From: Thermoanaerobaculia bacterium
GTDB lineage: Bacteria; Acidobacteriota; Thermoanaerobaculia; UBA5066
DNA: 64,000 nt
Direction of reading: 5' to 3'
NCBI GenBank assembly: GCA_963719225.1
Contig: CAVRAY010000001.1
Location: forward strand, 3,072,001 to 3,136,000
The notes beneath the pieces were generated by a model. It searched no databases. It was not told the origin of the DNA and saw nothing but the letters and a program-made list of their open reading frames with translations. Positions 1 through 64,000 of this stretch are shown in pieces. Each line of letters starts with the position of its first letter. Within the stretch, counting starts at the first letter, position 1. Made by a program: the position numbers and the translations under genes.

Positions 1-2725
1 CGAGCCGGGCGATCGGGATGCGGAACGGCGAGCAGGACACGTAGTCGAGGCCGATGCGGTGACAGAACTCGACGCTCGACGGGTCGCCGCCGTGCTCCCC
101 GCAGATGCCGAGGTGGATGTCCTTGCGGGCGCCTCGCCCCAGCTCGACGGCCATCTTCATGAGCTTGCCGACGCCGACCTGATCGACCTTCTCGAAGGGG
201 TCGGCGGGCAGGATCTCGCGCCGCACGTACTCGGGCAGGAACTTGCCCGCGTCGTCGCGCGACAGCCCGAAGGTCGTCTGCGTGAGGTCGTTCGTGCCGA
301 AGCTGAAGAACTCGGCCTCCGCGGCGATCTCGTCGGCCGTGACCGCCGCGCGCGGCAGCTCGATCATCGTGCCGAGGAGGTATTTGACCTTGATGCCTTC
401 CGCTTCGAACACCTTCTTCGCCGTGTCGCGCACGATCCTGGCCTGGTCGGCCAGCTCGTGGACGTGGCCGACGAGCGGAATCATGATCTCGGGCCTCACG
501 TCGATGCCTTCCTTCTTGACGCGGCAGGCAGCCTCGAGGATCGCGCGCGTCTGCATGCGCGTGATCTCGGGGAAGGAGATGCCGAGGCGGCAGCCGCGGT
601 GCCCGAGCATCGGGTTCATCTCGTGCAGCTCGGCGACCTTGCGCGCCACCGTGCTCACGTCGACACCGGCCTCGCGCGCCACGCTCTCGCGCTCCTTCTC
701 GCCGTGCGGAAGGAACTCGTGGAGCGGCGGGTCGAGAGTCCGGATCGTGACGGGGCGCGAGCCCATGGCGCGGAACAGGCCGATGAAGTCGTCGCGCTGC
801 ATCGGAAGGATCTTGTCGAGCGCGCGCTCGCGGTCCTCGGTCTTGTCGGCGAGGATCATCTCGCGCATCGCCGTGATGCGCTCGCCGCCGAAGAACATGT
901 GCTCCGTGCGGCAGAGGCCGATGCCCTGTGCTCCGAACGCGACGGCGTTCGTGGCCTGGTCGGGCTGGTCGGCGTTCGCGCGCACCTTCAGGCGCCGCGC
1001 CTTGTCCGCCCATGACATCAGCGTCGCGTAGAGCCGGTAGACGCCGCTCTTCGCGGGATCGAGCGAGCGGTCGAGGAGGACCTGCAGGACCTCGGAGGGC
1101 TTCGTCGCGATGCGGCCCTCGATGACCTCGCCCGTCGAGCCGTCGATCGAGAGCCAGTCGCCCTCGCGGACGGAGCGCGGCTCTTTCGCGCCGGGCGACG
1201 CGACCGTCATGACGCGCTTCTGCGCGTCGATGCGCAGGGCCTCGCAGCCCACGATGCACACCTTGCCCATCTGGCGCGCCACGAGCGCGGCGTGGGACGT
1301 CATGCCGCCGCGCGCCGTGAGGACGCCCTCGGCCGCGTTCATGCCCTTGATGTCCTCGGGGCTCGTCTCTTCGCGCACGAGGAGAACCTTCTCGCCGCGG
1401 CTCGCCCACTCGAAGGCGTCGTGCGCCGTGAAGACGACGCGTCCCGTGGCGGCGCCCGGACCGGCGTTGAGGCCCTTCGCGAGACCCTGTCCCTTGGCCA
1501 TCGCCTCGGCTTTCGCCGCGGGATCGAAGATGGGCCTGAGAAGCTGGTTCAGGGAGTCGGGGTTCACGCGCAGCACCGCCTGGTCTCGCGTGATGCGCTT
1601 TTCTCCGACCATCTCGACGGCGATGCGGACCTCGGCGAAGCCCGTCCGCTTGCCCGTGCGGGTCTGGAGCATCCAGAGCTTTCCGGTCTCCACGGTGAAC
1701 TCGATGTCCTGCATGTCGCCGTAGTGGTCCTCGAGCTTCTTCCGGATGCCGAGCAGCTCCTTGTAGACCTTCGGCATCTTTTTCTCGAGCGTCGCGATCT
1801 TCTGCGGCGTGCGCACGCCGGCCACCACGTCTTCGCCCTGGGCGTTGATGAGGTACTCGCCGTAGAAGACGTCCTCTCCCGTCGCGGGGTCGCGCGTGAA
1901 CGCGACGCCAGTTCCGCAATCGTCGCCGAGATTCCCGAACACCATCGACTGGACGTTCACCGCGGTGCCCCAGCTCTCCGGAATCCCGTTGAGCTGACGG
2001 TAGACCTTCGCGCGGTCGTTCATCCAGGAGCCGAACACGGCGCCGATCGCGCCCCAGAGCTGCTCGAGAGGATCGTCCGGAAAGGTCTTTCCCGTGCGCT
2101 TCTTGATCTCGGCCTTGAATTCGCGCACGAGCTCTTTCAACGCCTCGACGGGAATCTCTGTATCGAGACTCACTTTGAACGCGCGTTTCTTCTTCTCGAG
2201 GAGGACCTCGAACGGGTCGCGCTCGTGCCTGTCAAGAGGTTTCAGCTCGAGAACGACGTCCCCGTACATCGCGACGAAACGGCGGTAACAGTCCCAGGCG
2301 AAGCGGGGGTTTTTCGAGACTTGCGCCAAACCTTCGACCGTCCTGTCGTTCAATCCGAGGTTCAAAATTGTGTCCATCATGCCCGGCATCGAGGCCCGGG
2401 CCCCCGACCGGACGGACACCGTCAAGGGGTTCTGCGGATCTCCGAACGTGCGCCCCAGCTTCTTCTCGATCGCCTTCAGATGGATCGCGACCTCTTCCCG
2501 CAAACCCTTGGGGTAGCTCTTCTTGTTGTCGTAGAAGTATGTACAGACTTCGGTCGTGATCGTGAAGCCGGGGGGCACCGGCAGGCCGAGACGACCCATC
2601 TCGGCCAGGTTCGCACCCTTGCCTCCGAGCAGGTCCTTCCGTTTCGCGCTCCCCTCGGCGGCTCCCGCGCCGAATGAGTAAACGGCCTTCCTGGGTGCCG
2701 ATTTGCCCTTTTTCTTCGTTGCCAT
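1..2725 (-). CDS. ppdK: Pyruvate, phosphate dikinase (3' end runs off the window)
   Basis: Manual minus-strand translation from ATG at 2725 gives [43 protein letters not shown]...; also GGMTSHAA (phospho-His motif), [12 protein letters not shown] and [10 protein letters not shown]...[10 protein letters not shown]. Missing from the ORF track because it is truncated. Confidence 0.97.
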
Positions 2726-2794
2726 CTGATCCCACCCCTCGATTCCGAATGTCGGACGATAGCGTTGAATTCCGGTGGCTTGCGAGAGCTCCGG

Positions 2795-2824
2795 TTGACC
2801 CTTGCCGAAAAGCGGGCGTAGCAT
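2795..2824 (+). promoter_or_regulatory. Candidate sigma70-type promoter (TTGACC-N18-TAGCAT) for the sigma-fragment/TPR operon
   Basis: TTGACC at 2795-2800 and TAGCAT at 2819-2824; purine-rich GAAGGGGAAAG before ATG 2852. Confidence 0.4.
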
Positions 2825-2851
2825 ATAGGGGCTCTTCTCAGAAGGGGAAAG

Positions 2852-3340
2852 ATGTCCCGGAACTTCGACGAGATCGTGTCCGACGAGGTACTGAAGCAGC
2901 GCTCCCGTTTTGCGCCTGCCGAGGTTCCTGTCCCGGCGCGGCCCGTGTGGAACTGGGAAGAGCTGAACGCGAAGTTCCGCCCCCGCCTCATTGCCGCCGG
3001 CGTCATCCGTTTCGGCCTCTCGCAGGATGACTGCGAGGGCGCGGCGCAGACCGTCTTTCTCAAGGTGCTCGCGATGAATCCGCGCGTGCGCGACCCGAAG
3101 GCGTACCTGCGCGCGGCGTTCCTGAACCAGTGCAACAACATCCTGCAGGCGCGCGAGAGGCGCGGCGTCGGGGATTCCGACTCGGGGGTCGTGTTGCGCG
3201 AGCTCAGGCTCGCGGAATCGGGAGAGATCGAGCTTCGGGCCGAGACCGCGCCCGTTTCCGACCGGACCGGCCCGATGCCGGCGGTCCGGCGCACGCTGTG
3301 GGATCGCATTCGCGCCGGACTGGCGACGGTGACGCCGTGA
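2852..3340 (+). CDS. ECF/sigma-70 region-2-like protein with no recognisable region 4
   Basis: [39 protein letters not shown]...[23 protein letters not shown] matches the ECF sigma2 pattern. The C-terminal part shows no HTH. The stop overlaps the next start (GTGA). Confidence 0.7.
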
Positions 3341-4590
3341 AGCACGACGACGTCTTCGACGCAATCCTCGAGGCGGAGCTCGTGCCAGAGCTGCCGCCTC
3401 AAGCCATGGGCCGTACGCTCCCCTTCGTAAGGGCGAACGCCCACGCCTCCGTCGAAGACATCTACCGGCTCTCGCAGGACGCGGAGAAGCCCTCCGAGCT
3501 GATCCTGAAGGCTGCGCGATCCGGCGCCGACGAGCTCGCCGCCACCCTGCGGTCGCTGGACGGCAAGCCCTACCGCGGCTTCGCGCTGCTCTATGCGGCG
3601 CAGAAGGCATTCGCGCTCGTTCCCGAGGATCCGGCCCGCGCAAATCTGGTTGCCGACCTTCTCTTCGAGGAGGGTGCGACGCTGGCGGCAGCGGTTCCCG
3701 ATTCCCGTGCATCGACGCCAGCACCTCGCCAGGCAGTCCAGGCAGAGGCCACCCTCCTGAGAGCGTATACGTTCCTTCAATCCAGTGAGCCTCTCCTCGC
3801 TCGGGCGGCCGTGACCCCGGCTCGCGAATATTTCAAAGAATCGGGCGACCTCGGTTTTGGCTCGGCCCTCTGCGATTACTACGAGGGTCAAGCCGCGAGC
3901 TACTCTCGCGACTACGAATCTGCTGAACGCCTCCTAAACAGCGCTCTCGGGACCTTTTCGGAGTTCGGCCAGGATCATCTCCACGCACGTGCTGAAGTCG
4001 CGCTGGGAACTCTCTTTCTCCACCGCGGCGATAACGATCGAGCACTTCAGTATCTCGAGCGGGCCGCGGCACGTTTCGACGCGGAACAGGATGCGCAGTT
4101 CCTCGTCCCGACGCTCAACAACCGTGCTCAGTGCCTCATGCGCCTCGAGCGGTTCGATGAGGCGCGGGCGACCCTGGCGAAGTCCATGAACCTCTGCCTG
4201 CGCTTCGGCTTTCGCTCGCATCTCCTCTTCGTACGGAACGGTCTCGCAGAACTCGACGTGCGCCGCGGTCAGTTCAAGCGCGCTCTGCGCACCTTCGGCG
4301 AAATCGTCAAGGAGGTCACGGCCCCGATTGACGTCGCGTTTGCTCGCCTCTATATCGCCGAGTGCCACGCCCGTCTCGGCAACCTTGGACCAATGGCGAC
4401 GGAAATCGAGGCCCTTCGGCGCGAGCGTCAGGAGAATCCCTTCGCTCCCTCACCCGCTTTCGGCGAACTCTTCGTCTGCCTCGACCAGGGAATGCTCGAC
4501 GCAGACCTCATCGCGCACGTCCGGGAGTACTTGCAGGACCAAGAGAACGGCACGAAGCGCGCATACCTTCCTCTGAGGCTCGTCGGCTAG
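3337..4590 (+). CDS. Tetratricopeptide-repeat (TPR) protein, cytoplasmic, about 417 aa
   Basis: Start GTG 3337 overlaps the upstream TGA. TPR-like helices such as [27 protein letters not shown] and [25 protein letters not shown]. No signal peptide. Confidence 0.85.
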
Positions 4591-4620
4591 ACACAGCTGC
4601 CAACCTGTTGCGAATTTACT

Positions 4621-4649
4621 CGGCCGCCTTCGGGCGGCCGATGTTTTTT
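4621..4649 (+). terminator. Intrinsic terminator after the TPR gene
   Basis: CGGCCGCC-TTCG-GGCGGCCG perfect stem with a UUCG tetraloop, followed by ATGTTTTTT. Confidence 0.8.
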
Positions 4650-4698
4650 CGGGCGTCGGGGGTCAAAAGGGCCTTTGTCCCCTGTCCTAGTAGGTGAA

Positions 4699-4723
4699 GG
4701 GCAGGTGAAACGAACACCTGCCC
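4699..4723. promoter_or_regulatory. Perfect inverted repeat upstream of the small peptide gene (operator or 5' hairpin)
   Basis: GGGCAGGTG-N7-CACCTGCCC, 11 nt upstream of the AGGAGG RBS. Confidence 0.45.
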
Positions 4724-4744
4724 GGCTTCGGGGTAGGAGGACGC

Positions 4745-4900
4745 ATGGACTTTCTTCTTATGTTTTTTGAGCTTTTTCCAGGTTTTCTGATGGGTGAATC
4801 GGGGCTTGCCGGCGGACGCCCCAGAGGCGTATCGATCAGCTCGACCCCCATCGGGATCAGTTCGACGCCCATCGGAATCAGCTCGACGCCGATTGGCTGA
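4745..4900 (+). CDS. 51-aa precursor-like peptide with 3x ISSTPIG C-terminal repeats
   Basis: AGGAGG at 4735-4740, then ATG 4745. Translation MDFLLMFFELFPGFLMGESGLAGGRPRGVS-ISSTPIG-ISSTPIG-ISSTPIG*. The repeat copies differ only at third codon positions. Below the ORF-track length cutoff. Confidence 0.85.
   Translation: MDFLLMFFELFPGFLMGESGLAGGRPRGVSISSTPIGISSTPIGISSTPIG
4835..4897 (+). repeat. 3 x 21-nt coding tandem repeat (ISSTPIG)
   Basis: ATCAGCTCGACCCCCATCGGG / ATCAGTTCGACGCCCATCGGA / ATCAGCTCGACGCCGATTGGC. Confidence 0.95.
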
Positions 4901-4927
4901 AGGAGCCCTGGGTAGAAGGAATTTGGA

Positions 4928-4948
4928 TGACGCCGCGCGGCGGCGTCA
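4928..4948 (+). terminator. Hairpin downstream of the peptide gene
   Basis: TGACGCCGC-GCG-GCGGCGTCA perfect 9-bp stem; no long U tract. Confidence 0.45.
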
Positions 4949-4982
4949 CGGGAATGTTTCGCCCGCAGGGAGGAGTATCGAC

Positions 4983-5393
4983 ATGCTGAGAAGCCATCTG
5001 CCGAAGGAAGAGCCGGCTGGCGACGTCACGCTGTCGTTACAGCTCCACGCGCCGCAGCCGGTCGTCGTGTCGAGCGCGACGGAACCAGGAAAGGTCCTCC
5101 TCCACCTCGAAATCCGAAACAAGTCGAATCAAGCGTGGGAGGGATCCACGGAAGCGGGTCCCCTCCTCGAGATGGTCCTCCTCGACTCGGAGGGCCACGA
5201 GCGCTCCCGGCAGACGCGCCAGTGCCGGATGCTCGCCTATCCCACCCGCCTGGAGCCCGGGCGGGGATTCAACCTCCCCCTCTTCTTCACCCTGCCCGGG
5301 CTCTCCTCTTCCGGCGAAGACTTCCGCATCGAGATTCGCCTCGTGCCCGGCCGCGAAGTCCTCACCGGCCACCTGCGCGTCGAGCCGCACTGA
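4983..5393 (+). CDS. Small Ig-like beta-sandwich protein, possibly BsuPI (intracellular proteinase inhibitor)-like
   Basis: GGAGGAG RBS before ATG 4983. Pattern VLLHLEIRNKSNQ...LEMVLLDSEGHER...TRLEPG resembles PF12690-type domains (judged by eye). Confidence 0.55.
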   Translation: MLRSHLPKEEPAGDVTLSLQLHAPQPVVVSSATEPGKVLLHLEIRNKSNQAWEGSTEAGPLLEMVLLDSEGHERSRQTRQCRMLAYPTRLEPGRGFNLPLFFTLPGLSSSGEDFRIEIRLVPGREVLTGHLRVEPH

Positions 5394-5454
5394 CGGCTGC
5401 GGGGCTTCGCCCCGTTTGACCTCCTTCCACCCTTTTCGGCATGATCCCCGCGCG

Positions 5455-6363
5455 GTGATCCCAGCGAAGAGTTCCGTTTCGTCTCTCATCGGCATCCCGA
5501 CGCAGCGTCCGACCGCCTGGTGGCTCGAGACGCTTCGAAAGCGCGCCGAAAAGATGTACGGCGAGCACCTGGACCTCTCGCAGCCCGTCGAGTTCGAGTC
5601 CGAGGAAGAGCGCCTCGCCTGCATCAAGTTCTTCAACGCGGCATACCGCGCCGAGGAATCCGGAAAGGCCGGAGCGCACCGGCTCGCCGATGAAGTCCGC
5701 GCGTGGGATCCGGACCTCGCCGAATGCCTCGTCCTGTACGGCAACGAGGAAGGCTGGCACCGCGAGCTCCTCGACGAGTTCCTCGGACACATCGGTGGCG
5801 GCGTGACCGCCATGGGCCGGATGACGAGGACGTTCTACGGCGTCTACGCGAAGGCCGAGCGCATGGAATCGATCATGCTCACGAACCTCATGTTCGAGAC
5901 GATCGGCGCCACGACGTACCGGCTGTCGCTCCGCCGCGTGAAACAGCCGCTCGCGCGGCAGGTGCTCACGATCCTCACGCGCGACGAGTCGTTCCACGTG
6001 CCGCTCAACGTGCACTTCATCCGCGAGATCCTCAAGCACTACCCCGAGCGCAGCCGCGCGCGCCTGAAGGCCATCTACCAGATGGTCTTCCACTCGCTCG
6101 TTCTCCTGTCCCTCGGAAGCCGCAAGGTCGCGCAGGGCTTCGACCGGATCTCGTGGAAGGAGCTGACGTCCGCCTACGTCGAGAACCTCGGACGTCTCTT
6201 CGTGAACGAGCCCGACCTCGACTTCGCGCCGCCGCGCCACCTGCTCGCGGCCTTCGGCATGTCGCGCGGCAGCCTGACGAACACCGGCGGCGTCGACGCG
6301 ATCAGCGTCGCGGCGGCCGAGGCGGCCGCGCGGCGCGAAGACGTCAGCGTGACGCCGCTCTAG
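5455..6363 (+). CDS. Ferritin-like di-iron domain protein
   Basis: Di-iron ligand pattern AEESG...EEGWH...FETIG...DESFH. Probable start is GTG 5455, after a TTGACC-N18-CATGAT promoter; the ORF track starts at TTG 5416. Confidence 0.75.
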   Translation: MIPAKSSVSSLIGIPTQRPTAWWLETLRKRAEKMYGEHLDLSQPVEFESEEERLACIKFFNAAYRAEESGKAGAHRLADEVRAWDPDLAECLVLYGNEEGWHRELLDEFLGHIGGGVTAMGRMTRTFYGVYAKAERMESIMLTNLMFETIGATTYRLSLRRVKQPLARQVLTILTRDESFHVPLNVHFIREILKHYPERSRARLKAIYQMVFHSLVLLSLGSRKVAQGFDRISWKELTSAYVENLGRLFVNEPDLDFAPPRHLLAAFGMSRGSLTNTGGVDAISVAAAEAAARREDVSVTPL

Positions 6364-8131
6364 AAGGCGCTTTCGCCCGGAGAGGGGCCGGTCCCAGACC
6401 TTTCACGAGGCGGTACGCCCCGGCAGGCAGCTCACCGAGATCCTGCGCCGTTCCATCCGGCCACCGCACCGCCACCTTCGCGGAGGAAGCCGTCCCCAGT
6501 CCGAAGTGAAGCGGCTGCCACGAGCCGCTCGCGTAGGACGGCACGACGTAGAACTGCTTCGTGCGTCCGTCGGCCGTCACCGTCGTTCCGAGGACCGTCT
6601 TCCGGTCGGCGCCCGCGACCGGGAGGATCTCCAGCGCGCGCCCGCCGGGAGCCGTGTTGCGAAGAACGATCGCGGGCACGTCGATCGGGTTGAAGACCAG
6701 GTCTTCCTTCCCGTCGCCGTCGAGGTCGCCCGCCGAGAGCCCGCGCCCGACCACGCTCATGCGGCCGAGGTCGCCGGACTCCGCCGAGACGTCGCGGAAC
6801 TTCATCTCTCCGGGCGCGCTCTCGTTGTGGAAGAGAAACTGCCGCTGCGCGTAGCTCCTCTCGCCGACGGCGAAGTTCCGGGCTCGCGGGTTGAACCACT
6901 TCGCGACGACGGTGAAGAGACGCGAAAGGATCTGGCCGCTCGAGACCGCGAGGTCGTCCTTGCCGTCGTCGTCCCAGTCGAGCGCCACGACGCCCCACTT
7001 CGAGAGCGGGAGGACGGGATCGTGGTCTCCCCCGAACGCCTCGATCTCGCTTTCGGCGAACGTCGCGCCCTCGACGTTGCGGTAGAGGGTGTCCGGCTCG
7101 TTCGCGTAGTTCGTGACGTAGAGGTCGGGCCGCCCGTCTCCGTCGAGATCCGTCGCGACGAGCCCCATGCCGCTGCGCGTCCTCCGGCCGAAGGCCGTCG
7201 TGCTGCCTTCCACGGGATAGCCCGTACCCGTCTCGTCCGAGACGTCGCGGAATCGGCCGTCCCCTTCGTTGTGGAAGAGGGTATTGCGCCACTGGTCGTT
7301 CGCGACGTAGAAGTCCGTGCGTCCGTCGCCGTCGTAGTCGAGCGCGGCGGCTCCGATCGTCTTGCTGGCCGGGTCCCTCGTGCCGCTCGCGTCCGTCACG
7401 TCCGCGAATTTCCAGTCGCCGAGGTTTCGGAGCATCTGGTTGTCCTGCCCCTTGTACTCGTCCGGCGTCATGAAGGAGGTGGCCTTGGCCTTGGACTCGC
7501 GGTCGGGGTCCGTCTCGAGGTAGTTCCCGATGTAGACGTCGGGAAGGCCGTCGCCGTCGATGTCGAGGGCGGCGAGCCCGATCGTGAATCGCCCGCCTTC
7601 GAGGCCCGTTTTCTCCATCCTCTCGAACGTCCCGTCGCCCTTGTTCCGGAAGACGAGGTTCGCCTCGCCGGCGTTGCCGATGACGAGGTCCGGGAAGCCG
7701 TCGTTGTCGAGATCGGCCCACATCGCGGTGACGCCCCAGCCGCAGGCCGCGATCCGGGAGCGCTCCGTCACGTCCTCGAAGGTTCCGTCGCCCCGATTCC
7801 GGAAGACGCGCGTGCAGTCGGCCAGAGGCTGCGTGCGCCCCGCCTTCCGCCACTTCGAGCCGCTCTTCACCTGCTGGACGAGGACGAGGTCGAGGTTGCC
7901 GTCCCCGTCGAAGTCCGCGAGCGCCGCGCCTCCGCCCATCGTGGGAATGAGCTTGGCGTCGATGATGTCGCCGTGAAAGCGGAACCGCACGCCGGACGCT
8001 TCCGTGACGTCCGTGAACAGGGAGCCCGTGACGCTCTTCCTTCGGGAGTTCTGTTCGTGGAGGAGCACGCTGCACGCCAGGCCGCCGGCTGCCGCGACGA
8101 GGACGACCGCGAGAGCGAGAAATCGACGCAC
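6344..8131 (-). CDS. CRTAC1/ASPIC-UnbV family FG-GAP repeat protein (secreted)
   Basis: Repeated DFDGDG/DLDNDG/DIDGDG/DYDGDG motifs; C-terminal LHFGLG...VRWPDG (ASPIC/UnbV); N-terminal signal MRRFLALAVVLVAAAGGLAC. Confidence 0.9.
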   Translation of the reverse strand: MRRFLALAVVLVAAAGGLACSVLLHEQNSRRKSVTGSLFTDVTEASGVRFRFHGDIIDAKLIPTMGGGAALADFDGDGNLDLVLVQQVKSGSKWRKAGRTQPLADCTRVFRNRGDGTFEDVTERSRIAACGWGVTAMWADLDNDGFPDLVIGNAGEANLVFRNKGDGTFERMEKTGLEGGRFTIGLAALDIDGDGLPDVYIGNYLETDPDRESKAKATSFMTPDEYKGQDNQMLRNLGDWKFADVTDASGTRDPASKTIGAAALDYDGDGRTDFYVANDQWRNTLFHNEGDGRFRDVSDETGTGYPVEGSTTAFGRRTRSGMGLVATDLDGDGRPDLYVTNYANEPDTLYRNVEGATFAESEIEAFGGDHDPVLPLSKWGVVALDWDDDGKDDLAVSSGQILSRLFTVVAKWFNPRARNFAVGERSYAQRQFLFHNESAPGEMKFRDVSAESGDLGRMSVVGRGLSAGDLDGDGKEDLVFNPIDVPAIVLRNTAPGGRALEILPVAGADRKTVLGTTVTADGRTKQFYVVPSYASGSWQPLHFGLGTASSAKVAVRWPDGTAQDLGELPAGAYRLVKGLGPAPLRAKAPSRAASR

Positions 8132-8169
8132 GAAAGACGAGTATAGGGTGCGGAATCGGAGAGACCGCT

Positions 8170-10524
8170 TCAGCGAGTCGCGGAAGCGGCGGGAGCCGCC
8201 TCCCGCGCGTTCGCCGGCGGGGGACCGTCTGCGTCGAGAAGCTCGATCTTCTCGAGAGAGGGGATGTTGAAGCTCCCGACCGTCGCGAAGGTCAGCACGT
8301 TTTTCTTCGTTTTCGGGTCGAGCTTCATGTGATACGTCGTGACGGCGTACGCGCCCTCCGGGAGGAACGAGGCGACGCGCACGTCGAGCGGCATTGCAGG
8401 AGCGTCGACCGTAAGCCCGTTCGCCGACAGGACTTCTTTGAGAACGTCCCACGGGATCGGGATCCCGCGCCGCGAAAACGAAAGAAATTGAGGCGGAAGA
8501 GGCTTGCCGGATTCTCTCCGGACGACGAGCCCCGCGAAGACCGACGGCGCGCGCACGCGCACCGGCATGCGGCAGTCCTCGGCGTGCTCGCACGACGTGG
8601 GAGTCGGCAGGAGCTCCATCGCGAGGGCGCGGCCCGGCGAGATCACGAAGGCGGGCCTTCCTCCGTACCGGTCCCCGCGCAAGCGGAGCTCGCCCTGGGA
8701 ATCGGTGCTCCCCACCGTCACGACCGCACCCATACGGCCGACGCTCGAGTAGTATGTCAAAGGAGACGCCAGGATCAGAACCGTCGCGCCCGCCACGGCG
8801 ACGTCGCTCTCATCCGTCGCGACGAGGACGAGGTCCTGCGACCCTTCGACGAGGATGTCCACGCGTCGCATCTCGTCGCGGACGACGGACACCTGACCGA
8901 CGTCCTTCGGGTAGTGCTTCTCGCAGTTCGCGGCGACTCGCACGGCGCCCTCGGCCAGGCCGTACTCGTGGACGAGCCCCTCGGAATCGGCGTTCCGGAT
9001 CATCGACCGGGACCCGCCTCCGCCCTCCTGGTCCCAGGTGATTTCGACGGGGCAGCCTGGGAGCGGGTCGTTCGTCCGAGCGTCGCGGACGGCGATCTCG
9101 AGACCGGTGGCGTCGAGCTCCAGCTCGAGACCTTCCACGACAGGCTTGTCTTCAGTCAGCTGCGTGAGCGGGCCGCCCCAAGCCACGGCCTTCGGCTCGC
9201 TCGAGTCCGCTTTCAACCCGATCTTGTTTCCCGACCTGGAGACGACCTTCAGTTCGAAGGAGCCGTCCGCAGCCGACATGGCCGTGGCGGCCGTGCCCTC
9301 GCCGAGGCCGGCCACGAACTCGATTGCCTCCACGTGCGCGGCGACCAGCGCTCCGCCGTGGAGGCGCGTCGTCCCGCGAAGAGTCCACTCGCCGACGGCC
9401 AGCTCCAGGACAGTGACCGGGGAGTCGCCATCGCTCGCGACCTCGACCGTCTCGTGGGTGCCACCGACGCCCGGCACGTGCAGCTCGACCTGATGGAAGC
9501 CGCCGTCCACTCGCGGGAATCGGGCCCGGCCCTCGTCATCCAGCGGGCGCCGCCGAGCATCCCCCGGGCGGCAGCTCGATCTCGCCCTCTGGATTGCGCA
9601 CCGCGCGAGGGTGACTTCCGGCCGCGCCTCGCCCCGCCGTCCGGCGAGGCCATTCACGCGGACCTCCACGTCCTGGTTTGGGACGAGGACGATGTCGCGG
9701 AGACCTTCCTCGAAGCGGGCGCCGAGCTTCAGCGTCGCGACGCGAAACCCTGGTCCGGAGACGCGCAAGCTCGATGGCGATTCCGCGGGGAAGAGTCCGA
9801 AATCGAGGAGGCCGTTTTCGCCCGCCGGCGCCGCGCGGCGCGCGAGGAGCGCAGCAAGCGCGCGGTTCGACGTCTCGAACGCCGCGCCCTCGAGGCGAGC
9901 GCCCTTGACGGGACTCTTCGCGGAGCCCTCCACGGCGCGGATACTCAGTCGCCGGCACTCGGCAGGCTTCGCCGGAACCCGGGTTTCATGTCCGGCGGAG
10001 ACCTCGGCGTCAGCGAAGAGGACGGGCAGCGCGGCGCCGCGCTCGATCGCAAGTGCGTAGCGTCCCGCCGGAAGCCGGAAGGACGACCACGGGATCCCAT
10101 CCGCCGTCCCGTGCGCGGCTTCGGTGATCTCCCACTGCGACGTTCCGCGAAACTCCGGCGGAACGAGAGCGGCGGCGAAAAGGCGTGGCCGAGGCCCGCC
10201 GGTCACGTTCACGCCCGTCACGCGGGCGAGCCCCGACGGGAGAACGTGGATCTCCACGCTTCCGCCCGCTCTGAGAAACACCCGTTCGCTGAATATCTCC
10301 GGGCCGAGCGCCTGCGCGAAGAAGGCCCCTGTGGGAATCGCCGGGCTCGCCGCTCCCGACGTGAACTCGACGATTCCATCCTTCAGCGTCTTGCCATCAC
10401 GATCCGTGAACGTCAGGCGCACGAACGCCTTCGCAACGGGAACGGGACGCAATTCGAGCCTGATCGAAGTTTCGGCTCCGGCAGCCGCGATCTGCGAGAT
10501 CAACGCGACGACGAGCAGATTCAT
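8170..10524 (-). CDS. Secreted beta-rich protein with carboxypeptidase-regulatory-like (prealbumin-like) domains
   Basis: Signal-like MNLLVVALISQIAAAGA; repeated motifs VRDARTNDPLPGCPV, TDSQGELRL, DDEGRARF. Confidence 0.7.
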   Translation of the reverse strand: MNLLVVALISQIAAAGAETSIRLELRPVPVAKAFVRLTFTDRDGKTLKDGIVEFTSGAASPAIPTGAFFAQALGPEIFSERVFLRAGGSVEIHVLPSGLARVTGVNVTGGPRPRLFAAALVPPEFRGTSQWEITEAAHGTADGIPWSSFRLPAGRYALAIERGAALPVLFADAEVSAGHETRVPAKPAECRRLSIRAVEGSAKSPVKGARLEGAAFETSNRALAALLARRAAPAGENGLLDFGLFPAESPSSLRVSGPGFRVATLKLGARFEEGLRDIVLVPNQDVEVRVNGLAGRRGEARPEVTLARCAIQRARSSCRPGDARRRPLDDEGRARFPRVDGGFHQVELHVPGVGGTHETVEVASDGDSPVTVLELAVGEWTLRGTTRLHGGALVAAHVEAIEFVAGLGEGTAATAMSAADGSFELKVVSRSGNKIGLKADSSEPKAVAWGGPLTQLTEDKPVVEGLELELDATGLEIAVRDARTNDPLPGCPVEITWDQEGGGGSRSMIRNADSEGLVHEYGLAEGAVRVAANCEKHYPKDVGQVSVVRDEMRRVDILVEGSQDLVLVATDESDVAVAGATVLILASPLTYYSSVGRMGAVVTVGSTDSQGELRLRGDRYGGRPAFVISPGRALAMELLPTPTSCEHAEDCRMPVRVRAPSVFAGLVVRRESGKPLPPQFLSFSRRGIPIPWDVLKEVLSANGLTVDAPAMPLDVRVASFLPEGAYAVTTYHMKLDPKTKKNVLTFATVGSFNIPSLEKIELLDADGPPPANAREAAPAASATR

Positions 10525-10599
10525 GGAGATCCTCTCGGTTCCATCCAGTCTACGTTCCAGCAACTCGACTCGTCTAAGATTTGTCGCGGAGGTTTTCGC

Positions 10600-11277
10600 A
10601 TGGGCGAGAAAGTCACCTTCACCGTGGACGGGCAGACGGGTGAAGGGTGGTTCGCGAAGCCCGTCTCGGGAAACGGGCCGGCCGTCGTCGTGATCCAGGA
10701 GTGGTGGGGACTGGTGCCTCACATCAAGGACGTCGCGGAGCGCTTCGCGAAGGAGGGCTTCGTCGCGCTCGCGCCCGATCTCTACCACGGCAAGACGACG
10801 ACGTCCCCGGACGAAGCGGGGCGGCTCCTGATGGAGATGGACGTGGAGAGCGCGAGCCGGGAGATCGCGGCGGCCGGCGCGTTTCTCCTGGGCCGGCCCG
10901 AGTGCTCGTCGAAGAAATTCGGCGCCGTGGGTTTCTGCGTAGGCGGGGCTCTCGCGCAATACGCCGCGACGACGAACCCGAACGTGGGTGCGGCCGTGAG
11001 CTTCTACGGCGGGTTCAAGAAGCTGACGATCCCCTGGGAGGGCCTCTCCAGCCCGATCCTGATGATCTACGGCGAAATGGACGAGGGCGTCCCCGCCTCC
11101 GGGGCGAAGCCGCTCGAGGACAAGCTCAAGGCGCTCGGGAAGAAGGTGGAGACGATCATCTTCCGCGGCGCCCCGCACGGCTTCTTCAACGACACGCGCC
11201 CGAACGTCTACCGGGAGGAATGCGCGAAGGACGCCTGGCAAAGGACCGTCGCCCACTTCCGCATGCATTTGGTCTAG
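10600..11277 (+). CDS. Dienelactone hydrolase family protein
   Basis: GGAGG RBS; VIQEWWGL, APDLY, GFCVGG nucleophile motif, HGFFND. Confidence 0.93.
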   Translation: MGEKVTFTVDGQTGEGWFAKPVSGNGPAVVVIQEWWGLVPHIKDVAERFAKEGFVALAPDLYHGKTTTSPDEAGRLLMEMDVESASREIAAAGAFLLGRPECSSKKFGAVGFCVGGALAQYAATTNPNVGAAVSFYGGFKKLTIPWEGLSSPILMIYGEMDEGVPASGAKPLEDKLKALGKKVETIIFRGAPHGFFNDTRPNVYREECAKDAWQRTVAHFRMHLV

Positions 11278-11318
11278 GACCGCGAGGCACGGGACGCCGT
11301 ATTCCCTAGAATCCGTTC

Positions 11319-13265
11319 GTGGCGATCGAGACGCTCCGGACCGTCTGCAACCGGGACTGCCCCGACGCGTGCGGGCTCATCGCGACGGTCGAGGACGGGA
11401 AGCTCGTCCAGCTGGGCGGGGACCCGGCACATCCCGTCACGCAGGGCTTCATCTGCTATCGCACTTCGAAGTTCCCCGAGCTCCAGAATTCGAACGAGCG
11501 CCTCACGGCGCCGCTCATGCGGCGCGGCAAGGACTTCGTCGAGGTGTCGTGGGAAGAAGCGCTCGGCTCGATCGCCGACCGCCTGCTCGCGATCCGGAAG
11601 GAATCGGGTCCAGCCGCCATCCTCCACTACCGCTCCGGGGGATCGCTGGGGCTCGTGAAGTCCGTCGTGGATTACTTCTGGGAGCTGTTCGGTCCGGTCA
11701 CCGTCAAGCGCGGCGACATCTGCTCCGGCGGAGGCGACGCCGCGCAGACGACCGACTTCGGCGAAGAGGAGTCGCACGACCTCTTCGACATCCTGAATTC
11801 GAAGAACATCCTCCTCTGGGGTAAGAACCCGAACGTCTCGAACATCCACATCCTGCCGTTGCTCCAGAAGGCGAAGAAGGCCGGGGCGCGGATCCTCCTC
11901 ATCGATCCCGTCCGGCACAAGGCCGAGAAGATCGCCGACCGGACGATTCTCGTTCGCCCCGGAGGCGACTTCGACCTCGCGATGGGAGCTGCCGCGCTCC
12001 TCTTCGCGCGCGGGCAAACGGATGGGGACGCACCTTTTTATTGCGACGACTTCGAGAAGTTCCGGGCGCTCGCCCTTTCCCGCACTCCGGAAAAGTGGGC
12101 GCGCGCCGCCGACGTGAGCCTCGAGGACGTCTCCGCGGTCGCCTCGGCGCTCGCGGAGAAGCCCTGCTCGATCCAGGTGGGCTGGGGCATGGGCCGCAGG
12201 ATGAACGGCTCGGGCATCGTCCGGGCGCTCGACGCGCTCTCGGGAGTCAGCGGGAACATCGGCATCCCCGGCGGCGGCGTGTCGTTCTATTTCAAGAGGC
12301 GCGGCGCTTTCGACACGACGTTCCTAAAGAAGAACCCGCCCCGCACGATCTCCGAGCCGCTCCTCGGCCCGGGAATCCTCGAGGCGAAGGATCCGCCCGT
12401 CCGCGCGGTCTGGGTCACCGCGGGAAATCCCGTCGCGATGCTGCCCGATTCGGGCGCCGTTGCCCGCGCCCTCGAGACGCGCGAGCTCGTCGTCGTCGTG
12501 GATCCGTTCCTGACGGACACGGGCCGCCGCGCGCATTTCGTCCTGCCCACGACGACTCTCGTGGAGGACGACGACCTCCTCGGCGCCTACGGCCACCACT
12601 GGCTCGGGGCCTCGACTCCCGCGCTCGCGCCGCCGCAAGGCGTCTTGTCCGACCTGGAGATCGTCCAGGCTCTCGCGAAAATCATCGACGAGAGGACCGG
12701 GAAAAGAGAAGAAAAGATTTCTGAGAAGGTAAGAGGGACAGCCCGGGAATGGAAGGAGCGTCTGCTCGCGCGAGTCGCGCCGCTCGGCCTCACGGCGGCG
12801 AGACTCGAGCGCGAGTCCGTTCGCAACCCCTTCGTGGAAAAGGTTCTCTTCTCAGATCGCAAGTTCCCGACCGCGTCCGGCAGGATGAAACTCGTCCACG
12901 AGTTGCCCCCCGCCCCGCCCGAGGAGCCCGGCTTCCCCCTCTGGCTGTTCTCAAACTCCACCGAGAAATCGCAGAGCTCCACGTGGGCCGGCGGCCCGCC
13001 CGACCTTCTGACGGCGACCTGCCACCCGGCCGCGGCGAACGGCTTCGCCGACGGCGACGTCGTTTTTCTCGAGAGCGCCCTCGGACGGCTCCGCGTCCAG
13101 GTGAAGCTGGACGCGGGCCAGCGCCCCGACGTCGTGATCGTGCCGAAGGGCGGCCACTACGACAACGGCACCTCGGCGAACGCGCTCATCAGGGCGCGAA
13201 CGACGGACGCGGGAGAAGGCGCGGCTTATCAGGACTGCCGCGTGCGGCTCGTGCCGGGCGCCTGA
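11319..13265 (+). CDS. Molybdopterin-dependent oxidoreductase (DMSO reductase superfamily)
   Basis: CNRDCPDAC...GFIC Fe-S motif, WGKNP, VDPFLTDT...VLP, and a C-terminal molydopterin-binding domain. Confidence 0.9.
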   Translation: MAIETLRTVCNRDCPDACGLIATVEDGKLVQLGGDPAHPVTQGFICYRTSKFPELQNSNERLTAPLMRRGKDFVEVSWEEALGSIADRLLAIRKESGPAAILHYRSGGSLGLVKSVVDYFWELFGPVTVKRGDICSGGGDAAQTTDFGEEESHDLFDILNSKNILLWGKNPNVSNIHILPLLQKAKKAGARILLIDPVRHKAEKIADRTILVRPGGDFDLAMGAAALLFARGQTDGDAPFYCDDFEKFRALALSRTPEKWARAADVSLEDVSAVASALAEKPCSIQVGWGMGRRMNGSGIVRALDALSGVSGNIGIPGGGVSFYFKRRGAFDTTFLKKNPPRTISEPLLGPGILEAKDPPVRAVWVTAGNPVAMLPDSGAVARALETRELVVVVDPFLTDTGRRAHFVLPTTTLVEDDDLLGAYGHHWLGASTPALAPPQGVLSDLEIVQALAKIIDERTGKREEKISEKVRGTAREWKERLLARVAPLGLTAARLERESVRNPFVEKVLFSDRKFPTASGRMKLVHELPPAPPEEPGFPLWLFSNSTEKSQSSTWAGGPPDLLTATCHPAAANGFADGDVVFLESALGRLRVQVKLDAGQRPDVVIVPKGGHYDNGTSANALIRARTTDAGEGAAYQDCRVRLVPGA

Positions 13266-13297
13266 TTCTCAAAGCCCAACCCAACTAGAATCCGCGC

Positions 13298-14560
13298 ATG
13301 ATTCGCAGCCTTCTCGCTTTCTTCCTTCTGCTCCCCGTGTCCACGGTCTCCGCCCAGACCGTGACCGTCACGGCGAAGCGCCTCCTCGACGTCACGACGG
13401 GGAAATACGTCGAGAACCCCGTCGTGCGCATCGAGAACGGCCTCGTCACGAAGGTCGAGCCGCGCCGTCCGGGAGAGGCCGTGACGCTGGACCTCGGCGA
13501 CGTCACGCTGCTGCCTGGGCTCGCCGACTGCCACACGCACCTCGTCGGCGGCGAGGAGGAGACTCCCTACCAGAGGCTCACCGAGACCACGGCGCACGCG
13601 GCGATCGAGGGCGTCGTCAACGCGAGAAAGACGATCGAAGCGGGCTTCACGACCGTGCGCGACCTCGGCGCCCGCGACTTCGCCGACGTGGCTCTTCGCG
13701 ACGAGATCGCCGCGGGCAGGGTCGTCGGCCCGCGCATGCTCGTCGCCACGAAATCGCTCTCGGCGACGGGCGGGCACGGCGATCTCAACGACCTGCCCGA
13801 GGACATCCACGTCCGCCGTTATTCCGGCATCGCGGACGGGCCGGACGAGATCCGGAAGAAGGTGCGCGAGAACATCAAGTTCGGGGCGGACTGGATCAAG
13901 CTGCTCGCCACGGGCGGCATCGGCTCGGCGGGCACGGACCCGCGCCAGTCCGACTATACCGAGGAGGAGATCCGCGCCGCCGTCCTCGCCGCGAAGGAGA
14001 AGGACCGGGACGTCGCGGTGCACGCGCACGGCACTCTCGGCATCCTCCGCGCGGCGCGCGCCGGCGTCCGCTCGGTGGAGCACGCGTCGATGATCGACGA
14101 CGAGGCGCTCGCGGCGCTCAAGGCGAACGGGACATTCATCGTCTCGAACCCGCTTTCGAACGCGTACATGCTCGAGCGCGGCGGGGTCGGCGGCTACCAG
14201 GACTACCAGCTCCGGAAGTCGCGCGAGGTCTACGCGCTGAAGGTCGAGAGCCTGAGGAAGGCGATTCGCGCGGGAATCCCGGTGGCGTACGGCACGGACG
14301 CCGGCGTGCAGATCCACGGGATCAACGGGAAGCAGCTCGCGATGTACGTCGAGGCCGGGATGACGCCGTTGCAGGCGATCCAGTCCGCGACGCTCGTGGC
14401 GGCGCGGCTCCTTCGGATGGAGAAGAAGATCGGCCAGGTCGCGCCGGGCTTCTTCGGAGATCTCGTCGCGGTGGCGGGAGACCCGCTCGCCGACGTGCGC
14501 GTCCTCGAGTCGCCCCGCGCGGTCGTGAAGGAAGGAAAGCTCGTCTTCTCGCGCCGGTAG
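13298..14560 (+). CDS. Secreted amidohydrolase (Xaa-Pro dipeptidase-like)
   Basis: Signal peptide; PGLADCHTH, GADWIK, VAVHAHG, SVEH, YGTDAG. Confidence 0.92.
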   Translation: MIRSLLAFFLLLPVSTVSAQTVTVTAKRLLDVTTGKYVENPVVRIENGLVTKVEPRRPGEAVTLDLGDVTLLPGLADCHTHLVGGEEETPYQRLTETTAHAAIEGVVNARKTIEAGFTTVRDLGARDFADVALRDEIAAGRVVGPRMLVATKSLSATGGHGDLNDLPEDIHVRRYSGIADGPDEIRKKVRENIKFGADWIKLLATGGIGSAGTDPRQSDYTEEEIRAAVLAAKEKDRDVAVHAHGTLGILRAARAGVRSVEHASMIDDEALAALKANGTFIVSNPLSNAYMLERGGVGGYQDYQLRKSREVYALKVESLRKAIRAGIPVAYGTDAGVQIHGINGKQLAMYVEAGMTPLQAIQSATLVAARLLRMEKKIGQVAPGFFGDLVAVAGDPLADVRVLESPRAVVKEGKLVFSRR

Positions 14561-14590
14561 GCGAAACGGTGGCGGGCCCCGGCCCGGCAA

Positions 14591-14623
14591 TGTGGCCACA
14601 AATTCAATATAATTGTGGCTACA
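14591..14623 (+). promoter_or_regulatory. TA operon promoter/operator: two palindromes flanking TATAAT
   Basis: TGTGGCCACA (14591-14600) and TGTGGCTACA (14614-14623) on either side of TATAAT, directly upstream of the antitoxin RBS AGGAG. Confidence 0.7.
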
Positions 14624-14635
14624 GGAGAATCGATC

Positions 14636-14908
14636 ATGACGCGCGTCGGGGTGCGGGCCCTCAAGAACCATCTGAGCGATTACTTGAGGCGTGCCGGGGA
14701 AGGCGAGCGCATCGTCGTCACGGATCGGGGCGAGCCACTCGCCGCCTTGATCCCCGTCGAGGAAACGGACGAGGCGCGATGGGGGTGGGACCTCGTTCGT
14801 GAGCGGATCGCGAGCTGGAGCGGAGGCAAACCCCGAGGGAGCGTGAGGGCCGCGGCTCTGAAGGGGAAGAAAACGACCGCCGAGATGGTGCTCGAGGATC
14901 GGGATTGA
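14636..14908 (+). CDS. Phd/YefM family antitoxin
   Basis: MTRVGVRALKNHLSDYLRRAGEGERIVVTDRGEPLAALIP. Confidence 0.9.
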   Translation: MTRVGVRALKNHLSDYLRRAGEGERIVVTDRGEPLAALIPVEETDEARWGWDLVRERIASWSGGKPRGSVRAAALKGKKTTAEMVLEDRD

Positions 14909-15324
14909 TCGTCTATCTCGATACGAGCACCCTGGTCAAGCTCTACGTCGAGGAGGAGGGCTCGCGCATGGTTCGAGACCTCGTGGAGCCCGCCGAGCTC
15001 GTGGCGACGTCGGTTGTCACGTACGTCGAGGCCCGGACTGCCCTCGCCCGCCAGCGACGCGAAGGTGGGCTGACAGCCGCAGGTTTCGGACAGGCGAAAA
15101 ACGACTTCGAGATGGACTGGCCCAGGTATCTGGCCGTCGAAGTCAACGAGGCGGTTTGTCGACGTGCCGGGGACCTGGCCGAAAAGCATCATCTTCGAGG
15201 CTTCGACAGTCTTCACCTCGCCTCGTACCTTTCCCTCTACGGCGAGGGCGTGCGACAGATCCGCTTTTCGTCGTTCGATGAGGCGCTCAACCGCGCCGCT
15301 CGGAAGGAAGCGAAGGCACGGTAG
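14905..15324 (+). CDS. vapC: VapC (PIN domain) toxin
   Basis: YLDTSTLVKLY...E...LRGFDSLHLAS...FD; 4-nt overlap with the antitoxin. Confidence 0.92.
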   Translation: MIVYLDTSTLVKLYVEEEGSRMVRDLVEPAELVATSVVTYVEARTALARQRREGGLTAAGFGQAKNDFEMDWPRYLAVEVNEAVCRRAGDLAEKHHLRGFDSLHLASYLSLYGEGVRQIRFSSFDEALNRAARKEAKAR

Positions 15325-15364
15325 GCTTCATGGCACTTTCCGCCGGCACCCGGTTCCCCGGATC

Positions 15365-16876
15365 CTACGGTGAGTCGCGGCCGCCCTGAAGCGCCCGCAG
15401 GCCGAACCAGACGAGCGCCAGCGCGAGAAGGGCCAGCGTGCGCGAATCGAACAACGGCACGTCGGACGCAGCCAGACTGCCGACGCCGACGTTTGCGGTC
15501 GCCGTGACGCTCGATACGTTGGATCCGGCGATCGTGACGACGTTGGTGAGGAATCCGGCCGAACCCGGCGCCTGAACCTGGATCGAAAGCGTCGCCGTCC
15601 CGCCGGCGAGGACGGTTCCGAGCGCGGCCGTCACCGTTCCGCCCGATCCAACCGGAGGCCCGACGCAAGTTCCCTGGCTCGCGGCACACGAAACGAATGT
15701 CGTTCCCGCGGGAAGCGGATCGGAAGCCGTCACGGCGAGCGCGGCCGTCGCGCCCGGGTTCGTCACCGTCACCGTGAACGTGAGCACCGCTCCGAGTGCG
15801 ACGGGGTTGGGCAAGCCGATCTTGGCAACGGCGAGCGTCGCCGGGCCGCCGCCGCTCGTGGGCGTCGGAGTCGGCGTCGCCGTTGGTGTGGGCGTAGGCG
15901 TTGCCGTCGAGGCTGCCGTCGGCGTGGGCGTCTGCGTTACCGTCGGCGTGTTCGTACTCGTTACCGTCGGCGTATTCGTTGGCGTGACCGTCGGCGTGAT
16001 CGTCGACGTGATCGTGGGCGTGTTCGTCGGCGTGATCGTGGGCGTATTCGTCGGCGTGATCGTCGGGATGGACGTCGGCGGCGTGGACGTCGGGGTGTTC
16101 GTCGGTGTCGGAGTCGGCGTGTTCGGCTCTGCCTTGACCGCGACGGAGCCGAGCGCCCAGTGCCGGTTCGGCGACCAGCTGTCCCAGCTCATCGTCACCG
16201 ACGCGGCCCCGGGCTCCGTGCTCGCTCCCCCCCAGCCGCCAGTGACGCTGTTCTGGGTGCGGATCAGCCACTGCTGGGTCTGGCCGGCGCCCGCGACGGG
16301 ATCGGTGGTCGTGTCGCCCCGGGTGGCGAACGTGTCGAAGACGACCTCGCCGCTCGCGCTCGAAATCGTGAGGGTCGACGGCACGACCGTCCCTCCGGCG
16401 CCCACGAACGAGCCAAGTGGCGTCACGGAGTTGACGCCGAAGAAAGACACCGCGCCCGCCACGAACTGCGCCGCGGCCGACAACGTGACGGTCATCGTGC
16501 AGGCGCCCGAAGGCGGATTCGCGAGTCTCCAGATCTCGATCCTGGACTCGGCTACCTCGCCGACCGAGTTCCTCGCCCCGACGAGCGACAGGGCGTTGAC
16601 TCCGCACGTGGCCGAGGTGACGACCTTGCCTCCGCCCACCATGTTGATCGAGACACCCACGAGGAGGTGGCGACCCGGGGACGCGCCGACCGTGTGCGTC
16701 CAGGTCACGGAATTCGCGGCGACCGCGCCGGTCGAGCTGGAGCTCGCCGCGTCCACCGTCACATCGGCCCAGACGGGAGTCGCGGCGCCGAAAACGGACA
16801 GAAGAAGGCCGCCGAAGAGGCTTCCGCGCGCAACGTCGGGACCTTTCGGACCTGAGTGCGCGGCGTGACCTACCAA
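15365..16876 (-). CDS. Surface protein with Pro/Thr linker, DUF11 domain and IPTL-CTERM-like sorting signal
   Basis: Signal peptide, (TPTN/TPTI)n linker, LAVAK...FTVTVTNPG...VTASDPLP (DUF11), C-terminal [24 protein letters not shown]. Confidence 0.85.
15858..16123 (-). repeat. Coding Pro-Thr low-complexity tandem repeats
   Basis: [38 protein letters not shown]...; units of about 12/24 nt. Confidence 0.9.
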
Positions 16877-16903
16877 GCTGGACCAGATTTTAGACGAAAT
16901 GGA

Positions 16904-18046
16904 CTATGCCCGCAGGACCTCTCGCGCGATTACCATTCGCTGGATCTCGGACGTGCCTTCGCCGATCGTGCAGAGCTTCACGTCCCGGTAGAACTTCTCG
17001 GCCGGGAAGTCCTTCGTGAAGCCGTATCCCCCGTGGATCTGCACGGCGAGGTTCGCGACGCGCACCGAGACCTCGGAGGCGTAGAGCTTCGCCATCGCGG
17101 ACTCCTTCGTCGTGACGTGGCCCTGGTCCTTCGCCCATCCGGCGCGGTACGTCAGGAGGCGCGCCGCATCGATCTCCGTCGCCATGTCGGCGAGGTAATT
17201 CTGGATGGACTGGAACTCCGAGATCGCCTTTCCGAACTGCTTGCGCTGCTGCGCGTATTTCAACGCACCGTCGAGGGCGCCCTGCGCCATGCCGAGCGCC
17301 AGGGCGGCGATCGAGATGCGGCCGCCGTCGAGCACCTTCATCGCCTGGATGAACCCCTCTCCCGCGGCGCCGAGGAGGTTGCCCTTCGGGATCCGGCATT
17401 CCTCCAGGACGATCGTCGCGGTGTCGGACGCCCTCATGCCGAGCTTGTTCTCCTTCTTGCCCGAGTGGACGCCTTTTTGGTGAAGGTCCACGACGAACGC
17501 CGAGATGCCGCGCTTCCCGGCGGCCTTGTCCGTGACCGCCATGAGGACCGCGACGTCGCCGACGGAGCCGTGCGTGATGAACGTCTTGGCGCCGTTCAGC
17601 ACCCACGCGTCGCCGTCGAGAACGGCCGTCGTGCGCGTCCCGCCGCTGTCGCTGCCCGCCTCGGCTTCCGTGAGACCCCAGGCGCCGAGGAGCTTCCCCT
17701 GCGCCAGCGGCGTGACCCAAGCGCGGCGCTGCTCCTCGTTTCCGAAAAGCCACAGGTGATTCGTGCAGAGGCTGTTGTGTGCGGCGACCGAGAGTCCGAC
17801 CGAGCCGTCCACGCGGGACAGCTCCTCGATGACGTGGATGTAATCGATGTACGTCAGGCCCGTGCCGCCGTACTCCTCCGGTACGAGCACGCCCAGCATC
17901 CCGAGGTCGCCCAGCTTTCGAAGCGTCTCGCGCGGAAACGTCTGGGCTTCGTCCCACTCCTTGACGTGAGGGGCGATCTCGCTCTCGGCGAAGTCGCGCA
18001 CCATCCGCCGAATCGCTTCCTGCTCTTCGGACAGCGCGAAACTCAT
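16904..18046 (-). CDS. Acyl-CoA dehydrogenase
   Basis: [56 protein letters not shown]. Start at MSFALSEEQ. Confidence 0.96.
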
Positions 18047-18153
18047 GCCGGGAAGCGCTCGAGCCGAGGTCGAAGGGAGGTCGAGAACGGGAGTAACCAT
18101 GTGAGGCTCCTGAGTGCGAGGAATTTGACGAGGGTGTCAAATTTCTGGCGATC

Positions 18154-19173
18154 TTACACGAGAACGGGAGGAGCGTCGCCCTCCGGCGCCACCACGACGG
18201 GCGAAGCGCCTTCTCCGCTCGTGACCGGCCAGAGCGAGACGAACGCGCCGGTCACGACGAGATCGTAGGCGACGCTCACGAGCATCTGGGCCATGACGAC
18301 GAGAACCGTTCCCGCGACGAACAGGGCGAGGGAACGCCCCGCGAAGAAAGAGACGGCGAAGCGCGGGACGACGAAGGCGAATCCCGTCACGAAACCGGCC
18401 GCGAGGGTCAACAGGTAGAGCAGCACGACGCGCGACAGCGACGCGCGCATGAGAGACACCGCGCGCGCCACGGCCTCCAGCGCGTCGACGTCGTCGGTCG
18501 CGGCGAGCCGGCACGAGACGAGATAGAGGACGCGCAAGGCGGCGGCCCCGCCGATGAAGAGAGGCAGGAAGAGAAGGAAGATCACGAGGGCCGTCGCCAC
18601 GACGCCGCCCCGCTCGCGTATCGCGCCGACGACGACGAGACCGAACGGCAGGAGAATCAAGAGCACGAGGAACGAGATCGCGAGCGCGTAGAGGTTCACG
18701 AGCGCGAAGACGCGGCCGAAGAGCCGGCGCGCCGACTCGCGAAAGACGGCCCAGACGCCTGGACGCCGGAACGCGGCCAGAAGGGCGTCCTCCGTCGCGT
18801 GCGCGTCGATCGAGACGAGGGAACCCACGATGCCGGCCCTCAGATAGGCCGCGAGGACCGTGAGGAGGAAGAGGAGGACGAGCAGCGCGAGGAGGCCGCC
18901 GATGAGGACGAACGGCGCGGCCAGGAGACCTTCGAAGAAACGTTCGAGGCGCGGCAGGAGCGACCCGGCGTCGCGCGCGAAGTCCGCCACCCGCGGGAAC
19001 CCGCGATGAGCTCCGGCGAAGCCCACGAGCAGGATGAAGACCGGGACCGCGACCGCGCCGACCGTCAAGGCGATGAACGCGAGCGGGGCGAGGATCAGGC
19101 CCGGATTCGCCACGACCGCCGAAAGCCCGCGCCGGAAGGCCTCCGGTGCCGAGCGCGGCGGCGCGGTCATCAC
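18154..19173 (-). CDS. Integral membrane protein (hypothetical)
   Basis: About six hydrophobic segments; GC3-rich codon usage. Confidence 0.75.
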   Translation of the reverse strand: MMTAPPRSAPEAFRRGLSAVVANPGLILAPLAFIALTVGAVAVPVFILLVGFAGAHRGFPRVADFARDAGSLLPRLERFFEGLLAAPFVLIGGLLALLVLLFLLTVLAAYLRAGIVGSLVSIDAHATEDALLAAFRRPGVWAVFRESARRLFGRVFALVNLYALAISFLVLLILLPFGLVVVGAIRERGGVVATALVIFLLFLPLFIGGAAALRVLYLVSCRLAATDDVDALEAVARAVSLMRASLSRVVLLYLLTLAAGFVTGFAFVVPRFAVSFFAGRSLALFVAGTVLVVMAQMLVSVAYDLVVTGAFVSLWPVTSGEGASPVVVAPEGDAPPVLV

Positions 19174-19174
19174 G

Positions 19175-19900
19175 TCAGACCTTGACGGCGCGCCACGCCC
19201 GGTAGTCGAGTCCGTCGAGCACGACGAGGTCGCACATTTCGTGGAGGCGGCTGCGCACCATCGCGCCGATCCGCATCTCCAGCGTCTCTTCGCCGGTGCG
19301 TGCGGGCGTGTCGGAATAGTTGGAGGTGACGATCGTCAGGCGCTGGCGGTTGTAGCGGGTGTTGATGAGCCCGTAGAGAACGTCCCGGACCCAGTCGGTG
19401 GGCCGGCGCGCCCCGAGCTCGTCGAGCACGAGCAGGTCGGCGTCGCGATAAGGGGCGAGGACGTCGTCGGCGTTGTCGGGATTCGTTCGCGAGAAGGTCG
19501 CCTGGATTCTCTCCAGGAGGTCGGAAAAGTCGCAGAAGAGACCCCGGACGCCCCAATCCTCGATCAACGTCTTGAGGATCGCCACGGAGAGATGCGTTTT
19601 CCCGACGCCGACGGGCCCTATGAAGAGGAGGCCGCGATCCCGCGTTTTCCATTCCTCGATGAACTTGCGTGCCACGAGGCTTGCGCGAATGTGGCTCTGC
19701 GAAGCTCCGGGACGCTTCAGGTCGTAGTTCTCGACCTTGCAGTTCAGATAGCGCTGGGGAATCTCCGCGGCTTTCAGGCGGGCTTCCGCGAGGCCGGCCG
19801 CCCGGCACCGGCAGGCGACGACACGGCCCTCGGGTGTCTCGAGGACGCCAAAGCCCTTGCACGCGGGACAGACTTCACCTTCGGGAGCGTTTGCGGCCAC
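19175..19900 (-). CDS. DnaC/IstB-like AAA+ ATPase (probable replicative helicase loader)
   Basis: N-terminal CPAC...CRC, Walker A GPVGVGKT, Walker B LLVLDELG, LINTRY...TIVTSN. Confidence 0.88.
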   Translation of the reverse strand: MAANAPEGEVCPACKGFGVLETPEGRVVACRCRAAGLAEARLKAAEIPQRYLNCKVENYDLKRPGASQSHIRASLVARKFIEEWKTRDRGLLFIGPVGVGKTHLSVAILKTLIEDWGVRGLFCDFSDLLERIQATFSRTNPDNADDVLAPYRDADLLVLDELGARRPTDWVRDVLYGLINTRYNRQRLTIVTSNYSDTPARTGEETLEMRIGAMVRSRLHEMCDLVVLDGLDYRAWRAVKV

Positions 19901-19916
19901 GGCGTGATTCTAGGAC

Positions 19917-20804
19917 TTAATTGAGGAATGCTTTCAAGGCGCGGCTCTTCATCGTGCGCTTGATGCGCGCGATGGCCTGCGCCTCGATCTGGCGCACGCG
20001 CTCCCGCGAGAGGCGCAGCTCCTCGCCGATCTCCTGCAGCGTCATCGGCTCGCGCTCGCCGTCCGAGCCGTCTTCGGGGATTCCGAACCGCCGGCAGAGG
20101 ATCGCGCGCTCCTTCTTCGGGAGGGACTCGAGGAGGTTTCGCGTCTGCTCCACGGACGAACGCTGGAGGAGCTGGTCGTCGGCGGCCGCGACGGTCGTCT
20201 GCTCGAGCGTGTCCCCGAGCGTGCGGTCCTCCTCGGCGCCGAAGAGCTCGGAGAGGGACTCGGAGCTGCGCGACATGGCCATGAGGTTCTCGGCCTCGTC
20301 CGGGCGGAGCCCGGCTTCCGTCGCGATCTCCTCCATCGTGGCTTCCCGTCCGAGCGACCTCGACAGCGCTTCCTTCACGCGTCCCAGGCGGGAATGGAGC
20401 GTGGCCTGCTTGTGCGGGAGCCGGATCGCCCCCCATTGCTCCGAGAGCGCGTTCGAGATCGCCTGGCGTACCCACCACACGGCGTACGTGATGAACTTGA
20501 CTCCGCGATCGGCGTCGAAGCGCCGGGCGGCCTGGATGAGCCCGATGTTGCCTTCGTTGATGAGGTCGAGGAACGAGATGCCCGGGGAATGGAACCGCTT
20601 CGCGTACGAGACGACGAACCTGAGGTTCCCGCGGACGAGCTCGTCGATCGCCTCGCGCCGGTCGTCCTCGGTGGTCTGGGCGCACTGGATGATCCGCCCG
20701 AGCTCCCGCTCACGTTCGGGCGTGAGGATCGCGTACCGCGCGATGTCGTCGAGATACTTTCTCAGGACCTTGGAGTCGTCTTCGGGACGCAGGCGCTGGC
20801 TCAC
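19917..20804 (-). CDS. RNA polymerase sigma-70 factor, RpoD/SigA family lacking region 1.1
   Basis: YLDDI, NLRFVVSYAKRF, DLINEGNIGLIQAARRFD, FITYAVWWVRQAI, TLQEIG...SRERVRQIE. Confidence 0.95.
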   Translation of the reverse strand: MSQRLRPEDDSKVLRKYLDDIARYAILTPERERELGRIIQCAQTTEDDRREAIDELVRGNLRFVVSYAKRFHSPGISFLDLINEGNIGLIQAARRFDADRGVKFITYAVWWVRQAISNALSEQWGAIRLPHKQATLHSRLGRVKEALSRSLGREATMEEIATEAGLRPDEAENLMAMSRSSESLSELFGAEEDRTLGDTLEQTTVAAADDQLLQRSSVEQTRNLLESLPKKERAILCRRFGIPEDGSDGEREPMTLQEIGEELRLSRERVRQIEAQAIARIKRTMKSRALKAFLN

Positions 20805-20846
20805 CGAAAGCGATTATGCCCTTCGCCGGCCGCTCGGGCGACTTCG

Positions 20847-21281
20847 TCAGCGGGTGTGGAGAACGATGGGACCGCGCGGGCGGACCGCGAGCGCCCGCGA
20901 CGCTTCCCCGCTCCGGGACGCGTGTTCCGCCGCGACCGCGCGGATCGAGTCCATCAGGCGGCCGACCTCGCCTTCCATGCGCTTCAGCCGCGACTTCAGC
21001 TCCAGGATCACCTCGACTCCCGCGAGGTTCACGCCCAGCTCGCGCGTGAGCGTGAGGATGATCTCGAGGCGCTCGACCGTCTCGAGATCGTAGAGGCGGG
21101 TGTTGCCGGAGGAGCGGGCGGGCCGGATGAGGCCCTCACGCTCATAGAGGCGCAACGTCTGCGGATGGACTCCGAACCGCCTCGCGACGGCTCCGATGAA
21201 GACGTAGGTCTCCCGCGGTCCCGGGGCCGGGTCGGGGGCCTCGGCGTCCGGCCGGGCCCCCTTGCCACGAGAAACCATCAC
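20847..21281 (-). CDS. hspR: MerR-family heat-shock repressor, HspR-like
   Basis: IGAVARRFGVHPQTLRLYEREGLIRPARSSGNTRLY...LGVNLAGVEVIL; immediately downstream of dnaK. Confidence 0.85.
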   Translation of the reverse strand: MMVSRGKGARPDAEAPDPAPGPRETYVFIGAVARRFGVHPQTLRLYEREGLIRPARSSGNTRLYDLETVERLEIILTLTRELGVNLAGVEVILELKSRLKRMEGEVGRLMDSIRAVAAEHASRSGEASRALAVRPRGPIVLHTR

Positions 21282-21287
21282 GCGACC

Positions 21288-23217
21288 TTATTTCTTCTGC
21301 TCCACGACCTCGGCGTCGATGACGTCGTCGGCCGGCTTTGAGGAAGGCGAGCCGCCGGGCTCCCCGCCCCCTTCCCCGCCCCCTTCGCCCGGACCGCCGC
21401 CCGCCGGGGCCGACTTGTAGAGCGCCTCGGCGATCTTGTAGCTGGCCTTCTGCAGATCCTGGGCGGCCTTCTTCAGGGCCTCGCCATCGCCCGCGCTCGA
21501 CTCGAGCACCTTCTTCGCGTCGGCGACCGCCGCCCGGACGGACTCCTTCTCCGCCTCCGGCACCTTGTCGCCGCTCTCGTCCACGAGCTTCTCCGTCGAA
21601 TAGATGAGGGCGTCGAGCGCGTTCTTGGCCTCGATCGCCTCGCGCCGCTTCTTGTCTTCCGAGCTGTGCGCCTCGGCGTCCTTGACGAACTTCTCGACTT
21701 CCTTCTTGTCGAGGCCCGACGACGACGTGATGCGTGATCTTCTGCTCCTTGCCCGTGCCCTGTCCTTTGCCGACACGTTCAGGATGCCGTTCGCGTCGAT
21801 GTCGAAGGTCACCTCGATCTGCGGCATGCCGCGTGGCGCCGGCGGGATCCCCACGAGGGGAAGACGCCGAGGAGCTTGTTGTCGCCGGCCATCTCGCGCT
21901 CGCCCTGCAGCACCTTGATCTCGACGGACGTCTGTCCGTCGGCAGCCGTGGAGAACGTCTCGGCCTTCTTCGTCGGGAATCGTCGTGTTGCGCTCGATGA
22001 GCTTCGTCATGACGCCGCCGAGCGTCTCGATGCCCAGGGAAAGCGGCGTCACGTCGAGGAGAAGCACGTCCTTCACGTCGCCCGCGAGGACGCCGCCCTG
22101 GATCGCCGCGCCGATCGCGACGACCTCGTCCGGGTTGACGCACTTGTGCGGCTCCTTGCCGAAGAAGTCCTTCACGAGCTGCTGCACCTCGGCATGCGCG
22201 TCTGGCCGCCGACGAGAACGACTTCGTCGATCTTCGAGGCATCGAGCCCGGCGTCCTCGAGCGCCTGCCGGCAGGGGCCGACCGTGCGCTGGAGGAGGTC
22301 GTCGACGAGCTGATTCGAGCTTCGCGCGCGTGAGCTTGACGTTGAGGTGCTTCGGCCCGGAGGCGTCGGCCGTGATGAACGGCAGGTTCACGTCGGTCTC
22401 GACGGTCGTCGAGAGCTCGATCTTCGCCTTCTCGGCTGCCTCCTTGAGCCGCTGCAGCGCCATCGGGTCCTTCGAAAGATCGATGCCCCTGATCCTTCTT
22501 GAACTCGTCTCGAGCCACTCGATGACGCGCTGGTCGAAGTCGTCGCCGCCGAGGTGCGTGTCGCCGTTGGTCGACTTGACCTCGAAGACGCCCTCGCCCA
22601 CCTCGAGGATCGAGATGTCGAACGTGCCGCCGCCGAAGTCGTAGACGGCGATCGTCTCGTTCTTCTTCTTGTCCAGGCCGTACGCGAGCGCGGCCGCCGT
22701 CGGCTCGTTGATGATGCGCTCGACCTTGAGGCCCGCGATCTGTCCCGCGTCCTTCGTGGCCTGGCGCTGCGCATCGTTGAAGTAGGCCGGCACGGTGATG
22801 ACCGCCTCGGTCACCTTCTCGCCCGAGGTACGTCCTCCGCGGCTCTCCTTGAGCTTCTGAGGATCATCGCGGAGATTTCCGGCGGGGATGTATTCCTTGC
22901 CGCCCACCTGGACGCGACGCGTCGCCGTTCGCGGAACGCACGACCTTGTAGGGCACCATCTTCATCTCGTCGCTCACCTCTTCGAATGCGGCGGCCCATG
23001 AACCGCTTGATCGAGTAGACGGTGTTCTCGGGTTCGTGACCGCCTGGCGCTTGGCGACCTGCCCGACGAGGCGTTCGCCGGCCTTGGTGATACGCGACGA
23101 CGGAAGGAGTCGTGCGTCCGCCTTCTGAATTCGCGATGACCTCGACCGGCTCCCGCCCTCGAGGACGGCGACGCACGAGTTCGTGGTGCCGAGGTCGATA
23201 CCGATGATCTTGCTCAT
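21288..23217 (-). pseudogene. dnaK: Chaperone DnaK with many frameshifts (likely sequencing/consensus errors)
   Basis: [66 protein letters not shown] and DAEVVE are spread over alternating frames. Confidence 0.9.
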
Positions 23218-23261
23218 TGCAGGTGTCCTCCGGACCCTGCCGTCGAAGCAGGTCCGGGCTA

Positions 23262-23290
23262 AATCTAGAATCTTAGCGTTCCATTGTCAA
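23262..23290 (-). promoter_or_regulatory. Sigma70-type promoter of dnaK (TTGACA-N17-TAGATT)
   Basis: On the minus strand TTGACA is at 23290-23285, followed by a 17-nt spacer and TAGATT at 23267-23262. Confidence 0.75.
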
Positions 23291-23335
23291 GTTCTATCTT
23301 ACAGACACCTACAGCGTCGCAGAAGATTCTATAAG

Positions 23336-24643
23336 TCATTCCACAATAACAATTTCCTTTGTCGATGGGTGCTGGATGTCGTCTCGCCGGGTGTCCCGAA
23401 GGACGACCGTCCGCGAGAAAAGGAGGTCCGGATCGGTTCGGCCGAGGGGATCGAAACCGACCAGATAGAACTTCTCGTCCCGTACGATGTAGCGGTAAGC
23501 GGCTCCCCAGGGATCACGGAGATCGGCCGGCGCCAGGATGTGCGAATCGACGAGCGCCTCGACCGTCTCCGGGAGGCGCCCGGAAAGAAGCGTGTAGGAG
23601 TCGACGCCCTCGGCAACCCTCCGGAGCTTGAGAAGCGACAGCGATTTCTTGAACCCATCGACGATCGGAACCCGGCGCGGAGGGAGCGTGAGCAGGTTGA
23701 AGGGATTTCGCGACTGGAACTTGAAGGCGAGGAGCGCGACCACCGCGAGAGCGAGCCCCGCCAGGAGGGCGAGGTCGAGGGGCCTGCGCACCGGCCGCGC
23801 GTGCGCGGGTGCGTCCGCGATGAGCGCTTCCTTGGGGAGCTCCTCGGGGCGCGGCGTCGACTCTTCGATGAGGCCGCGGCTCACGAGGTCGAAGCACGCC
23901 TTGCACCCGTCGAACTCCGAAAGGAAAGCCAGCTCGTTGATCTCGGCGACGGTCAAAACGCCGTCCACGAGCTCGTAGACGGACCATTCGGCGCGCGAGA
24001 CCCGGATCGGATCGAGTCTCTTCTCGCGGGCCCGCCGCGCGAGCGTGGAGTCCTCGACGTCTTCGACGGCGTCCTCGTCCTCCGCGGGGATGACCGGCTG
24101 CGCGACGGGAACCCTCTGGTACACGATGTCCAACGACCAGACGACCTTCTCGACGATCGGCCACTCGTCGATCATCCGGGCGCCTTCCATCAGGAGGCGC
24201 TCGACGGCGATGGGCGTCGTCGACTCGGCGTCGTAGTCGACCTGCTCGGTCTGCTCGAACACGTAGTCTCCGTCGGTCCACCGGAAGAGGCCGTAGGCGA
24301 TCCTCTTGATCTGGATGTCCAGCCCGTCGCGCAGGTCCTGCGCGGAGCAGAACCCGTTCTTCAGCAGAATGAAACCGAGCCGCTGCAACGTCTGGGCCTG
24401 TGTCTCGAGGGCTCGCGCGAGGGCTTCCGCCGTCAGCCGCCTCGTCTTGACGAGGACGGTTCCGAGGCGCGTGTCGAGCCGTTGCGCCGAGGACTCGGCC
24501 GTGACGAGCATCCCGTCGAGGAACCCGAGCGTGACGGTGTCCGCGGGTCCGTGCACCGTCAGGAGTCCGGTCTTGTGCTGAAGAGAGATCAGCTGCAGGA
24601 TGTCCGCCAGCGAGAAATCCCGGAGTGTGCCTTCGAGAGCCAT
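23336..24643 (-). CDS. DUF4388 domain membrane protein with C-terminal GspG/pilin-like segment
   Basis: MALEGTLRDFSLADILQLISLQHKTGLL (DUF4388), one TM segment, DPWGAAYRY. Confidence 0.8.
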   Translation of the reverse strand: MALEGTLRDFSLADILQLISLQHKTGLLTVHGPADTVTLGFLDGMLVTAESSAQRLDTRLGTVLVKTRRLTAEALARALETQAQTLQRLGFILLKNGFCSAQDLRDGLDIQIKRIAYGLFRWTDGDYVFEQTEQVDYDAESTTPIAVERLLMEGARMIDEWPIVEKVVWSLDIVYQRVPVAQPVIPAEDEDAVEDVEDSTLARRAREKRLDPIRVSRAEWSVYELVDGVLTVAEINELAFLSEFDGCKACFDLVSRGLIEESTPRPEELPKEALIADAPAHARPVRRPLDLALLAGLALAVVALLAFKFQSRNPFNLLTLPPRRVPIVDGFKKSLSLLKLRRVAEGVDSYTLLSGRLPETVEALVDSHILAPADLRDPWGAAYRYIVRDEKFYLVGFDPLGRTDPDLLFSRTVVLRDTRRDDIQHPSTKEIVIVE

Positions 24644-24646
24644 CCG

Positions 24647-26584
24647 TCAGGCCTTGTGCGTCGCGCTGACGAGTCCGATGATCCAGCCGGCGAGAGCGAC
24701 GGAAATCCAGAAGAACACGCCCGGAGTCCCGGCCGTGAGCGTCGGCCGCGGGAGCGTTGCGAGCGCATCACCGAAAAAGATCGCGAGAAGCCCGAACGCG
24801 AAGAGCCCGAAAGCGAGCACTGCGGACGCGAGCCGCGAGTCGAGGAACGCGGTCGAGCCGGGAAGCAGGCTGTTCAGGATCAGCTGGCTCCGCTCCTCGA
24901 ACGAGCGGCGCCGCCTGACGTCGTCGAGCTTCTGGAGCTTCGTCTCGATCGCGACGCCGTCCTTCTTGAGATACACGTGCACGCACTGCGAGCACAGGAG
25001 CGCGCTCTCTCCGGGCGGCTTGCAGAGCCGGCAGAAAGACCGCCCGCACTTCTGACACTCGGACGCGTAGCCGCGCCCCTGCCGGCGCGAGCGATCCAGA
25101 AGCACGGCGGCGACGATCGCGAGGAGAACTGCCCAGACGAGGGGAACGCCGACGTCCACCGAGAACGGCGTTCTCTTGAAGCGTGGAAGGCCGACTCCGT
25201 CCGCGAGCTGATAGCCCCGGTAGTGGCCCAGGAGCCGTCGGGTGCGGCTGTCGCGCTCCATCCGCTCGATCTTCCTCCGCGCCTCGTCCGGCGTGAAACC
25301 GATCGAGACGACTTTCACGAGGGTCGGCGTCTCCTGAAAGCTCTGGACGGTGTGCGCGTCCAGGGCCCGGGCCTCCTGGAGAGTCTCGGCGGCCTCGATC
25401 GTCCGGAAGGTCTCGGCGTAGAGAAGCGCGAGGTTGTACCGCGCCGCGATGCTGCGCCCATCCCGTTTCAGCGCCTCCTGGTAATCCTCCTGCGCGGAGC
25501 CCAGATCGCCGTCCACGAAACGGATGTTGCCGCGGTTCACGAGGCAGCGAATGTCGGCCGGGGCGATTCGAGAGCCTTCGGTGTACTCGGAGATCGCGCG
25601 GTCGTTCTGCCCGAGAGCCTGATAGAGGCGGCCCAGAACGAAACGGATGTCCGCGTCGTCGGGAATGATGGCCTTGGCCGCTTCCAGGTTGTCGAGGACC
25701 CGCTGATCGTATCGGGACTCGTGGAGCGCCTCGGCGGCGCGCAGGATCGGTGACGAGGTCATGCTCAGGTCGTACGCGACCCGGTCCAGCACGGGCAGGA
25801 GCAGCATCGAGAGTACGAGCGCGACGGATGTCGCGATTTTCTGCTCGAGGCTCGCGTAGCCGAAGAGAAGGACGAAGAGAAACAGGGCGAGCCACAGGAC
25901 GTCGAGCGAGAGGAGAAGAGGGGCCGCGAGAAAGGCGGCGACGGCGACGCCGGTCGCACGGCCGTGGAGGATTCCATCCGCCGACTCCCTCAGGTCGTGG
26001 ACGAGGCGGGGCCCGTGACGGACGAGGAGCACGAAGATGGCGGCGAGCGCGGCCGCGCAGGCGGTGAGCAGCAGGAGCAGGAAGAAACGGACGAGCACGA
26101 CGCGCCGCGACTCGCTGTCCGCGAAGGTCGCACGAAGCGCGCCGAGAAAGTCCGGGACGAGATCGCCCCAGGCACGCGACGACGCCGCGAGCGAGAGGCG
26201 CGCCCAACGCGGCTCGGGGAGGTCCGGATCGAGGCGTATGGCGGCCGTGAACGCCTCCCGCGCGATGCCCTTCTTGCCCGCCGCGAGCTCGCGGCGCCCG
26301 AGGAGAGTGGCGGACAGGGCAAGGTCGGTCATGCGCCGGATCTCGATCTTCTGGGCGTACTTGAGGATCTCCTCCACCTTCGCGCGCGCCAGCGGAGTGT
26401 CCCCTTCCTCCTGTGCGGCGAGCCAGCCGAACCACTGTCCTCGCACCAGCTTTCGGAACGCGGTCTGGTTCGATTCGCCGGGAGCGACGAGAACCTGGGA
26501 ACGGGCCGCGGTCGGGGGCAGGAGCGCGAGCAGGACGAGAAGGGACGCGGCGGCGCGCCCATGTCGGGTCATGCGGCGCTCCAC
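24647..26584 (-). CDS. Membrane TPR protein with C-terminal Cys-rich zinc-binding motif
   Basis: Signal peptide, TM segments, TPRs, CQKC...FCRLC...LCSQC. Confidence 0.8.
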   Translation of the reverse strand: MERRMTRHGRAAASLLVLLALLPPTAARSQVLVAPGESNQTAFRKLVRGQWFGWLAAQEEGDTPLARAKVEEILKYAQKIEIRRMTDLALSATLLGRRELAAGKKGIAREAFTAAIRLDPDLPEPRWARLSLAASSRAWGDLVPDFLGALRATFADSESRRVVLVRFFLLLLLTACAAALAAIFVLLVRHGPRLVHDLRESADGILHGRATGVAVAAFLAAPLLLSLDVLWLALFLFVLLFGYASLEQKIATSVALVLSMLLLPVLDRVAYDLSMTSSPILRAAEALHESRYDQRVLDNLEAAKAIIPDDADIRFVLGRLYQALGQNDRAISEYTEGSRIAPADIRCLVNRGNIRFVDGDLGSAQEDYQEALKRDGRSIAARYNLALLYAETFRTIEAAETLQEARALDAHTVQSFQETPTLVKVVSIGFTPDEARRKIERMERDSRTRRLLGHYRGYQLADGVGLPRFKRTPFSVDVGVPLVWAVLLAIVAAVLLDRSRRQGRGYASECQKCGRSFCRLCKPPGESALLCSQCVHVYLKKDGVAIETKLQKLDDVRRRRSFEERSQLILNSLLPGSTAFLDSRLASAVLAFGLFAFGLLAIFFGDALATLPRPTLTAGTPGVFFWISVALAGWIIGLVSATHKA

Positions 26585-26607
26585 CGACGCAGAGGTCCCG
26601 GAGGACC

Positions 26608-27060
26608 TCAGCCGCGCCTCGCCGGGGGAGGCGGAACGGGGGACTTGGGCTTCGAAGCGCCGGCGAGCCGCGTGAAGGCGAGCTGAAGCTCGCCGAGCAG
26701 CCCGTCGAGCGCATCGGACTCCTCGAAAGAAAGCCGCGCGCGCGTCTTCTCGCGAAGCGCGAGGAGCGAATCGACGATCTGCCTCGCCCCCGCGAGATCC
26801 GGCTGCCGTCGTCCCGTCGCGGGGTCGGGAAAACCTTCCATGTAGAGGGCCGCCGTCTGCGCCAGCATGTCGAGCAGGCGAAGGAACGCCGGGCTCGTCA
26901 CCGGAGCCGCCTCGGCGGGCGATGGTGTCGGCGGGGCGGGCGCCGGCTCGGGGACCGGGTCGGGCGCCGCGAGCTCCGCTTGCGCTTCCGCGCGCACTTC
27001 ACCGTCGGCCGTGAAAAGGCGGCGATCCACGACCTTGATCGGTTTCTCGGATTCGGACAT
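26608..27060 (-). CDS. DUF1844 domain protein
   Basis: IKVVDRRLFTADG...DLAGARQIVDSLLALREKT...LLGELQLAF. Confidence 0.8.
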   Translation of the reverse strand: MSESEKPIKVVDRRLFTADGEVRAEAQAELAAPDPVPEPAPAPPTPSPAEAAPVTSPAFLRLLDMLAQTAALYMEGFPDPATGRRQPDLAGARQIVDSLLALREKTRARLSFEESDALDGLLGELQLAFTRLAGASKPKSPVPPPPARRG

Positions 27061-27110
27061 AAATCCCCTCGGGTCAGCGTATTTTACGTAAACGCCGGGA
27101 GGTTGCGCGC

Positions 27111-27920
27111 ATGGAAGATTCGGATGCCGCCGGGGCTCTCGTCGCGCTCATGGAAAGGCTCCGAAACGAGTGTCCGTGGGACCGGAAACAGACTCCCCGC
27201 GACCTCGCCGGCTATCTTCTCGAGGAGTGCTACGAAGTCCTCGAGGCTCTTGCCCGCGAGGACTGGCGCGAGCTGGAAGGCGAGCTGGGCGATCTCCTCT
27301 TCCAGATCGTCTTTCTCGCCAAGCTCGGCGAGGAGCGCGGCGCTTTCGACTTCTCGAGCGTCGCCCGTCGCATCCACGACAAGATGGTCGCCCGCCACCC
27401 GCACGTCTTCGGCGAGGCGGCGGTGCGGGACGCCGAAGGTGTCCGCGTGCAATGGGAGGAGCTCAAGCGCAGGGAGCGCGAGAAGGAAGGCCGCCCGCCC
27501 TCTCCGTTCGACGGAGTCCCGCGCGCCCTTCCCGCGCTCCTGAAGGCGGTACGCCTGACGTCGCGCGCCGCCGATCTCGGTTTCGACTGGGAGCGCGACG
27601 CGGACGTCCTCGTCAAGCTCGACGAGGAGGTCGCGGAGTTCAAGGCGGAGCTGCTGGCGCCCGGCGGAAAACGAAAAGAGCGCGTGGCGGCCGAGATCGG
27701 CGACCTCCTCTTCACCGTCGTGAACGTCGCCCGGCGCCACGGCGTCGATCCCGAAGCCGCGCTCCAGGGCACGAACGACAAGTTCCGGCGCCGCTTCGAG
27801 GAAGTGGCGCGGCGGGCGAAGGCGGTCGGGAAAGAGGTCAAGACGACTCCCCTCGCGGACCTCGACGCGCTGTGGAATGCGGTCAAGATCGAGGAAAGAG
27901 AGAAAGAGAAAGATTCTTAG
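27111..27920 (+). CDS. mazG: Nucleoside triphosphate pyrophosphohydrolase MazG
   Basis: CPWDRKQT, LLEECYEV, ELGDLLFQ, RHPHVF, GFDW, EIGDLLF, NDKFRRRF. Confidence 0.96.
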   Translation: MEDSDAAGALVALMERLRNECPWDRKQTPRDLAGYLLEECYEVLEALAREDWRELEGELGDLLFQIVFLAKLGEERGAFDFSSVARRIHDKMVARHPHVFGEAAVRDAEGVRVQWEELKRREREKEGRPPSPFDGVPRALPALLKAVRLTSRAADLGFDWERDADVLVKLDEEVAEFKAELLAPGGKRKERVAAEIGDLLFTVVNVARRHGVDPEAALQGTNDKFRRRFEEVARRAKAVGKEVKTTPLADLDALWNAVKIEEREKEKDS

Positions 27921-27976
27921 AAAGGAAGAGGGACAACGCGCCGCAGGGCGTCCTGCCCTATTCACCTTCTAAGAAA
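27914..27976. repeat. Palindromic dispersed element, copy 1
   Basis: TTCTTAGAAAGG...TTCACCTTCTAAGAAA arms; related copies at about 52479 and 54407. Confidence 0.65.
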
Positions 27977-28008
27977 AAACAACCGCGCCTTGGCTCCGTC
28001 GAAGCAGG

Positions 28009-28929
28009 CTACGGGACCAGCTCGGACACCCGCACGGCTCTCGGTCCTTCTTTCTTTCCGAGCAATCCGAGCTTTTCCGAAAGGAACGCGAGAGTTTCCT
28101 TCCGCGGGTGGCCGATCACGATGGCCTGGCCCTTCTTCGCGGCGAGCGCGAGCGCTTTTTCCCACGCCGCGTCGAGCGCCTCCGGGGCGCCGTGTTTCGC
28201 GGCCGTCTCGGCCGCGACGTCGTCGAGAAAGACGTCCCGCGCCAGGAACGGGACGCGCATCGCGGCCGCCTCGGAGCCCGCGACGGAGGCGTTCGTCGTC
28301 CGCGAGTCCAGGTAGAAGAGTCCCTTCTCCTTGACGACGCCGAGGACGTCGCGCATGACGCGCGCGTCGGCCGTGGCCTTCGAGCCTTGATGGTTGTTGA
28401 TGCCGATCGCTCCGGGCGTCTTCGTGAGAGCCGCGAGGACCCGGGCGCGAATCGCGTCGCCATCGTCCTTCGCGCCGATCGCCTCGGCCTCGGAGGGGCC
28501 CGACTCCGGCTCCATCGGAAGATGCACGAGGAGGTCCCAGCCTTTCTCGCGCGCCAGCGAGACCGCGCGGGAAGCGAAAGGAGCGCTCGGGATCACGGCG
28601 ATCGCGAAGGGCACGTCCCAGTGCGCGAGGATTTCGAGCGCGCGCTCGTCATAGCCGACGTCGTCGACGACGAGGGCGACGACTCCTCCCATCCGGCGGT
28701 CGGCGGGCTCGAAATCGGACGGGATCACCCGCGCCGGCCGCGCCGCGGCGGGAGGGGTCGCGCGCGGCGTCGCTTTCGACGGTGCGGGATGGGAAGGCGT
28801 CGAGGGCGCCTCCGGGGCGCGCGCACAGCCGCGAACGAAGAGCGTGGCCGTGACGCCGAGCGCCACGCCGAAGAAGACGAGAAGGACGCCCCGAAAGCGC
28901 CCGCGCGTCCGCGTCTTCGGGCGCGTCAC
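28009..28929 (-). CDS. Divergent polysaccharide deacetylase (YibQ family)
   Basis: ALVVDDVG, VHLPMEP, GINNHQGS, YLDSRT, RDVFLD, IVIGHP. Confidence 0.92.
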   Translation of the reverse strand: MTRPKTRTRGRFRGVLLVFFGVALGVTATLFVRGCARAPEAPSTPSHPAPSKATPRATPPAAARPARVIPSDFEPADRRMGGVVALVVDDVGYDERALEILAHWDVPFAIAVIPSAPFASRAVSLAREKGWDLLVHLPMEPESGPSEAEAIGAKDDGDAIRARVLAALTKTPGAIGINNHQGSKATADARVMRDVLGVVKEKGLFYLDSRTTNASVAGSEAAAMRVPFLARDVFLDDVAAETAAKHGAPEALDAAWEKALALAAKKGQAIVIGHPRKETLAFLSEKLGLLGKKEGPRAVRVSELVP

Positions 28930-30242
28930 GCCGCCGCTTTGACCCGGGGCGTGGACTCCGAGAGGACCTTGAGGCCCCGCTGGAGGATCGGATCGAGGCG
29001 CCCCCCCGAGTCGTCCGGACCGTGGTAAACACGGTCGTCGGGCTGGAGGCCCTTCGGGCACAGCGCCTTTCCGGCCACCGTCCGGATCTTTCCGACCGAG
29101 AGCTTCAACGATCCGCCGCTCGCGAGCTTCACGACCTGTGCCGTGAATCCCATTCCCACGGTCGGCTCGCCCACGAGGCGCACGGCCAGCTTCTGCTTGT
29201 CGGCGTCTTTCGTGGCCTCGGCACCCGGATCGAACGCCTCGAGCGCGTCCGATTCGTCGGCGTTCGCCTTCTTCTTGTCCGCCGTCGCGAGCTTCGCGCC
29301 CTCTTTCCGCGTCCCCGCGTCCCGGACGGCGGCCGCGAAGAGCTCGGCCGGTCCCGCGGTCCCGCTGTCCACGAGGACGACGAGGCGGCTCTCGTGCACG
29401 CGCTCGCCAGGCTCGGAGCTGAACGTCTTGGTCTCGATCCGGCGTCCCGAGAGCTCGCCGAGAGGGCCGGCGGGCACGAAGAGAGCCGCCGCACGGGCAG
29501 CCTCGTCGAACGAGCCGGTCGCGCTGCTGCGCAGGTCGAGGACGAGCGGCCGCGTGCGGTCGAGCGGCTTCAGGATCTCCTTCAGAGCGGCCGTCGTGCC
29601 GGGCACGAAGGAAGGAATCCGGAGCACGGTTTCGCCGTCGATGCGCTCGGCCGACGGAGCCGAAGGCGTCCAGCTCGCGCGCACGATGTCGAGCGTGCGA
29701 TGGCGCGGTTTTCCTTCACGGACGACCGCGAGATGAACGCGGCTCCCCGCCTTCCCCGAGAGCCTGGACTCGAGCTCCCACAGGGCCATGCTCCGCGTGA
29801 GCGCGCCGTCGATCTTCTCGATGACGTCGTCACTCCTGACTCCGGCGGCGGCTGCGGGGCTGCCGGCGACGGCAGCCACGACGACCGGAAAGCCGAAACG
29901 CCGCGCGAGGACGATCCCCGTGTCGAGGATTTCCCTCCTGTCCTTCGCGGCCTCGAACGCCGAGAACGCGGCCATCTTGTCCGGCGGGACGTACTCGGAG
30001 AACGGGTCCATCGCTTCCGTCATGCCGGAGAACGAACCCTGAAGGAGGGGTTTCAGCTCGGTGGGCTCGACGTAGTTCGATCGAACGAGTCCGAGGACCT
30101 CGGTGAAGAGGCCGAGAGGACGGTAAAGGGCTTCCTTCCCTTCCTTGTCCTTCTCGTCCGCGCCCATGCCGGGCAGGACGATGAAAAGGGCCAGGAGGAG
30201 GGCGGCGGAGGCGGCGACGGAGAGGGCGCGCGTCTTGCTCAC
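28926..30242 (-). CDS. S41/CtpA-like PDZ protein with a degenerate active site
   Basis: NYVEP, MDPFSEY, PDZ (GSPAAAAGVRSDD), VLDLR. TAGPAE and TVGMG replace the canonical SASASE and TFGKG. Confidence 0.85.
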   Translation of the reverse strand: MSKTRALSVAASAALLLALFIVLPGMGADEKDKEGKEALYRPLGLFTEVLGLVRSNYVEPTELKPLLQGSFSGMTEAMDPFSEYVPPDKMAAFSAFEAAKDRREILDTGIVLARRFGFPVVVAAVAGSPAAAAGVRSDDVIEKIDGALTRSMALWELESRLSGKAGSRVHLAVVREGKPRHRTLDIVRASWTPSAPSAERIDGETVLRIPSFVPGTTAALKEILKPLDRTRPLVLDLRSSATGSFDEAARAAALFVPAGPLGELSGRRIETKTFSSEPGERVHESRLVVLVDSGTAGPAELFAAAVRDAGTRKEGAKLATADKKKANADESDALEAFDPGAEATKDADKQKLAVRLVGEPTVGMGFTAQVVKLASGGSLKLSVGKIRTVAGKALCPKGLQPDDRVYHGPDDSGGRLDPILQRGLKVLSESTPRVKAAA

Positions 30243-30262
30243 CGGGGAATGATACGCGGGCC

Positions 30263-31474
30263 CTAACGGAGCCACAAAGCCGGATCCACCGACGCCCGTG
30301 CGTCGCGAATCTCGAAGTACAGGCCCGAGACCTCGTCGTCGGGCGACTCGCCGAGGACTCCCACCGAATCCCCGATCGCGGTGTGCGCGCCTCGCGCGAT
30401 CGTCCCCGTCGAGAGCCTCCCGTAGAGAGTGAAGACGCCGTCGCCGTGGTCCACGACGACGAGGTTCCCGTAGCCCTTCAGCCACTGGGCGTAGACGACC
30501 TCGCCGGTGAAGATCGCGTGGACCGGCGTCCCGGACGGCGCGTCCAGAGTCCAGCCCGACGAGCGCAGGAACGTTTTCGGGAATTTCGGGTTCGCGATCC
30601 GGCCGAAGGGCACCGCGACCCTGCCTTTCAACGGCCAGTCGAGAGCCCCGCGGTACTTCCGGATCGACGCCGCGCCCGGCGCGAGGGCCCGACCTTTCCC
30701 CTCGAGGAGCTCGAGCAGAGCCGCGAGCCGCTCCGACTTGTCCTCGAGCTTCGTCACCTGGACCTTCGCCGCCTCCGAGGTCTCCTCGAGCTGCGCGAGC
30801 AGAGTCGACCGTCGCGCGCGCGCCGCCAGCAGAGCGGCCTCCTTCTTCCGGCTCTCGGCCGCCAACGCCGCGAGCTCCTTCCGTCGACTCGCGAGGTCCT
30901 CCTCGCGCTCTCCGAGCGTCGTCACCGCCGTCTCGTAGTGTTCGAGGAGCGCGGCATCGCGGCGCGCGAGATGCGTGAGGATGCGCAGTCCCGAGAGAAA
31001 CGACTGGCCCGAGTCCGCGGCCGCGAGCGGCCGGAGGTATCCGAGCCGTCCCATCCGGTAGAGAGCAGCGAGGCGGGCTCCGAGGCCTTCGCGCAGGCCT
31101 CCCACCTCCTTCTGCGCTGCATCCCGCTCCTCGGTGGCGCGGGCCGCCTCCCGCTCCGTGTCGGCCTTCTTCAATTCGAGGACCCTTCGCTCCGCCGTCT
31201 GGAGCTGAAGGTCGAGCTCGGCCGTCTCCATTTGCGCCTTGAGATCCGCCGCGCGGCGCGTGGACACGTCGAGCCGCGCCCTCAGGCCCGAGATGCGGCG
31301 GCGCAACTCCTGGAGCTCCGCCTTCCGTTCCGCGACGCCGAGGGAGGCCGCGGGCCGCTCCACCGGCGGGGGCGTCGCGTCCGGTGCCGGCGTCGGAACG
31401 GGGGAAGGCGCCTCCTCGGCGCCCGCCGGGGCGGCGAACAAGAGCAGCGCGACGAGAGCGGCGAGGCGCCTCAG
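30263..31474 (-). CDS. envC: Murein hydrolase activator EnvC-like (coiled coil plus degenerate M23 domain)
   Basis: Signal-like LRRLAALVALLLFAAPAGA, long coiled coil, LDWPLKG...GYGNLVVVDHG...LYFEIR. Start uncertain; CTG at 31474 is possible. Confidence 0.8.
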   Translation of the reverse strand: MRRLAALVALLLFAAPAGAEEAPSPVPTPAPDATPPPVERPAASLGVAERKAELQELRRRISGLRARLDVSTRRAADLKAQMETAELDLQLQTAERRVLELKKADTEREAARATEERDAAQKEVGGLREGLGARLAALYRMGRLGYLRPLAAADSGQSFLSGLRILTHLARRDAALLEHYETAVTTLGEREEDLASRRKELAALAAESRKKEAALLAARARRSTLLAQLEETSEAAKVQVTKLEDKSERLAALLELLEGKGRALAPGAASIRKYRGALDWPLKGRVAVPFGRIANPKFPKTFLRSSGWTLDAPSGTPVHAIFTGEVVYAQWLKGYGNLVVVDHGDGVFTLYGRLSTGTIARGAHTAIGDSVGVLGESPDDEVSGLYFEIRDARASVDPALWLR

Positions 31475-33705
31475 AAGAGCGGCACCCCGTCGAGCTTCTC
31501 GGGCGGCGTGACCTCGAGCACGTGGTAGATCGTGGCCGGAACGTCCGCGATCCACGGCTGCTTGTCCTTCGGAAGCGGGCGATTTGCGAAAAGGATTCCC
31601 GGGACGACCGCGGGATCGAGCGAGCAGTGGTCGCCGGACCAGATCTGGTTGTTGTCCTCGAAAATCTCCTTCGACACGACGCCGAGGCTGCCCTGCCAGC
31701 CGATGCGGGTTCCCGCCGTGTTCGTGACGAAGAGATCCGGGATGACGTCGGCGTCGAACGAGCCGTAGGCCTCCTCGCGCGTGAAAATGCGCGACACGGC
31801 GCGTTGCCCGGTCTTCGGATCCACGAGCGTCACGAGCCTCTTCTTGATCTCGTCGCGCACGGTCTCGTACTCGGCGCCCGGCGAGACGCACCCCTGCCCC
31901 TCGCGCCCTTTGAGGTTGATGTAGATGTCGCCGAGGCCCATCGCGTAAGCCTTCGTCTTCGTCCAGTCGATGTTCGGCCAGAACTCGCCCTGACCGAAGA
32001 GCATCTCGAGGTCGGCCGTCCGCGAGCCGTCGCCGCCCTTGAGCGTCATGAAGCCGTTCTGTACGAGCCACGTGTTGTAGTTGACGGACCGCCGCCACGT
32101 CGTGAATCCGTGGTCGGAAAGCACGATCAGGATGTCCTCGGGCCCCAGCTTTTTCATCGCGTCGCCCACGATCGCGTCCATCTTCTCGAGGGTCCTTTCC
32201 ACGGCGGGGGCCCACACGGCTGCCTTCACGGCGTCGTACGCGGGATGCTGCGGATCGAGGAAGCGCCAGAAGCAGTGCTCGACGCGGTCCGGGAATTCGT
32301 AGATCTGCACGAAGAGCCGCACGTCCTTGTCGTCGAGGAAGTCGTTCATCATCTTCCGGAACGGCTCGACCGTGTGGTCCACGTCCTCGAGAAACGTCTT
32401 CTCGTCGATCGTCTCCTCGCTCATCGACCACGTGTCGATCTGCCAGCCCATCGTCTTGTAGAGGCCGTAGCGGTCCGCGAGCTTCTTCGAGAGGGAAGCC
32501 GGGGCGGTGATCTTCACGGAAGGGGGAAGGTCCGACGGGTTGAAGTGAATGGGCGAGAGGTAGAGCCTGATCTCGGGCGACAGGGATGCGAGGTGGAAGC
32601 GGCCGATGCCCGTCATCTTCACGATCGAATTGAACGGGAACGCGAAGACGACCCACGGCGACCACTCGCCGACCTTCAACGTCAAAGGAGGAGAGCCCTT
32701 CGGCGCGACCGTCAGGCTGCCGCCGTCGGGCGCGACCGTGAGGGTCATCGGCGTCTTGATGACGGGCGGCTCCTTGAAGAGCTTGTTGTACGGCCCGAAG
32801 ACCTCCGTCTCGATCGTGCCCTTGTTGGACTCCAGCCGCACGAGCTCCACCGAGAACTCGTTCTTGTTCTTCGGGGCGAAGAACGGATCGGACGTGTAAT
32901 AGCTCGGCGTCCCGACGCGACCGCGTACGTCCGTCACGCCGAGCCCGGACATCAACCGACCGTGGTCGTAATCCACGGCGGGAAACGTCACCGGCACGTG
33001 CATGACGACGGAGGCGATTCCCTTCCGCCCTGCCGCCTCCCAGAACGGAGTCCCGCGCCGGTTGTTGATCGGCCAGGGGATTTCGGTCGGAAGAAGAGAA
33101 GAAATACGAATTCCTATGAAGGTGAAGAGAGCTGCGGCGACCAGCGCGGCAAGAAAGGAGGCCCCGGACGCGGAACGGGCGACGGACCTCCCGGACGCGG
33201 CGTCGGCGTCGCTCCCAGGGGACCCCTTCACGCGCCTTCCAAGCAGAATCTTCAGCAAGCCCCACACGAACAGAAACGCCAGCAGCCCGAGCGCCGCCGG
33301 CACACCAACCCGATTTCCCTTCCCGAGCAGAAAACTCTTTCTTCCCTCTTCGGCGATCGCGAACTCGGGGCGGTAGGTCTTCGGGTTCCGCTTCAGGAAG
33401 TCGAAGATCATCGTGCGGCCGGGCGAAAGCCCGGTGGAGAACGTGGACCACGACACCGGCGTCTGCGCCGGAATCGTGGGCGTCAGAGCGGAGAAGCCGC
33501 CCTTCGCCGCGAGCGCGGCGAGGTTCGGAAGACGACCCTCGGCGACTCCTTTGGCGACGAGCGCGTGGTCCGCCCCGTCGAAGCCGAGGACGATGACGCG
33601 GGAGGGCGGAGGGACTGCCGCAACCAGGGTCGACGGGGCGAGGACGAGCGCCAATGCAAGGACGAGCTCCGGACGGAACATGATCCTGAGCGACGCGAAC
33701 GGCAT
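31471..33705 (-). CDS. Alkaline phosphatase / type I phosphodiesterase family protein
   Basis: VIVLGFDGAD, PTIPAQTPVSWSTFSTG, PDRVEH, VLSDHGF, WSGDH. Confidence 0.9.
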   Translation of the reverse strand: MPFASLRIMFRPELVLALALVLAPSTLVAAVPPPSRVIVLGFDGADHALVAKGVAEGRLPNLAALAAKGGFSALTPTIPAQTPVSWSTFSTGLSPGRTMIFDFLKRNPKTYRPEFAIAEEGRKSFLLGKGNRVGVPAALGLLAFLFVWGLLKILLGRRVKGSPGSDADAASGRSVARSASGASFLAALVAAALFTFIGIRISSLLPTEIPWPINNRRGTPFWEAAGRKGIASVVMHVPVTFPAVDYDHGRLMSGLGVTDVRGRVGTPSYYTSDPFFAPKNKNEFSVELVRLESNKGTIETEVFGPYNKLFKEPPVIKTPMTLTVAPDGGSLTVAPKGSPPLTLKVGEWSPWVVFAFPFNSIVKMTGIGRFHLASLSPEIRLYLSPIHFNPSDLPPSVKITAPASLSKKLADRYGLYKTMGWQIDTWSMSEETIDEKTFLEDVDHTVEPFRKMMNDFLDDKDVRLFVQIYEFPDRVEHCFWRFLDPQHPAYDAVKAAVWAPAVERTLEKMDAIVGDAMKKLGPEDILIVLSDHGFTTWRRSVNYNTWLVQNGFMTLKGGDGSRTADLEMLFGQGEFWPNIDWTKTKAYAMGLGDIYINLKGREGQGCVSPGAEYETVRDEIKKRLVTLVDPKTGQRAVSRIFTREEAYGSFDADVIPDLFVTNTAGTRIGWQGSLGVVSKEIFEDNNQIWSGDHCSLDPAVVPGILFANRPLPKDKQPWIADVPATIYHVLEVTPPEKLDGVPLF

Positions 33706-33729
33706 GTGTCATTCTATTCCGGCCTCCGC

Positions 33730-34473
33730 ATGCGCCACCGCCTGATCGCCGCCCTGGGTCTCTCTTTTCTCGCGGCAGGCTGCTCGCGCAGCTACGAGCG
33801 GCCCGTCAACGGGTGGTGCAAGATCCGCGTGCGCGAGCCGATGCGGCTCGGGGGCGGAACGGCTCAGGGCGGCCCGAACGAGCGCGATACCGTCTTCGTT
33901 CGCGACCGGCGTCCGGATCGATGGAAGGACGTGGCGAAAGGGACGGGCGGTTCCGTGGCGCGTATCGCGGACGACCATGCCGTTCTGTTCGTGCCGTCGC
34001 CCGGCGCGCCGGGGCTCCTCGTCACTCCGGACGGTGCCGTCAAGCCGCTGGCGGAAGTCTTCCCGTGCGACGGCCTCCGCACGATCTCCCCGGATGGCCG
34101 CCGCGTGGACTGCGCGCGATGCGTCGAGGGAGCCGCCGACGGCTGCCGCACCGTGAGCCTCGATCGTTTCCCGGCCGCTGGCGGGAAAAGCGTGCCCACG
34201 ACAGTCGATGCGCCGGACGCCTCCTGCCGCTTCCGCCGGCCGGGGGTGAGATGGTACGACCCGAGAGGCCGCGCCTACCTTCTCGCCGTTTGCGCAAACG
34301 GCGCGTCCACTCTCTATCGCGCAGGCGGGGCGGCGGTGGCGGAGAAATTCACGAGTCCGAACGGCAGCGAGGATCCCAAATCCTGGCACGCGGCGATCGG
34401 GCAAATCGAGCTGCTCGAACCGAAGCCGCTCCATCCGATTCGGGGCCGCCCGAACGAGGCGATCCCGCGCTAG
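33730..34473 (+). CDS. Hypothetical lipoprotein
   Basis: MRHRLIAALGLSFLAAGC lipobox; several Cys residues. Confidence 0.7.
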   Translation: MRHRLIAALGLSFLAAGCSRSYERPVNGWCKIRVREPMRLGGGTAQGGPNERDTVFVRDRRPDRWKDVAKGTGGSVARIADDHAVLFVPSPGAPGLLVTPDGAVKPLAEVFPCDGLRTISPDGRRVDCARCVEGAADGCRTVSLDRFPAAGGKSVPTTVDAPDASCRFRRPGVRWYDPRGRAYLLAVCANGASTLYRAGGAAVAEKFTSPNGSEDPKSWHAAIGQIELLEPKPLHPIRGRPNEAIPR

Positions 34474-35015
34474 GAAGTCTTCTTCTCTCCGTACCGTTCC
34501 GCCATCCTCCGGATGGTGTTCACGTTGCGCAGCGTCGTCGGCTCGCCGAGCGCCTTCTCGAGCTGCCGGCCGGTGATCGCGGGGCGCGCCTGGTGATGTT
34601 TCGAGAGCCACCAGAAGTCACGGCCGCGGACGTGGAAGAGGTCCTCTTTCGTCGAGAGACGAGAAACACGCCCGACGCCTGCGGCGTCGAGATTCTTCGA
34701 AAGGAGACCGACGACATACGTGGGAAAGGCCGCGGTGTCTCTCTCCGGGAAGGGCTCATGCGCCGCCGCCGAGACGATCTCCTCGACCGTGCGAATGAAC
34801 ACGGGAACCTCGAAGCCGGCCACGCGCTCGAGCGCTGCGGCGATCCTCGCGTCGAGACTTTTCCCACCCTTCGCAGAAAATACGACGTTCCCGCTCGCGA
34901 GGAAGCTCTCGACCTCCGCGCAATCGGCGGACTCGAACGCCTTTCTCAAGGCCTCCTTCTTCACGACGCGGCCGCCCACGTTGACGGCTCTCAGGAAAGC
35001 GACGAAACGCGGCAT
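34470..35015 (-). CDS. DUF1697 family protein
   Basis: MPRFVAFLRAVNVGG...LASGNVVF...TLRNVNT. Confidence 0.9.
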   Translation of the reverse strand: MPRFVAFLRAVNVGGRVVKKEALRKAFESADCAEVESFLASGNVVFSAKGGKSLDARIAAALERVAGFEVPVFIRTVEEIVSAAAHEPFPERDTAAFPTYVVGLLSKNLDAAGVGRVSRLSTKEDLFHVRGRDFWWLSKHHQARPAITGRQLEKALGEPTTLRNVNTIRRMAERYGEKKTS

Positions 35016-35026
35016 ATGTCCTCCTT

Positions 35027-35902
35027 TCAGTCCGGGGAAGGGAGCGGCGCCGGATCTCCGTCTCTCCATCCGAAGACCGTCCGGCCCGCGACGGCCGAGA
35101 GCACGATCGCGCCCCCGAGAAGGGCCCAGGCCGAGGGCCTCTCGCCGAGGCCGAGGAACGCCCAGAGCGGGTTGAACATCGGCTCGAGCATGCCGAGGAG
35201 CGACGCCTCCGCGGCCGGCACGACCGCGAGGCCGCGCACGAAGAGGATGTAGCTGATGCCCAGCTGAACGATGCCGAGGAAGAGGACGAGCAGGATCCCG
35301 CGCCTGTCGAGCGCGAGGTTCGAGAACGCGAACGGGAGCGCGATCGCCGCCGCGAGGAAGTTTCCGGCGATGACCGAGGGAATCGCGTCTCCCGCGGCAT
35401 CCCGCCTGAGGAAGAGGATCAGGAGGCCGAAGAAAAAACCCGCCACGACCGCCACGAGATTCCCCTCGAGGGCGCCCGGATCCAGCCTGCCGACGAAGAA
35501 GAGCGACATGCCGCCGAGCGCCACGGCCATCGCGACGGCGTCGACGCGCCGGAAACGCTCCTTGAGGAGGAACGGGGCGAACGCCAGGACGTAGAGCGGA
35601 CCCGTGTACTGCAGAAAGATCGCGTTCGCGGCCGTGGTCATCTTCGTCGCGGAGACGAAAGTCAGGATCATGAGAGCGTAGATGAGCGACGTCGTGACCG
35701 AGGCGTGGTGCCAGCGCGCGCGCGTGGGGCGGAACACGGCGACGAGGAAGACGGCCGACACGAACGAACGCCAGAAGGCGACGCCCAGCGCCGGCAGCGG
35801 AACGAGCTTGATCGCGAGGCCGCCGGTGGACCAAAGGAGCGCGGCCGCCACGATGAGGAGCCTCCCTTTGGCCGGCGAAAGGGACGAGGCGGGTCCGCTC
35901 AC
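35027..35902 (-). CDS. EamA/DMT family transporter
   Basis: About 10 TM segments; LLWSTGG, NAIFLQYTGP, LEPMFNPLW, GERP. Confidence 0.92.
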   Translation of the reverse strand: MSGPASSLSPAKGRLLIVAAALLWSTGGLAIKLVPLPALGVAFWRSFVSAVFLVAVFRPTRARWHHASVTTSLIYALMILTFVSATKMTTAANAIFLQYTGPLYVLAFAPFLLKERFRRVDAVAMAVALGGMSLFFVGRLDPGALEGNLVAVVAGFFFGLLILFLRRDAAGDAIPSVIAGNFLAAAIALPFAFSNLALDRRGILLVLFLGIVQLGISYILFVRGLAVVPAAEASLLGMLEPMFNPLWAFLGLGERPSAWALLGGAIVLSAVAGRTVFGWRDGDPAPLPSPD

Positions 35903-37002
35903 GCGCTCTTGCGTCTGACCGCCGCGATGGAGATGTCGTCCTCCGCGGACGTGCGCCCCATGAAGCGGTCGAGGTCCTGGACGAGGGCCGCGACCACCTC
36001 GTCGGGCCGCGCTCCCGCACGGCGGAAAAGAAGGCTTTCGATGCGCGCGTCACCGAAATCCTCGTCGGAGGCGCCGCGCGCCTCGGGAAGTCCGTCGGAA
36101 TGAAACAGCAGCGTTTCCCCGGGCGCGAGAGAGGTCGTCACGGGCCGGTAGTCGACGTTCTTCCGGATGCCGAGCGGATAGGAGCCCGTGCCGAGACGCT
36201 CGACGATACGTCCCTCCGCGTCCACCTTGAGGACGGGAGGATGGCCCGCGACGATCGCGGTCACGGCGCCGTCCGGCTCGAGGAGCGCATAGACGCCGGC
36301 GAAGAAAGAGCGGGCGTTCCCCGTTTCGGCGAGGACGCGGTTCAATGACCGGATCATGACGGCGGGTACCGGGTCGACGAGAAGCTGAGTGCGGAAAACC
36401 GCGTGCGTGACCGCCATGACGAGCCCCGCGGCCATCCCGTGGCCCGAGGCGTCGCCGAAGAGGATTGCGAGGCGCCCGCCCTCGAGCGGCTCGAACGCGT
36501 AGAGGTCGCCCCCGACGGTGTTCGCGATGCGGTTGAACGCCCCGAGCTCGAACGCGCCGATCTCCGGAAGGACGCGTGGCACGAGCTGCGCCTGGAGGTC
36601 GCGCGCCATGACGAGCTCGTCCTTGAAGTGCAGCTTGTCGACGAGCTCCATCGCGAGGAGGAAAGCGAGCGCGAGGACTGAAACGAACAAGGCCGCGAAG
36701 GGCCAGCCCTCGGCCCCGTTTCCCACCATGTTGTTGAGGAACGCGAAGATCGTCAGGAGCAGAACGAGGGCGAAGACGAGCCGGCGCGGTGGCGCCAGCC
36801 GCTTCGCGAGGCCGAAGACCACCGCGTTCGTCCTGCGGAACACCCTCTTCAGCCCGCGTCTCTCAGCGGCAATCTCGTCCTCGTGGTCGGCGAGAAAGAC
36901 CTTGGTCGCCCGCCGGAAGTCCACGTCCCACATGCCACGCACGTCGTCGGCGTCGAAGGAGTGAACCGTTTCCTTCGCCAGGCTCTTCCAGTCGGTCGGC
37001 AT
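35899..37002 (-). CDS. Membrane PP2C/SpoIIE-family phosphatase (RsbU-like)
   Basis: Two TM segments; ARDLQ, VGGDLY, GDASGHG, HSDGLPE, EDDISI. Confidence 0.92.
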   Translation of the reverse strand: MPTDWKSLAKETVHSFDADDVRGMWDVDFRRATKVFLADHEDEIAAERRGLKRVFRRTNAVVFGLAKRLAPPRRLVFALVLLLTIFAFLNNMVGNGAEGWPFAALFVSVLALAFLLAMELVDKLHFKDELVMARDLQAQLVPRVLPEIGAFELGAFNRIANTVGGDLYAFEPLEGGRLAILFGDASGHGMAAGLVMAVTHAVFRTQLLVDPVPAVMIRSLNRVLAETGNARSFFAGVYALLEPDGAVTAIVAGHPPVLKVDAEGRIVERLGTGSYPLGIRKNVDYRPVTTSLAPGETLLFHSDGLPEARGASDEDFGDARIESLLFRRAGARPDEVVAALVQDLDRFMGRTSAEDDISIAAVRRKSA

Positions 37003-37059
37003 GCGTCTTCCGGGCCCTCTCTCGAGTCTTCTCTTACGAAATCCCGGCGCGGCGGGTTC

Positions 37060-37524
37060 TCAGGGCTTCGAAGGCACGCCGAGCCGGGCGGCCCCTTTCT
37101 TCGAGACGGACCGCCGCAGCCATTCCGTGCGACCGAAGAGGACGCCCGGCAGCCCGAGGGCCTGCGCCGCCCAGCGGGGAAAGTCGAACGAGTCTTTCTG
37201 GCGCACGATGAGCCCGTCCTTCATCTCGATCTCCGAGACGATCACGTTCACGACGGGCTTCCTGCCCCCGAAGAGATAGCGGGCGGTCCACTCCACGACG
37301 CCCGTGCCGGCGCCTGCCTTCGCGACGGTGAACGCGACCGAAAAGTCCTTCGCGCCCTCGAGGAGCCCGACCCACATCTTTCCGATGTCGGCTCCCTCGA
37401 GCGCGAAGACGGGATCTTCGAACGTCGCGTCCAGGGCGTAGAGCGCGGCCATCGTCTCGCCGTCGCGCAGTGCAAATGCCTCGTAGAAGCGCGTCAGCGC
37501 GGCCTGCGTCTCGCCGTTCGTCAT
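37060..37524 (-). CDS. SnoaL/NTF2-like protein
   Basis: FYEAF...YALDATFEDPVF...WTARYLF...DSFDF..WAAQALG. Confidence 0.88.
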   Translation of the reverse strand: MTNGETQAALTRFYEAFALRDGETMAALYALDATFEDPVFALEGADIGKMWVGLLEGAKDFSVAFTVAKAGAGTGVVEWTARYLFGGRKPVVNVIVSEIEMKDGLIVRQKDSFDFPRWAAQALGLPGVLFGRTEWLRRSVSKKGAARLGVPSKP

Positions 37525-37579
37525 CCGAAGCGAGTCTATCCGCTCCGTCTTCACACCACCCCGTAGAATCAGCTCGACC

Positions 37580-38977
37580 GTGGAGAAGTTCGATCTGTTC
37601 GTCCTCGGCACGGGTCCGGCCGGGCAGCGCGCGGCCGTCCAGGCCGCGAAGCTCGGTAGGAAGGTCGGGATCTGCGAGAAGCGCGAGGTCGTGGGTGGCG
37701 TGTGCATCAACACGGGCACGATCCCCTCGAAGACGTTCCGTGAAGCGGTGCTCTACCTGTCGGGCTTTGCCCAGCGCGGGATGTACGGCGCGTCCTACTC
37801 CGTGAAGGAGAACATCACCGCGGAGGACCTCCTCTTCCGGTGCACGGCCGTCATCAAGCGCGAGATCGAGGTCATCCGCGCCCAGATGAGGAGAAACGGC
37901 GTCACGCTGGTCGCCGGAGCCGCGAAGTTCACGTCGCCCCACACGCTGACGGTGACCGGGCTCAAGGCCACGACGGAAGTCGAGGCGGACAAGATCGTGA
38001 TCGCGACGGGCACCCGGCCCGCGACACCGCCCGGCGTCGCCGTGGACGGCGAGACGATCCTGGATTCCGACGGCATCCTCGGTCTCAAGCTCCTCCCCCG
38101 AACCATGATCGTCGTCGGCGCCGGCGTCATCGGCGTCGAGTACGCGTCGATGTTCGCCGCCCTCGGGGTGGAGGTGACGCTCGTCGACAAGCGGCCGCGC
38201 CTTCTCGAGTTCGTGGACGGGGAGATCTCCGAGGCGCTCTCGTACGCGATGCGAAACATGAACTGCACGCTCCGCCTCGGCGAGGACGTCGCCGACGTGC
38301 GCGTCGAAGCCCCGCGCCGCGCCGTCGCCCTGCTCAAGAGCGGCAAGCGCATCGTCGCGGACCTCCTCCTCTACTCGATCGGCCGCATCGGGGCGACGGC
38401 CGAGCTCGATCTTCCGGCTGCCGGCCTCGCGGCCGACGAGCGCGGCCGGCTCACCGTGAATGCCAGCTACCAGACCGAGCAGCCGCACATCTACGCGGCG
38501 GGCGACATCATCGGTTTCCCCGCGCTCGCCTCCACGTCGCTCGAGCAGGGCCGGCTCGCAGCCTGCCACGCGTTCGGCTTCGCCTGCACGTCGATGCCGC
38601 ACCTGTACCCGATCGGCATCTACTCCATTCCCGAGCTCTCGATGGTGGGCAAGACCGAGGAAGAGCTCACGAAGGACGGCGTACCCTACGAGACGGGGCT
38701 CGCGCACTATCGCGAGATCGCGCGCGGCGCGATCCTCGGCGACGACACGGGTGTCCTCAAGATCCTCGTGCATCGCGAGACGCGCCAGCTCCTCGGCGTC
38801 CACATCTTCGGCACGGCCGCGACGGAGCTCGTCCACATCGGCCAGGCCTTCCTCGCGTTCAACGGGACGCTGGACGTGCTCGTCGAGACGGTTTTCAACT
38901 ACCCGACGTTCGCGGAGTGCTACAAGGTCGCGGCGCTCGACGCCTACAACAAGCTGGGGCCCAAAGCGCCGCCCTGA
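37580..38977 (+). CDS. sthA: Soluble pyridine nucleotide transhydrogenase
   Basis: GTGPAGQRAA, GGVCINTGTIPSKT (single Cys), GAGVIGVEYA, FNYPTFAECYKVAA. Confidence 0.93.
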   Translation: MEKFDLFVLGTGPAGQRAAVQAAKLGRKVGICEKREVVGGVCINTGTIPSKTFREAVLYLSGFAQRGMYGASYSVKENITAEDLLFRCTAVIKREIEVIRAQMRRNGVTLVAGAAKFTSPHTLTVTGLKATTEVEADKIVIATGTRPATPPGVAVDGETILDSDGILGLKLLPRTMIVVGAGVIGVEYASMFAALGVEVTLVDKRPRLLEFVDGEISEALSYAMRNMNCTLRLGEDVADVRVEAPRRAVALLKSGKRIVADLLLYSIGRIGATAELDLPAAGLAADERGRLTVNASYQTEQPHIYAAGDIIGFPALASTSLEQGRLAACHAFGFACTSMPHLYPIGIYSIPELSMVGKTEEELTKDGVPYETGLAHYREIARGAILGDDTGVLKILVHRETRQLLGVHIFGTAATELVHIGQAFLAFNGTLDVLVETVFNYPTFAECYKVAALDAYNKLGPKAPP

Positions 38978-38995
38978 CGCCTTCCGGTCAGATCT

Positions 38996-41900
38996 TCAGG
39001 CGGCGTGCCGAAGAAGCCTTGCGCCCGCGAAGGCGAGCGCGAGAACCAGGGCGAGGAGCGCCCATGTCGAGAGCGCGGGAACGCCGTTCAGAGACGCGAG
39101 GTCCGCCGTGCTCACGTTGTTCGTCCCGTCCGGATCGAACTCGTTCCCGGCCACCGTCGCGGTGTTCGTGACGGAGATGGCCGTGAGGCGGGGAAGCACC
39201 TGAACGAGAACGGTGGCGGAAGCGCCGTTCACGAGCGTCCCGATCGCGCACGTCACGGTGGACGTGCCGGAGCAGCTGCCCTGGGTCGTCGAGACGGACG
39301 AGAACGTCACGGTCGAAGGCAGCGGGTCGGTGAGAACGATGCCGGTCGCGGTCGAGGGCCCGTGGTTCGTGACGACGATCCGATACGTGAACACCTGCCC
39401 GACGACCAGGGGACCGCCTTCGATCGTCTTGGTGACCGAGACATCGGCTGCGACGGACGTGGAGACGCTGGCGGCATTGTTCGCCGGGTTCGGGTCAGGC
39501 GTGGTCGCGGAAACGGAGGCCGTGTTGGGGATCGGGCTAGGTGCCGTGTAGCCGGCCGGGATGTGGAACGTGACGGTGAGGGTGGCTGCCGCGCCCGACG
39601 CCAGGCTGCCGAGGCTGCACGGGAATCCCGTGCCGCATGCGCCGCCGCCCGGTACGAACGTCAGGTTCGTCGGCGTCGGGTCCGCGACGACGACGCCCGC
39701 GGCATCGGAGGGTCCGTTGTTCGTCACGACGAGCGTGTAGACGATGTTCGTCCCGGGCACTGCGGTCGCGGGCCCCGTCTTGACGATCGCGAGGTCGGCA
39801 GAGGAGCCGACGGGCACGACGTCGGTCGAGGAGTCGTTCGCCGGAGTGATGTCGCCGCCTCCCGCGACGGTCGCCGTATTCGAGAGGCTGGCGCCGGCCG
39901 ACTGGAGGACGTTGACGGTCACGGAGATCGAGGGCCAGGGAGGACCGATGGCGAGGGCGTCCGCTCGCGAGCACGAGACGTTTGGAGCGGCGACCGAGCA
40001 GGCCCAGCCCGTCCCGCTCGCGGCGATCGGCGTGAACCCCGCGGGAAGCGCATCCGTGACCGTCACCGCCCCGACCGTCGAGCCCGTCCCGACGTTCGAC
40101 ACCGTGAAAGAGAAGGTCCCCGTCGCGCCCCTGAGGAACGTGGCGGGCGCGTGCGTCTTGAGGATCGTGAGGTCCGCGACGACGCCGACGCCGCCCCCGG
40201 CGCTCGCGGTGTCGTTCGCCGGGTTCGGATCGAGCTCGATCTGTCCCGTCTTCGTCGCCGTGTTCGTGAAGGCGCCGGGCGAGAGCGCCGTGGCCGTGAG
40301 GGTGAGCGAGGCCGAGGCCCCGTTCGCGAGCGTGCCGACCGTCCAGACGCCCGTGGCGGAGACGTACGCCCCCTGCGACGCGACGAACGAGACGAAGCCG
40401 AGGTTCGCGGGGAGGACGTCCGTGACGACGACGCCGTTCGCGGTCGAAGGGCCGTTGTTCGTCGCCGTCACCGTGAACGTGAACGACTGGGCGACCTGCG
40501 GCGCGGGATTCGACACGGCCTTCAGGAGGCCGACGTCCGCCACCGGCACGACCGTGGTCTGGGCCGTGGCGATGTTGTCCGGGGGGTTCGGATCCGGCTC
40601 GCTCGCAGTGACGGTCGCCGTGTTCGTGACCGACGGAACTGCCGCCGCGGAGACCGCGACGACGATCGAGACCGCCGCGCTGTTGCCCGCGCCCAGCCCG
40701 CCGAGAGTGCACGTCACCGTCGCGGCGCCGCTGCAGGCGCCCTGGCTCGGCATGGCCGAGACGAACGAGACGGCAGCCGGGAGCGGGTCCGTGATCGTGA
40801 CGCCCGTCGCGTCGTTCGGCCCGCGGTTCGTCACGACCAGCGTGTACGTGAGGTTCTGGCCGGCGCGCACCGGGTCGGGCGAGTCGAGCTTGAGGAGGCC
40901 GAGATCCGCCTGCAGCAAGCCGCCGCCGCCCGCGACGACGCCCGCGACGGCGCTGTCGTTGGACGTGTTCGGGTCGAACTCGTTTTCGGCGGTCTTCGCC
41001 GCAGTATTCACGTACGAGCCCGCGGCCGTCACGTTCGCGACGAGAAGAAGCGTCACGGAGGCGCCGTTCGGAAGGCTGCCGATCGTCCAGACGCCCGCGG
41101 CGAAGCTCGTGCCCGCCGACGGCGTCGCGCTCACGAACGACAGGCCGGACGGGAGCACGTCGGTCACGGCGACGCCGGTCGCATTCGAGGGGCCCGCGTT
41201 GAGAACCGTCACGGTGAATGTGACGTTCGTGCCGACGAGGGGAGCCGCGACGTCCACGGTCTTGGCGACCTGGATGTCCGCGACGAGGGGCGGCCCGTTC
41301 ACGACGGCCGTGCCCGAGTTGTTGGACGGGTTCGGGTCGATCGCGTTCGAGGCCGTGACGGTCGCCGTGTTCGCGATCGTGCCGGCCTGCGTCACGGTCG
41401 CCGTGATCGTGAGCGTGGCCGACGCGTTGAGAACGAGGGCGCCGGCCGCCCAGATGCCCGTGGCCGAGGCGTACGCGCCCTGGGAGGCCGAGGCGGAGAC
41501 GAACGCCAGGCCCGACGGGAGGACGTCCGTCACGGCGATGCCGCTCGCGTCGCTCGGGCCGTCGTTCCGGAGCGTGACCGTGAACGTCACGTTCGTCCCG
41601 ACTGCGGGCACGGGGTTGCTCACGATCTTCGTCACTGCGAGGTCCGCGAGGCCGTCGGGCACGGAGACGTTCGCCGTGCTCGTGTTGTTCCCGGGGACCG
41701 GGTCGGGCGTCGTCGACGAGACGGTCGTGACGTTCGCGATCGGAGCCGGCTTCGGGTAGCCCGACGGGATCGCGTACGTGGACGTGATCGTGCGGACGGC
41801 GCCCGGCGAGAGCGTCCCGAGGCTGCATGGGAAAGCCGTGGCGCAGTCGCCCGCGTTCGAGACGAACGTGAGACCCGACGGCGTCGGGTCGGTCACGGCG

Positions 41901-44900
41901 ACGGCCTGCGCGTCGGATGGGCCGTTGTTCGTGACGACCGTCGTGAAGACGAGGTCCGCGCCACCCGGCACCGCCGTCGCGGGGCCGGTCTTCGTGATCA
42001 CGAGGTCCGCCGAGGGCTGGGCCGTTCCCGAGGTCGTCGACGAGTTGTTCAGCGGGTCCGGGTCGGGGGTCGTCGAGGTGACGGCCGCCGTGTTCGCGAT
42101 CGAGTCGCCCGAAAGCACCGCCGCATCCACGTGAACGACGAGGGTGAAGGCTCCGGAGGCAAGAGGCGCGAGCGTCGCGTTCGAGCAGGACACGGTGCCG
42201 GAGGCGCCGACCGCGGGCGTCGAGCACGACCAGCCGCCGGGCGAGGTGAGAGAGACGAAGGTGGTTCCCGGGGGCAGCGTGTCCGTCAGCGAGACCGCCG
42301 TCGCCGTGGACGGACCGGCATTCGTCACGGTGATCGAATACGTCGCGTCCTGGCCGGGCACGAGCGTCCCGGGCCCCGTCTTGACGACCTGCATGTCGGC
42401 CTGGGGCGTGAGCGTGTCGGTGTCCGTAGAGGTATTGTTGCCGGTGTTCGGATCGAAGGTCCCGGCCGGCGTCGTGACCGTCGCGGTGTTCACGAGCGAG
42501 CCCATCGCCGACGGGCTGATCGAGGCGACGACGGTGAACGTCGCCGAACCCCCGGCGAGGAGCGACACGGCCGTGTTGATGCTGTTCACGCCGGCCGGCG
42601 CCGCGCAGCTTGAGCCGCCCGTCGGAGCGCAGCTCCAGGTCGCCGAAGAGATCGCGGGAGACGGCAACGCGTCGACGACGGGAGCATTCACGACCGCGCT
42701 CGGGCCCGCGTTCGAGACCACGATCGTGTATGTCGTCGTCGTCCCCGGGACGACGGTCGGAACGCCGTCCGTCTTCGTGATCGAGAGGTCGGCTTCGAGG
42801 ACGTCGAGGTGGGCGCTCGTCCCGGCCGGGTTCGATCCGATCGTCGTGACGAGCGCGCCCACGGGAATCACGTTGTCGTAGCCGCCCGGGACCGCCGACG
42901 TCACGGGGACGGTGATCGTGCAGCCCGCCGCCGGAATCGAAGCGCCGCTCTTGTACGTGACGCTCGAACCACCGGCCGCCGCCACGACGTTCACCGCGGC
43001 ACAGGTCCCCCCGATGGTCGCCGGCGTGCCGAGGACGAGATTCGGCGGCAGCGTGTCGACGAAGTCGGCCGCCAGGGTCAGCGCGACCGCGTTCGTGTTC
43101 CCGAGCGTCAGGGTCAGGGTCGAGCTGGCCCCGAGCGGAATGGACGTCGGGGAGAACGACTTCAGGACGCTCGGGAGCGCGAGGACCTGGAGAGTGGCCG
43201 TGCCCGCGACCGTGTTGTTCCCGACGGTGGTCTGGACCGCGCCGATGGGGATGGTGTTCACGTAGGAGCGGACGGTCGAGGAGGTCACGTCGACCTGGAT
43301 CGAGCAGACGCCGAGCGCGGGCAGGCCTCCCCCGCTCAGGTACGTCACGGTCGTCGCGCCGGCGTTCGCCACGACGCTCGCCGCCGTGCAGCCCGCGCCG
43401 AGGAGGAGATTCGCCGGCGTCGCGATGACGAGACCGGGCCCCGGGAACGTGTCCACGAGATTGGCGGTCAGGGTCGCAGCGGTCAGGTTTCCGTTCGAGA
43501 TCGTGAGCGTGAACCTCGAGATGCCGCCTGCGCCGATGACGGCCGGCACGAAGGACTTGGCGACGCTCGGAGGCTGAAATGGGTTGACGAACAGGCGGTC
43601 GGTGGCGGTTGCCGCGTTGTTTCCGCCGCTCGTCTGCAGCGCGTTCGGCAGGATCGTGTTCGTGTAGGGGCCGCCCGGCGCCGTGGACGTCACGTCCACG
43701 ACCACGACGCAGCCGCCCGCCGGGATGCTGCCGCCCGTCAGCGTGACGCTCGCCGCTCCCGTCGACACGGCGCCGCCCGTGCACGTCGTGGAGGCGTTCG
43801 GGCTCGCGGCCACGAAGACGTTGGGGGGAAGGTTGTCCGTCAGCGGGACCGACAGGGTGAGCGCCGAGGCGTTCGCGTTGCCGAGCGTGATCGTCAGCGT
43901 CGACGTCCCGCCCGGGTTGATCGTCCCGGGACTGAAGGACTTCAGGACCGTGGGCGGCGTGAGCGCCTTCACGACGAGGCCCGCCGTCGCCGGCTGGGTC
44001 GGGCTTCCGGCGTCCGTCACGAGCGCGCCAGCGGCGATCAGGTTGGTGTACGAGCCGACCGTGGACGACGTGACGTCCACGATGATCGTGCAGACGCCGA
44101 ACGGGATCGCCGAGCCCGAGGCGTACCGCACGAGGCTCGCGGCCGCCGTGATGGTGCCGGGACATGTCCCGCGGACGTTCGGGATGGCCGCGACGGTGAC
44201 GCCGGCGGGCAGGTTGTCGTCGAGACTGCTCGTGAGCGTCAGCGCCGCGCCGTTCGGGTTCCCGAGCGTGATCGTCAGGGCGGAGATGTCGCCCGTGAAG
44301 ATCGTGGATGGCGCGAAGGTCTTGGACATCGTCGGGGGCACCGGGGACGCGACGCCGAGGCTCGCGGTGGCGGGCTGCTGGTTGAAACCGGCTGTCGTCG
44401 AGAGCTGCCCGGCCGCGATCAGGTTCGTGTAGACGCCGGGCGTCGCGGACGTGACGTCTACCTCGATCGTGCAGCCACCCGCCGGGATCGACGAGCCGTT
44501 CGCCCAGGTGATGAAGGTCGACCCCGCGGCCGCGGTGACGAGGCCGGGGCAGGTCTGGACGACATTCGGCGCCGCGGCGACGAAGACGTTCCCCGGCAGG
44601 GCATCCGTGAACAGAGCCGAGAGCGTGATGGCTGCGGCGTTCGGATTGCCGAACGTGATCGTGAGCTTCGACGTCGCACCCGCCGCGATGGTCACCGGAG
44701 TGAACGACTTGCTCACCGTGGGCGGGGAATTCACGGTGAGCGTCGCCGTCGCACCGCCCAGGTTCGTCAGCCCCTCGTTCGTGACGATGGTGCTCCCCCC
44801 GATGCTGTTGATGTAGACGCCCGGCGTGTTCGAGACGACGGTCGCGAGGAACGTGCAGTTGCCGCCCGCCGCGATCGTCGCGCCGGTCACGGAGAGTGTG

Positions 44901-47900
44901 CCGCCGCCGGCCACGGCCGTCACGACGCCGCCCCCCGCCGTCGCGCAGGTGCCGCCCGCCGCGGGCGTCGTCGCGATCGCAACGCCCGCCGGGAGCGTGT
45001 CGGTGAGGGAGACGCCCGTGATCGGAATCGTCGCGCCGTTCGTGACCGTGACGGTCAGGACGGTCGTCTGCCCCGGGTTGCGCGTCGTGTTCGTGAACGC
45101 CTTGGCGACCGTGGGACGGGCGACGACGAAGAGCGTCGCGGTCGCGGCCGACTGGTTCGGGATCCCCTCGTCCGTCGTGACGGCGTTCGCCGGGATCGTG
45201 TTGTTGTACGCGCCCAGCACGTTCGCGACGACGTCGACCGTGATCGAGCAGCTCGTCCCGGGCGTGATCGTGCCGAGCGTGATCGTCACGAGGCCGTTGG
45301 ACCCGCCGTTCGAGGTCGCGACGGCCGCGAGGCCGCCCGGTCCCGTCCCGGCGCAGTCGGTCGTCGCGTTCGGCGTGGCGGCGATGAAGAGCCCGTTGGG
45401 AAGCGTGTCCGTGAACGTGACGCCGTGAAGCGTGAGGGGCGTCGGCGCGTTCGGGTCGAACGAGCTCACGAGGCTCATCGTCAGCTTCGAGACCTGCGCG
45501 GGAATGACGTAGGCGGGCGAGAACGCCTTCAGGACGTTCAGCCCCTGCAGCGTGGAGAGCGTCGCGGAGGTTCCCGTCGGGTTCGTGTAGCCCTGGGCGC
45601 TCACGATCGCGCCGGCCGGAATCGTGTTCGTGAGGTTCAGAAACCGCGTCGACGTCGTCGTGACGGTCACGCGGCACGTCGTCGAGGCGGGGAGCGAGGC
45701 CCCCGTCAGCCGCACCATTCCGTCGCCGGGAATCGCGGTCACGATGCCGCCCGCGCACGTCGTCGACGCGCTTGGCACGGAATAGATCTCGATGCCGACG
45801 GGGAACGTGTCCGTGAAGCCGACGCCCGTCATCGTGATCAATGAGGGGTTGATGACGTCGATCTGGAGGATCGAGGGCTGGCCGCCCGTCACGACGACGG
45901 GATTGAACGACTTGTTGATGTTGATCTGCGCGGCCGCGACGGTCAGGGTCGCCGCGACGGCGGCGGTGTTCGCGGCGCCCTCGGCGCTCGTGATCCTTCC
46001 GATCGGAACGGAGTTGCTCCAGGGGCCCGCGCCGCTCGTCACGGCGTCGAAGGAGAAGTCGCACGCCCCGCCCGCGGCGAGCGTCGCGCCGAGGAGCTGG
46101 GCGCGCGTCGCCCCGGGGTTGACGACCATCGTGGGCGAGCCGGCGCAATTCGTCGCGGGGTTCGCGGGATTCGCCACGCTGAGGCCGGCGCTGAACGTGT
46201 TGTCGTCGACGGAGACGTTCGTCAGGACGCCGCTGGACGTGTTGCTGACCGTGATCCTCACGCGCGAGACGCCTCCGGACGCGACCGACGCCGGCGTGAA
46301 CGTCTTCGCCCCCGACAGGCCCGTGTTGATCGTGAGGATCGCCTGGACCGCCGCGGGAATCGAGACGCCTTCGTTGCTCGTGAATTGCGCGGGGGTGATG
46401 ATGTTGGTCTTCGCGCCGAGCGCCGTTCCCGTCACGCGCACCGAGATCGCGCAGCTCGAATCCTGCGAGGCGATCGGCCGGGCCGCCACCGTCCCCCCCG
46501 TCAGGATGACGACCGTATCGTTCGGGAAGGCCTGGAGCGAGCCGCCGCACGTATTCGTCGGGGTCGGGTTCGCCGCGAGCGTGACGCCCGCGGGCAGGTT
46601 GTCCGTGAGCGAGACGCCGGTAAGGGGGACGACCGTGCGGTTGAAGAGCGTGATCGTGAGCGTCGAGATCTGGCCCTGCGCGATCGCCGCGGGCGCGAAC
46701 GTCTTCGTGACGGCGCCGGACGCGATGGTGACGACGTTGACGCTCGAGGCGTTGACGTTCCCGACGCCGCCGGCGGGTCCCGTTCCGGTGATGCTGCCCA
46801 GCGGGATCGTGTTCGTGAACGTCACGCCGACCGTCGTCGTCGCGGGGAGCTGGGCCCAGATGTTGATGGTGCACACGCCCGGGCTTGCGCCCACGCCCGC
46901 CACTATGGTGCCGCCCGTCCAGAGGAGCCCCGCGTCCGCGGCGGTCGGCGCCACGCCCGTGCTGACTCCGGCGGCGTTCGTGCCGGTGAACGTGCCCCCG
47001 GTGCAGCCCGCGTTCGCCGTGAAGAACCCGCTCCCGGCGTCGAAGAGAGTCATCTGGAACGTCGAGGCGCTCGGGAGGACGTCCCGGAACGTGACGCTCG
47101 TGACCGGACCGCCCGAGAAGTTGCTGATCGCCACGGTGAACCGGGTCCACTGCCCGGGCGCGACGTTCGCGAGCGCGACGGACTTGGCGACAGTGAGCTG
47201 CGCGTTCGCCGTGAGCACGGCCGTGACCGGCCCGGGGCTCGCGTGATTGTTCGGATTGACGACCGCGTTCGCGGGGATCGTGTTCGTGTGTGCGCCGTCG
47301 AACGTCGACGTCAGGGAAGCCGTGATCGTGCAGTTTCCCCCGGGGCCAGCCCTGGCGCCCGTGAGGGTGATCGTCTGGTCGAGGAGGTTCGCGGGGGCCG
47401 AGAGCGTGCCGTTCACCGCGCCCGTGCCCGTGCAGACGACGACCGGGTTCGGCGCGACCGGCACGCTCGCGGAATTCATGATCTTGAGGGTCGTGCCGGT
47501 CAGGTTGTCCGCGAAGCTCGTGATGTCGAGCGCGTTCGCAGTGCTCGCGTTGCTGATCCGGAGCGTCATGACCGAGGGCTGGCCGGCCGGAATGTTCGGG
47601 GTGGCGAAGCTCTTCGTCACGCCGATCGGCGTATTGACGTTGAGGCTCCGGCTGAATCCCGGGCTCGTGAGCCCGCGCGTGTTGCCGATCGCCCCGGCGC
47701 CGAGGACGTTGTTGAAGGCCTGCGTCGTGCCCGAGATCGACGGCACGGTCACTCTCACGACGATCGTGCACGTGCCGCTCTGGCCGATCGTGCCGCCGGC
47801 GAGCGTCACGGCCGTGTCGTTCGGGGCGGGCGCCGGCGAGAGCGCGCCGTTCACGGCGCTCGTCCCGGCGCAGCTCGTGGAGGCGCCCGTGGGGTTCGCG

Positions 47901-48625
47901 ACGACCATCCCCGCCGGGAACGTGTCGGTGAAGCTCGTGAGAGGAATCGTCGCACCCGCGTTCGGGTTCGTGAGGGTGATCGTGAGGGTGACGGGATCGC
48001 CCGCGATGGCGGGCGACGGCACGAAGACCTTGTTCCCCGTCGGGTTGCTCATGGTGTTGACCGAAAGCGTCGCGCTCGCGGGCGTCGAGTTGAAGACCGG
48101 AACGCCGTTCTCCTTCGCCGTGTAGCCGCTCGTCGTCGCGTCAGGAATCGTATTCGCCGGAATCACCGCGACGTGGTTCCCGGTCGTCGTCGCCGTGACG
48201 TCGATCTGGAAGAAGCACTGCCCGTCGACGGCGCCGGTTCCCGCGGGAATCGTGCCGGCCGTCAGGAACACCGTGGACGTGCCCGGGGTCGCCCCGCTCA
48301 CCGTGAAACCGCACGAGTTGGAGATGTTCGGCGGGTTCGCGATCGTGACGGCGGCCGGGAGGACCTCCGTCACGGCCGCCTCGGTCAGGGGAACGACCGA
48401 GCTGTTCGCGATCGTGATGCGGTACTGCGAGATGTCGCCCGGGTTGATCGTGGCCGGGGTGAACTGATGGTTGATGGTCGTGGAGGCGAAGGCCGTGGCC
48501 GACGCGAGGGCGGCCGCCACGGCGAGGGCGCGGACCGCGAGGCGGCCGCACGCCCACTCGCGGCATGAGGCGCCACGGGAACGCGGCTCCGCGCTCCGTT
48601 CGTTTCCAGTGCGCAGGATTCCCAC
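38996..48625 (-). CDS. Giant (3209 aa) repeat surface protein with DUF11-type Ig-like repeats and IPTL-CTERM-like sorting signal
   Basis: Signal peptide; many K.F.P..I..G..S.LTITL.N repeats followed by ADL.I.KT...Y/FT.TVTN.GPS.A DUF11 repeats; C-terminal VPALSTWALLALVLALAFAGARLLR. Confidence 0.92.
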   Translation of the reverse strand: MGILRTGNERSAEPRSRGASCREWACGRLAVRALAVAAALASATAFASTTINHQFTPATINPGDISQYRITIANSSVVPLTEAAVTEVLPAAVTIANPPNISNSCGFTVSGATPGTSTVFLTAGTIPAGTGAVDGQCFFQIDVTATTTGNHVAVIPANTIPDATTSGYTAKENGVPVFNSTPASATLSVNTMSNPTGNKVFVPSPAIAGDPVTLTITLTNPNAGATIPLTSFTDTFPAGMVVANPTGASTSCAGTSAVNGALSPAPAPNDTAVTLAGGTIGQSGTCTIVVRVTVPSISGTTQAFNNVLGAGAIGNTRGLTSPGFSRSLNVNTPIGVTKSFATPNIPAGQPSVMTLRISNASTANALDITSFADNLTGTTLKIMNSASVPVAPNPVVVCTGTGAVNGTLSAPANLLDQTITLTGARAGPGGNCTITASLTSTFDGAHTNTIPANAVVNPNNHASPGPVTAVLTANAQLTVAKSVALANVAPGQWTRFTVAISNFSGGPVTSVTFRDVLPSASTFQMTLFDAGSGFFTANAGCTGGTFTGTNAAGVSTGVAPTAADAGLLWTGGTIVAGVGASPGVCTINIWAQLPATTTVGVTFTNTIPLGSITGTGPAGGVGNVNASSVNVVTIASGAVTKTFAPAAIAQGQISTLTITLFNRTVVPLTGVSLTDNLPAGVTLAANPTPTNTCGGSLQAFPNDTVVILTGGTVAARPIASQDSSCAISVRVTGTALGAKTNIITPAQFTSNEGVSIPAAVQAILTINTGLSGAKTFTPASVASGGVSRVRITVSNTSSGVLTNVSVDDNTFSAGLSVANPANPATNCAGSPTMVVNPGATRAQLLGATLAAGGACDFSFDAVTSGAGPWSNSVPIGRITSAEGAANTAAVAATLTVAAAQININKSFNPVVVTGGQPSILQIDVINPSLITMTGVGFTDTFPVGIEIYSVPSASTTCAGGIVTAIPGDGMVRLTGASLPASTTCRVTVTTTSTRFLNLTNTIPAGAIVSAQGYTNPTGTSATLSTLQGLNVLKAFSPAYVIPAQVSKLTMSLVSSFDPNAPTPLTLHGVTFTDTLPNGLFIAATPNATTDCAGTGPGGLAAVATSNGGSNGLVTITLGTITPGTSCSITVDVVANVLGAYNNTIPANAVTTDEGIPNQSAATATLFVVARPTVAKAFTNTTRNPGQTTVLTVTVTNGATIPITGVSLTDTLPAGVAIATTPAAGGTCATAGGGVVTAVAGGGTLSVTGATIAAGGNCTFLATVVSNTPGVYINSIGGSTIVTNEGLTNLGGATATLTVNSPPTVSKSFTPVTIAAGATSKLTITFGNPNAAAITLSALFTDALPGNVFVAAAPNVVQTCPGLVTAAAGSTFITWANGSSIPAGGCTIEVDVTSATPGVYTNLIAAGQLSTTAGFNQQPATASLGVASPVPPTMSKTFAPSTIFTGDISALTITLGNPNGAALTLTSSLDDNLPAGVTVAAIPNVRGTCPGTITAAASLVRYASGSAIPFGVCTIIVDVTSSTVGSYTNLIAAGALVTDAGSPTQPATAGLVVKALTPPTVLKSFSPGTINPGGTSTLTITLGNANASALTLSVPLTDNLPPNVFVAASPNASTTCTGGAVSTGAASVTLTGGSIPAGGCVVVVDVTSTAPGGPYTNTILPNALQTSGGNNAATATDRLFVNPFQPPSVAKSFVPAVIGAGGISRFTLTISNGNLTAATLTANLVDTFPGPGLVIATPANLLLGAGCTAASVVANAGATTVTYLSGGGLPALGVCSIQVDVTSSTVRSYVNTIPIGAVQTTVGNNTVAGTATLQVLALPSVLKSFSPTSIPLGASSTLTLTLGNTNAVALTLAADFVDTLPPNLVLGTPATIGGTCAAVNVVAAAGGSSVTYKSGASIPAAGCTITVPVTSAVPGGYDNVIPVGALVTTIGSNPAGTSAHLDVLEADLSITKTDGVPTVVPGTTTTYTIVVSNAGPSAVVNAPVVDALPSPAISSATWSCAPTGGSSCAAPAGVNSINTAVSLLAGGSATFTVVASISPSAMGSLVNTATVTTPAGTFDPNTGNNTSTDTDTLTPQADMQVVKTGPGTLVPGQDATYSITVTNAGPSTATAVSLTDTLPPGTTFVSLTSPGGWSCSTPAVGASGTVSCSNATLAPLASGAFTLVVHVDAAVLSGDSIANTAAVTSTTPDPDPLNNSSTTSGTAQPSADLVITKTGPATAVPGGADLVFTTVVTNNGPSDAQAVAVTDPTPSGLTFVSNAGDCATAFPCSLGTLSPGAVRTITSTYAIPSGYPKPAPIANVTTVSSTTPDPVPGNNTSTANVSVPDGLADLAVTKIVSNPVPAVGTNVTFTVTLRNDGPSDASGIAVTDVLPSGLAFVSASASQGAYASATGIWAAGALVLNASATLTITATVTQAGTIANTATVTASNAIDPNPSNNSGTAVVNGPPLVADIQVAKTVDVAAPLVGTNVTFTVTVLNAGPSNATGVAVTDVLPSGLSFVSATPSAGTSFAAGVWTIGSLPNGASVTLLLVANVTAAGSYVNTAAKTAENEFDPNTSNDSAVAGVVAGGGGLLQADLGLLKLDSPDPVRAGQNLTYTLVVTNRGPNDATGVTITDPLPAAVSFVSAMPSQGACSGAATVTCTLGGLGAGNSAAVSIVVAVSAAAVPSVTNTATVTASEPDPNPPDNIATAQTTVVPVADVGLLKAVSNPAPQVAQSFTFTVTATNNGPSTANGVVVTDVLPANLGFVSFVASQGAYVSATGVWTVGTLANGASASLTLTATALSPGAFTNTATKTGQIELDPNPANDTASAGGGVGVVADLTILKTHAPATFLRGATGTFSFTVSNVGTGSTVGAVTVTDALPAGFTPIAASGTGWACSVAAPNVSCSRADALAIGPPWPSISVTVNVLQSAGASLSNTATVAGGGDITPANDSSTDVVPVGSSADLAIVKTGPATAVPGTNIVYTLVVTNNGPSDAAGVVVADPTPTNLTFVPGGGACGTGFPCSLGSLASGAAATLTVTFHIPAGYTAPSPIPNTASVSATTPDPNPANNAASVSTSVAADVSVTKTIEGGPLVVGQVFTYRIVVTNHGPSTATGIVLTDPLPSTVTFSSVSTTQGSCSGTSTVTCAIGTLVNGASATVLVQVLPRLTAISVTNTATVAGNEFDPDGTNNVSTADLASLNGVPALSTWALLALVLALAFAGARLLRHAA

Positions 48626-48708
48626 GAAAGGACATACAGACTACGCGCGACCCGACGCGAACTCAAGGATACGTGTGAATCAGGCGGGATGCAGGCTTGG
48701 AAAAACCT

Positions 48709-49680
48709 TCAATCGAGCGCTGCCGCGAAGATCCGCACGATTTCGCCCGCCGGCTCGACCGACGTGATCGACGCGACGCTCTTCCCCGCCTGCCAGCAGT
48801 CGGCCGACGTCGCACCCTTAACGGACGCGCCGCGGAGCCGGAACGCCGAGCGCAGCGAGTACCAGCCGCGGATCCAGTGCTTCGTCGTCCGCCCCTTGAG
48901 CATGAGGCGCCCGATCGGCCCAGCCTTCGTCCCCATGCGCTCGATGAAAGGCGTCCGGATGACCGAAAGCGGGACGCCCGTGATCCTCTCCGTCGCGACG
49001 ACGTCTTCCTCTTCCGCATCGAGGATCGCCTTCTTGTAGTCCGTGTGCGCCGAGCACTCTGCCGTGGCGATGAAGCGCGTGCCGGCCTGGACAGCCGCGT
49101 AGCCGATCTGCAGCATCGCCTTGAACTCCCGCTCGCTTCCGACGCCGCCGGCACAGACGAGCGGCACCCCGAGATCGGCGAGGGACGCGTACAACTCCTC
49201 CGGACCGAGCTTGCCGAGGTGTCCGCCGGCGCGGCGGTTCACGCAGATGAGGCCGTCCACGCCCTTTTCGAGGCCCTTCTCCGCCCAACGCCGGTCGATG
49301 ACGTCGTGGTAGACGAAGCCTCCGGCCGCGTGGACGCGCTCGACGACCCACCGCGGATCTCCGAGCGCCGTCACGAAAAACCGCACGCCTTCTTCCAGCG
49401 CCTCGTCCACCCAGCGCGACATCCGCTTGAGGTAGACGGCGGAGAGCGACTTTTCGGTCAGGACGTTCACCCCGATCGGCTTTTTCGTGAGGCTCTTGAT
49501 CTCCCGCAGCCCGGTCCGGAATTCGCGGCCGTGCACGAAGACGAGGGAAAGCGGCTGGACGACGCCGAGGCCGCCGGCTTCCGAGACCGCGGCCACGAGC
49601 TCGGGATTGCTGCACGGGTACATCGCCCCGCAGATGAGCGGCACCTCGACGCCGGCGGCTTCGGTGAACGCCGTTTTCAT
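48709..49680 (-). CDS. Nitronate monooxygenase / FabK-like flavoprotein
   Basis: PLICGAM...ELVAAVSEAGGLG, AGGH, CAGGV, AGTRFIATAEC. Confidence 0.92.
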   Translation of the reverse strand: MKTAFTEAAGVEVPLICGAMYPCSNPELVAAVSEAGGLGVVQPLSLVFVHGREFRTGLREIKSLTKKPIGVNVLTEKSLSAVYLKRMSRWVDEALEEGVRFFVTALGDPRWVVERVHAAGGFVYHDVIDRRWAEKGLEKGVDGLICVNRRAGGHLGKLGPEELYASLADLGVPLVCAGGVGSEREFKAMLQIGYAAVQAGTRFIATAECSAHTDYKKAILDAEEEDVVATERITGVPLSVIRTPFIERMGTKAGPIGRLMLKGRTTKHWIRGWYSLRSAFRLRGASVKGATSADCWQAGKSVASITSVEPAGEIVRIFAAALD

Positions 49681-49697
49681 TATCTGGCGAATTCGAG

Positions 49698-50075
49698 CTA
49701 CCAACTCTTCCGTTCGATGCCGGCCACTACGTCGAAGTGCTCATCCCGGCTCAGCAGCGGAAGCCGGTGCTGAAGGGCGAGGGCCGCGATCCAGGCGTCG
49801 TTCGCCGGTATCGGACGACCCGATCGCCTGAGAGCCAGCCGCAGCGCAGCGTAGGCGATGGCGGTCTCGTCCGTCACCGCCAGGATCTCGAAATGAGGAA
49901 GGTGGCTTTTCAGCCATGTTTCATAAGCCGCGCGATGGCGGGACTCCGCAATGCCGTATCGAAACTCACCGAGCACGATGACCGGAATGGCCGCTCGAAC
50001 CTCCCGGCGCAGAGCTTCGCCGACACCAGTATCCCCACCCACGAATGCAGACAACGCGTTGGTGTCCAGGATCAC
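49698..50075 (-). CDS. vapC: VapC (PIN domain) toxin
   Basis: MILDTNALS...GE...PANDAWIAALA...SRDEHF. Confidence 0.93.
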   Translation of the reverse strand: MILDTNALSAFVGGDTGVGEALRREVRAAIPVIVLGEFRYGIAESRHRAAYETWLKSHLPHFEILAVTDETAIAYAALRLALRRSGRPIPANDAWIAALALQHRLPLLSRDEHFDVVAGIERKSW

Positions 50076-50332
50076 GTTCGGTCCTCGGGCTCGACGACTT
50101 CGAAGACTTCATCGACCCTGGCCTGGATGCGCCTCATCTCGTTCCGGAGCCGGCGCAGCTTGCCGAAGCCCTGCATCCATTCCGGCTCAACGACACCAGC
50201 CTTGCCGGTCCCGGATGCGAGCTTCTCTTGCAATGCATCGGTCACGAGCTCCTTGAGCGTTTGACCGCGTTCGGCAGCTCTCGACTTGGCTCGGCGGAAC
50301 AGCGGGTCCGGAATCTCGACCGTCGTCTTCAT
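50072..50332 (-). CDS. Ribbon-helix-helix (VapB-like) antitoxin
   Basis: MKTTVEIPDPLFRRAKSRAAERGQTLKELVTDAL; 4-nt overlap with vapC. Confidence 0.88.
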   Translation of the reverse strand: MKTTVEIPDPLFRRAKSRAAERGQTLKELVTDALQEKLASGTGKAGVVEPEWMQGFGKLRRLRNEMRRIQARVDEVFEVVEPEDRT

Positions 50333-50417
50333 CGACCCATATTACCATATTTACGGTTCGCAGGAGCATGAGCGACGGAGACGGTCCCGGTGGCATGCTT
50401 CGTGAGAGGACTCCCTC

Positions 50418-50666
50418 ATGCGTCGCCCGCTCCTCCGCCCCGTCGCCCAAACTCTCCTCGTCGCCCTCGTGCCGCTCGCGCTTCACGGATGCGTGTCGAT
50501 CGGCGTCTCGCGCGCCGCGCTCGAGCACCCGCCCGGATCCTCCGCGCCGCCGACGGGCACGCTCGTCGTCTCCGTGTTCGAGAAAGCCGCTCGGCGCGGA
50601 GAGGGTGGCCGGGAAGGCAGCGGCAAGGTCTCGACGAGCTTCCTCGTGCCGGTGGTCGGAGAGTAG
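50418..50666 (+). CDS. Short hypothetical lipoprotein (possibly truncated)
   Basis: GAGAGG RBS; MRRPLLRPVAQTLLVALVPLALHGC lipobox-like sequence. Confidence 0.5.
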   Translation: MRRPLLRPVAQTLLVALVPLALHGCVSIGVSRAALEHPPGSSAPPTGTLVVSVFEKAARRGEGGREGSGKVSTSFLVPVVGE

Positions 50667-50669
50667 CGG

Positions 50670-51206
50670 TTGATGCGACTCCTCTCCGTGAACGTGGGAC
50701 TTCCGAAGACCGTGACGCTCATGCGGCGCACGGTGCACACCGCGTTCTTCAAGGAGCCCGTGTCGGGCGCGGTTGCGCTCTCCCGTCTCGGCCTCGAGGG
50801 CGACGGGCAGGCGGATCCGAAGTACCACGGCGGGCCCGTCAAGGCGGTCTACCTCTACCCGTTCGAGCATTACGCGTACTGGTCGGCCGTCCTGGGCCGG
50901 ATGGATCTCTTGCCCGGAGCATTCGGCGAGAACTTCACGACGGAAGGGCTGCTCGAGACCGAGACCCGCATCGGCGACGTCCTCGCGATCGGACCGGCGA
51001 AGCTCAGGGTGACGCAGCCGCGCACTCCGTGCGCGAAGCTGGGCCTCCGGATGGGCTCGATGCCGTTCGTCAGGGTGTTCGCAGCCGCCGGGCGGCCGGG
51101 CTTTTACCTGAGCGTCGTCGAGGAGGGCTCGGTGAAATCGGGCGACGCGATCACGCGGATCGCGTCCGACCCGAAGCGCCCGACCGTGGCCGAGGTGTTC
51201 GGCTAG
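50670..51206 (+). CDS. MOSC domain protein (YiiM-like)
   Basis: GLEGDGQAD..HGGP.KAV, FGENFT, QPRTPC.K, GFYLSV. Confidence 0.92.
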   Translation: MMRLLSVNVGLPKTVTLMRRTVHTAFFKEPVSGAVALSRLGLEGDGQADPKYHGGPVKAVYLYPFEHYAYWSAVLGRMDLLPGAFGENFTTEGLLETETRIGDVLAIGPAKLRVTQPRTPCAKLGLRMGSMPFVRVFAAAGRPGFYLSVVEEGSVKSGDAITRIASDPKRPTVAEVFG

Positions 51207-51283
51207 AGCCAGGCCCGCAGCGCGCGGAAGGAGCCCTACGGCCCCAGTGCGCGCTAAACTCGGACAGGAAAACGCGTCTTTTT

Positions 51284-52438
51284 GTGAAGTGGGAGAAGAG
51301 GGAGCTCGTCCTCCGGACGAATGCCACCGGGCAGCCGATGACCGCGCCGGTCTTCTGGTGCCACGGCCGCAATCCACGGCCCCTCGCGTACATCCAGGCG
51401 AACGTCCACGGGGCCGAGCTGCAGGGAAACGCGGCCATCCTCGCGCTCTTCGATCAACTCGAAAGGGAGCCTCCGCGCGGCAGCCTCATCCTCGTTCCCC
51501 GCGTGAACCCGGTGGCGGCGAACCAGCAGATCGGCGACTACGTGTCCGGCGTCTTCGATCTCGCGAGCGGCCTCAACTTCAACCGCGGCTACATCAACCT
51601 CACGGGGCCTTCGCGCGGCAGCTCCGCGTGCTACGTGGACGTGGACGCGTTCGCCGCGGTCCATCGCGACGCGACGCTCGCCGAGATCCGCGACGGCTTT
51701 CGCGAAGCGCTCAAGGCGGCGCTCGCGGCCGTGCGCGACTCCGTCGGCCCCTGGGGCATGGAGGCCCGCCTCGAGTTCGCCCTCGCGATCCAGGAAGTCG
51801 CGATCGAGGCCGACGTCGTCCTCGACCTTCACACGGGCGACCGGGCCCCGCGCTACGTCTACGCCCCCGAGGGTGCCACCGCGGCGACACGCGCCTTCGG
51901 GATTCCCTTCGTCCTGGAGGTGCCGCCCCGCTTCGCCGGCGCTCTGGACGAGGCCTCGTTCGTGCCGTGGAACGACCTCGCCGAAGCCTTTCGACGTCTC
52001 GATCGCACGGACGTCCGGAGGTTCGTGGACGGGTTCACGGTCGAGCTCGGCTCCATGAACGCGTTCTCGATGGCCCAGGGCGTCGAGGATGCCAAGCGCA
52101 TTACCTCGGTCCTGCGCTACTACGGCGTCCTCGACGGCGAGCCCGACGAGCCCGCGTACCGCATCGTCGCGTGCAGCGTGGCCGACTACAGGTCCGTCTA
52201 CGCGCCGGCCTCGGGGCTCGTGGACGCGACGCTCTCTCCGGGCACGCCCGTGAGGAAAGGCGACCTCCTCGCGCGCATGGTCGATCCCTCCCGCTGCGGA
52301 ATCCCGCCGCGCGCGCAGGATGCCGTCGTCGAGGTCCGCGCGCCGGACGACGGCGTCGTCCTCCTCTTCCACGCGTTCTCCTCGATCCCCAAGGGCGCGC
52401 GGCTGCTCTCGATGATGACGAACACGCGCCCGCTGTAG
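51284..52438 (+). CDS. Succinylglutamate desuccinylase/aspartoacylase family (M14-like)
   Basis: ANVHGAELQG, PRVNP, NFNR, LDLHTG, TVELG. Start GTG 51284. Confidence 0.88.
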   Translation: MKWEKRELVLRTNATGQPMTAPVFWCHGRNPRPLAYIQANVHGAELQGNAAILALFDQLEREPPRGSLILVPRVNPVAANQQIGDYVSGVFDLASGLNFNRGYINLTGPSRGSSACYVDVDAFAAVHRDATLAEIRDGFREALKAALAAVRDSVGPWGMEARLEFALAIQEVAIEADVVLDLHTGDRAPRYVYAPEGATAATRAFGIPFVLEVPPRFAGALDEASFVPWNDLAEAFRRLDRTDVRRFVDGFTVELGSMNAFSMAQGVEDAKRITSVLRYYGVLDGEPDEPAYRIVACSVADYRSVYAPASGLVDATLSPGTPVRKGDLLARMVDPSRCGIPPRAQDAVVEVRAPDDGVVLLFHAFSSIPKGARLLSMMTNTRPL

Positions 52439-52478
52439 CGTTGAGAAGAAGAATATTTCTAGAAAGAGAGGAGACCGG

Positions 52479-52568
52479 GATTTCTTAGAAGGTGACAAAA
52501 CAAGAGGCCCACGAGTAACCGCTGCGCCACGCCCCCAGCAGATGCCCCACTCACCCTTCTAAGAAATC
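52479..52568. repeat. Palindromic dispersed element, copy 2 (between convergent genes)
   Basis: GATTTCTTAGAAGGTGA...TCACCCTTCTAAGAAATC near-perfect inverted arms. Confidence 0.8.
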
Positions 52569-52583
52569 TCTTCTTCTATTCAT

Positions 52584-54380
52584 TCATCTCAAATAACCCA
52601 AACTTCTGAGGTTCTCGACGTATTCCTTCGGGTCGATCGCGAGCTCCGCGCTCGCGCGGCGCCGCCCCCACGACGCGACCGTCTCGCCGTCCGTCGCGCC
52701 CGGCGCGAGGAGGTCGCTTCGCACTTTTCCCGCGACCTCGCGCGAGGCGGGAACGCCCAGAACCGAGAGCACCGTCGGCGCGAGATCCACGGGCGCGAAC
52801 GTCTCTTCCGCGCCCCGCCTCGCGAGCGGTCCCTCGAAGAGCACGACGCCGCCGCTTTCGTGCCGTCCCGCGTCGAGGACGAGGACGAGGAGATCAGGTG
52901 CCGGCGCGAGGCCCGGCTCGAGCAGGAAGGCGCGCAGGTTCGCCGTCTCCTCCGTCAGAGCGGCGGCGAGCGCGACGCGGTCCGCGGCCCCGCGCTCGGG
53001 ATCGAGAAGAGCGGACGAGAGGATGTCGGGACCCGGGAGGTAGAGAAGCGCGAGGCGCGGGGCGTCCCGCCGCCACGCTTCGCGAAAAGCGGCCAGCGCG
53101 AACGCATCGAGGCCGCGCGCATCCGCCACGAGACGCTCGAGGGAGCCCGGCTCGGGCGCGATACGGGGCGCGAGCCGTGCCGCCCGCTCCGCGGCCTCGG
53201 CCGGCCAGCCTTCCCCCGCGAGCGACAAGCCCGCGCGCGCGGCGAAGAAGAGGTGATTTCCGAGGATCGTCCCCCCGTCCTCCCCGGCCGGGTACGTCGT
53301 CCACCAGTTCACCGTCAGAGACGGTATGCCGCCGCGGCTCGCGACCTCCCACAGGGAAGGCACGCGCCGCGCGCCGGCCGTGACGGACTCGCGCCGCGCC
53401 AGGTGCAGAGCCGGCAAGACGTCCTTCAGGTACCAGCCGGTGCCGGCGAGAGGGCGCACGGCTGATCTCACGCCCGAAATGCGCACGAGGTCGAGCGAGC
53501 CGATGCCGTGGCGCTTCACGTTTTCGCCGGTCGCGACCGTCGTCCAGAAGGCTGCCGGGTCGCGCGCCTCCTTCGCATACCGCGCGCGCGCTCCCCCTTC
53601 CATCGGAAGGTTTTCGGTCCAGCCGTCGACGCCTACCACGACGACGCGCCGCGCATTCCCCGCGACGACGAGCGGAGCGTCCCCGACCGCCGGAACGCGA
53701 AAGAAGAGCGCCGAAATGCCGACGAGGACGAGGGTCGCCCCCGCGAGGGCCCACGCGACGAACGTGCGGCGCGGCCGCGCCGCGAAGATCCGTCCGGAGG
53801 CCGCGAGCACCGTGAAGGCGAGACCCCGCGCCACGCGCACCGCGATGAGGACCGCGAACGCGACGGCGAGAAGCACCGCCGCGGCCGCGGGGACCCCCGC
53901 GCTCTCGAGCGCGGGACGCGCCGCGAGAACGCCCGCGACTCCGGCGACGACGCCGAACGCGACCGCGATCTCCGTGGAGCCCTCCTCCGCGTCTCCGCGG
54001 GCCCGCGCCCTCACGAGCGCCAGGAGCCCGAGCCCGAGGACGACGAGCGACGCGACGGCCGCCGCGCCCGCGAAGAGCCAGAGGAAGAGCACCGCGGCAT
54101 CCCGCAGAGGCAGCGCCGAGGACACGGCGAGGAGAACCGTCTGCGCCAGCGCCACGGCGGACGCGAGGAAAACCGCCCCGGTCGCGGCGCCGAGAAGGAA
54201 GGCCCGCGTCCGAGTGCGGGCCGCGAGCACGCCCTTGAGGACCGCTCCCTCGACGCCCCGGTCGAGGTATCCCCTCTCGCGGAGGCGCTCGCGTGCGGCG
54301 TCGAGCGAAAGCTCGACGCCGGGAGAGGAAGAGGAGGGACCTTTTGCTCCCTCTCGCGGGGGATCGTCTCGCTCTTCCAT
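52584..54380 (-). CDS. Membrane-anchored alkaline-phosphatase/sulfatase-like protein (degenerate)
   Basis: Several N-terminal TM segments; VVVVGVDG, FWTTVATG, DLAPTVL, ENLRSLGYL. Confidence 0.75.
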   Translation of the reverse strand: MEERDDPPREGAKGPSSSSPGVELSLDAARERLRERGYLDRGVEGAVLKGVLAARTRTRAFLLGAATGAVFLASAVALAQTVLLAVSSALPLRDAAVLFLWLFAGAAAVASLVVLGLGLLALVRARARGDAEEGSTEIAVAFGVVAGVAGVLAARPALESAGVPAAAAVLLAVAFAVLIAVRVARGLAFTVLAASGRIFAARPRRTFVAWALAGATLVLVGISALFFRVPAVGDAPLVVAGNARRVVVVGVDGWTENLPMEGGARARYAKEARDPAAFWTTVATGENVKRHGIGSLDLVRISGVRSAVRPLAGTGWYLKDVLPALHLARRESVTAGARRVPSLWEVASRGGIPSLTVNWWTTYPAGEDGGTILGNHLFFAARAGLSLAGEGWPAEAAERAARLAPRIAPEPGSLERLVADARGLDAFALAAFREAWRRDAPRLALLYLPGPDILSSALLDPERGAADRVALAAALTEETANLRAFLLEPGLAPAPDLLVLVLDAGRHESGGVVLFEGPLARRGAEETFAPVDLAPTVLSVLGVPASREVAGKVRSDLLAPGATDGETVASWGRRRASAELAIDPKEYVENLRSLGYLR

Positions 54381-54406
54381 GCAGCCTGCGACCTTACCGC
54401 ACCGGT

Positions 54407-54502
54407 GGATTTTGCTTAGAAGGGGTGAGTGCGGCCGCGGCAAAACCGGCCGCCGCCGCGGTGATCGAGGGCACTCCGCTCATTCACCCTTCTAAGAAAT
54501 CC
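54407..54502. repeat. Palindromic dispersed element, copy 3
   Basis: GGATTTTGCTTAGAAGGGGTGAGTG...CATTCACCCTTCTAAGAAATCC. Confidence 0.8.
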
Positions 54503-54539
54503 GAAAACGGCGTTTCCCGTTGCGCATTCGCCGGCGGAA

Positions 54540-55466
54540 TCAGCTCGTTCGGTCCCTCAACAGGAGGGCGAACTCTCTCAGCAGAATTCCCTTCTTTCCG
54601 AACATCTCGATGGACTCGACCGCATTGGCCGTCAGCTCCGCGACGAGCGAGCGGGCGCCTTCGGCGCCCACGTGCCGGACGAACGTGGGCGCGGGCGCGC
54701 GGCGCGCGCTCTTGCCGGACTCCGAAGCCGGAACCCCCTCGAGAAGGTCGTCCACGATCTGGAACGCGAGGCCGACGTTGCGCGCGTACGAGCGGACCGC
54801 CGCGAGCTCCTTCTCCCGCGCGCCGCCGAGCACGGCGCCGAACTCGGCGGACGCGACGAAAAGCGCGCCCGTCTTCCGCGCGTGAATCGTCTCGAGGCGG
54901 TCGAACGTGGCCGAGGCGGCGTCGGTCGCAAGGTCCAGGGCCTGGCCGGACGCGAGCCCGGCGAGACCCGAAGCGTCCGCGAGGCGCGAGACGAGATCGA
55001 GGGCCGCCGAGGAGGGAAGGCCTCCCCGCCGCGGATGAAGGCCGGCCTCGGCGATGAGCCCGAACGCGCGCGAAAGCAGGGTCACGGCCGCGAGGATCGT
55101 GCTCGCCTCGCCGTGGGTGACGTGCAACGCGGGCCTTCCGCGCCGGAGGGTGGCGTCGTCCATCGACGGCAGGTCGTCGAGGACGAGGGAAGCCGCGTGC
55201 ACCATCTCGACCGCGCAGCCCGCGTCGACGAGGCGCGGCCGAGCGGCTCCGAAGAGCTCGCCGGTGAGGACCACGAGCGCCGGCCTCACGCGCTTTCCCG
55301 GCGAGAGAAGCGCCTCCCGCACGGCGGAGGGAAGAGGGTCGCCGGAATCCCGCGACGGCTCCTCCGCCTCGAGCAGGGCGGGGAGGCGCGCGTCCACGGC
55401 GGCGCGCACCTCGCCCAGAAGACGCGTCAGCGCGGGAGACGCCGGAGGCGCGGCCACGTCGCTCAA
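54540..55466 (-). CDS. Polyprenyl (FPP/GGPP) synthase
   Basis: GKRVRP, HAASLVLDDLPSMDD..LRRG, GQALD, KTGALF, FQIVDD. Confidence 0.94.
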   Translation of the reverse strand: MSDVAAPPASPALTRLLGEVRAAVDARLPALLEAEEPSRDSGDPLPSAVREALLSPGKRVRPALVVLTGELFGAARPRLVDAGCAVEMVHAASLVLDDLPSMDDATLRRGRPALHVTHGEASTILAAVTLLSRAFGLIAEAGLHPRRGGLPSSAALDLVSRLADASGLAGLASGQALDLATDAASATFDRLETIHARKTGALFVASAEFGAVLGGAREKELAAVRSYARNVGLAFQIVDDLLEGVPASESGKSARRAPAPTFVRHVGAEGARSLVAELTANAVESIEMFGKKGILLREFALLLRDRTS

Positions 55467-55503
55467 CGAGCCGGGGACGCCCGCCGCGCCTCCGAAAGAC
55501 CCA

Positions 55504-55845
55504 TCAGAAGCTCGCGAGCGCGTCCTTCTCGTTCGAGAAGACGTCGAACACGGTGATGAGCTGCGTCACGGTGAGGACGTCGCTGATCTTGGGCGGGAGG
55601 TTCACGAGCTTCAGCTTGGCGCCCTTGTTCGTGGCCGTCGTGTAGCAGCCCACGAGCTCCCCGATGCCCGAGGAATCGATCGTCGAAACGTCCTTCATGT
55701 CGACGAGAAGCTTCATCGCGCCGCCCGTGATGGCGCCGTGGATCGCTTCCCTCATCTGCAGGTCGCCCGCACCGATCGTGATCTTGCCGTGCAGCTCGAC
55801 GATCTTGACGTCTCCGACGTCGCGCATGGTCACCGTGGTCTTCAT
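55504..55845 (-). CDS. STAS-domain anti-sigma-factor antagonist (RsbV/SpoIIAA-like)
   Basis: IDSSGIGEL phosphoacceptor motif. Confidence 0.93.
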   Translation of the reverse strand: MKTTVTMRDVGDVKIVELHGKITIGAGDLQMREAIHGAITGGAMKLLVDMKDVSTIDSSGIGELVGCYTTATNKGAKLKLVNLPPKISDVLTVTQLITVFDVFSNEKDALASF

Positions 55846-56306
55846 CTCGTTTGCGCTCCCTTCTTGTGATCGGAATCGAAGTGCTTCGTCATCGTGAGTA
55901 TGGTGCCGCCCCGCTCGCCGCGCGAGAACGTCACGTCGTCCATGAAGGTCTTCATGTAGAAGATGCCTCGCCCCGAGGTCTTCATCTGGTTCTCCGGCGC
56001 GAGCGGATCGGCGACGGAGGTCGACTCGAATCCTTCGCCTTCGTCGCCGACGACGATCTCGAGGCTGTTCTCGGCGCCGCCGAGGGAGAGCATCACGCGC
56101 CGGCTGGGATCCTGCCGGTTTCCGTGCTTGATTGCATTCGCGAGCGCCTCACGCAGCGCGACGCCGATCCAGTGCTCGGCGTCGTTCTCGATGCCCCGCT
56201 GCCGGCACACGTACTCGAGCACCGCCTGGCCGAGCTCGAGGTTCTCGTACCGGCTGGAGAGCCAGAGGACGATGGGCCCCGGCGAAGCGGGGGACGATTC
56301 GGTCAT
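55842..56306 (-). CDS. Anti-sigma factor / Ser kinase (RsbW-like HATPase)
   Basis: REALANAIKHGN, DEGEGF, SGRGIFYMKTFMD. Confidence 0.92.
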   Translation of the reverse strand: MTESSPASPGPIVLWLSSRYENLELGQAVLEYVCRQRGIENDAEHWIGVALREALANAIKHGNRQDPSRRVMLSLGGAENSLEIVVGDEGEGFESTSVADPLAPENQMKTSGRGIFYMKTFMDDVTFSRGERGGTILTMTKHFDSDHKKGAQTR

Positions 56307-56383
56307 CGCGGATGAACGAGACGACGCGCTGCTAAGCTGGCCGCCTCGATGTTTCCCTCCACACTCTCCAAAAACGCGGGCGC

Positions 56384-57742
56384 ATGATACGCGAGCGCGG
56401 CGCGGGCCGTCCATCGATCCGGCGCCGTGGCGCAGGAGTCGTGGCCGCGGCCTTCGCGGCTCTCTTCGCGGCGACCGCGGGGGCCGGCCCCGTCACGGCC
56501 GAGCGCCCGCTCACCGAACGCCTTTCGGAGGCCGTGGCAAGTGCCCAGAAGGTCGTGGAGAAGGTCCGGGGGGTCCCGTTTCCGGGAAAAGTGGCGTCGG
56601 CCATCCTGCACGAGAAAGACCTCAAAAGGGTGCTCGGACAGAAGCTCGTGGAGGATCTGCCCGCGCCCTTTCCCCGCTATGCGGCCTCTCTCGCGGCCGT
56701 CGGCTTCTTCGACCCCGAGCCGCTCCTCGAGCAGAAGCTCACGAACCTTTATGCCCGCCAGGTCGCCGGCTTTTACGATCCCGCCGAGAAGAAGTTCTTC
56801 ATCGTCCCCGAGCGCACGGCCGAGACGGCGGCAGGAGCCGCTCCGGAGCTGGGCGTGTCGGCGGAAACACTCCTCGAGGACACACTTCTCGCTCACGAGC
56901 TGACGCACGCCTTGCAGGATCGCCGCCTCGACCTCGTGCCGAGGCTCAAGGCGCTCCACGACTCCTCCGACGGCCTGCTCGCGCTCGAGGCCTTCCTCGA
57001 GGGCGAGGCGACCGTCGTGATGATGGACGCGCTCCTCACGCGGCTGCCCGACGAGGCGAAGGACCTCGTCGGTCCGGAGACCCTCGCGACGATGATGTCC
57101 GGTCTCGCCGCGGGTGCCACGATCGAGGGCAGCGAGGGCGTGCCCCCTTTCTTCGTCAAGGAAATGCTCTTCCCGTACGTGGGCGGCACGGCCTGGATCC
57201 AGGCGAAGAAGAAGGCCGGCGGCTGGCCCGCCGTGGACGCCGCGTACGCGCGGCTGCCGCGCACGACGTCGGAGATCCTCCATCCCGACCGGGCCTCGAC
57301 CGGACGCGTCCTCCTCGATCCGGGCGACCGTCCTTCGGCGGCGAGCGCGCCGCCCGGGATGCGGCTCCTCTATGAGGACACCTTCGGAGAATGGATGCTC
57401 GGAGCGCTCCTGGAGCGGGCCGGAGCCGCGAACGCCGCCTCGCTCGCCGCCGAGTGGCAGGACGACCGCGTCGCCTTTTTCGAGCCGAAGGAGACGCTCG
57501 GGGAAGGGCCGCTTCCGGTCGGGTTCGTCTGGCGCCTGCGCGCCACCTCGCCGGCCGCCGCCAGGCGCATCGCCGCGGCGCTGGAGCGGCTCTACCAGCG
57601 GCCAGACGGACGGAGGGCCGCGAACGTGACCGTCCAGGCCGATCGGGTGGAAGTCGTGCGCGGGCGCATGGCGCCGGCCCGGTCCCCGAACCGGACTCTC
57701 AGTCCCCCGCCAGCAGCTTCAGCGCAGCCGGAAGGAAAATGA
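56384..57742 (+). CDS. Secreted putative zinc metallopeptidase
   Basis: Signal peptide; AGFYDP, LAHELTHALQD...EGEAT, FPY..G, EILHP. Confidence 0.8.
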   Translation: MIRERGAGRPSIRRRGAGVVAAAFAALFAATAGAGPVTAERPLTERLSEAVASAQKVVEKVRGVPFPGKVASAILHEKDLKRVLGQKLVEDLPAPFPRYAASLAAVGFFDPEPLLEQKLTNLYARQVAGFYDPAEKKFFIVPERTAETAAGAAPELGVSAETLLEDTLLAHELTHALQDRRLDLVPRLKALHDSSDGLLALEAFLEGEATVVMMDALLTRLPDEAKDLVGPETLATMMSGLAAGATIEGSEGVPPFFVKEMLFPYVGGTAWIQAKKKAGGWPAVDAAYARLPRTTSEILHPDRASTGRVLLDPGDRPSAASAPPGMRLLYEDTFGEWMLGALLERAGAANAASLAAEWQDDRVAFFEPKETLGEGPLPVGFVWRLRATSPAAARRIAAALERLYQRPDGRRAANVTVQADRVEVVRGRMAPARSPNRTLSPPPAASAQPEGK

Positions 57743-58481
57743 AGAGCTGAATCGCGTCGAACGTGCCGTGAGCGAAGATCGAAGCCACGGCGTTGCCGGT
57801 CTTCGCGAAGGCCGCGGCGAGGACCGTCGTGATCGCGAGCAGCCCAACGAAGAAGAACGGCTCGCCGTACCCGGCATGCGCGAGGAGGAAAAAGGCGGAA
57901 GCGGGGAGGGCACCCAGGCGGCGCTGCAGGAACGACCGAAAATGGAATTCCTCGAGCGTCATCGCCAGGAGGACGAGAAGGCCCCGCTGCGCGGCCGGAC
58001 GCGAGGCCAGCCAGCTCACGAGGGGCGGCACGGCGCGGTGCGGCTCGTAGTCGAAGACGCGGAAAAGAAGGGCCGCGCTGATTCCCACGACGATCGTGAG
58101 AGTCCAGCCGATGAGCCCGAGGGCGACGCCCGCGCCCGCTTCGGCGAGCGGACGCTTCGAATCGAGCCCGAGGAAGGAGGCCGGCGACGGTCTGCCGCTG
58201 AGGAGCCACCAGGCCAGGAGGAAGAGCGCGAGGAGCGCCTGCACGGCGAACACCTGCGAGAAGCGCAGAGACGAGACGTCGGGCGCCCGCCCCCCGGCGG
58301 CGGCGGGAAGGAGCGTCGTGGCGACGAGGACGAGGGCGAGGAGGAGGAGCGCGAGGCGCTTTCTCCACGGAGAGGAAAAAAGGTCGCGCCGGAAGGCACC
58401 CCTGCGGTCGGCCACGAAGACGATGGCGAAGATGAGCGGCAGGCCCGCGCCGAAGAGGAGAGATCTGTCGAGCGAGGTCAC
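57699..58481 (-). CDS. CPBP (CAAX-like) intramembrane glutamic endopeptidase
   Basis: LEEFHFR, FLLAH, AHGTFD; multiple TM segments. Confidence 0.88.
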   Translation of the reverse strand: MTSLDRSLLFGAGLPLIFAIVFVADRRGAFRRDLFSSPWRKRLALLLLALVLVATTLLPAAAGGRAPDVSSLRFSQVFAVQALLALFLLAWWLLSGRPSPASFLGLDSKRPLAEAGAGVALGLIGWTLTIVVGISAALLFRVFDYEPHRAVPPLVSWLASRPAAQRGLLVLLAMTLEEFHFRSFLQRRLGALPASAFFLLAHAGYGEPFFFVGLLAITTVLAAAFAKTGNAVASIFAHGTFDAIQLFIFLPAALKLLAGD

Positions 58482-58509
58482 GCGTGGGAGCCCGGAGGGC
58501 GGGAAGACT

Positions 58510-59838
58510 CTAGCAGACGGGCCGCATCACGACCGGGCGGGCCGCCGGCCGCCCGAGAAGGAAACCCTGGCCCCACGGGACGCCGAGGGCACGGAGGCTT
58601 TCCAGCTCGGCCCGCCTCTCGATGCCTTCTGCGATCAGCTCGGCGTCGATGCGCTCGCCCAAAGACGCGAGCGAGCCCACGATCTCGCGCTTGATCCGAT
58701 CCTTGTCGAGGCCCGAGACGAGCGTGTGGGCCACTTTCACGTACTCCGGCCTGAGCTGCACGATGGACTCGAGGCCGGAATAGCCCGAGCCCGCGTCGTC
58801 GATCGCGAATCCGAAGCCGGCCGCGCGCAGCCGGCCGACGACTTCGCGAAACGCCGGGTAATTGAAGACGACCTCTTTCTCGGAGAGCTCGAGCACGATG
58901 TCCCCGTGCACGCGGCCCATCTCGGCGAGGTTGCGGTCGTCCAGGAAAACCGAGTGCGTCAGCAGCCGCGCCGAGGCGTTCACGAACAGCCGTTTCTTGC
59001 GGGCGGCCCTGGGAAGCGACGAGAAGACCGTCTCTACGCACAGGCTCTCGAGCTCGAGGACGAGGTCCCCCTCGCGCGCGACCGCGAACAGCTCGTCGGG
59101 CATCTCGAGCTCGTGCCCCGCCGGCCCGCGGATGAGCGCCTCGTAGCCGAGGACCTCGCCCGACGTCACGCCGACGATGGGCTGGAAGACCGCGCGCAGC
59201 TTCTTCGCGGACAGGAGGGCCTTGAGCCGCTCGACGAACGATTTCTTCTCGCCGCTTTCGCGCGCGTCGGCGAGGCGTGCCGCCTCCGCGAGCGCGCGCA
59301 TGACCTGGCGGGAGGGCCGAACGCGCGGATCGTCCGGAACCACCAGCGCGGTCGCGTGGATGTGCATGAGGTCGACCGCGGACCGCCCGAGCGCCTGCTT
59401 CAGGCGGCGCCCGACGCCCTGCCGCAGGCGCGCGGCCTCCGCCTCGAGCGTGACGCCGTGCCTTCCGGGGGCACGCCGAGCCACGTCGAAAAGGAGGAAG
59501 ACGCCGTCCGAGCCGTTGAATGACATCGCGAGGAGCCCCGGGGCGAGAGGCGAGGCCGTGATGTCCTCGCGAAGGCTCGCCGCCGTCACGCGCAGGATCC
59601 GGTCGTAGAGCTCCCATCCGTAGAGGCTTTCGACGCCCGCGAAGCGCCCGAGCTGAATGTAGACGACGCCGAGATTCGCGACGCGCTCCCCCTTGAGATC
59701 GGCGAACGGGTGCAGGGTCAGGCCCGTGACGGCGTCGTGGAGCAGCGATTCCAGGCGCAGTTTCTCGATTTCGGGCACTTCGACCGACGCTCGCTCGGCG
59801 ACGAGCTTCAGGGAATCCCGGCGCGGCACTTTCGTCAT
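58510..59838 (-). CDS. EAL-domain phosphodiesterase with degenerate N-terminal GGDEF-like domain
   Basis: FQPIV, YEALIRG, LFVN, ELSE, DDAGSGYS, YVKV, AEGIE, QGF. Confidence 0.9.
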   Translation of the reverse strand: MTKVPRRDSLKLVAERASVEVPEIEKLRLESLLHDAVTGLTLHPFADLKGERVANLGVVYIQLGRFAGVESLYGWELYDRILRVTAASLREDITASPLAPGLLAMSFNGSDGVFLLFDVARRAPGRHGVTLEAEAARLRQGVGRRLKQALGRSAVDLMHIHATALVVPDDPRVRPSRQVMRALAEAARLADARESGEKKSFVERLKALLSAKKLRAVFQPIVGVTSGEVLGYEALIRGPAGHELEMPDELFAVAREGDLVLELESLCVETVFSSLPRAARKKRLFVNASARLLTHSVFLDDRNLAEMGRVHGDIVLELSEKEVVFNYPAFREVVGRLRAAGFGFAIDDAGSGYSGLESIVQLRPEYVKVAHTLVSGLDKDRIKREIVGSLASLGERIDAELIAEGIERRAELESLRALGVPWGQGFLLGRPAARPVVMRPVC

Positions 59839-60224
59839 GGCTCTCCTCTCGACGGCCGGGAAGCCGTCAGGGCGCGCACGCGCGCCCGCAGCTCCTCGGC
59901 CCGAAACGGTTTCGTCAGGTGATCGGTTCCGCCCACCTGCATCGCGGTGATCCGGTCGCGCACGTCCCCGCGCCCGGTCAGAAAGAGGATGGGCAGATCG
60001 CGCGTGATGGGCTGGCGGCGCACGATCTCGCACAGCTCCCAGCCGCTGAGACCGGGCATGCTGACGTCGAGAACGAGGAGAGCCGGCGGATCGTTGAGCA
60101 CGGCCCGGAGTGCGGCGGCGCCGTCCGTCGCGCCGTCCACGTCGAAACCGTCGAGCGACAGGACCGCCGCCACCGCCTCGACCATCGCCGGGTCGTCGTC
60201 GACGACGAAGACGCGTTCGCTCAC
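59835..60224 (-). CDS. Single-domain response regulator
   Basis: VVDDD, LDVSMPGLSG, FLTG, TKPF. Confidence 0.94.
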   Translation of the reverse strand: MSERVFVVDDDPAMVEAVAAVLSLDGFDVDGATDGAAALRAVLNDPPALLVLDVSMPGLSGWELCEIVRRQPITRDLPILFLTGRGDVRDRITAMQVGGTDHLTKPFRAEELRARVRALTASRPSRGEP

Positions 60225-61501
60225 GCCTCGGCCTCGCGCGAGACCGGAAACATGATGGTGACCTCGAGCCCGTGGCCGGGTTCGGAGAGGAGGGAGATCT
60301 TTCCCCCGTTCTTTTCCAGCAGATCCTTCGTGACGCCGAGGCCGATCCCCCGTCCCGGCACGCCGGCCGCGGAGGTGCTCCGCCAGGCGAAGGTGAACGC
60401 GTGCTTCTGCTCGTCCGGCGTCATCCCGGCCCCCGTGTCGCTGATCACGACGAACGCGTGCTGCGCGACGACGCTCGCCCTCACGCGCACCTGTCCGCCG
60501 GCCGGCGTGTACTTGACCGCGTTGTCGAGCACGTTTCGGAACGCGCGCTGGAGAGCGACCGGGTCAGCGGCGACGGGGATCTCCGCCCCCTCGGCGACGA
60601 ACTCGAGCCGCACCCTTTCTCCATGGGCGAGCCGGTAGGACTCGACGAGCGTCGAGAGAACGCGCACGAGATCGGAGCGGGGTGCCTTCGGAGCGGCGGG
60701 AGCGGCGGCCGGCGGTGACGCGAGCGGGGCCGGGGCGGGCGCGCGCGGCGGCATCCCGGCGAGGGACTCCATGAGCGCCAGCTCGCGCGCGAGCCCCGCG
60801 AGATGCGCCTCCGAGGGCGGCTCCCCGCGGCGTGCCGCCTCCGCCACGAGGTCGCCGTACACGCGGAGGACGGTGATCGGCGACTTCAGGTCGTGAAGGA
60901 TCTCGCTCCTCGGATCGCGGCCCGGTGCCGGGAGGCTCGGAGGTGCGCCCGCGACGCCCGGAAGGACGGGCTCCCGCCCGGTCGCCGCGCCGGCGTGCCT
61001 CGCGGGAGTCGTGAAACGCAGGACGAGCTCGACGCCGAAGACCGCCGCGGCCGGCCAGAGAAAGCGCAGGACATTCGACCGCGCGGCGGCAGCCGTGGGC
61101 GCCGGGTCGAGGACGACGAGCAGGGCCAGCCCCGCGTACGCGCCCACGAGAAGGAAGCGTCCGCCTTCACGTGAGATCGCCGCTTCGGCCGCGACGTAAA
61201 CGACGAGGAGCGGAAAGAGGTCGCTCGCGGGGCCGCCCGTCTTCACGAACGCGACGAGCATGAGGGCGAGAGGCACCAGGAGGCGGAGCGGCGCGGCGAA
61301 GGGACCGAGAAGACTCGTTCCCGGCGAGGTCGAAAGGAGCACGCCCGACACGAGCGCCGCGGCCGCGAGGATCGCGAGAGCCGGAACTTCGGGAGGCGCG
61401 ACGGCTCCGGAGCCGAGGAGGACGAGAAGGGACAGGGACAGGAGGGCCGGCCCGACGAGGCCCGCCCCCGCGGCGGCGCTCAGGTGCGGACGCCCGTCCA
61501 G
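60221..61501 (-). CDS. Membrane sensor histidine kinase
   Basis: HDLKSP, NVLDNAVKYT, DTGAG, GIGLG. The hydrophobic frame extends upstream of GTG 61351 to a possible CTG start at 61501. Confidence 0.88.
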   Translation of the reverse strand: MDGRPHLSAAAGAGLVGPALLSLSLLVLLGSGAVAPPEVPALAILAAAALVSGVLLSTSPGTSLLGPFAAPLRLLVPLALMLVAFVKTGGPASDLFPLLVVYVAAEAAISREGGRFLLVGAYAGLALLVVLDPAPTAAAARSNVLRFLWPAAAVFGVELVLRFTTPARHAGAATGREPVLPGVAGAPPSLPAPGRDPRSEILHDLKSPITVLRVYGDLVAEAARRGEPPSEAHLAGLARELALMESLAGMPPRAPAPAPLASPPAAAPAAPKAPRSDLVRVLSTLVESYRLAHGERVRLEFVAEGAEIPVAADPVALQRAFRNVLDNAVKYTPAGGQVRVRASVVAQHAFVVISDTGAGMTPDEQKHAFTFAWRSTSAAGVPGRGIGLGVTKDLLEKNGGKISLLSEPGHGLEVTIMFPVSREAEA

Positions 61502-61513
61502 ATCGACCTCTTT

Positions 61514-62659
61514 TCAGTGGACATAAGCACAGCCGACCCGAAGGCGGCCGTCCGAAAGGGGGATCGTGTTGACCTTCCGCATCGCCACCCGATGCGGTTC
61601 GCCGCTGTATCGCTGCAGGATCTCGCCCTCGAGCCGGTCGGAAGACCTCTCGCGGGAGGTGACGAACGCGAGTCCCCCGTAAGAGATGTCGGTGACTTCC
61701 GCGAGGCCTCCGTTGCGCGCGCCCCGGCCGCCCATCTTCAGCGTCAGGCCCGGCACGGAAAAGCGCGGAAAGCGCCGCGTCCTCTCGAATGGCTTCGCGG
61801 TCTGGCGCTTCGAGGCGTAGAGACGGATGTCGCTGACCTTGAGGAGGAAGTCGAGAAGCCGGCCGTCCGTCGGGAACGTCGCGACCCCGTAGTTGAGACC
61901 CACCTTGAGGCCGACGCGAAGGGGAAGCCGGATGCCCGCCACCTTGTGCCGGATGCGTTCCGCCACGGCGAGGCTGTTCACGACGTCGCTGTTCGGAAGC
62001 ACGGTGACGAACTCGTCGCCGCCGTAGCGGCAGCCCGCGTCCACGACGCGCAGGGATTCCCGGATGACCTTCGCGGTGCGCACGAGGACCCCGTCGCCCA
62101 CGGGGTGGCCGAGACGATCGTTGATGGACTTGAAGCCGGCGAGATCCATCATGAGGACGGAGACGACGCCGCCCGCGCGCTCGGCTCGGGAGACCTCGCG
62201 GTCGAGGTGGTCGTGGAGGAAGCGGCGGTTGTAGAGGCCCGTGAGCGGATCCGTGATCGCATTCACGCGCAGGGCCGAGATCTCGTTGTCCGACAGGAGA
62301 CGCGGCTCCTTCAGCTTCCCGAGGCGGCTGTGGAACTCGTGGAGGAGAGCCGTCTGGAGGGAAACGGGCGGCCCGAGCGTCGTCTCCATCTTCTCGAAAG
62401 CGCTTTCCACGCGTGCCCACATCGGCGGCACGTCGTTCACCGGGATCGTCACGCCGATCCACTCGACGAGGAGAAGTCGAAGAAGCTCGGCGCGCGTGAT
62501 GCCCACGCTCGCGGCGCCCAGATCGCGCTCGAAGCGCTCGCGCGAAAAGCCCCGGGCGCGTCCGAGGCGTGCCAGCCGGAAGACCCGGGCGGAGAGATCT
62601 TCTTCGGGCAGCATTCGTTCAGGCGCGACGGCGGGCGGCGAGGGCGCCGACGAGGCCAC
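61514..62659 (-). CDS. Diguanylate cyclase (GGDEF) with C-terminal PilZ-like domain
   Basis: DPLTGLYNRR, FKSINDRLGH, RYGGDEF; C-terminal RRFPR...DISYGG. Confidence 0.9.
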   Translation of the reverse strand: MASSAPSPPAVAPERMLPEEDLSARVFRLARLGRARGFSRERFERDLGAASVGITRAELLRLLLVEWIGVTIPVNDVPPMWARVESAFEKMETTLGPPVSLQTALLHEFHSRLGKLKEPRLLSDNEISALRVNAITDPLTGLYNRRFLHDHLDREVSRAERAGGVVSVLMMDLAGFKSINDRLGHPVGDGVLVRTAKVIRESLRVVDAGCRYGGDEFVTVLPNSDVVNSLAVAERIRHKVAGIRLPLRVGLKVGLNYGVATFPTDGRLLDFLLKVSDIRLYASKRQTAKPFERTRRFPRFSVPGLTLKMGGRGARNGGLAEVTDISYGGLAFVTSRERSSDRLEGEILQRYSGEPHRVAMRKVNTIPLSDGRLRVGCAYVH

Positions 62660-63107
62660 CCGACTCTTCGCGCGCGAGAGACTCCGCGGCGCGCGCGACG
62701 TCCTCGACGGTCTCGCCCACCGGGAAGACGAGCATGAGCTGGCCGCCGTGGAGGAGATCCACGAGCTCGCTGTCCGTCCGCGCCCACAGGACCCGTCCCT
62801 GCGCGACGAGAAGACGCGCTCCGGCGACGTCGGGCCTCGACGGGTCGAGCCGCCGGAGCGTCTCGACGACGCGACGCACCTCCTTGAGGCCGAACCCGGC
62901 GGCGCGCAGCCGGCCCGCGACGCGGAGCCGCACGACGTCGCTGAACGAATAGCGCCGCTTCGTGCCGTAGCCTCCGGCGCTCGCGAGAGACGGCGAGAAG
63001 AATCCGAGCCGGTCCCAGTGGTCGAGCTGCCGCGCGGAAAGTCCGGTCAGCCGCGCCACCTGCGCGGTCGAGAACGAAGCCTGGAGAATCCGGCGGTTGA
63101 ATTTCAC
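62619..63107 (-). CDS. MerR-family HTH transcriptional regulator
   Basis: FSTAQVARLTGLSARQLDHWDR...RRYSFSDV; TATAAT upstream. Confidence 0.88.
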   Translation of the reverse strand: MKFNRRILQASFSTAQVARLTGLSARQLDHWDRLGFFSPSLASAGGYGTKRRYSFSDVVRLRVAGRLRAAGFGLKEVRRVVETLRRLDPSRPDVAGARLLVAQGRVLWARTDSELVDLLHGGQLMLVFPVGETVEDVARAAESLAREESGGLVGALAARRRA

Positions 63108-63233
63108 GGTTGTATTCTCTAATTATAGCCACGTCCCGGCCAAAAAGGGTCGTCGGGACCGGATTCCGCTCGCGGGCTGCTAAAGTTGTCCTGCGCCTCG
63201 CCTTTCGCGGCGTTCATTCGAGGTTTCGCGAGC

Positions 63234-64000
63234 ATGCGTGAAGAGCTGAGCCGGATCGATCTGTCCCCCATCTCCGACCTCGTGCGGATCAAGAAAGAGG
63301 AGCAGCTCCTCGACGAGCGCCTCAAGAGCATGGAAGTCCGCGCGGAAAAGGTGTCTTCGCCCGTCTACGAGCGCGTCCGAAAGGACTACGAGACGCGGCG
63401 GGTGGCGCTCGAGCAGGAGTCGCAGCCTCTCAAGGAGAACGCGCGCCGCGAGTACCGGCGGCTTCAGGCTCTCCGGAGCGAGGTCGAGAAGGCCGTCGAG
63501 GCGGCGTCGTTCGACAAGGAGGAGGTCGAGTTCCGCCGCGAGCTCGGCGAGTTCCCGGACTCCGCTTTCAAGGAACGGCTCGCAGCCTGCGAGAAGCACC
63601 TTGCCGAGGAGCGCCAGGACCTCGAGGCCGTCCTGCAGATGAGGGCGACATTCCTCGACGCCTTCCGGGATGAGGAAGACCTCGAGACGCCGGTTTCCGG
63701 CCCCGAAATACCGGCTTCTGCGCCTTCGGCGCCTCCGCCCCCGCCCCCTCCGCCTTCCGTGCGACCTGCTCCGCCCGTCGCGCCGTCCCCACCGCCGGCC
63801 GAGAACGTCATTCAGCCGCCGCCCCCGTTCGGAAAGCCGCCCGCGCCGGCGCCCGAGCCTCCGGAGTCCACGGTCGTTCTCACGCGCGCGCGGCTCGCTC
63901 TCCTGGACGGAGATAGAATCGCGAAGGAGTTCCCGCTGAGGCCCGGGGTCTCCATCCTCGGGCGCCTCGCCCTGAGCGACATCCACCTGCCGACTCCGGA
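63234..64000 (+). CDS. Coiled-coil / Pro-rich / FHA-domain protein (runs off the window)
   Basis: Manual translation MREELSRIDLSPISDL..., coiled coil, Pro-rich linker, ending EFPLRPGVSILGRLALSDIHLP (start of an FHA domain). Confidence 0.75.
   Translation, partial: MREELSRIDLSPISDLVRIKKEEQLLDERLKSMEVRAEKVSSPVYERVRKDYETRRVALEQESQPLKENARREYRRLQALRSEVEKAVEAASFDKEEVEFRRELGEFPDSAFKERLAACEKHLAEERQDLEAVLQMRATFLDAFRDEEDLETPVSGPEIPASAPSAPPPPPPPPSVRPAPPVAPSPPPAENVIQPPPPFGKPPAPAPEPPESTVVLTRARLALLDGDRIAKEFPLRPGVSILGRLALSDIHLPTP

Follow-up and report, generated by a model that had tools for sequence, protein, structure and literature searches.

A likely peptide-controlled transcription switch in Acidobacteriota combining a truncated ECF sigma factor, a soluble TPR protein and a small repeat peptide

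Descriptions of cytoplasmic peptide receptors come from Bacillota, and quorum sensing requires both export and re-import of the peptide. The signals of most ECF anti-sigma factors are, to our knowledge, unknown. Systems of the RRNPP type pair a propeptide of 10–100 aa with a TPR receptor of 250–500 aa encoded by an adjacent gene (PMC10075063, available text), and the accessible parts of three papers give a C-terminal core in the adjacent propeptide, core duplication and allele diversity as traits of RRNPP(A) systems (PMC10075063, PMC9765709, PMC5199041). Among ECF systems, the available text of PMC11506125 describes DdvA-DdvS of Myxococcus xanthus, an ECF sigma held by a ZAS anti-sigma with TPRs. 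In the PhyR-NepR-EcfG system, the sigma-like domain of PhyR titrates the anti-sigma and does not initiate transcription, and RsoA is a stand-alone sigma2 (PMC8103513, as far as its accessible text goes). The locus presented here, from a soil-type bacterium, likely forms an undescribed peptide-controlled transcription switch; it may serve cell-to-cell signalling that follows a design hitherto reported for Gram-positive bacteria.

Organization of the locus and its family

The window is the whole 64,000-nt stretch of DNA analysed. All parts named in the original prediction were found where it had placed them, within the following features:

2795..2824, + strand: sigma70-type promoter of the sigma-TPR operon (TTGACC-18-TAGCAT)
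2852..3340, + strand: truncated ECF sigma, 162 aa (region 2, disordered tail, region-4 helix remnant)
3337..4590, + strand: soluble TPR receptor/anti-sigma without zinc knuckle, 417 aa (relatives carry an N-terminal ZAS)
4108..4122, + strand: receptor codons 258-262; residue 258 co-varies with the peptide and lies a helical turn ahead of the almost invariant N262
4620..4651, + strand: intrinsic terminator ending the sigma-TPR operon (9-bp hairpin and T-tract)
4658..4687, + strand: ECF-type promoter of the peptide operon (GGTCAAA-N15-TGTCC)
4699..4723, + strand: 5' leader hairpin of the peptide mRNA (a like stem in 8 folded leaders of clade I and the sister genus)
4735..4740, + strand: ribosome-binding site AGGAGG, ahead of the 51-aa ORF
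4745..4900, + strand: propeptide, 51 aa (acidic leader rich in Phe, then a basic/Gly linker and the repeat units of the next entry)
4835-4897, + strand: the three ISSTPIG units, C-terminal part of the propeptide
4983..5393, + strand: BsuPI (intracellular proteinase inhibitor)-like cytoplasmic protein, 136 aa

The sigma and receptor genes are translationally coupled, the TGA of the former overlapping the GTG of the latter at 3337-3340, and their promoter is a conserved one of sigma70 type. Past the terminator, which is kept across clade I, come a conserved ECF-type promoter and then the genes for the peptide and the BsuPI-like protein; 154 bp separate the receptor and propeptide genes, within the RRNPP limit of −60 to 400 bp. 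The original prediction of a sigma2-like ORF coupled to the TPR ORF, a strong terminator and a 51-aa ORF with its own ribosome-binding site is thereby borne out. The ECF-type promoter and the fourth conserved gene were absent from it. No terminator was called between the peptide and BsuPI-like genes, which are likely co-transcribed. Assignment to BsuPI is a lead only (atlas score 0.91 to the BsuPI cluster), and the 136-aa protein is 80–96% identical among loci of the genus and 46–48% in the sister genus. The leader hairpin matched no Rfam family. RNA-library contigs of relatives cover the sigma, peptide and BsuPI-like genes in three libraries, one contig spanning 4496-5267; these contigs are mostly <95% alike and carry neither strand nor level, and were left aside as evidence.

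By sequence comparison, the cassette is a member of a Thermoanaerobaculia family consisting of an ECF sigma, a soluble ZAS-TPR anti-sigma and a small peptide gene. The receptor-peptide pair is conserved in Acidobacteriota (Thermoanaerobaculia by the names of the relatives), in agreement with the probable Acidobacterium first proposed as host. A single-protein search of genome contigs yielded 4 loci only, and no relatives were found in viral contigs. The N-terminal ZAS domain of the relatives matches RsiW, ChrR (profile E 6e-7) and DdvA (E 2e-4), and stands where RRNPP receptors have their N-terminal HTH; the window receptor lacks this H-x3/4-C-x2-C zinc domain. Sigma region 4 and the zinc knuckle have been lost jointly, all 30 truncated sigmas being without ZAS and 57/57 full sigmas having one behind them, which fits the available text of PMC7406223, where anti-sigma helix 1 pairs with sigma4 and helix 4 with sigma2. 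The window copy is a derived form of an ancestral system with a full ECF sigma and ZAS on the TPR protein. Within the genus, 19/26 clade I loci carry truncated forms, which are of at least two types. Of the 19 genomes of the genus with a truncated copy, 18 also encode a full clade II sigma (the remaining one is 74% complete); this sigma occurs in 28/29 genomes of the genus overall, so this co-occurrence does not discriminate. The window's genome also encodes a paralogous ZAS-TPR (C1:1806738).

In the window sigma, region 2 covers approximately residues 33-105 and region 4 is absent save for a remnant of its last helix (residues 149-158); region 4 is present in the sigma of locus L002 and in the full-length paralogue. 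The protein matches the family sigma profile (E 3e-34), and Pfam Sigma70_r2 was matched on its relatives. Its model aligns with sigmaE region 2 (rmsd 2.1 over 75 columns, E 0.43); the fold search gave no match with E <0.001, and the sigma profile found none among PDB sequences. Of the predicted "sigma2-only" factor with atypical sigma output, region 2 and the sigma link stand, but the protein is a truncated ECF sigma whose ancestral form was complete, not one-domain from the outset. Because region 4 and the zinc knuckle were lost together, it probably cannot read a −35 element itself.

A sigma70-type site precedes the sigma gene in 35 of the 44 clade I loci whose upstream DNA is long enough and in 0/44 loci of clades II and III, and no family ECF promoter was found upstream of the sigma gene in 88 loci. 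The peptide operon has its ECF-type promoter in all 13 complete truncated loci, and the promoter tracks the sigma clade: GGTCAAA occurs with clades I and II (region-4 helix KTVWKR) and GGTTGAA with clade III (PAVWKR). The window site is the top one in its genome, scoring 34.0 against 16.8 for the next, being itself in the training set. It alone scores high: 5 sites reach at least 15, against 7–14 in shuffles. Relaxing the pattern brings in two further GGGGGTCAAA sites, which lie at the paralogous locus, besides chance matches; neither pattern revealed a wider regulon in the genome.

The propeptide and its receptor

The three identical C-terminal heptapeptides originally noted (ISSTPIG) differ only at synonymous sites, with 11 synonymous and 0 non-synonymous pairwise differences, so the repeats exceed chance; over 23 multi-copy genes, unit differences number 154 synonymous and 23 non-synonymous. 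The full-length relative L200 has this core as well. Family peptides end in P-I/V-G, carry one to four tandem cores and are in many cases single-core products of 17–21 aa. The recurrence of a small ORF downstream of homologous TPR genes, proposed as a check, was found: the peptide gene follows the receptor in 58/61 complete family loci, against 8/4879 other long frames of the window's genome with a matching ORF. Two of the other three loci hold small ORFs ending S/T-I-G-G, and in the third the peptide is there but the receptor is frameshifted. In distant loci the same rule finds a peptide in just 9/25.

The receptor contains TPR_12 (E 5e-16), no HTH family at an E cut-off of 0.1 and no CHAT domain. 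Its highest 19-residue hydropathy is 1.16, and it therefore has no membrane helix. The predicted fold is a TPR superhelix, with LGN (Z 24.1), Rap-phi105 (Z 20.9) and NprR (Z 20.8) among the matches. The expected likeness to RRNPP receptors holds in that Rap and NprR score about 20–21, Rap chains aligning to residues 44-417 at 9–14% identity, but eukaryotic LGN scores better. Across 66 receptors, residues N262, R300, E342 and E183 are each kept in 93% or more; they sit on alternate helices in the model. A complex prediction for receptor residues 36-417 with peptide residues 22-51 (score 0.01, mark 0.32) counts neither for nor against binding.

Co-variation of core and receptor, also anticipated, is seen in clade I and fails in clade II. 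Receptor residue 258 co-varies with the residue before the peptide proline in 31/32 clade I pairs, Met258 being paired with Gly (20/21), found in cores such as the VGPIG type, and Ala, Gly or Pro258 with a larger residue (11/11). Column 258 is the best of 308 variable receptor columns (1 misfit; next best 3), and 1/400 traits simulated on a quick tree equalled its fit, the peptide position having been picked after looking at four. Positions −2, −3 and +1 showed no clear receptor column, and independent-pairs tests of the rule fell short of significance (p 0.25 within clade I; 0.6 overall). Co-variation at residue 258 supports direct receptor-peptide binding. Whole-segment identity correlations between receptor and peptide (0.38–0.59) were set aside as linkage.

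A proposed switch and its alternatives

The cassette is read here as a peptide-gated anti-sigma switch with a sigma2 decoy, a reading to which, taken whole, we give a probability of about 0.55. A groove in the TPR protein would likely receive the propeptide's C-terminal heptapeptide, and the peptide-bound protein would release its sigma partner. This partner would here be the sigma2 half, acting as a decoy, and the peptide promoter would be transcribed by the full-length paralogous sigma encoded elsewhere in the genome. Binding of peptide to receptor is quite probable, and a family sigma likely mediates feedback, of either sign, at the promoter of the peptide operon. Contact between receptor and sigma2 through the retained post-zinc segment is somewhat favoured, peptide processing, export and return are evenly balanced, and a decoy role for sigma2, rather than direct initiation, falls a little short of even odds. 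A broader extension seems doubtful: cell-to-cell peptide signalling in a diderm phylum through ECF sigma release, with species-specific peptide types set by the pocket residue and a recurrently evolved half sigma/half anti-sigma relay, in which the joint loss of sigma4 and zinc knuckle would make a peptide-gated decoy of one channel and several peptide channels would converge on one promoter class through a shared paralogous sigma.

One alternative is a purely intracellular pair, in which an amphipathic leader would hold the unprocessed peptide at the inner membrane face and the peptide's tail would act back on the receptor as a timer or a membrane or proteolysis sensor, sending no cell-to-cell signal. 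The propeptide N-terminus is hydrophobic, as predicted, and acidic, but by simple rules it is not Sec-like (residues 2-6 contain no K/R, and uncharged runs reach 6 at most), and 72/77 short propeptides lack a basic N-terminus. Neither OppC (OppC_N) nor AgrB was found in the 97% complete genome; the two SBP_bac_5 matches read lie in a cytoplasmic kinase fusion, and nothing ties the four OPT-family transporter genes to the cassette. The likely co-transcribed gene resembles a cytoplasmic protease inhibitor, and mismatched pairs exist, as at L038, where the receptor differs from that of L037 at just 25 positions and the core is different. However, cores differ between species with a matching receptor change, the tandem cores are reshuffled relative to the sigma block, as in Rap-Phr (PMC5199041, accessible text), and seven distant relatives encode a small ORF with a classical Sec-type leader beside cytoplasmic receptors. 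An intracellular pair is judged rather unlikely. Of the RRNPP-like quorum sensing first proposed, the conserved pair, multi-copy cores, clade I covariation, Rap/NprR fold matches and sigma-linked output stand; the leader and the missing OppC and AgrB matches lend no support to the export and re-import that it would need.

As to the sigma itself, the sigma2 half could still initiate, melting the −10 once freed while another protein reads the −35, in the manner of the split sigma SigO-RsoA of Bacillus subtilis (PMC8103513, available parts). Its dN/dS of 0.05–0.11 in truncated copies (0.053 in the window type) indicates no weaker selection than in full sigmas (0.10), and its NPRVRDP loop is invariant. 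All 13 complete truncated loci retain the spacer of clade I (15; clade II has 14) along with its −10 context, and E is still third in the DAED-like motif in every case, as would suit a sigma2 able to read DNA. Yet the last acidic residue of this motif, for which the accessible text of PMC8999054 gives a role in RNA-polymerase binding, is D in 58/58 full sigmas and in only 7/30 truncated ones, G replacing it in the window. The shortest truncation type has no region-4 remnant and still keeps the −35, and a region-4 profile run over the genome finds only the full paralogue (E 1.5e-34; next E 0.46) and no separate family region-4 protein, making direct initiation distinctly improbable. Decay, with the truncated copy an output-less remnant (signal producer or sink) kept by linkage only, would account for the paired loss, a sigma tail dN/dS of 0.43 and the frameshifted family copies L035, L099 and L111. 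It is hard to square with the predominance of truncated forms of more than one type in the genus, the constraint on sigma2 and an FDAILE segment with zero amino-acid changes across 13 type A receptors, and has very little probability; judging from substitution patterns, purifying selection acts on sigma2, on the N-terminal segment that the receptor has retained and on the units of the peptide. Slightly less remote, and still very unlikely, is a multi-core RiPP precursor (TigB/TvgA-like) under ECF control, with its enzyme elsewhere and the TPR protein sensing something else. The gene does combine a leader with repeated cores, 1/21 peptides weakly matches NCBIfam RiPP_TigB (E 0.003), and a ferritin-like gene is next in 14/33 loci with room; but that gene is absent from the other 19/33 and has its own sigma70-like site, many members are short peptides with a single core, the receptor covaries with the peptide, and no modifying enzyme was recognised among neighbour ORFs recurring across clades, read as clusters in loci of 2–13 kb.

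Relation to described systems

The claim that no described system has such an arrangement agrees with a literature search that found none, most subscription papers and supplements (ECF classification tables) lying outside its scope; the main text of the ECF reclassification (PMC7826278), as distinct from its supplements, likewise contains no such group in the parts available. For the peptide-gated switch, ligand candidate, pocket residue, promoter and output operon are all readable from DNA, so that four short genes would suffice to reconstruct the circuit in a laboratory host. If true, it would provide a communication channel for an uncultured soil lineage and an added way of controlling ECF sigmas. 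The two-interface model of sigma/anti-sigma binding finds a natural test in the joint loss of sigma4 and zinc knuckle, and the conserved sigma2-only protein poses the question of the role of half a sigma factor.

The cassette likely stands outside RRNPP while working like an RRNPP system. With RRNPP(A) systems (Rap-Phr, NprR-NprX, PlcR-PapR, Rgg-SHP, AimR-AimP), as characterized in the accessible literature, it shares a cytoplasmic TPR receptor, here of 417 aa, an adjacent propeptide, here of 51 aa, a C-terminal core, intragenic core duplication and allele diversity. It differs in belonging to Acidobacteriota rather than Bacillota, in an output through an ECF sigma and anti-sigma domain without HTH, and in lacking a classical Sec leader (SHP/PrgQ being the exceptions within RRNPP) in a genome without OppC; as to common descent and the Rap-type three-helix bundle, receptor identity is low and LGN ranks above Rap and NprR. 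With the class I zinc anti-sigmas ChrR, RsiW and RslA, relatives of the cassette share the zinc domain directly behind the sigma gene, whereas the sensor is a soluble TPR superhelix with a self-encoded peptide, and the window copy lacks both zinc knuckle and sigma region 4. DdvA, in the available description, is transmembrane with a periplasmic TPR-CHAT, while the window receptor is soluble, without CHAT, and has its candidate ligand encoded next door. Unlike PhyR, the window sigma2 has no receiver domain or phosphorylation, and unlike SigO-RsoA, it has no neighbouring region-4 protein at its locus; in contrast to both PhyR and RsoA, the half sigma arose within the family of the full sigma that it would serve.

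Layout and range of the cassette family

The cassette is divergent from a pyruvate phosphate dikinase (PPDK)-like gene, named from reading of its translation, and consists of the following features:

2795-2824, +, sigma70-type site at the start of the cassette
2852-3340, +, 162-aa ORF, truncated ECF sigma factor
3337-4590, +, 417-aa ORF, TPR receptor, starting inside the stop codon of the 162-aa ORF (GTGA)
4620-4651, terminator, 9-bp hairpin with T-tract
4745-4900, +, 51-aa ORF, propeptide, with AGGAGG in front
4983-5393, +, 136-aa ORF, 3' of the 51-aa ORF

The original prediction is confirmed as to layout: the two long ORFs are coupled by GTGA, and the terminator is followed by a 51-aa ORF with its own ribosome-binding site and three identical heptapeptides, the ISSTPIG units differing at silent sites only. 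The receptor, proposed to be cytoplasmic, matched TPR families alone in the family search and has no membrane helix. The 136-aa protein is BsuPI-like by an atlas score of 0.91, which provides a lead; its gene is the sole constant passenger in clade I, the sigma/receptor clade of the window cassette. A ferritin-like gene (AurF-like, weak) with its own sigma70-like site (5416-5445) lies at 5455-6363, and such a gene is found 3' of the cassette in 14/33 loci, mostly those with a truncated sigma. At one locus, the divergent PPDK-like gene in front of the cassette is reduced to a remnant of 108 aa (L001:3063-3389, -), suggesting that this locus moved together with part of its flank.

A homologue search returned 177 proteins; among the 120 matches listed, identity was 55-86% and organism-named homologues belonged to Thermoanaerobaculia or Acidobacteriota. 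At E 1e-15, a profile matched 40/251 class genomes (13/13 in the genus, 21/22 in the family). A wider profile matched 15/301 phylum genomes, with those outside the order matching weakly (E 1e-21 to 1e-29), and at E 1e-30 it gathered 452 representatives, among which were many long TPR proteins unrelated to the family. No relatives were found in viral sequences. The survey covered 90 distinct family sigmas and 61 complete loci (an entire receptor plus 330 nt or more of 3' sequence); the unpublished genome G004 is counted in the genome tallies and one miss alone. Three clades occur within the genus, and the clade I locus is present in 26/29 genus genomes and truncated in 19 of those 26. The frameshifted receptors at L035, L099 and L111 reflect either broken copies or errors of assembly. 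Near clade II cassettes lie long receptors (740-1216 aa; L080:7878-10295, L083:4145-6421, L084, L101; P0124-P0127) that carry one zinc-binding anti-sigma domain (ZAS), then two or three TPR-unit matches, and have no peptide gene. At L002:6075-7463 (-), L014, L040-L042, L071 and L101, the BsuPI-like gene is faced by a second, convergent sigma and ZAS-TPR module without a peptide of its own. The TPR part of this module clusters with first-module receptors on the tree, whereas the sigma has diverged, a pattern that suggests gene conversion and a single peptide with two outputs.

A self-encoded peptide and its probable receptor

A small ORF downstream of the receptor, with a strong ribosome site and a C-terminal P-[IVL]-x(1-2), is present in 58/61 complete family loci, compared with 8/4879 other long frames of the window genome. 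On this comparison the peptide gene is real, and the expected recurrence of a small ORF behind receptor homologues is borne out. Two of the three misses have a small ORF ending S/T-I-G-G (read from DNA), and the third does encode the peptide, its receptor being frameshifted; clade II peptides with this ending and no proline occur at L181 and L186, one with two units. Peptide length ranges from 17 to about 56 aa and the number of cores from one to four, and units within 23 multi-copy genes differ by 154 synonymous versus 23 non-synonymous changes. The repeated cores and hydrophobic leader hold as predicted, but 72/77 short peptides, including that of the window, lack a basic N-terminus. These leaders are mostly acidic and modestly amphipathic, presumably resembling those of AgrD and SHP. 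Among 25 more distant loci, only nine encode a peptide by the same rule; seven of these peptides measure 77-99 aa and carry a classical Sec-type leader. In clade III and distant loci (L020, L089, L091-L098, L023-L033, L108-L115), the 5' leader of the peptide mRNA bears a recurring GAGCGCTC motif within a possible hairpin.

The receptor model (pLDDT 85) is a TPR superhelix whose best fold matches are LGN/Pins-peptide complexes (Z 24), with Rap and NprR scoring Z 20-21. The model fits a peptide groove, as the proposed RRNPP comparison implied, but does not establish RRNPP descent. Covariation provides evidence for receptor-peptide contact. Among 32 clade I pairs, Met258, which lies four positions N-terminal to N262, itself almost invariant, occurs in 20/21 with Gly before the peptide proline, and Ala, Gly or Pro258 in 11/11 with a larger residue there (Pro258 and Thr in the window). 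This position is the best of 308 variable receptor columns (one misfit; next column three). The peptide trait changes six times on a tree built without the position-258 helix, and an equally good column arose in 1/400 simulated traits, with four peptide positions examined. The predicted co-variation of core and receptor is seen at this position in clade I. Sign tests there gave three same, none opposite and one unchanged (p 0.25, low power). The rule is not followed in clade II, and L038, with a receptor close to that of L037 yet a different core, counts against it.

In distant relatives, Sec-type leaders accompany cytoplasmic receptors, which argues for signalling by way of the outside in this family, although the short leaders could also keep the peptide inside the cell. 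Neither OppC nor AgrB was found in the window genome, which encodes a C39 peptidase away from the cassette and four OPT transporter genes. Signalling between cells is a proposed function of the cassette. A 1883-aa fusion (L208:2266-7917, -, and C1:2094095-2095186 of the window genome) lies some 18 kb away from the paralogous cassette. This cytoplasmic protein has Ser/Thr kinase-like, ATPase-like and TPR-like parts and two SBP_bac_5 domains (names except SBP from reading), and thus folds known from peptide-binding proteins; there is also a second frame like it.

Paired losses and the role of the half sigma

Most loci, and the paralogue in the window genome (C1:1806037-1808174), encode a sigma with regions 2 and 4, and receptors beside full sigmas begin with a zinc motif. 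Its profile matches ChrR (E 6e-7), DdvA, RsiW and 3hug chain B, which we take to be RslA, and zf-HC2 was found in 16/39 cases; these matches make the TPR protein, by descent, a soluble anti-sigma. The complete paralogous cassette (C1:1806037-1808486; L079:3037-5487) comprises a full ECF sigma, ZAS-TPR and a 41-aa peptide ending NAGPIGA; a second promoter-motif copy at C1:1808627, 3' of the peptide, leads into no peptide gene.

Region 4 is missing from 30 sigmas, of which 16 are of the window type with a tail (including three first labelled 'other') and 14 end directly after region 2. The zinc motif is absent behind 30/30 of these and present behind 57/57 full sigmas; at one more full sigma (L035) a frameshift interrupts the zinc-motif region, and two sigmas with partial region-4 deletion are split, one with the motif and one without. 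A degenerate version of the last region-4 helix survives in the tail. Judged by conservation, the truncation is not decay, because region 2 dN/dS is low (0.053 and 0.110 in truncated types versus 0.104 in full sigmas) and the receptor FDAILE segment has no amino-acid changes among 13 loci of the window's truncated type (type A). This segment aligns without gaps to the ChrR part after the zinc-binding helices and would correspond to helix 4; in class I anti-sigmas, sigma4 binding is assigned to helix 1 and sigma2 binding to helix 4 (PMC7406223). Most simply read, sigma and receptor jointly lost one pair of interacting halves and retained the sigma2/helix-4 pair. Type A is scattered on the receptor tree (seven rows, seven changes; quick tree), and L200 combines a full sigma and ZAS with a core identical to the window's, so blocks appear to have been exchanged by recombination.

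In clade I, where a terminator separates peptide gene and receptor, the peptide gene is preceded by GGTCAAA-N15-TGTC[CT]; the spacer is N14 in clade II, and the clade III site is GGTTGAA-N16-[CT]GTCT. The region-4 helix is KTVWKR in clades I and II and PAVWKR in clade III; thus the -35 element tracks the sigma, and the peptide gene is probably transcribed by a sigma of the family. A sigma70-type site precedes the sigma-receptor operon in 35/44 clade I loci and an ECF site in 0/88 loci, so feedback would be confined to the peptide operon. Promoter scans of the window genome found no wider regulon of the motif.

The -35 element is intact in 13/13 complete truncated loci, and region 4 must therefore be supplied from elsewhere. 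No stand-alone region-4 protein of the family exists in the window genome. A full clade II sigma sharing the region-4 helix and -35 element occurs in 18/19 truncated genomes, but also in 28/29 genus genomes; in the sister genus, the genomes that lack it keep their sigma whole, though these number just two. In the DAED-like motif, which binds polymerase (PMC8999054), the final acidic residue is retained in 58/58 full sigmas versus 7/30 truncated ones. Because of this loss, the outside supply of region 4 and the co-present paralogue, we favour a role in which released sigma2 would act as a PhyR-like decoy, freeing the paralogous full sigma; a decoy precedent is given in PMC8103513. A split sigma still reading DNA is the less favoured alternative: truncated loci keep the clade I spacer, and the -10 loop and the E of the DAED-like motif are invariant.

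Relation to known systems

The four genes form a genuine, conserved circuit, and comparison across loci gives good evidence that its ligand is a peptide encoded by the cassette itself. Its half-sigma/half-anti-sigma form is recurrent across the surveyed loci, and the literature searched, like the original prediction, yielded no description of such a cassette. The proposed RRNPP analogy stands in part: size, TPR and adjacency agree with the signature as given in PMC10075063, but Sec, HTH and Opp features are absent, so the cassette is not filed as RRNPP, although it likely works like one. The nearest ZAS-TPR anti-sigma is DdvA, which PMC11506125 describes as membrane-bound with CHAT, whereas the cassette receptor is soluble. 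The likeness to PhyR lies in a decoy that would free a sigma.

Follow-up and report, generated by a model that had tools for sequence, protein, structure and literature searches.

The 51-amino-acid open reading frame at positions 4745-4900 (+ strand) of the window, the 64,000-nucleotide stretch of DNA that was analyzed, is a real gene under selection, encoding repeated cores behind a non-classical leader. It occupies the third place in a cassette in which an ECF-type sigma gene, a gene for a TPR protein, a terminator, a promoter-like motif and the peptide gene follow one another on the same strand. This sigma-TPR-peptide cassette is real, conserved and diversifying in relatives, which belong to the Thermoanaerobaculia of Acidobacteriota. 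The peptide is quite probably a ligand of the TPR protein, whether it is exported or stays in the cell. We lean toward the view that an exported core (ISSTPIG or a close trim) is a signal that the neighboring TPR protein binds, as happens in Rap-Phr systems. A preliminary description of this DNA had recognized the gene and its repeats, and both stand; it had passed over the neighboring TPR and sigma genes, the promoter motif, and the way in which core and TPR sequences covary.

The propeptide consists of a Phe/Leu-rich leader with an acidic start (residues ~1-16), a variable linker (residues 17-30) and three ISSTPIG cores. The cores are encoded by head-to-tail units of 21 nucleotides (4835-4855, 4856-4876 and 4877-4897, + strand). 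Translation from ATG to TGA yields the 51-residue sequence first reported, and the stop codon directly follows the last Gly of the third ISSTPIG. The ribosome-binding site AGGAGG (4735-4740, + strand), which is retained across the family, is separated from the ATG by 4 nucleotides. As first described, the units differ at exactly five codon positions, and every change is silent. These changes amount to six distinct silent codon variants and no non-silent one, an outcome with a calculated chance below 1 in 700 if 1/4 to 1/3 of random changes are silent. This result agrees with the earlier proposal that selection acts on the peptide. Such selection is general in the family: 73 silent and 6 non-silent differences separate the units of 17 multi-core genes (18 rows, with L058 left out because two unrelated segments were paired there, adding 5 non-silent differences). 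Four close orthologues give dN/dS values of 0.18 (leader), 0.84 (linker) and 0.28 (cores).

The leader lacks a basic n-region, and this property, also remarked on before, is typical of the family. Lys or Arg is present within the first six residues of 5/70 members, and Asp or Glu in 58/70. The suggestion that LAGG-RPR serves as a processing site does not hold up, because the sequence is absent from L003, L004 and L006, the linker evolves near neutrally, and family members of 18-21 aa have no linker at all. No Pfam or NCBIfam family matches the peptide, and no second ISSTPIG gene is present elsewhere in the genome. Two overlapping reading frames were dismissed: an antisense ORF (4687-4872), for which a strong ribosome site is missing, and a +1 frame ORF (4794-5393), which also has no strong ribosome site. 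In relatives, the 136-aa gene that follows the peptide gene uses a start codon and ribosome site of its own. Among 13 RNA runs, none contained more than 0.08 of the sequence words. In the 4 runs that were compared in detail, the peptide region is covered only by contigs of relatives (for example, X11 record 13, 4496-5267, with 109 other letters), and those libraries may contain DNA.

The first gene of the cassette (2852-3340, + strand) encodes an ECF-derived sigma protein of 162 aa with an intact region 2 (residues ~33-105) and a broken region 4. Its stop codon overlaps the start (GTGA) of the gene for a soluble TPR protein of 417 aa (3337-4590, + strand), which is the candidate peptide receptor. 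The TPR stop codon lies 154 nt from the peptide gene. A hairpin followed by a T run (4620-4649, + strand), which resembles an intrinsic terminator and is retained in orthologous loci, separates the sigma-TPR unit from the peptide unit. Next comes the ECF-type promoter-like motif GGGGTCAAA-N14-CTGTC (4659-4686, + strand), which is conserved before peptide genes. A 5' leader hairpin (4699-4723, + strand; 9 bp stem, 7 nt loop) resembles a stem in most of the clade A loci shown, with a z score of only -1.7, and an Rfam search of 3 loci gave nothing credible.

A gene for a 136-aa protein (4983-5393, + strand) is possibly co-transcribed with the peptide. It always lies 3' of the clade A peptide genes, where its product is 80-96% identical with a dN/dS of 0.10-0.15. 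Pfam and NCBIfam gave no match for this protein; language-model features place it in the Atlas cluster PF12690 (0.91), so a BsuPI-like identity is a lead only. The same genome holds one paralogous cassette (L001) with a full ECF sigma factor and a 41-aa peptide ending in INAGPIGA. The paralogous ECF gene (G000:C1:1806086-1806742) scores 43.3 with TIGR02937, for which the cut-off is 42.9.

TPR homologs are present in 28/28 genomes of the genus (g1), mostly in multiple copies. Our family sample comprised 30 loci and 61 further regions, chosen from a longer list of matches. A small ORF (12-60 aa, with a ribosome site) follows 70 of the 87 distinct TPR homolog ends that have at least 330 nt downstream. 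By the same rule, such an ORF follows only 53 of 2451 genes in the genome that contains the window. The association is strongest where a sigma homolog sits upstream (59/61); where none was found, it drops to 11/26, and many of these loci are cut or frameshifted. The family peptides are 18-56 aa long and have a hydrophobic leader with an acidic start. Sixty-five of the 70 end in [PT][IVLA]x(x), with PIGG the commonest ending. Four of the five odd-ending peptides (L020, L028, L082 and L083) lie in loci where the TPR match is broken too; these endings are likely indel errors or decay, and the four peptides are retained in the family counts. The core is present in 1 to 4 copies, and most members have a single core at a free C-terminus. 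Core types vary between genomes and include ISSTPIG, IASTPIG, ASVGPIG, SGIGPIG, MGVGPIS, SGYGPIN, and a single RTGPIGG or RIGPIGG.

TPR genes that lack a peptide gene include extra convergent copies and double-TPR proteins of 740-760 aa behind a second ECF gene. In the double-TPR proteins, a zinc-finger head is joined to a pair of TPR blocks (L039:3252-5525, L035, L041, L043, L062, P0002, P0006 and P0038). Their group, which includes a single protein of 1216 aa that matches over three stretches, has no peptide gene of its own. Extra zinc-finger-TPR genes convergent with the 136-aa gene occur at L093:6072-7514 (- strand), L032 and L034, in genomes G023, G018 and G004. In G018 and G023, the extra copy groups with a core type other than the resident one in the tree (72 rows, built by a quick method), and these copies are possibly listeners for a foreign signal. 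A more distant family, f2 (L080, L081, L084 and L085), has 19-aa peptides ending in NGPVPC or NGPIPA as well as Sec-like ORFs of 77-82 aa ending in GPVP(E); the leader types are different and the design is the same.

The motif GGGGTCAAA-N13/15-CTGTC is found before 48/70 peptide genes. A clade-specific form, GTTGAAAA-N14-C[CT]GTC, is found before 19/70, and three genes have neither. The GGGGTCAAA form pairs with sigma proteins whose last helix reads KTVWKRI, and the GTTGAAAA form mostly with PAVWKR. This switch of promoter form with the sigma recognition helix fits an ECF promoter that is read by the sigma factor of the cassette. A scan of the 4.75 Mb genome with a matrix, which was trained on the peptide loci themselves, returned only 3 sites, all at the maximum score (shuffled matrices gave 0-3 above the threshold). 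These sites lie before the window peptide gene, before the paralogous peptide gene, and 375 nt after the latter. Thus, the regulon looks tiny, as is fitting for a feedback loop. The strict pattern occurs in 0/66 stretches upstream of sigma genes, so autoregulation of the sigma genes was rejected. The third site (L001:5628-5660; G000:C1:1808628) is not followed by an ORF with a ribosome site; a second ECF gene and a double-TPR protein take its place in some relatives. It may be a remnant or a small RNA.

The TPR protein matches Pfam TPR_12 (E 5e-16), and its AF2 model is a superhelix with a pLDDT of 91. The best fold matches (VIA), at 8-14% identity, are LGN complexes with Z 22-24; Rap-pheromone complexes reach Z 20.7-21.3, and NprR reaches Z 19.9-20.6. 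The Rap and NprR matches, which include NprR-NprX (Z 19.9-21.3), align 283-307 residues with an rmsd of 4.5-6.8. Because eukaryotic LGN tops these matches, they point to a generic peptide-binding TPR fold and not to RRNPP descent. The model shows a fold of the peptide-binding type without showing RRNPP membership, and neither Pfam nor NCBIfam gave an HTH or RRNPP profile match in this protein. In RRNPP receptors, an Asn contacts the peptide backbone; Asn262 of the TPR protein is kept in 53/65 homologs. Predictions of a complex between TPR residues 36-417 and peptide residues 22-51 scored 0.49, 0.01 and 0.02 in separate runs, relative to a mark of 0.32, and are weighed neither for nor against binding.

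The window TPR protein lacks the zinc-finger-like His/Cys head of ~55-60 aa that is present in intact relatives, and its residue 1 aligns with residue 60 of a relative that is 81% identical. The N-terminal H-x3-C-x2-C motif of zinc-binding anti-sigma factors (ZAS) is absent from the window protein; intact relatives have HP...H-x3/4-C-x2-C. Pfam zf-HC2 does not match the head of the paralog, and the head is termed anti-sigma on the basis of its motif and position.

Across 17 orthologous loci, cores are more alike where the TPR proteins are more identical (r 0.51), and the correlation persists in a partial Mantel test given both flanks (r 0.49, p 0.0003, from kin that are not independent). The flanks do not track the core once the TPR is removed (r -0.15 and -0.17). 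Over residues 78-350, identity to the window TPR protein is 76-94% for loci that share its core. Loci with closer flanks and a different core are 42-74% identical over these residues and 76-84% at the ends of the protein. Quick trees of the TPR middle sort by core, and those of the flanks sort by sigma type; each rejects the clade of the other (p-AU 1e-117 and 8e-6). The covariation and the tree conflict indicate that the TPR middle and the peptide are swapped together, which is how a pherotype should behave. Linkage on an exchanged cassette could by itself also give rise to the covariation.

Under the exported-signal reading, the propeptide would leave the cell, and its C-terminal core would be re-imported and bound by the neighboring TPR protein. 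Export may follow a non-Sec route such as that of short hydrophobic peptides, and tandem cores might raise the dose or yield several trims. In intact relatives, the zinc-finger head of the TPR protein would hold the ECF sigma factor. Peptide binding would then free the sigma factor to transcribe the peptide gene from GGGGTCAAA-N14-CTGTC, creating a positive loop. OppA-family and M50 protease genes are present in the genome; such genes are widespread, occurring in 11 (OppA) and 14 (M50) of 14 controls. The leader without a basic n-region and the two membranes that must be crossed in a diderm both speak against an exported signal.

In the leading alternative, which we regard as rather unlikely, the peptide is a TPR ligand that stays in the cell. 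The amphipathic leader would rest at the inner membrane, and the cores, freed by an intramembrane protease or still tethered, would serve the sigma factor as an internal feedback or timing device. The predominantly acidic leaders and the M50 proteases suit this arrangement, as do the members of 18-21 aa without a linker. Moreover, no exporter is retained near any locus, and the C39 exporter of the genome has its own K-rich precursors of the double-Gly type. However, fast turnover and horizontal exchange of core and receptor would suit a kin-specific signal and are harder to reconcile with a timer. In addition, Rgg and ComR systems do export short non-Sec propeptides (PMC9765709).

Two further alternatives, in which the peptide is no TPR ligand, appear improbable. 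The preliminary description had raised the possibility of a multi-core RiPP precursor that is cut after Gly and yields linear or cyclic peptides. An enzyme acting in trans, such as a prolyl oligopeptidase, might cyclize them, and the sigma and TPR proteins would then be no more than regulators. The architecture of a leader with identical head-to-tail cores and an invariant Pro is compatible with this idea. The genome also encodes five S9-family peptidases, and a ferritin/AurF-like gene is next in some orthologues. However, the S9 genes are all distant from both loci, and the ferritin-like gene does not occur in the stretches covered for L004, L005, L010, L011, L012, L014 and L015 or in any paralogous clade. 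Most members have a single free C-terminal core, and tandem cores have no spacer or recognition sequence between them. Nor do flanks of ~0.7-4 kb contain a conserved maturase or other tailoring enzyme, a cyclase or an exporter, which makes a RiPP unlikely.

The second of these alternatives makes the peptide an output under sigma control that has a different target, such as a membrane, a protease for which it is a substrate, or the 136-aa protein as partner, and that tracks the TPR only by linkage. The peptide gene has its own promoter and is directly followed by the 136-aa gene, and linkage alone could explain joint exchange. This idea has difficulty accounting for the concentration of TPR divergence in the repeat middle while both ends are alike, and the 136-aa gene, which paralogous clades lack, shows no tracking of the core. 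A double-glycine leader cut by a C39 peptidase was rejected, since LAGG is not conserved and the sole C39 gene is on another contig with other precursors.

The exported-signal reading must also accommodate the reduced sigma factor of the window locus. This protein gave weak NCBIfam sigma matches on residues 41-104 only, and it falls in Atlas Sigma70_r2 clusters (0.96). Foldseek gave weak matches to region 2 of SigH and SigE, none at E 0.001. Alignment with full-length relatives reveals an in-frame deletion of ~29 residues in region 4 that leaves the last helix in place. In the structure model, residues 110-145 have pLDDT values under 50, and a single helix spans residues 149-160. Thus, the window copy has the ECF region 2 and lacks the region 4 helix-turn-helix. 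The sigma tail also contains DRTGPM (3263-3283, residues ~138-144), which resembles the core DRTGPIG of L013 and L017; because DRTGPM aligns with DRSGY of region 4, core mimicry is only a weak lead.

Among the 23 clade A loci that were classified, six encode a full ECF sigma factor and a TPR protein with the His/Cys head, and one has a separate region 4 deletion with the head kept. In seven loci, including that of the window, region 2 is followed by a tail missing ~29 region 4 residues, and the TPR protein is headless. The remaining nine have region 2 alone, again with a headless TPR protein. For region 2, the two reduced forms have dN/dS values of 0.10 and 0.14, close to the 0.12 of the full form; that of the sigma tail is 0.55, and those of the TPRs are 0.18-0.23. 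The low values for region 2 indicate that the reduced sigma proteins are not decaying and are under purifying selection.

The -35 motif is retained in all 12 of the 12 reduced loci that have downstream DNA, so a sigma factor with region 4 probably still reads the promoter. Because the paralog's own peptide carries the same motif, the intact paralogous ECF is the obvious candidate reader. In the window locus, this protein (G000:C1:1806086-1806742) would read the promoter in trans. The headless TPR protein may in turn gate the region-2-only sigma protein acting as a decoy or competitor; this is the weakest step of the proposed mechanism. That the region-2-only protein is a decoy or competitor and not a full sigma factor is a tentative suggestion. 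Retained sigma fragments have precedents in the sigma-like decoy PhyR and the split sigma factor SigO-RsoA (PMC8103513), in which the fragment functions as a decoy or as one half of a two-part factor. Here, the region-2-only protein derives from the cassette's own ECF and is coupled to a headless TPR protein, and neither a receiver domain nor a separate region 4 gene was seen in the window locus. The complete scenario is speculative: diderm peptide quorum sensing through ECF sigma factors with swapped pherotypes, in which one cassette has been rewired in most genomes of the genus. Its region-2-only sigma and headless TPR would form a peptide-gated decoy or half-sigma, and the intact paralogous ECF would read both peptide promoters.

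The closest known parallel is Rap-Phr of the RRNPPA group, in which a soluble TPR protein of ~400-480 aa likewise sits beside a small propeptide gene, with Phr3T and Phr105 as examples that have duplicated pheromones; RRNPPA propeptides carry tandem pheromones in 1 to 4 copies (PMC11343458). Other shared traits are the C-terminal core in 1-4 copies, a receptor that lacks an HTH and is thought to act on a protein partner, and additional receptors lacking a peptide gene. In contrast to Rap-Phr, the hosts here are diderm Acidobacteriota and not Bacillota, the leader has no basic Sec n-region, the receptor head is zinc-finger-like or absent instead of a 3-helix bundle, and the partner is an ECF sigma factor. 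The signature set out for RRNPP(A) in PMC10075063 comprises a propeptide of 10-100 aa (51 aa here), a TPR receptor of 250-500 aa (417 aa) and an adjacency of -60 to 400 bp (154 nt). It also includes a Sec signal peptide, with SHP and PrgQ as exceptions, an N-terminal HTH or Rap 3-helix bundle with homology to a named subfamily, and a mature peptide that binds the receptor once exported and taken up again. Judged by composition, the leader is not a Sec signal peptide; HTH and RRNPP profiles gave no match, and the fold is as near LGN as Rap. Because the Sec signal and the HTH are lacking, we do not file the system as RRNPP.

Rgg-SHP and ComR-ComS, with PptAB export and Eep processing, likewise use short, hydrophobic non-Sec propeptides of ~20 aa. 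Many members of the present family are 18-21 aa long with a Gly-Gly end, and positive feedback on the peptide gene, which is proposed here, is a further likeness. Unlike those systems, the receptor lacks an HTH and tandem cores occur, which were not found in Rgg/ComR propeptides (PMC9765709). The overlap of an ECF gene with a downstream gene for a soluble partner with a His/Cys head, together with the ECF-type promoter motif, recalls a different type of system. In the RsrA/ChrR type, an ECF sigma factor is paired with a soluble zinc-binding anti-sigma factor. The present cassettes differ from this type in that sensing falls to a large TPR domain, which has its own peptide gene, and the motif precedes the peptide gene. 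No matching ECF group appears in the available portions of PMC7826278 and its supplement, and a literature search that covered few subscription papers returned no account of a sigma-TPR-peptide system.

Signaling through cytoplasmic peptide receptors is a feature of Bacillota and of the mobile elements they carry, according to PMC9765709 and PMC10075063, and the RRNPP-type family is placed in Firmicutes (PMC9765709). If our proposal is true, peptide communication would extend to a major double-membraned group, the uncultured Acidobacteriota, and ECF sigma factors would gain an added regulatory mode as the output of a peptide receptor. The selected region-2-only sigma protein is a separate puzzle for transcription. 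Culture is not needed to test the system: the receptor of 417 aa is soluble, its candidate ligands are 7-mers, nature supplies both cognate and non-cognate pairs, and the promoter is defined.

Two other regions of this genome were noted. At G000:C2:about 201000-212000, a C39 peptidase exporter is accompanied by an HlyD-like gene, a sigma54-type activator, two Cys-rich paralogs of 380 aa and five short, Lys-rich ORFs that resemble precursors and have leaders ending in VRGG, all labels other than C39 having been assigned by eye. This region is a candidate for a separate peptide cluster. Finally, the window contains a 3209-aa ORF at 38996-48625 (- strand) and, in a different frame of that strand, an ORF of 2744 aa.
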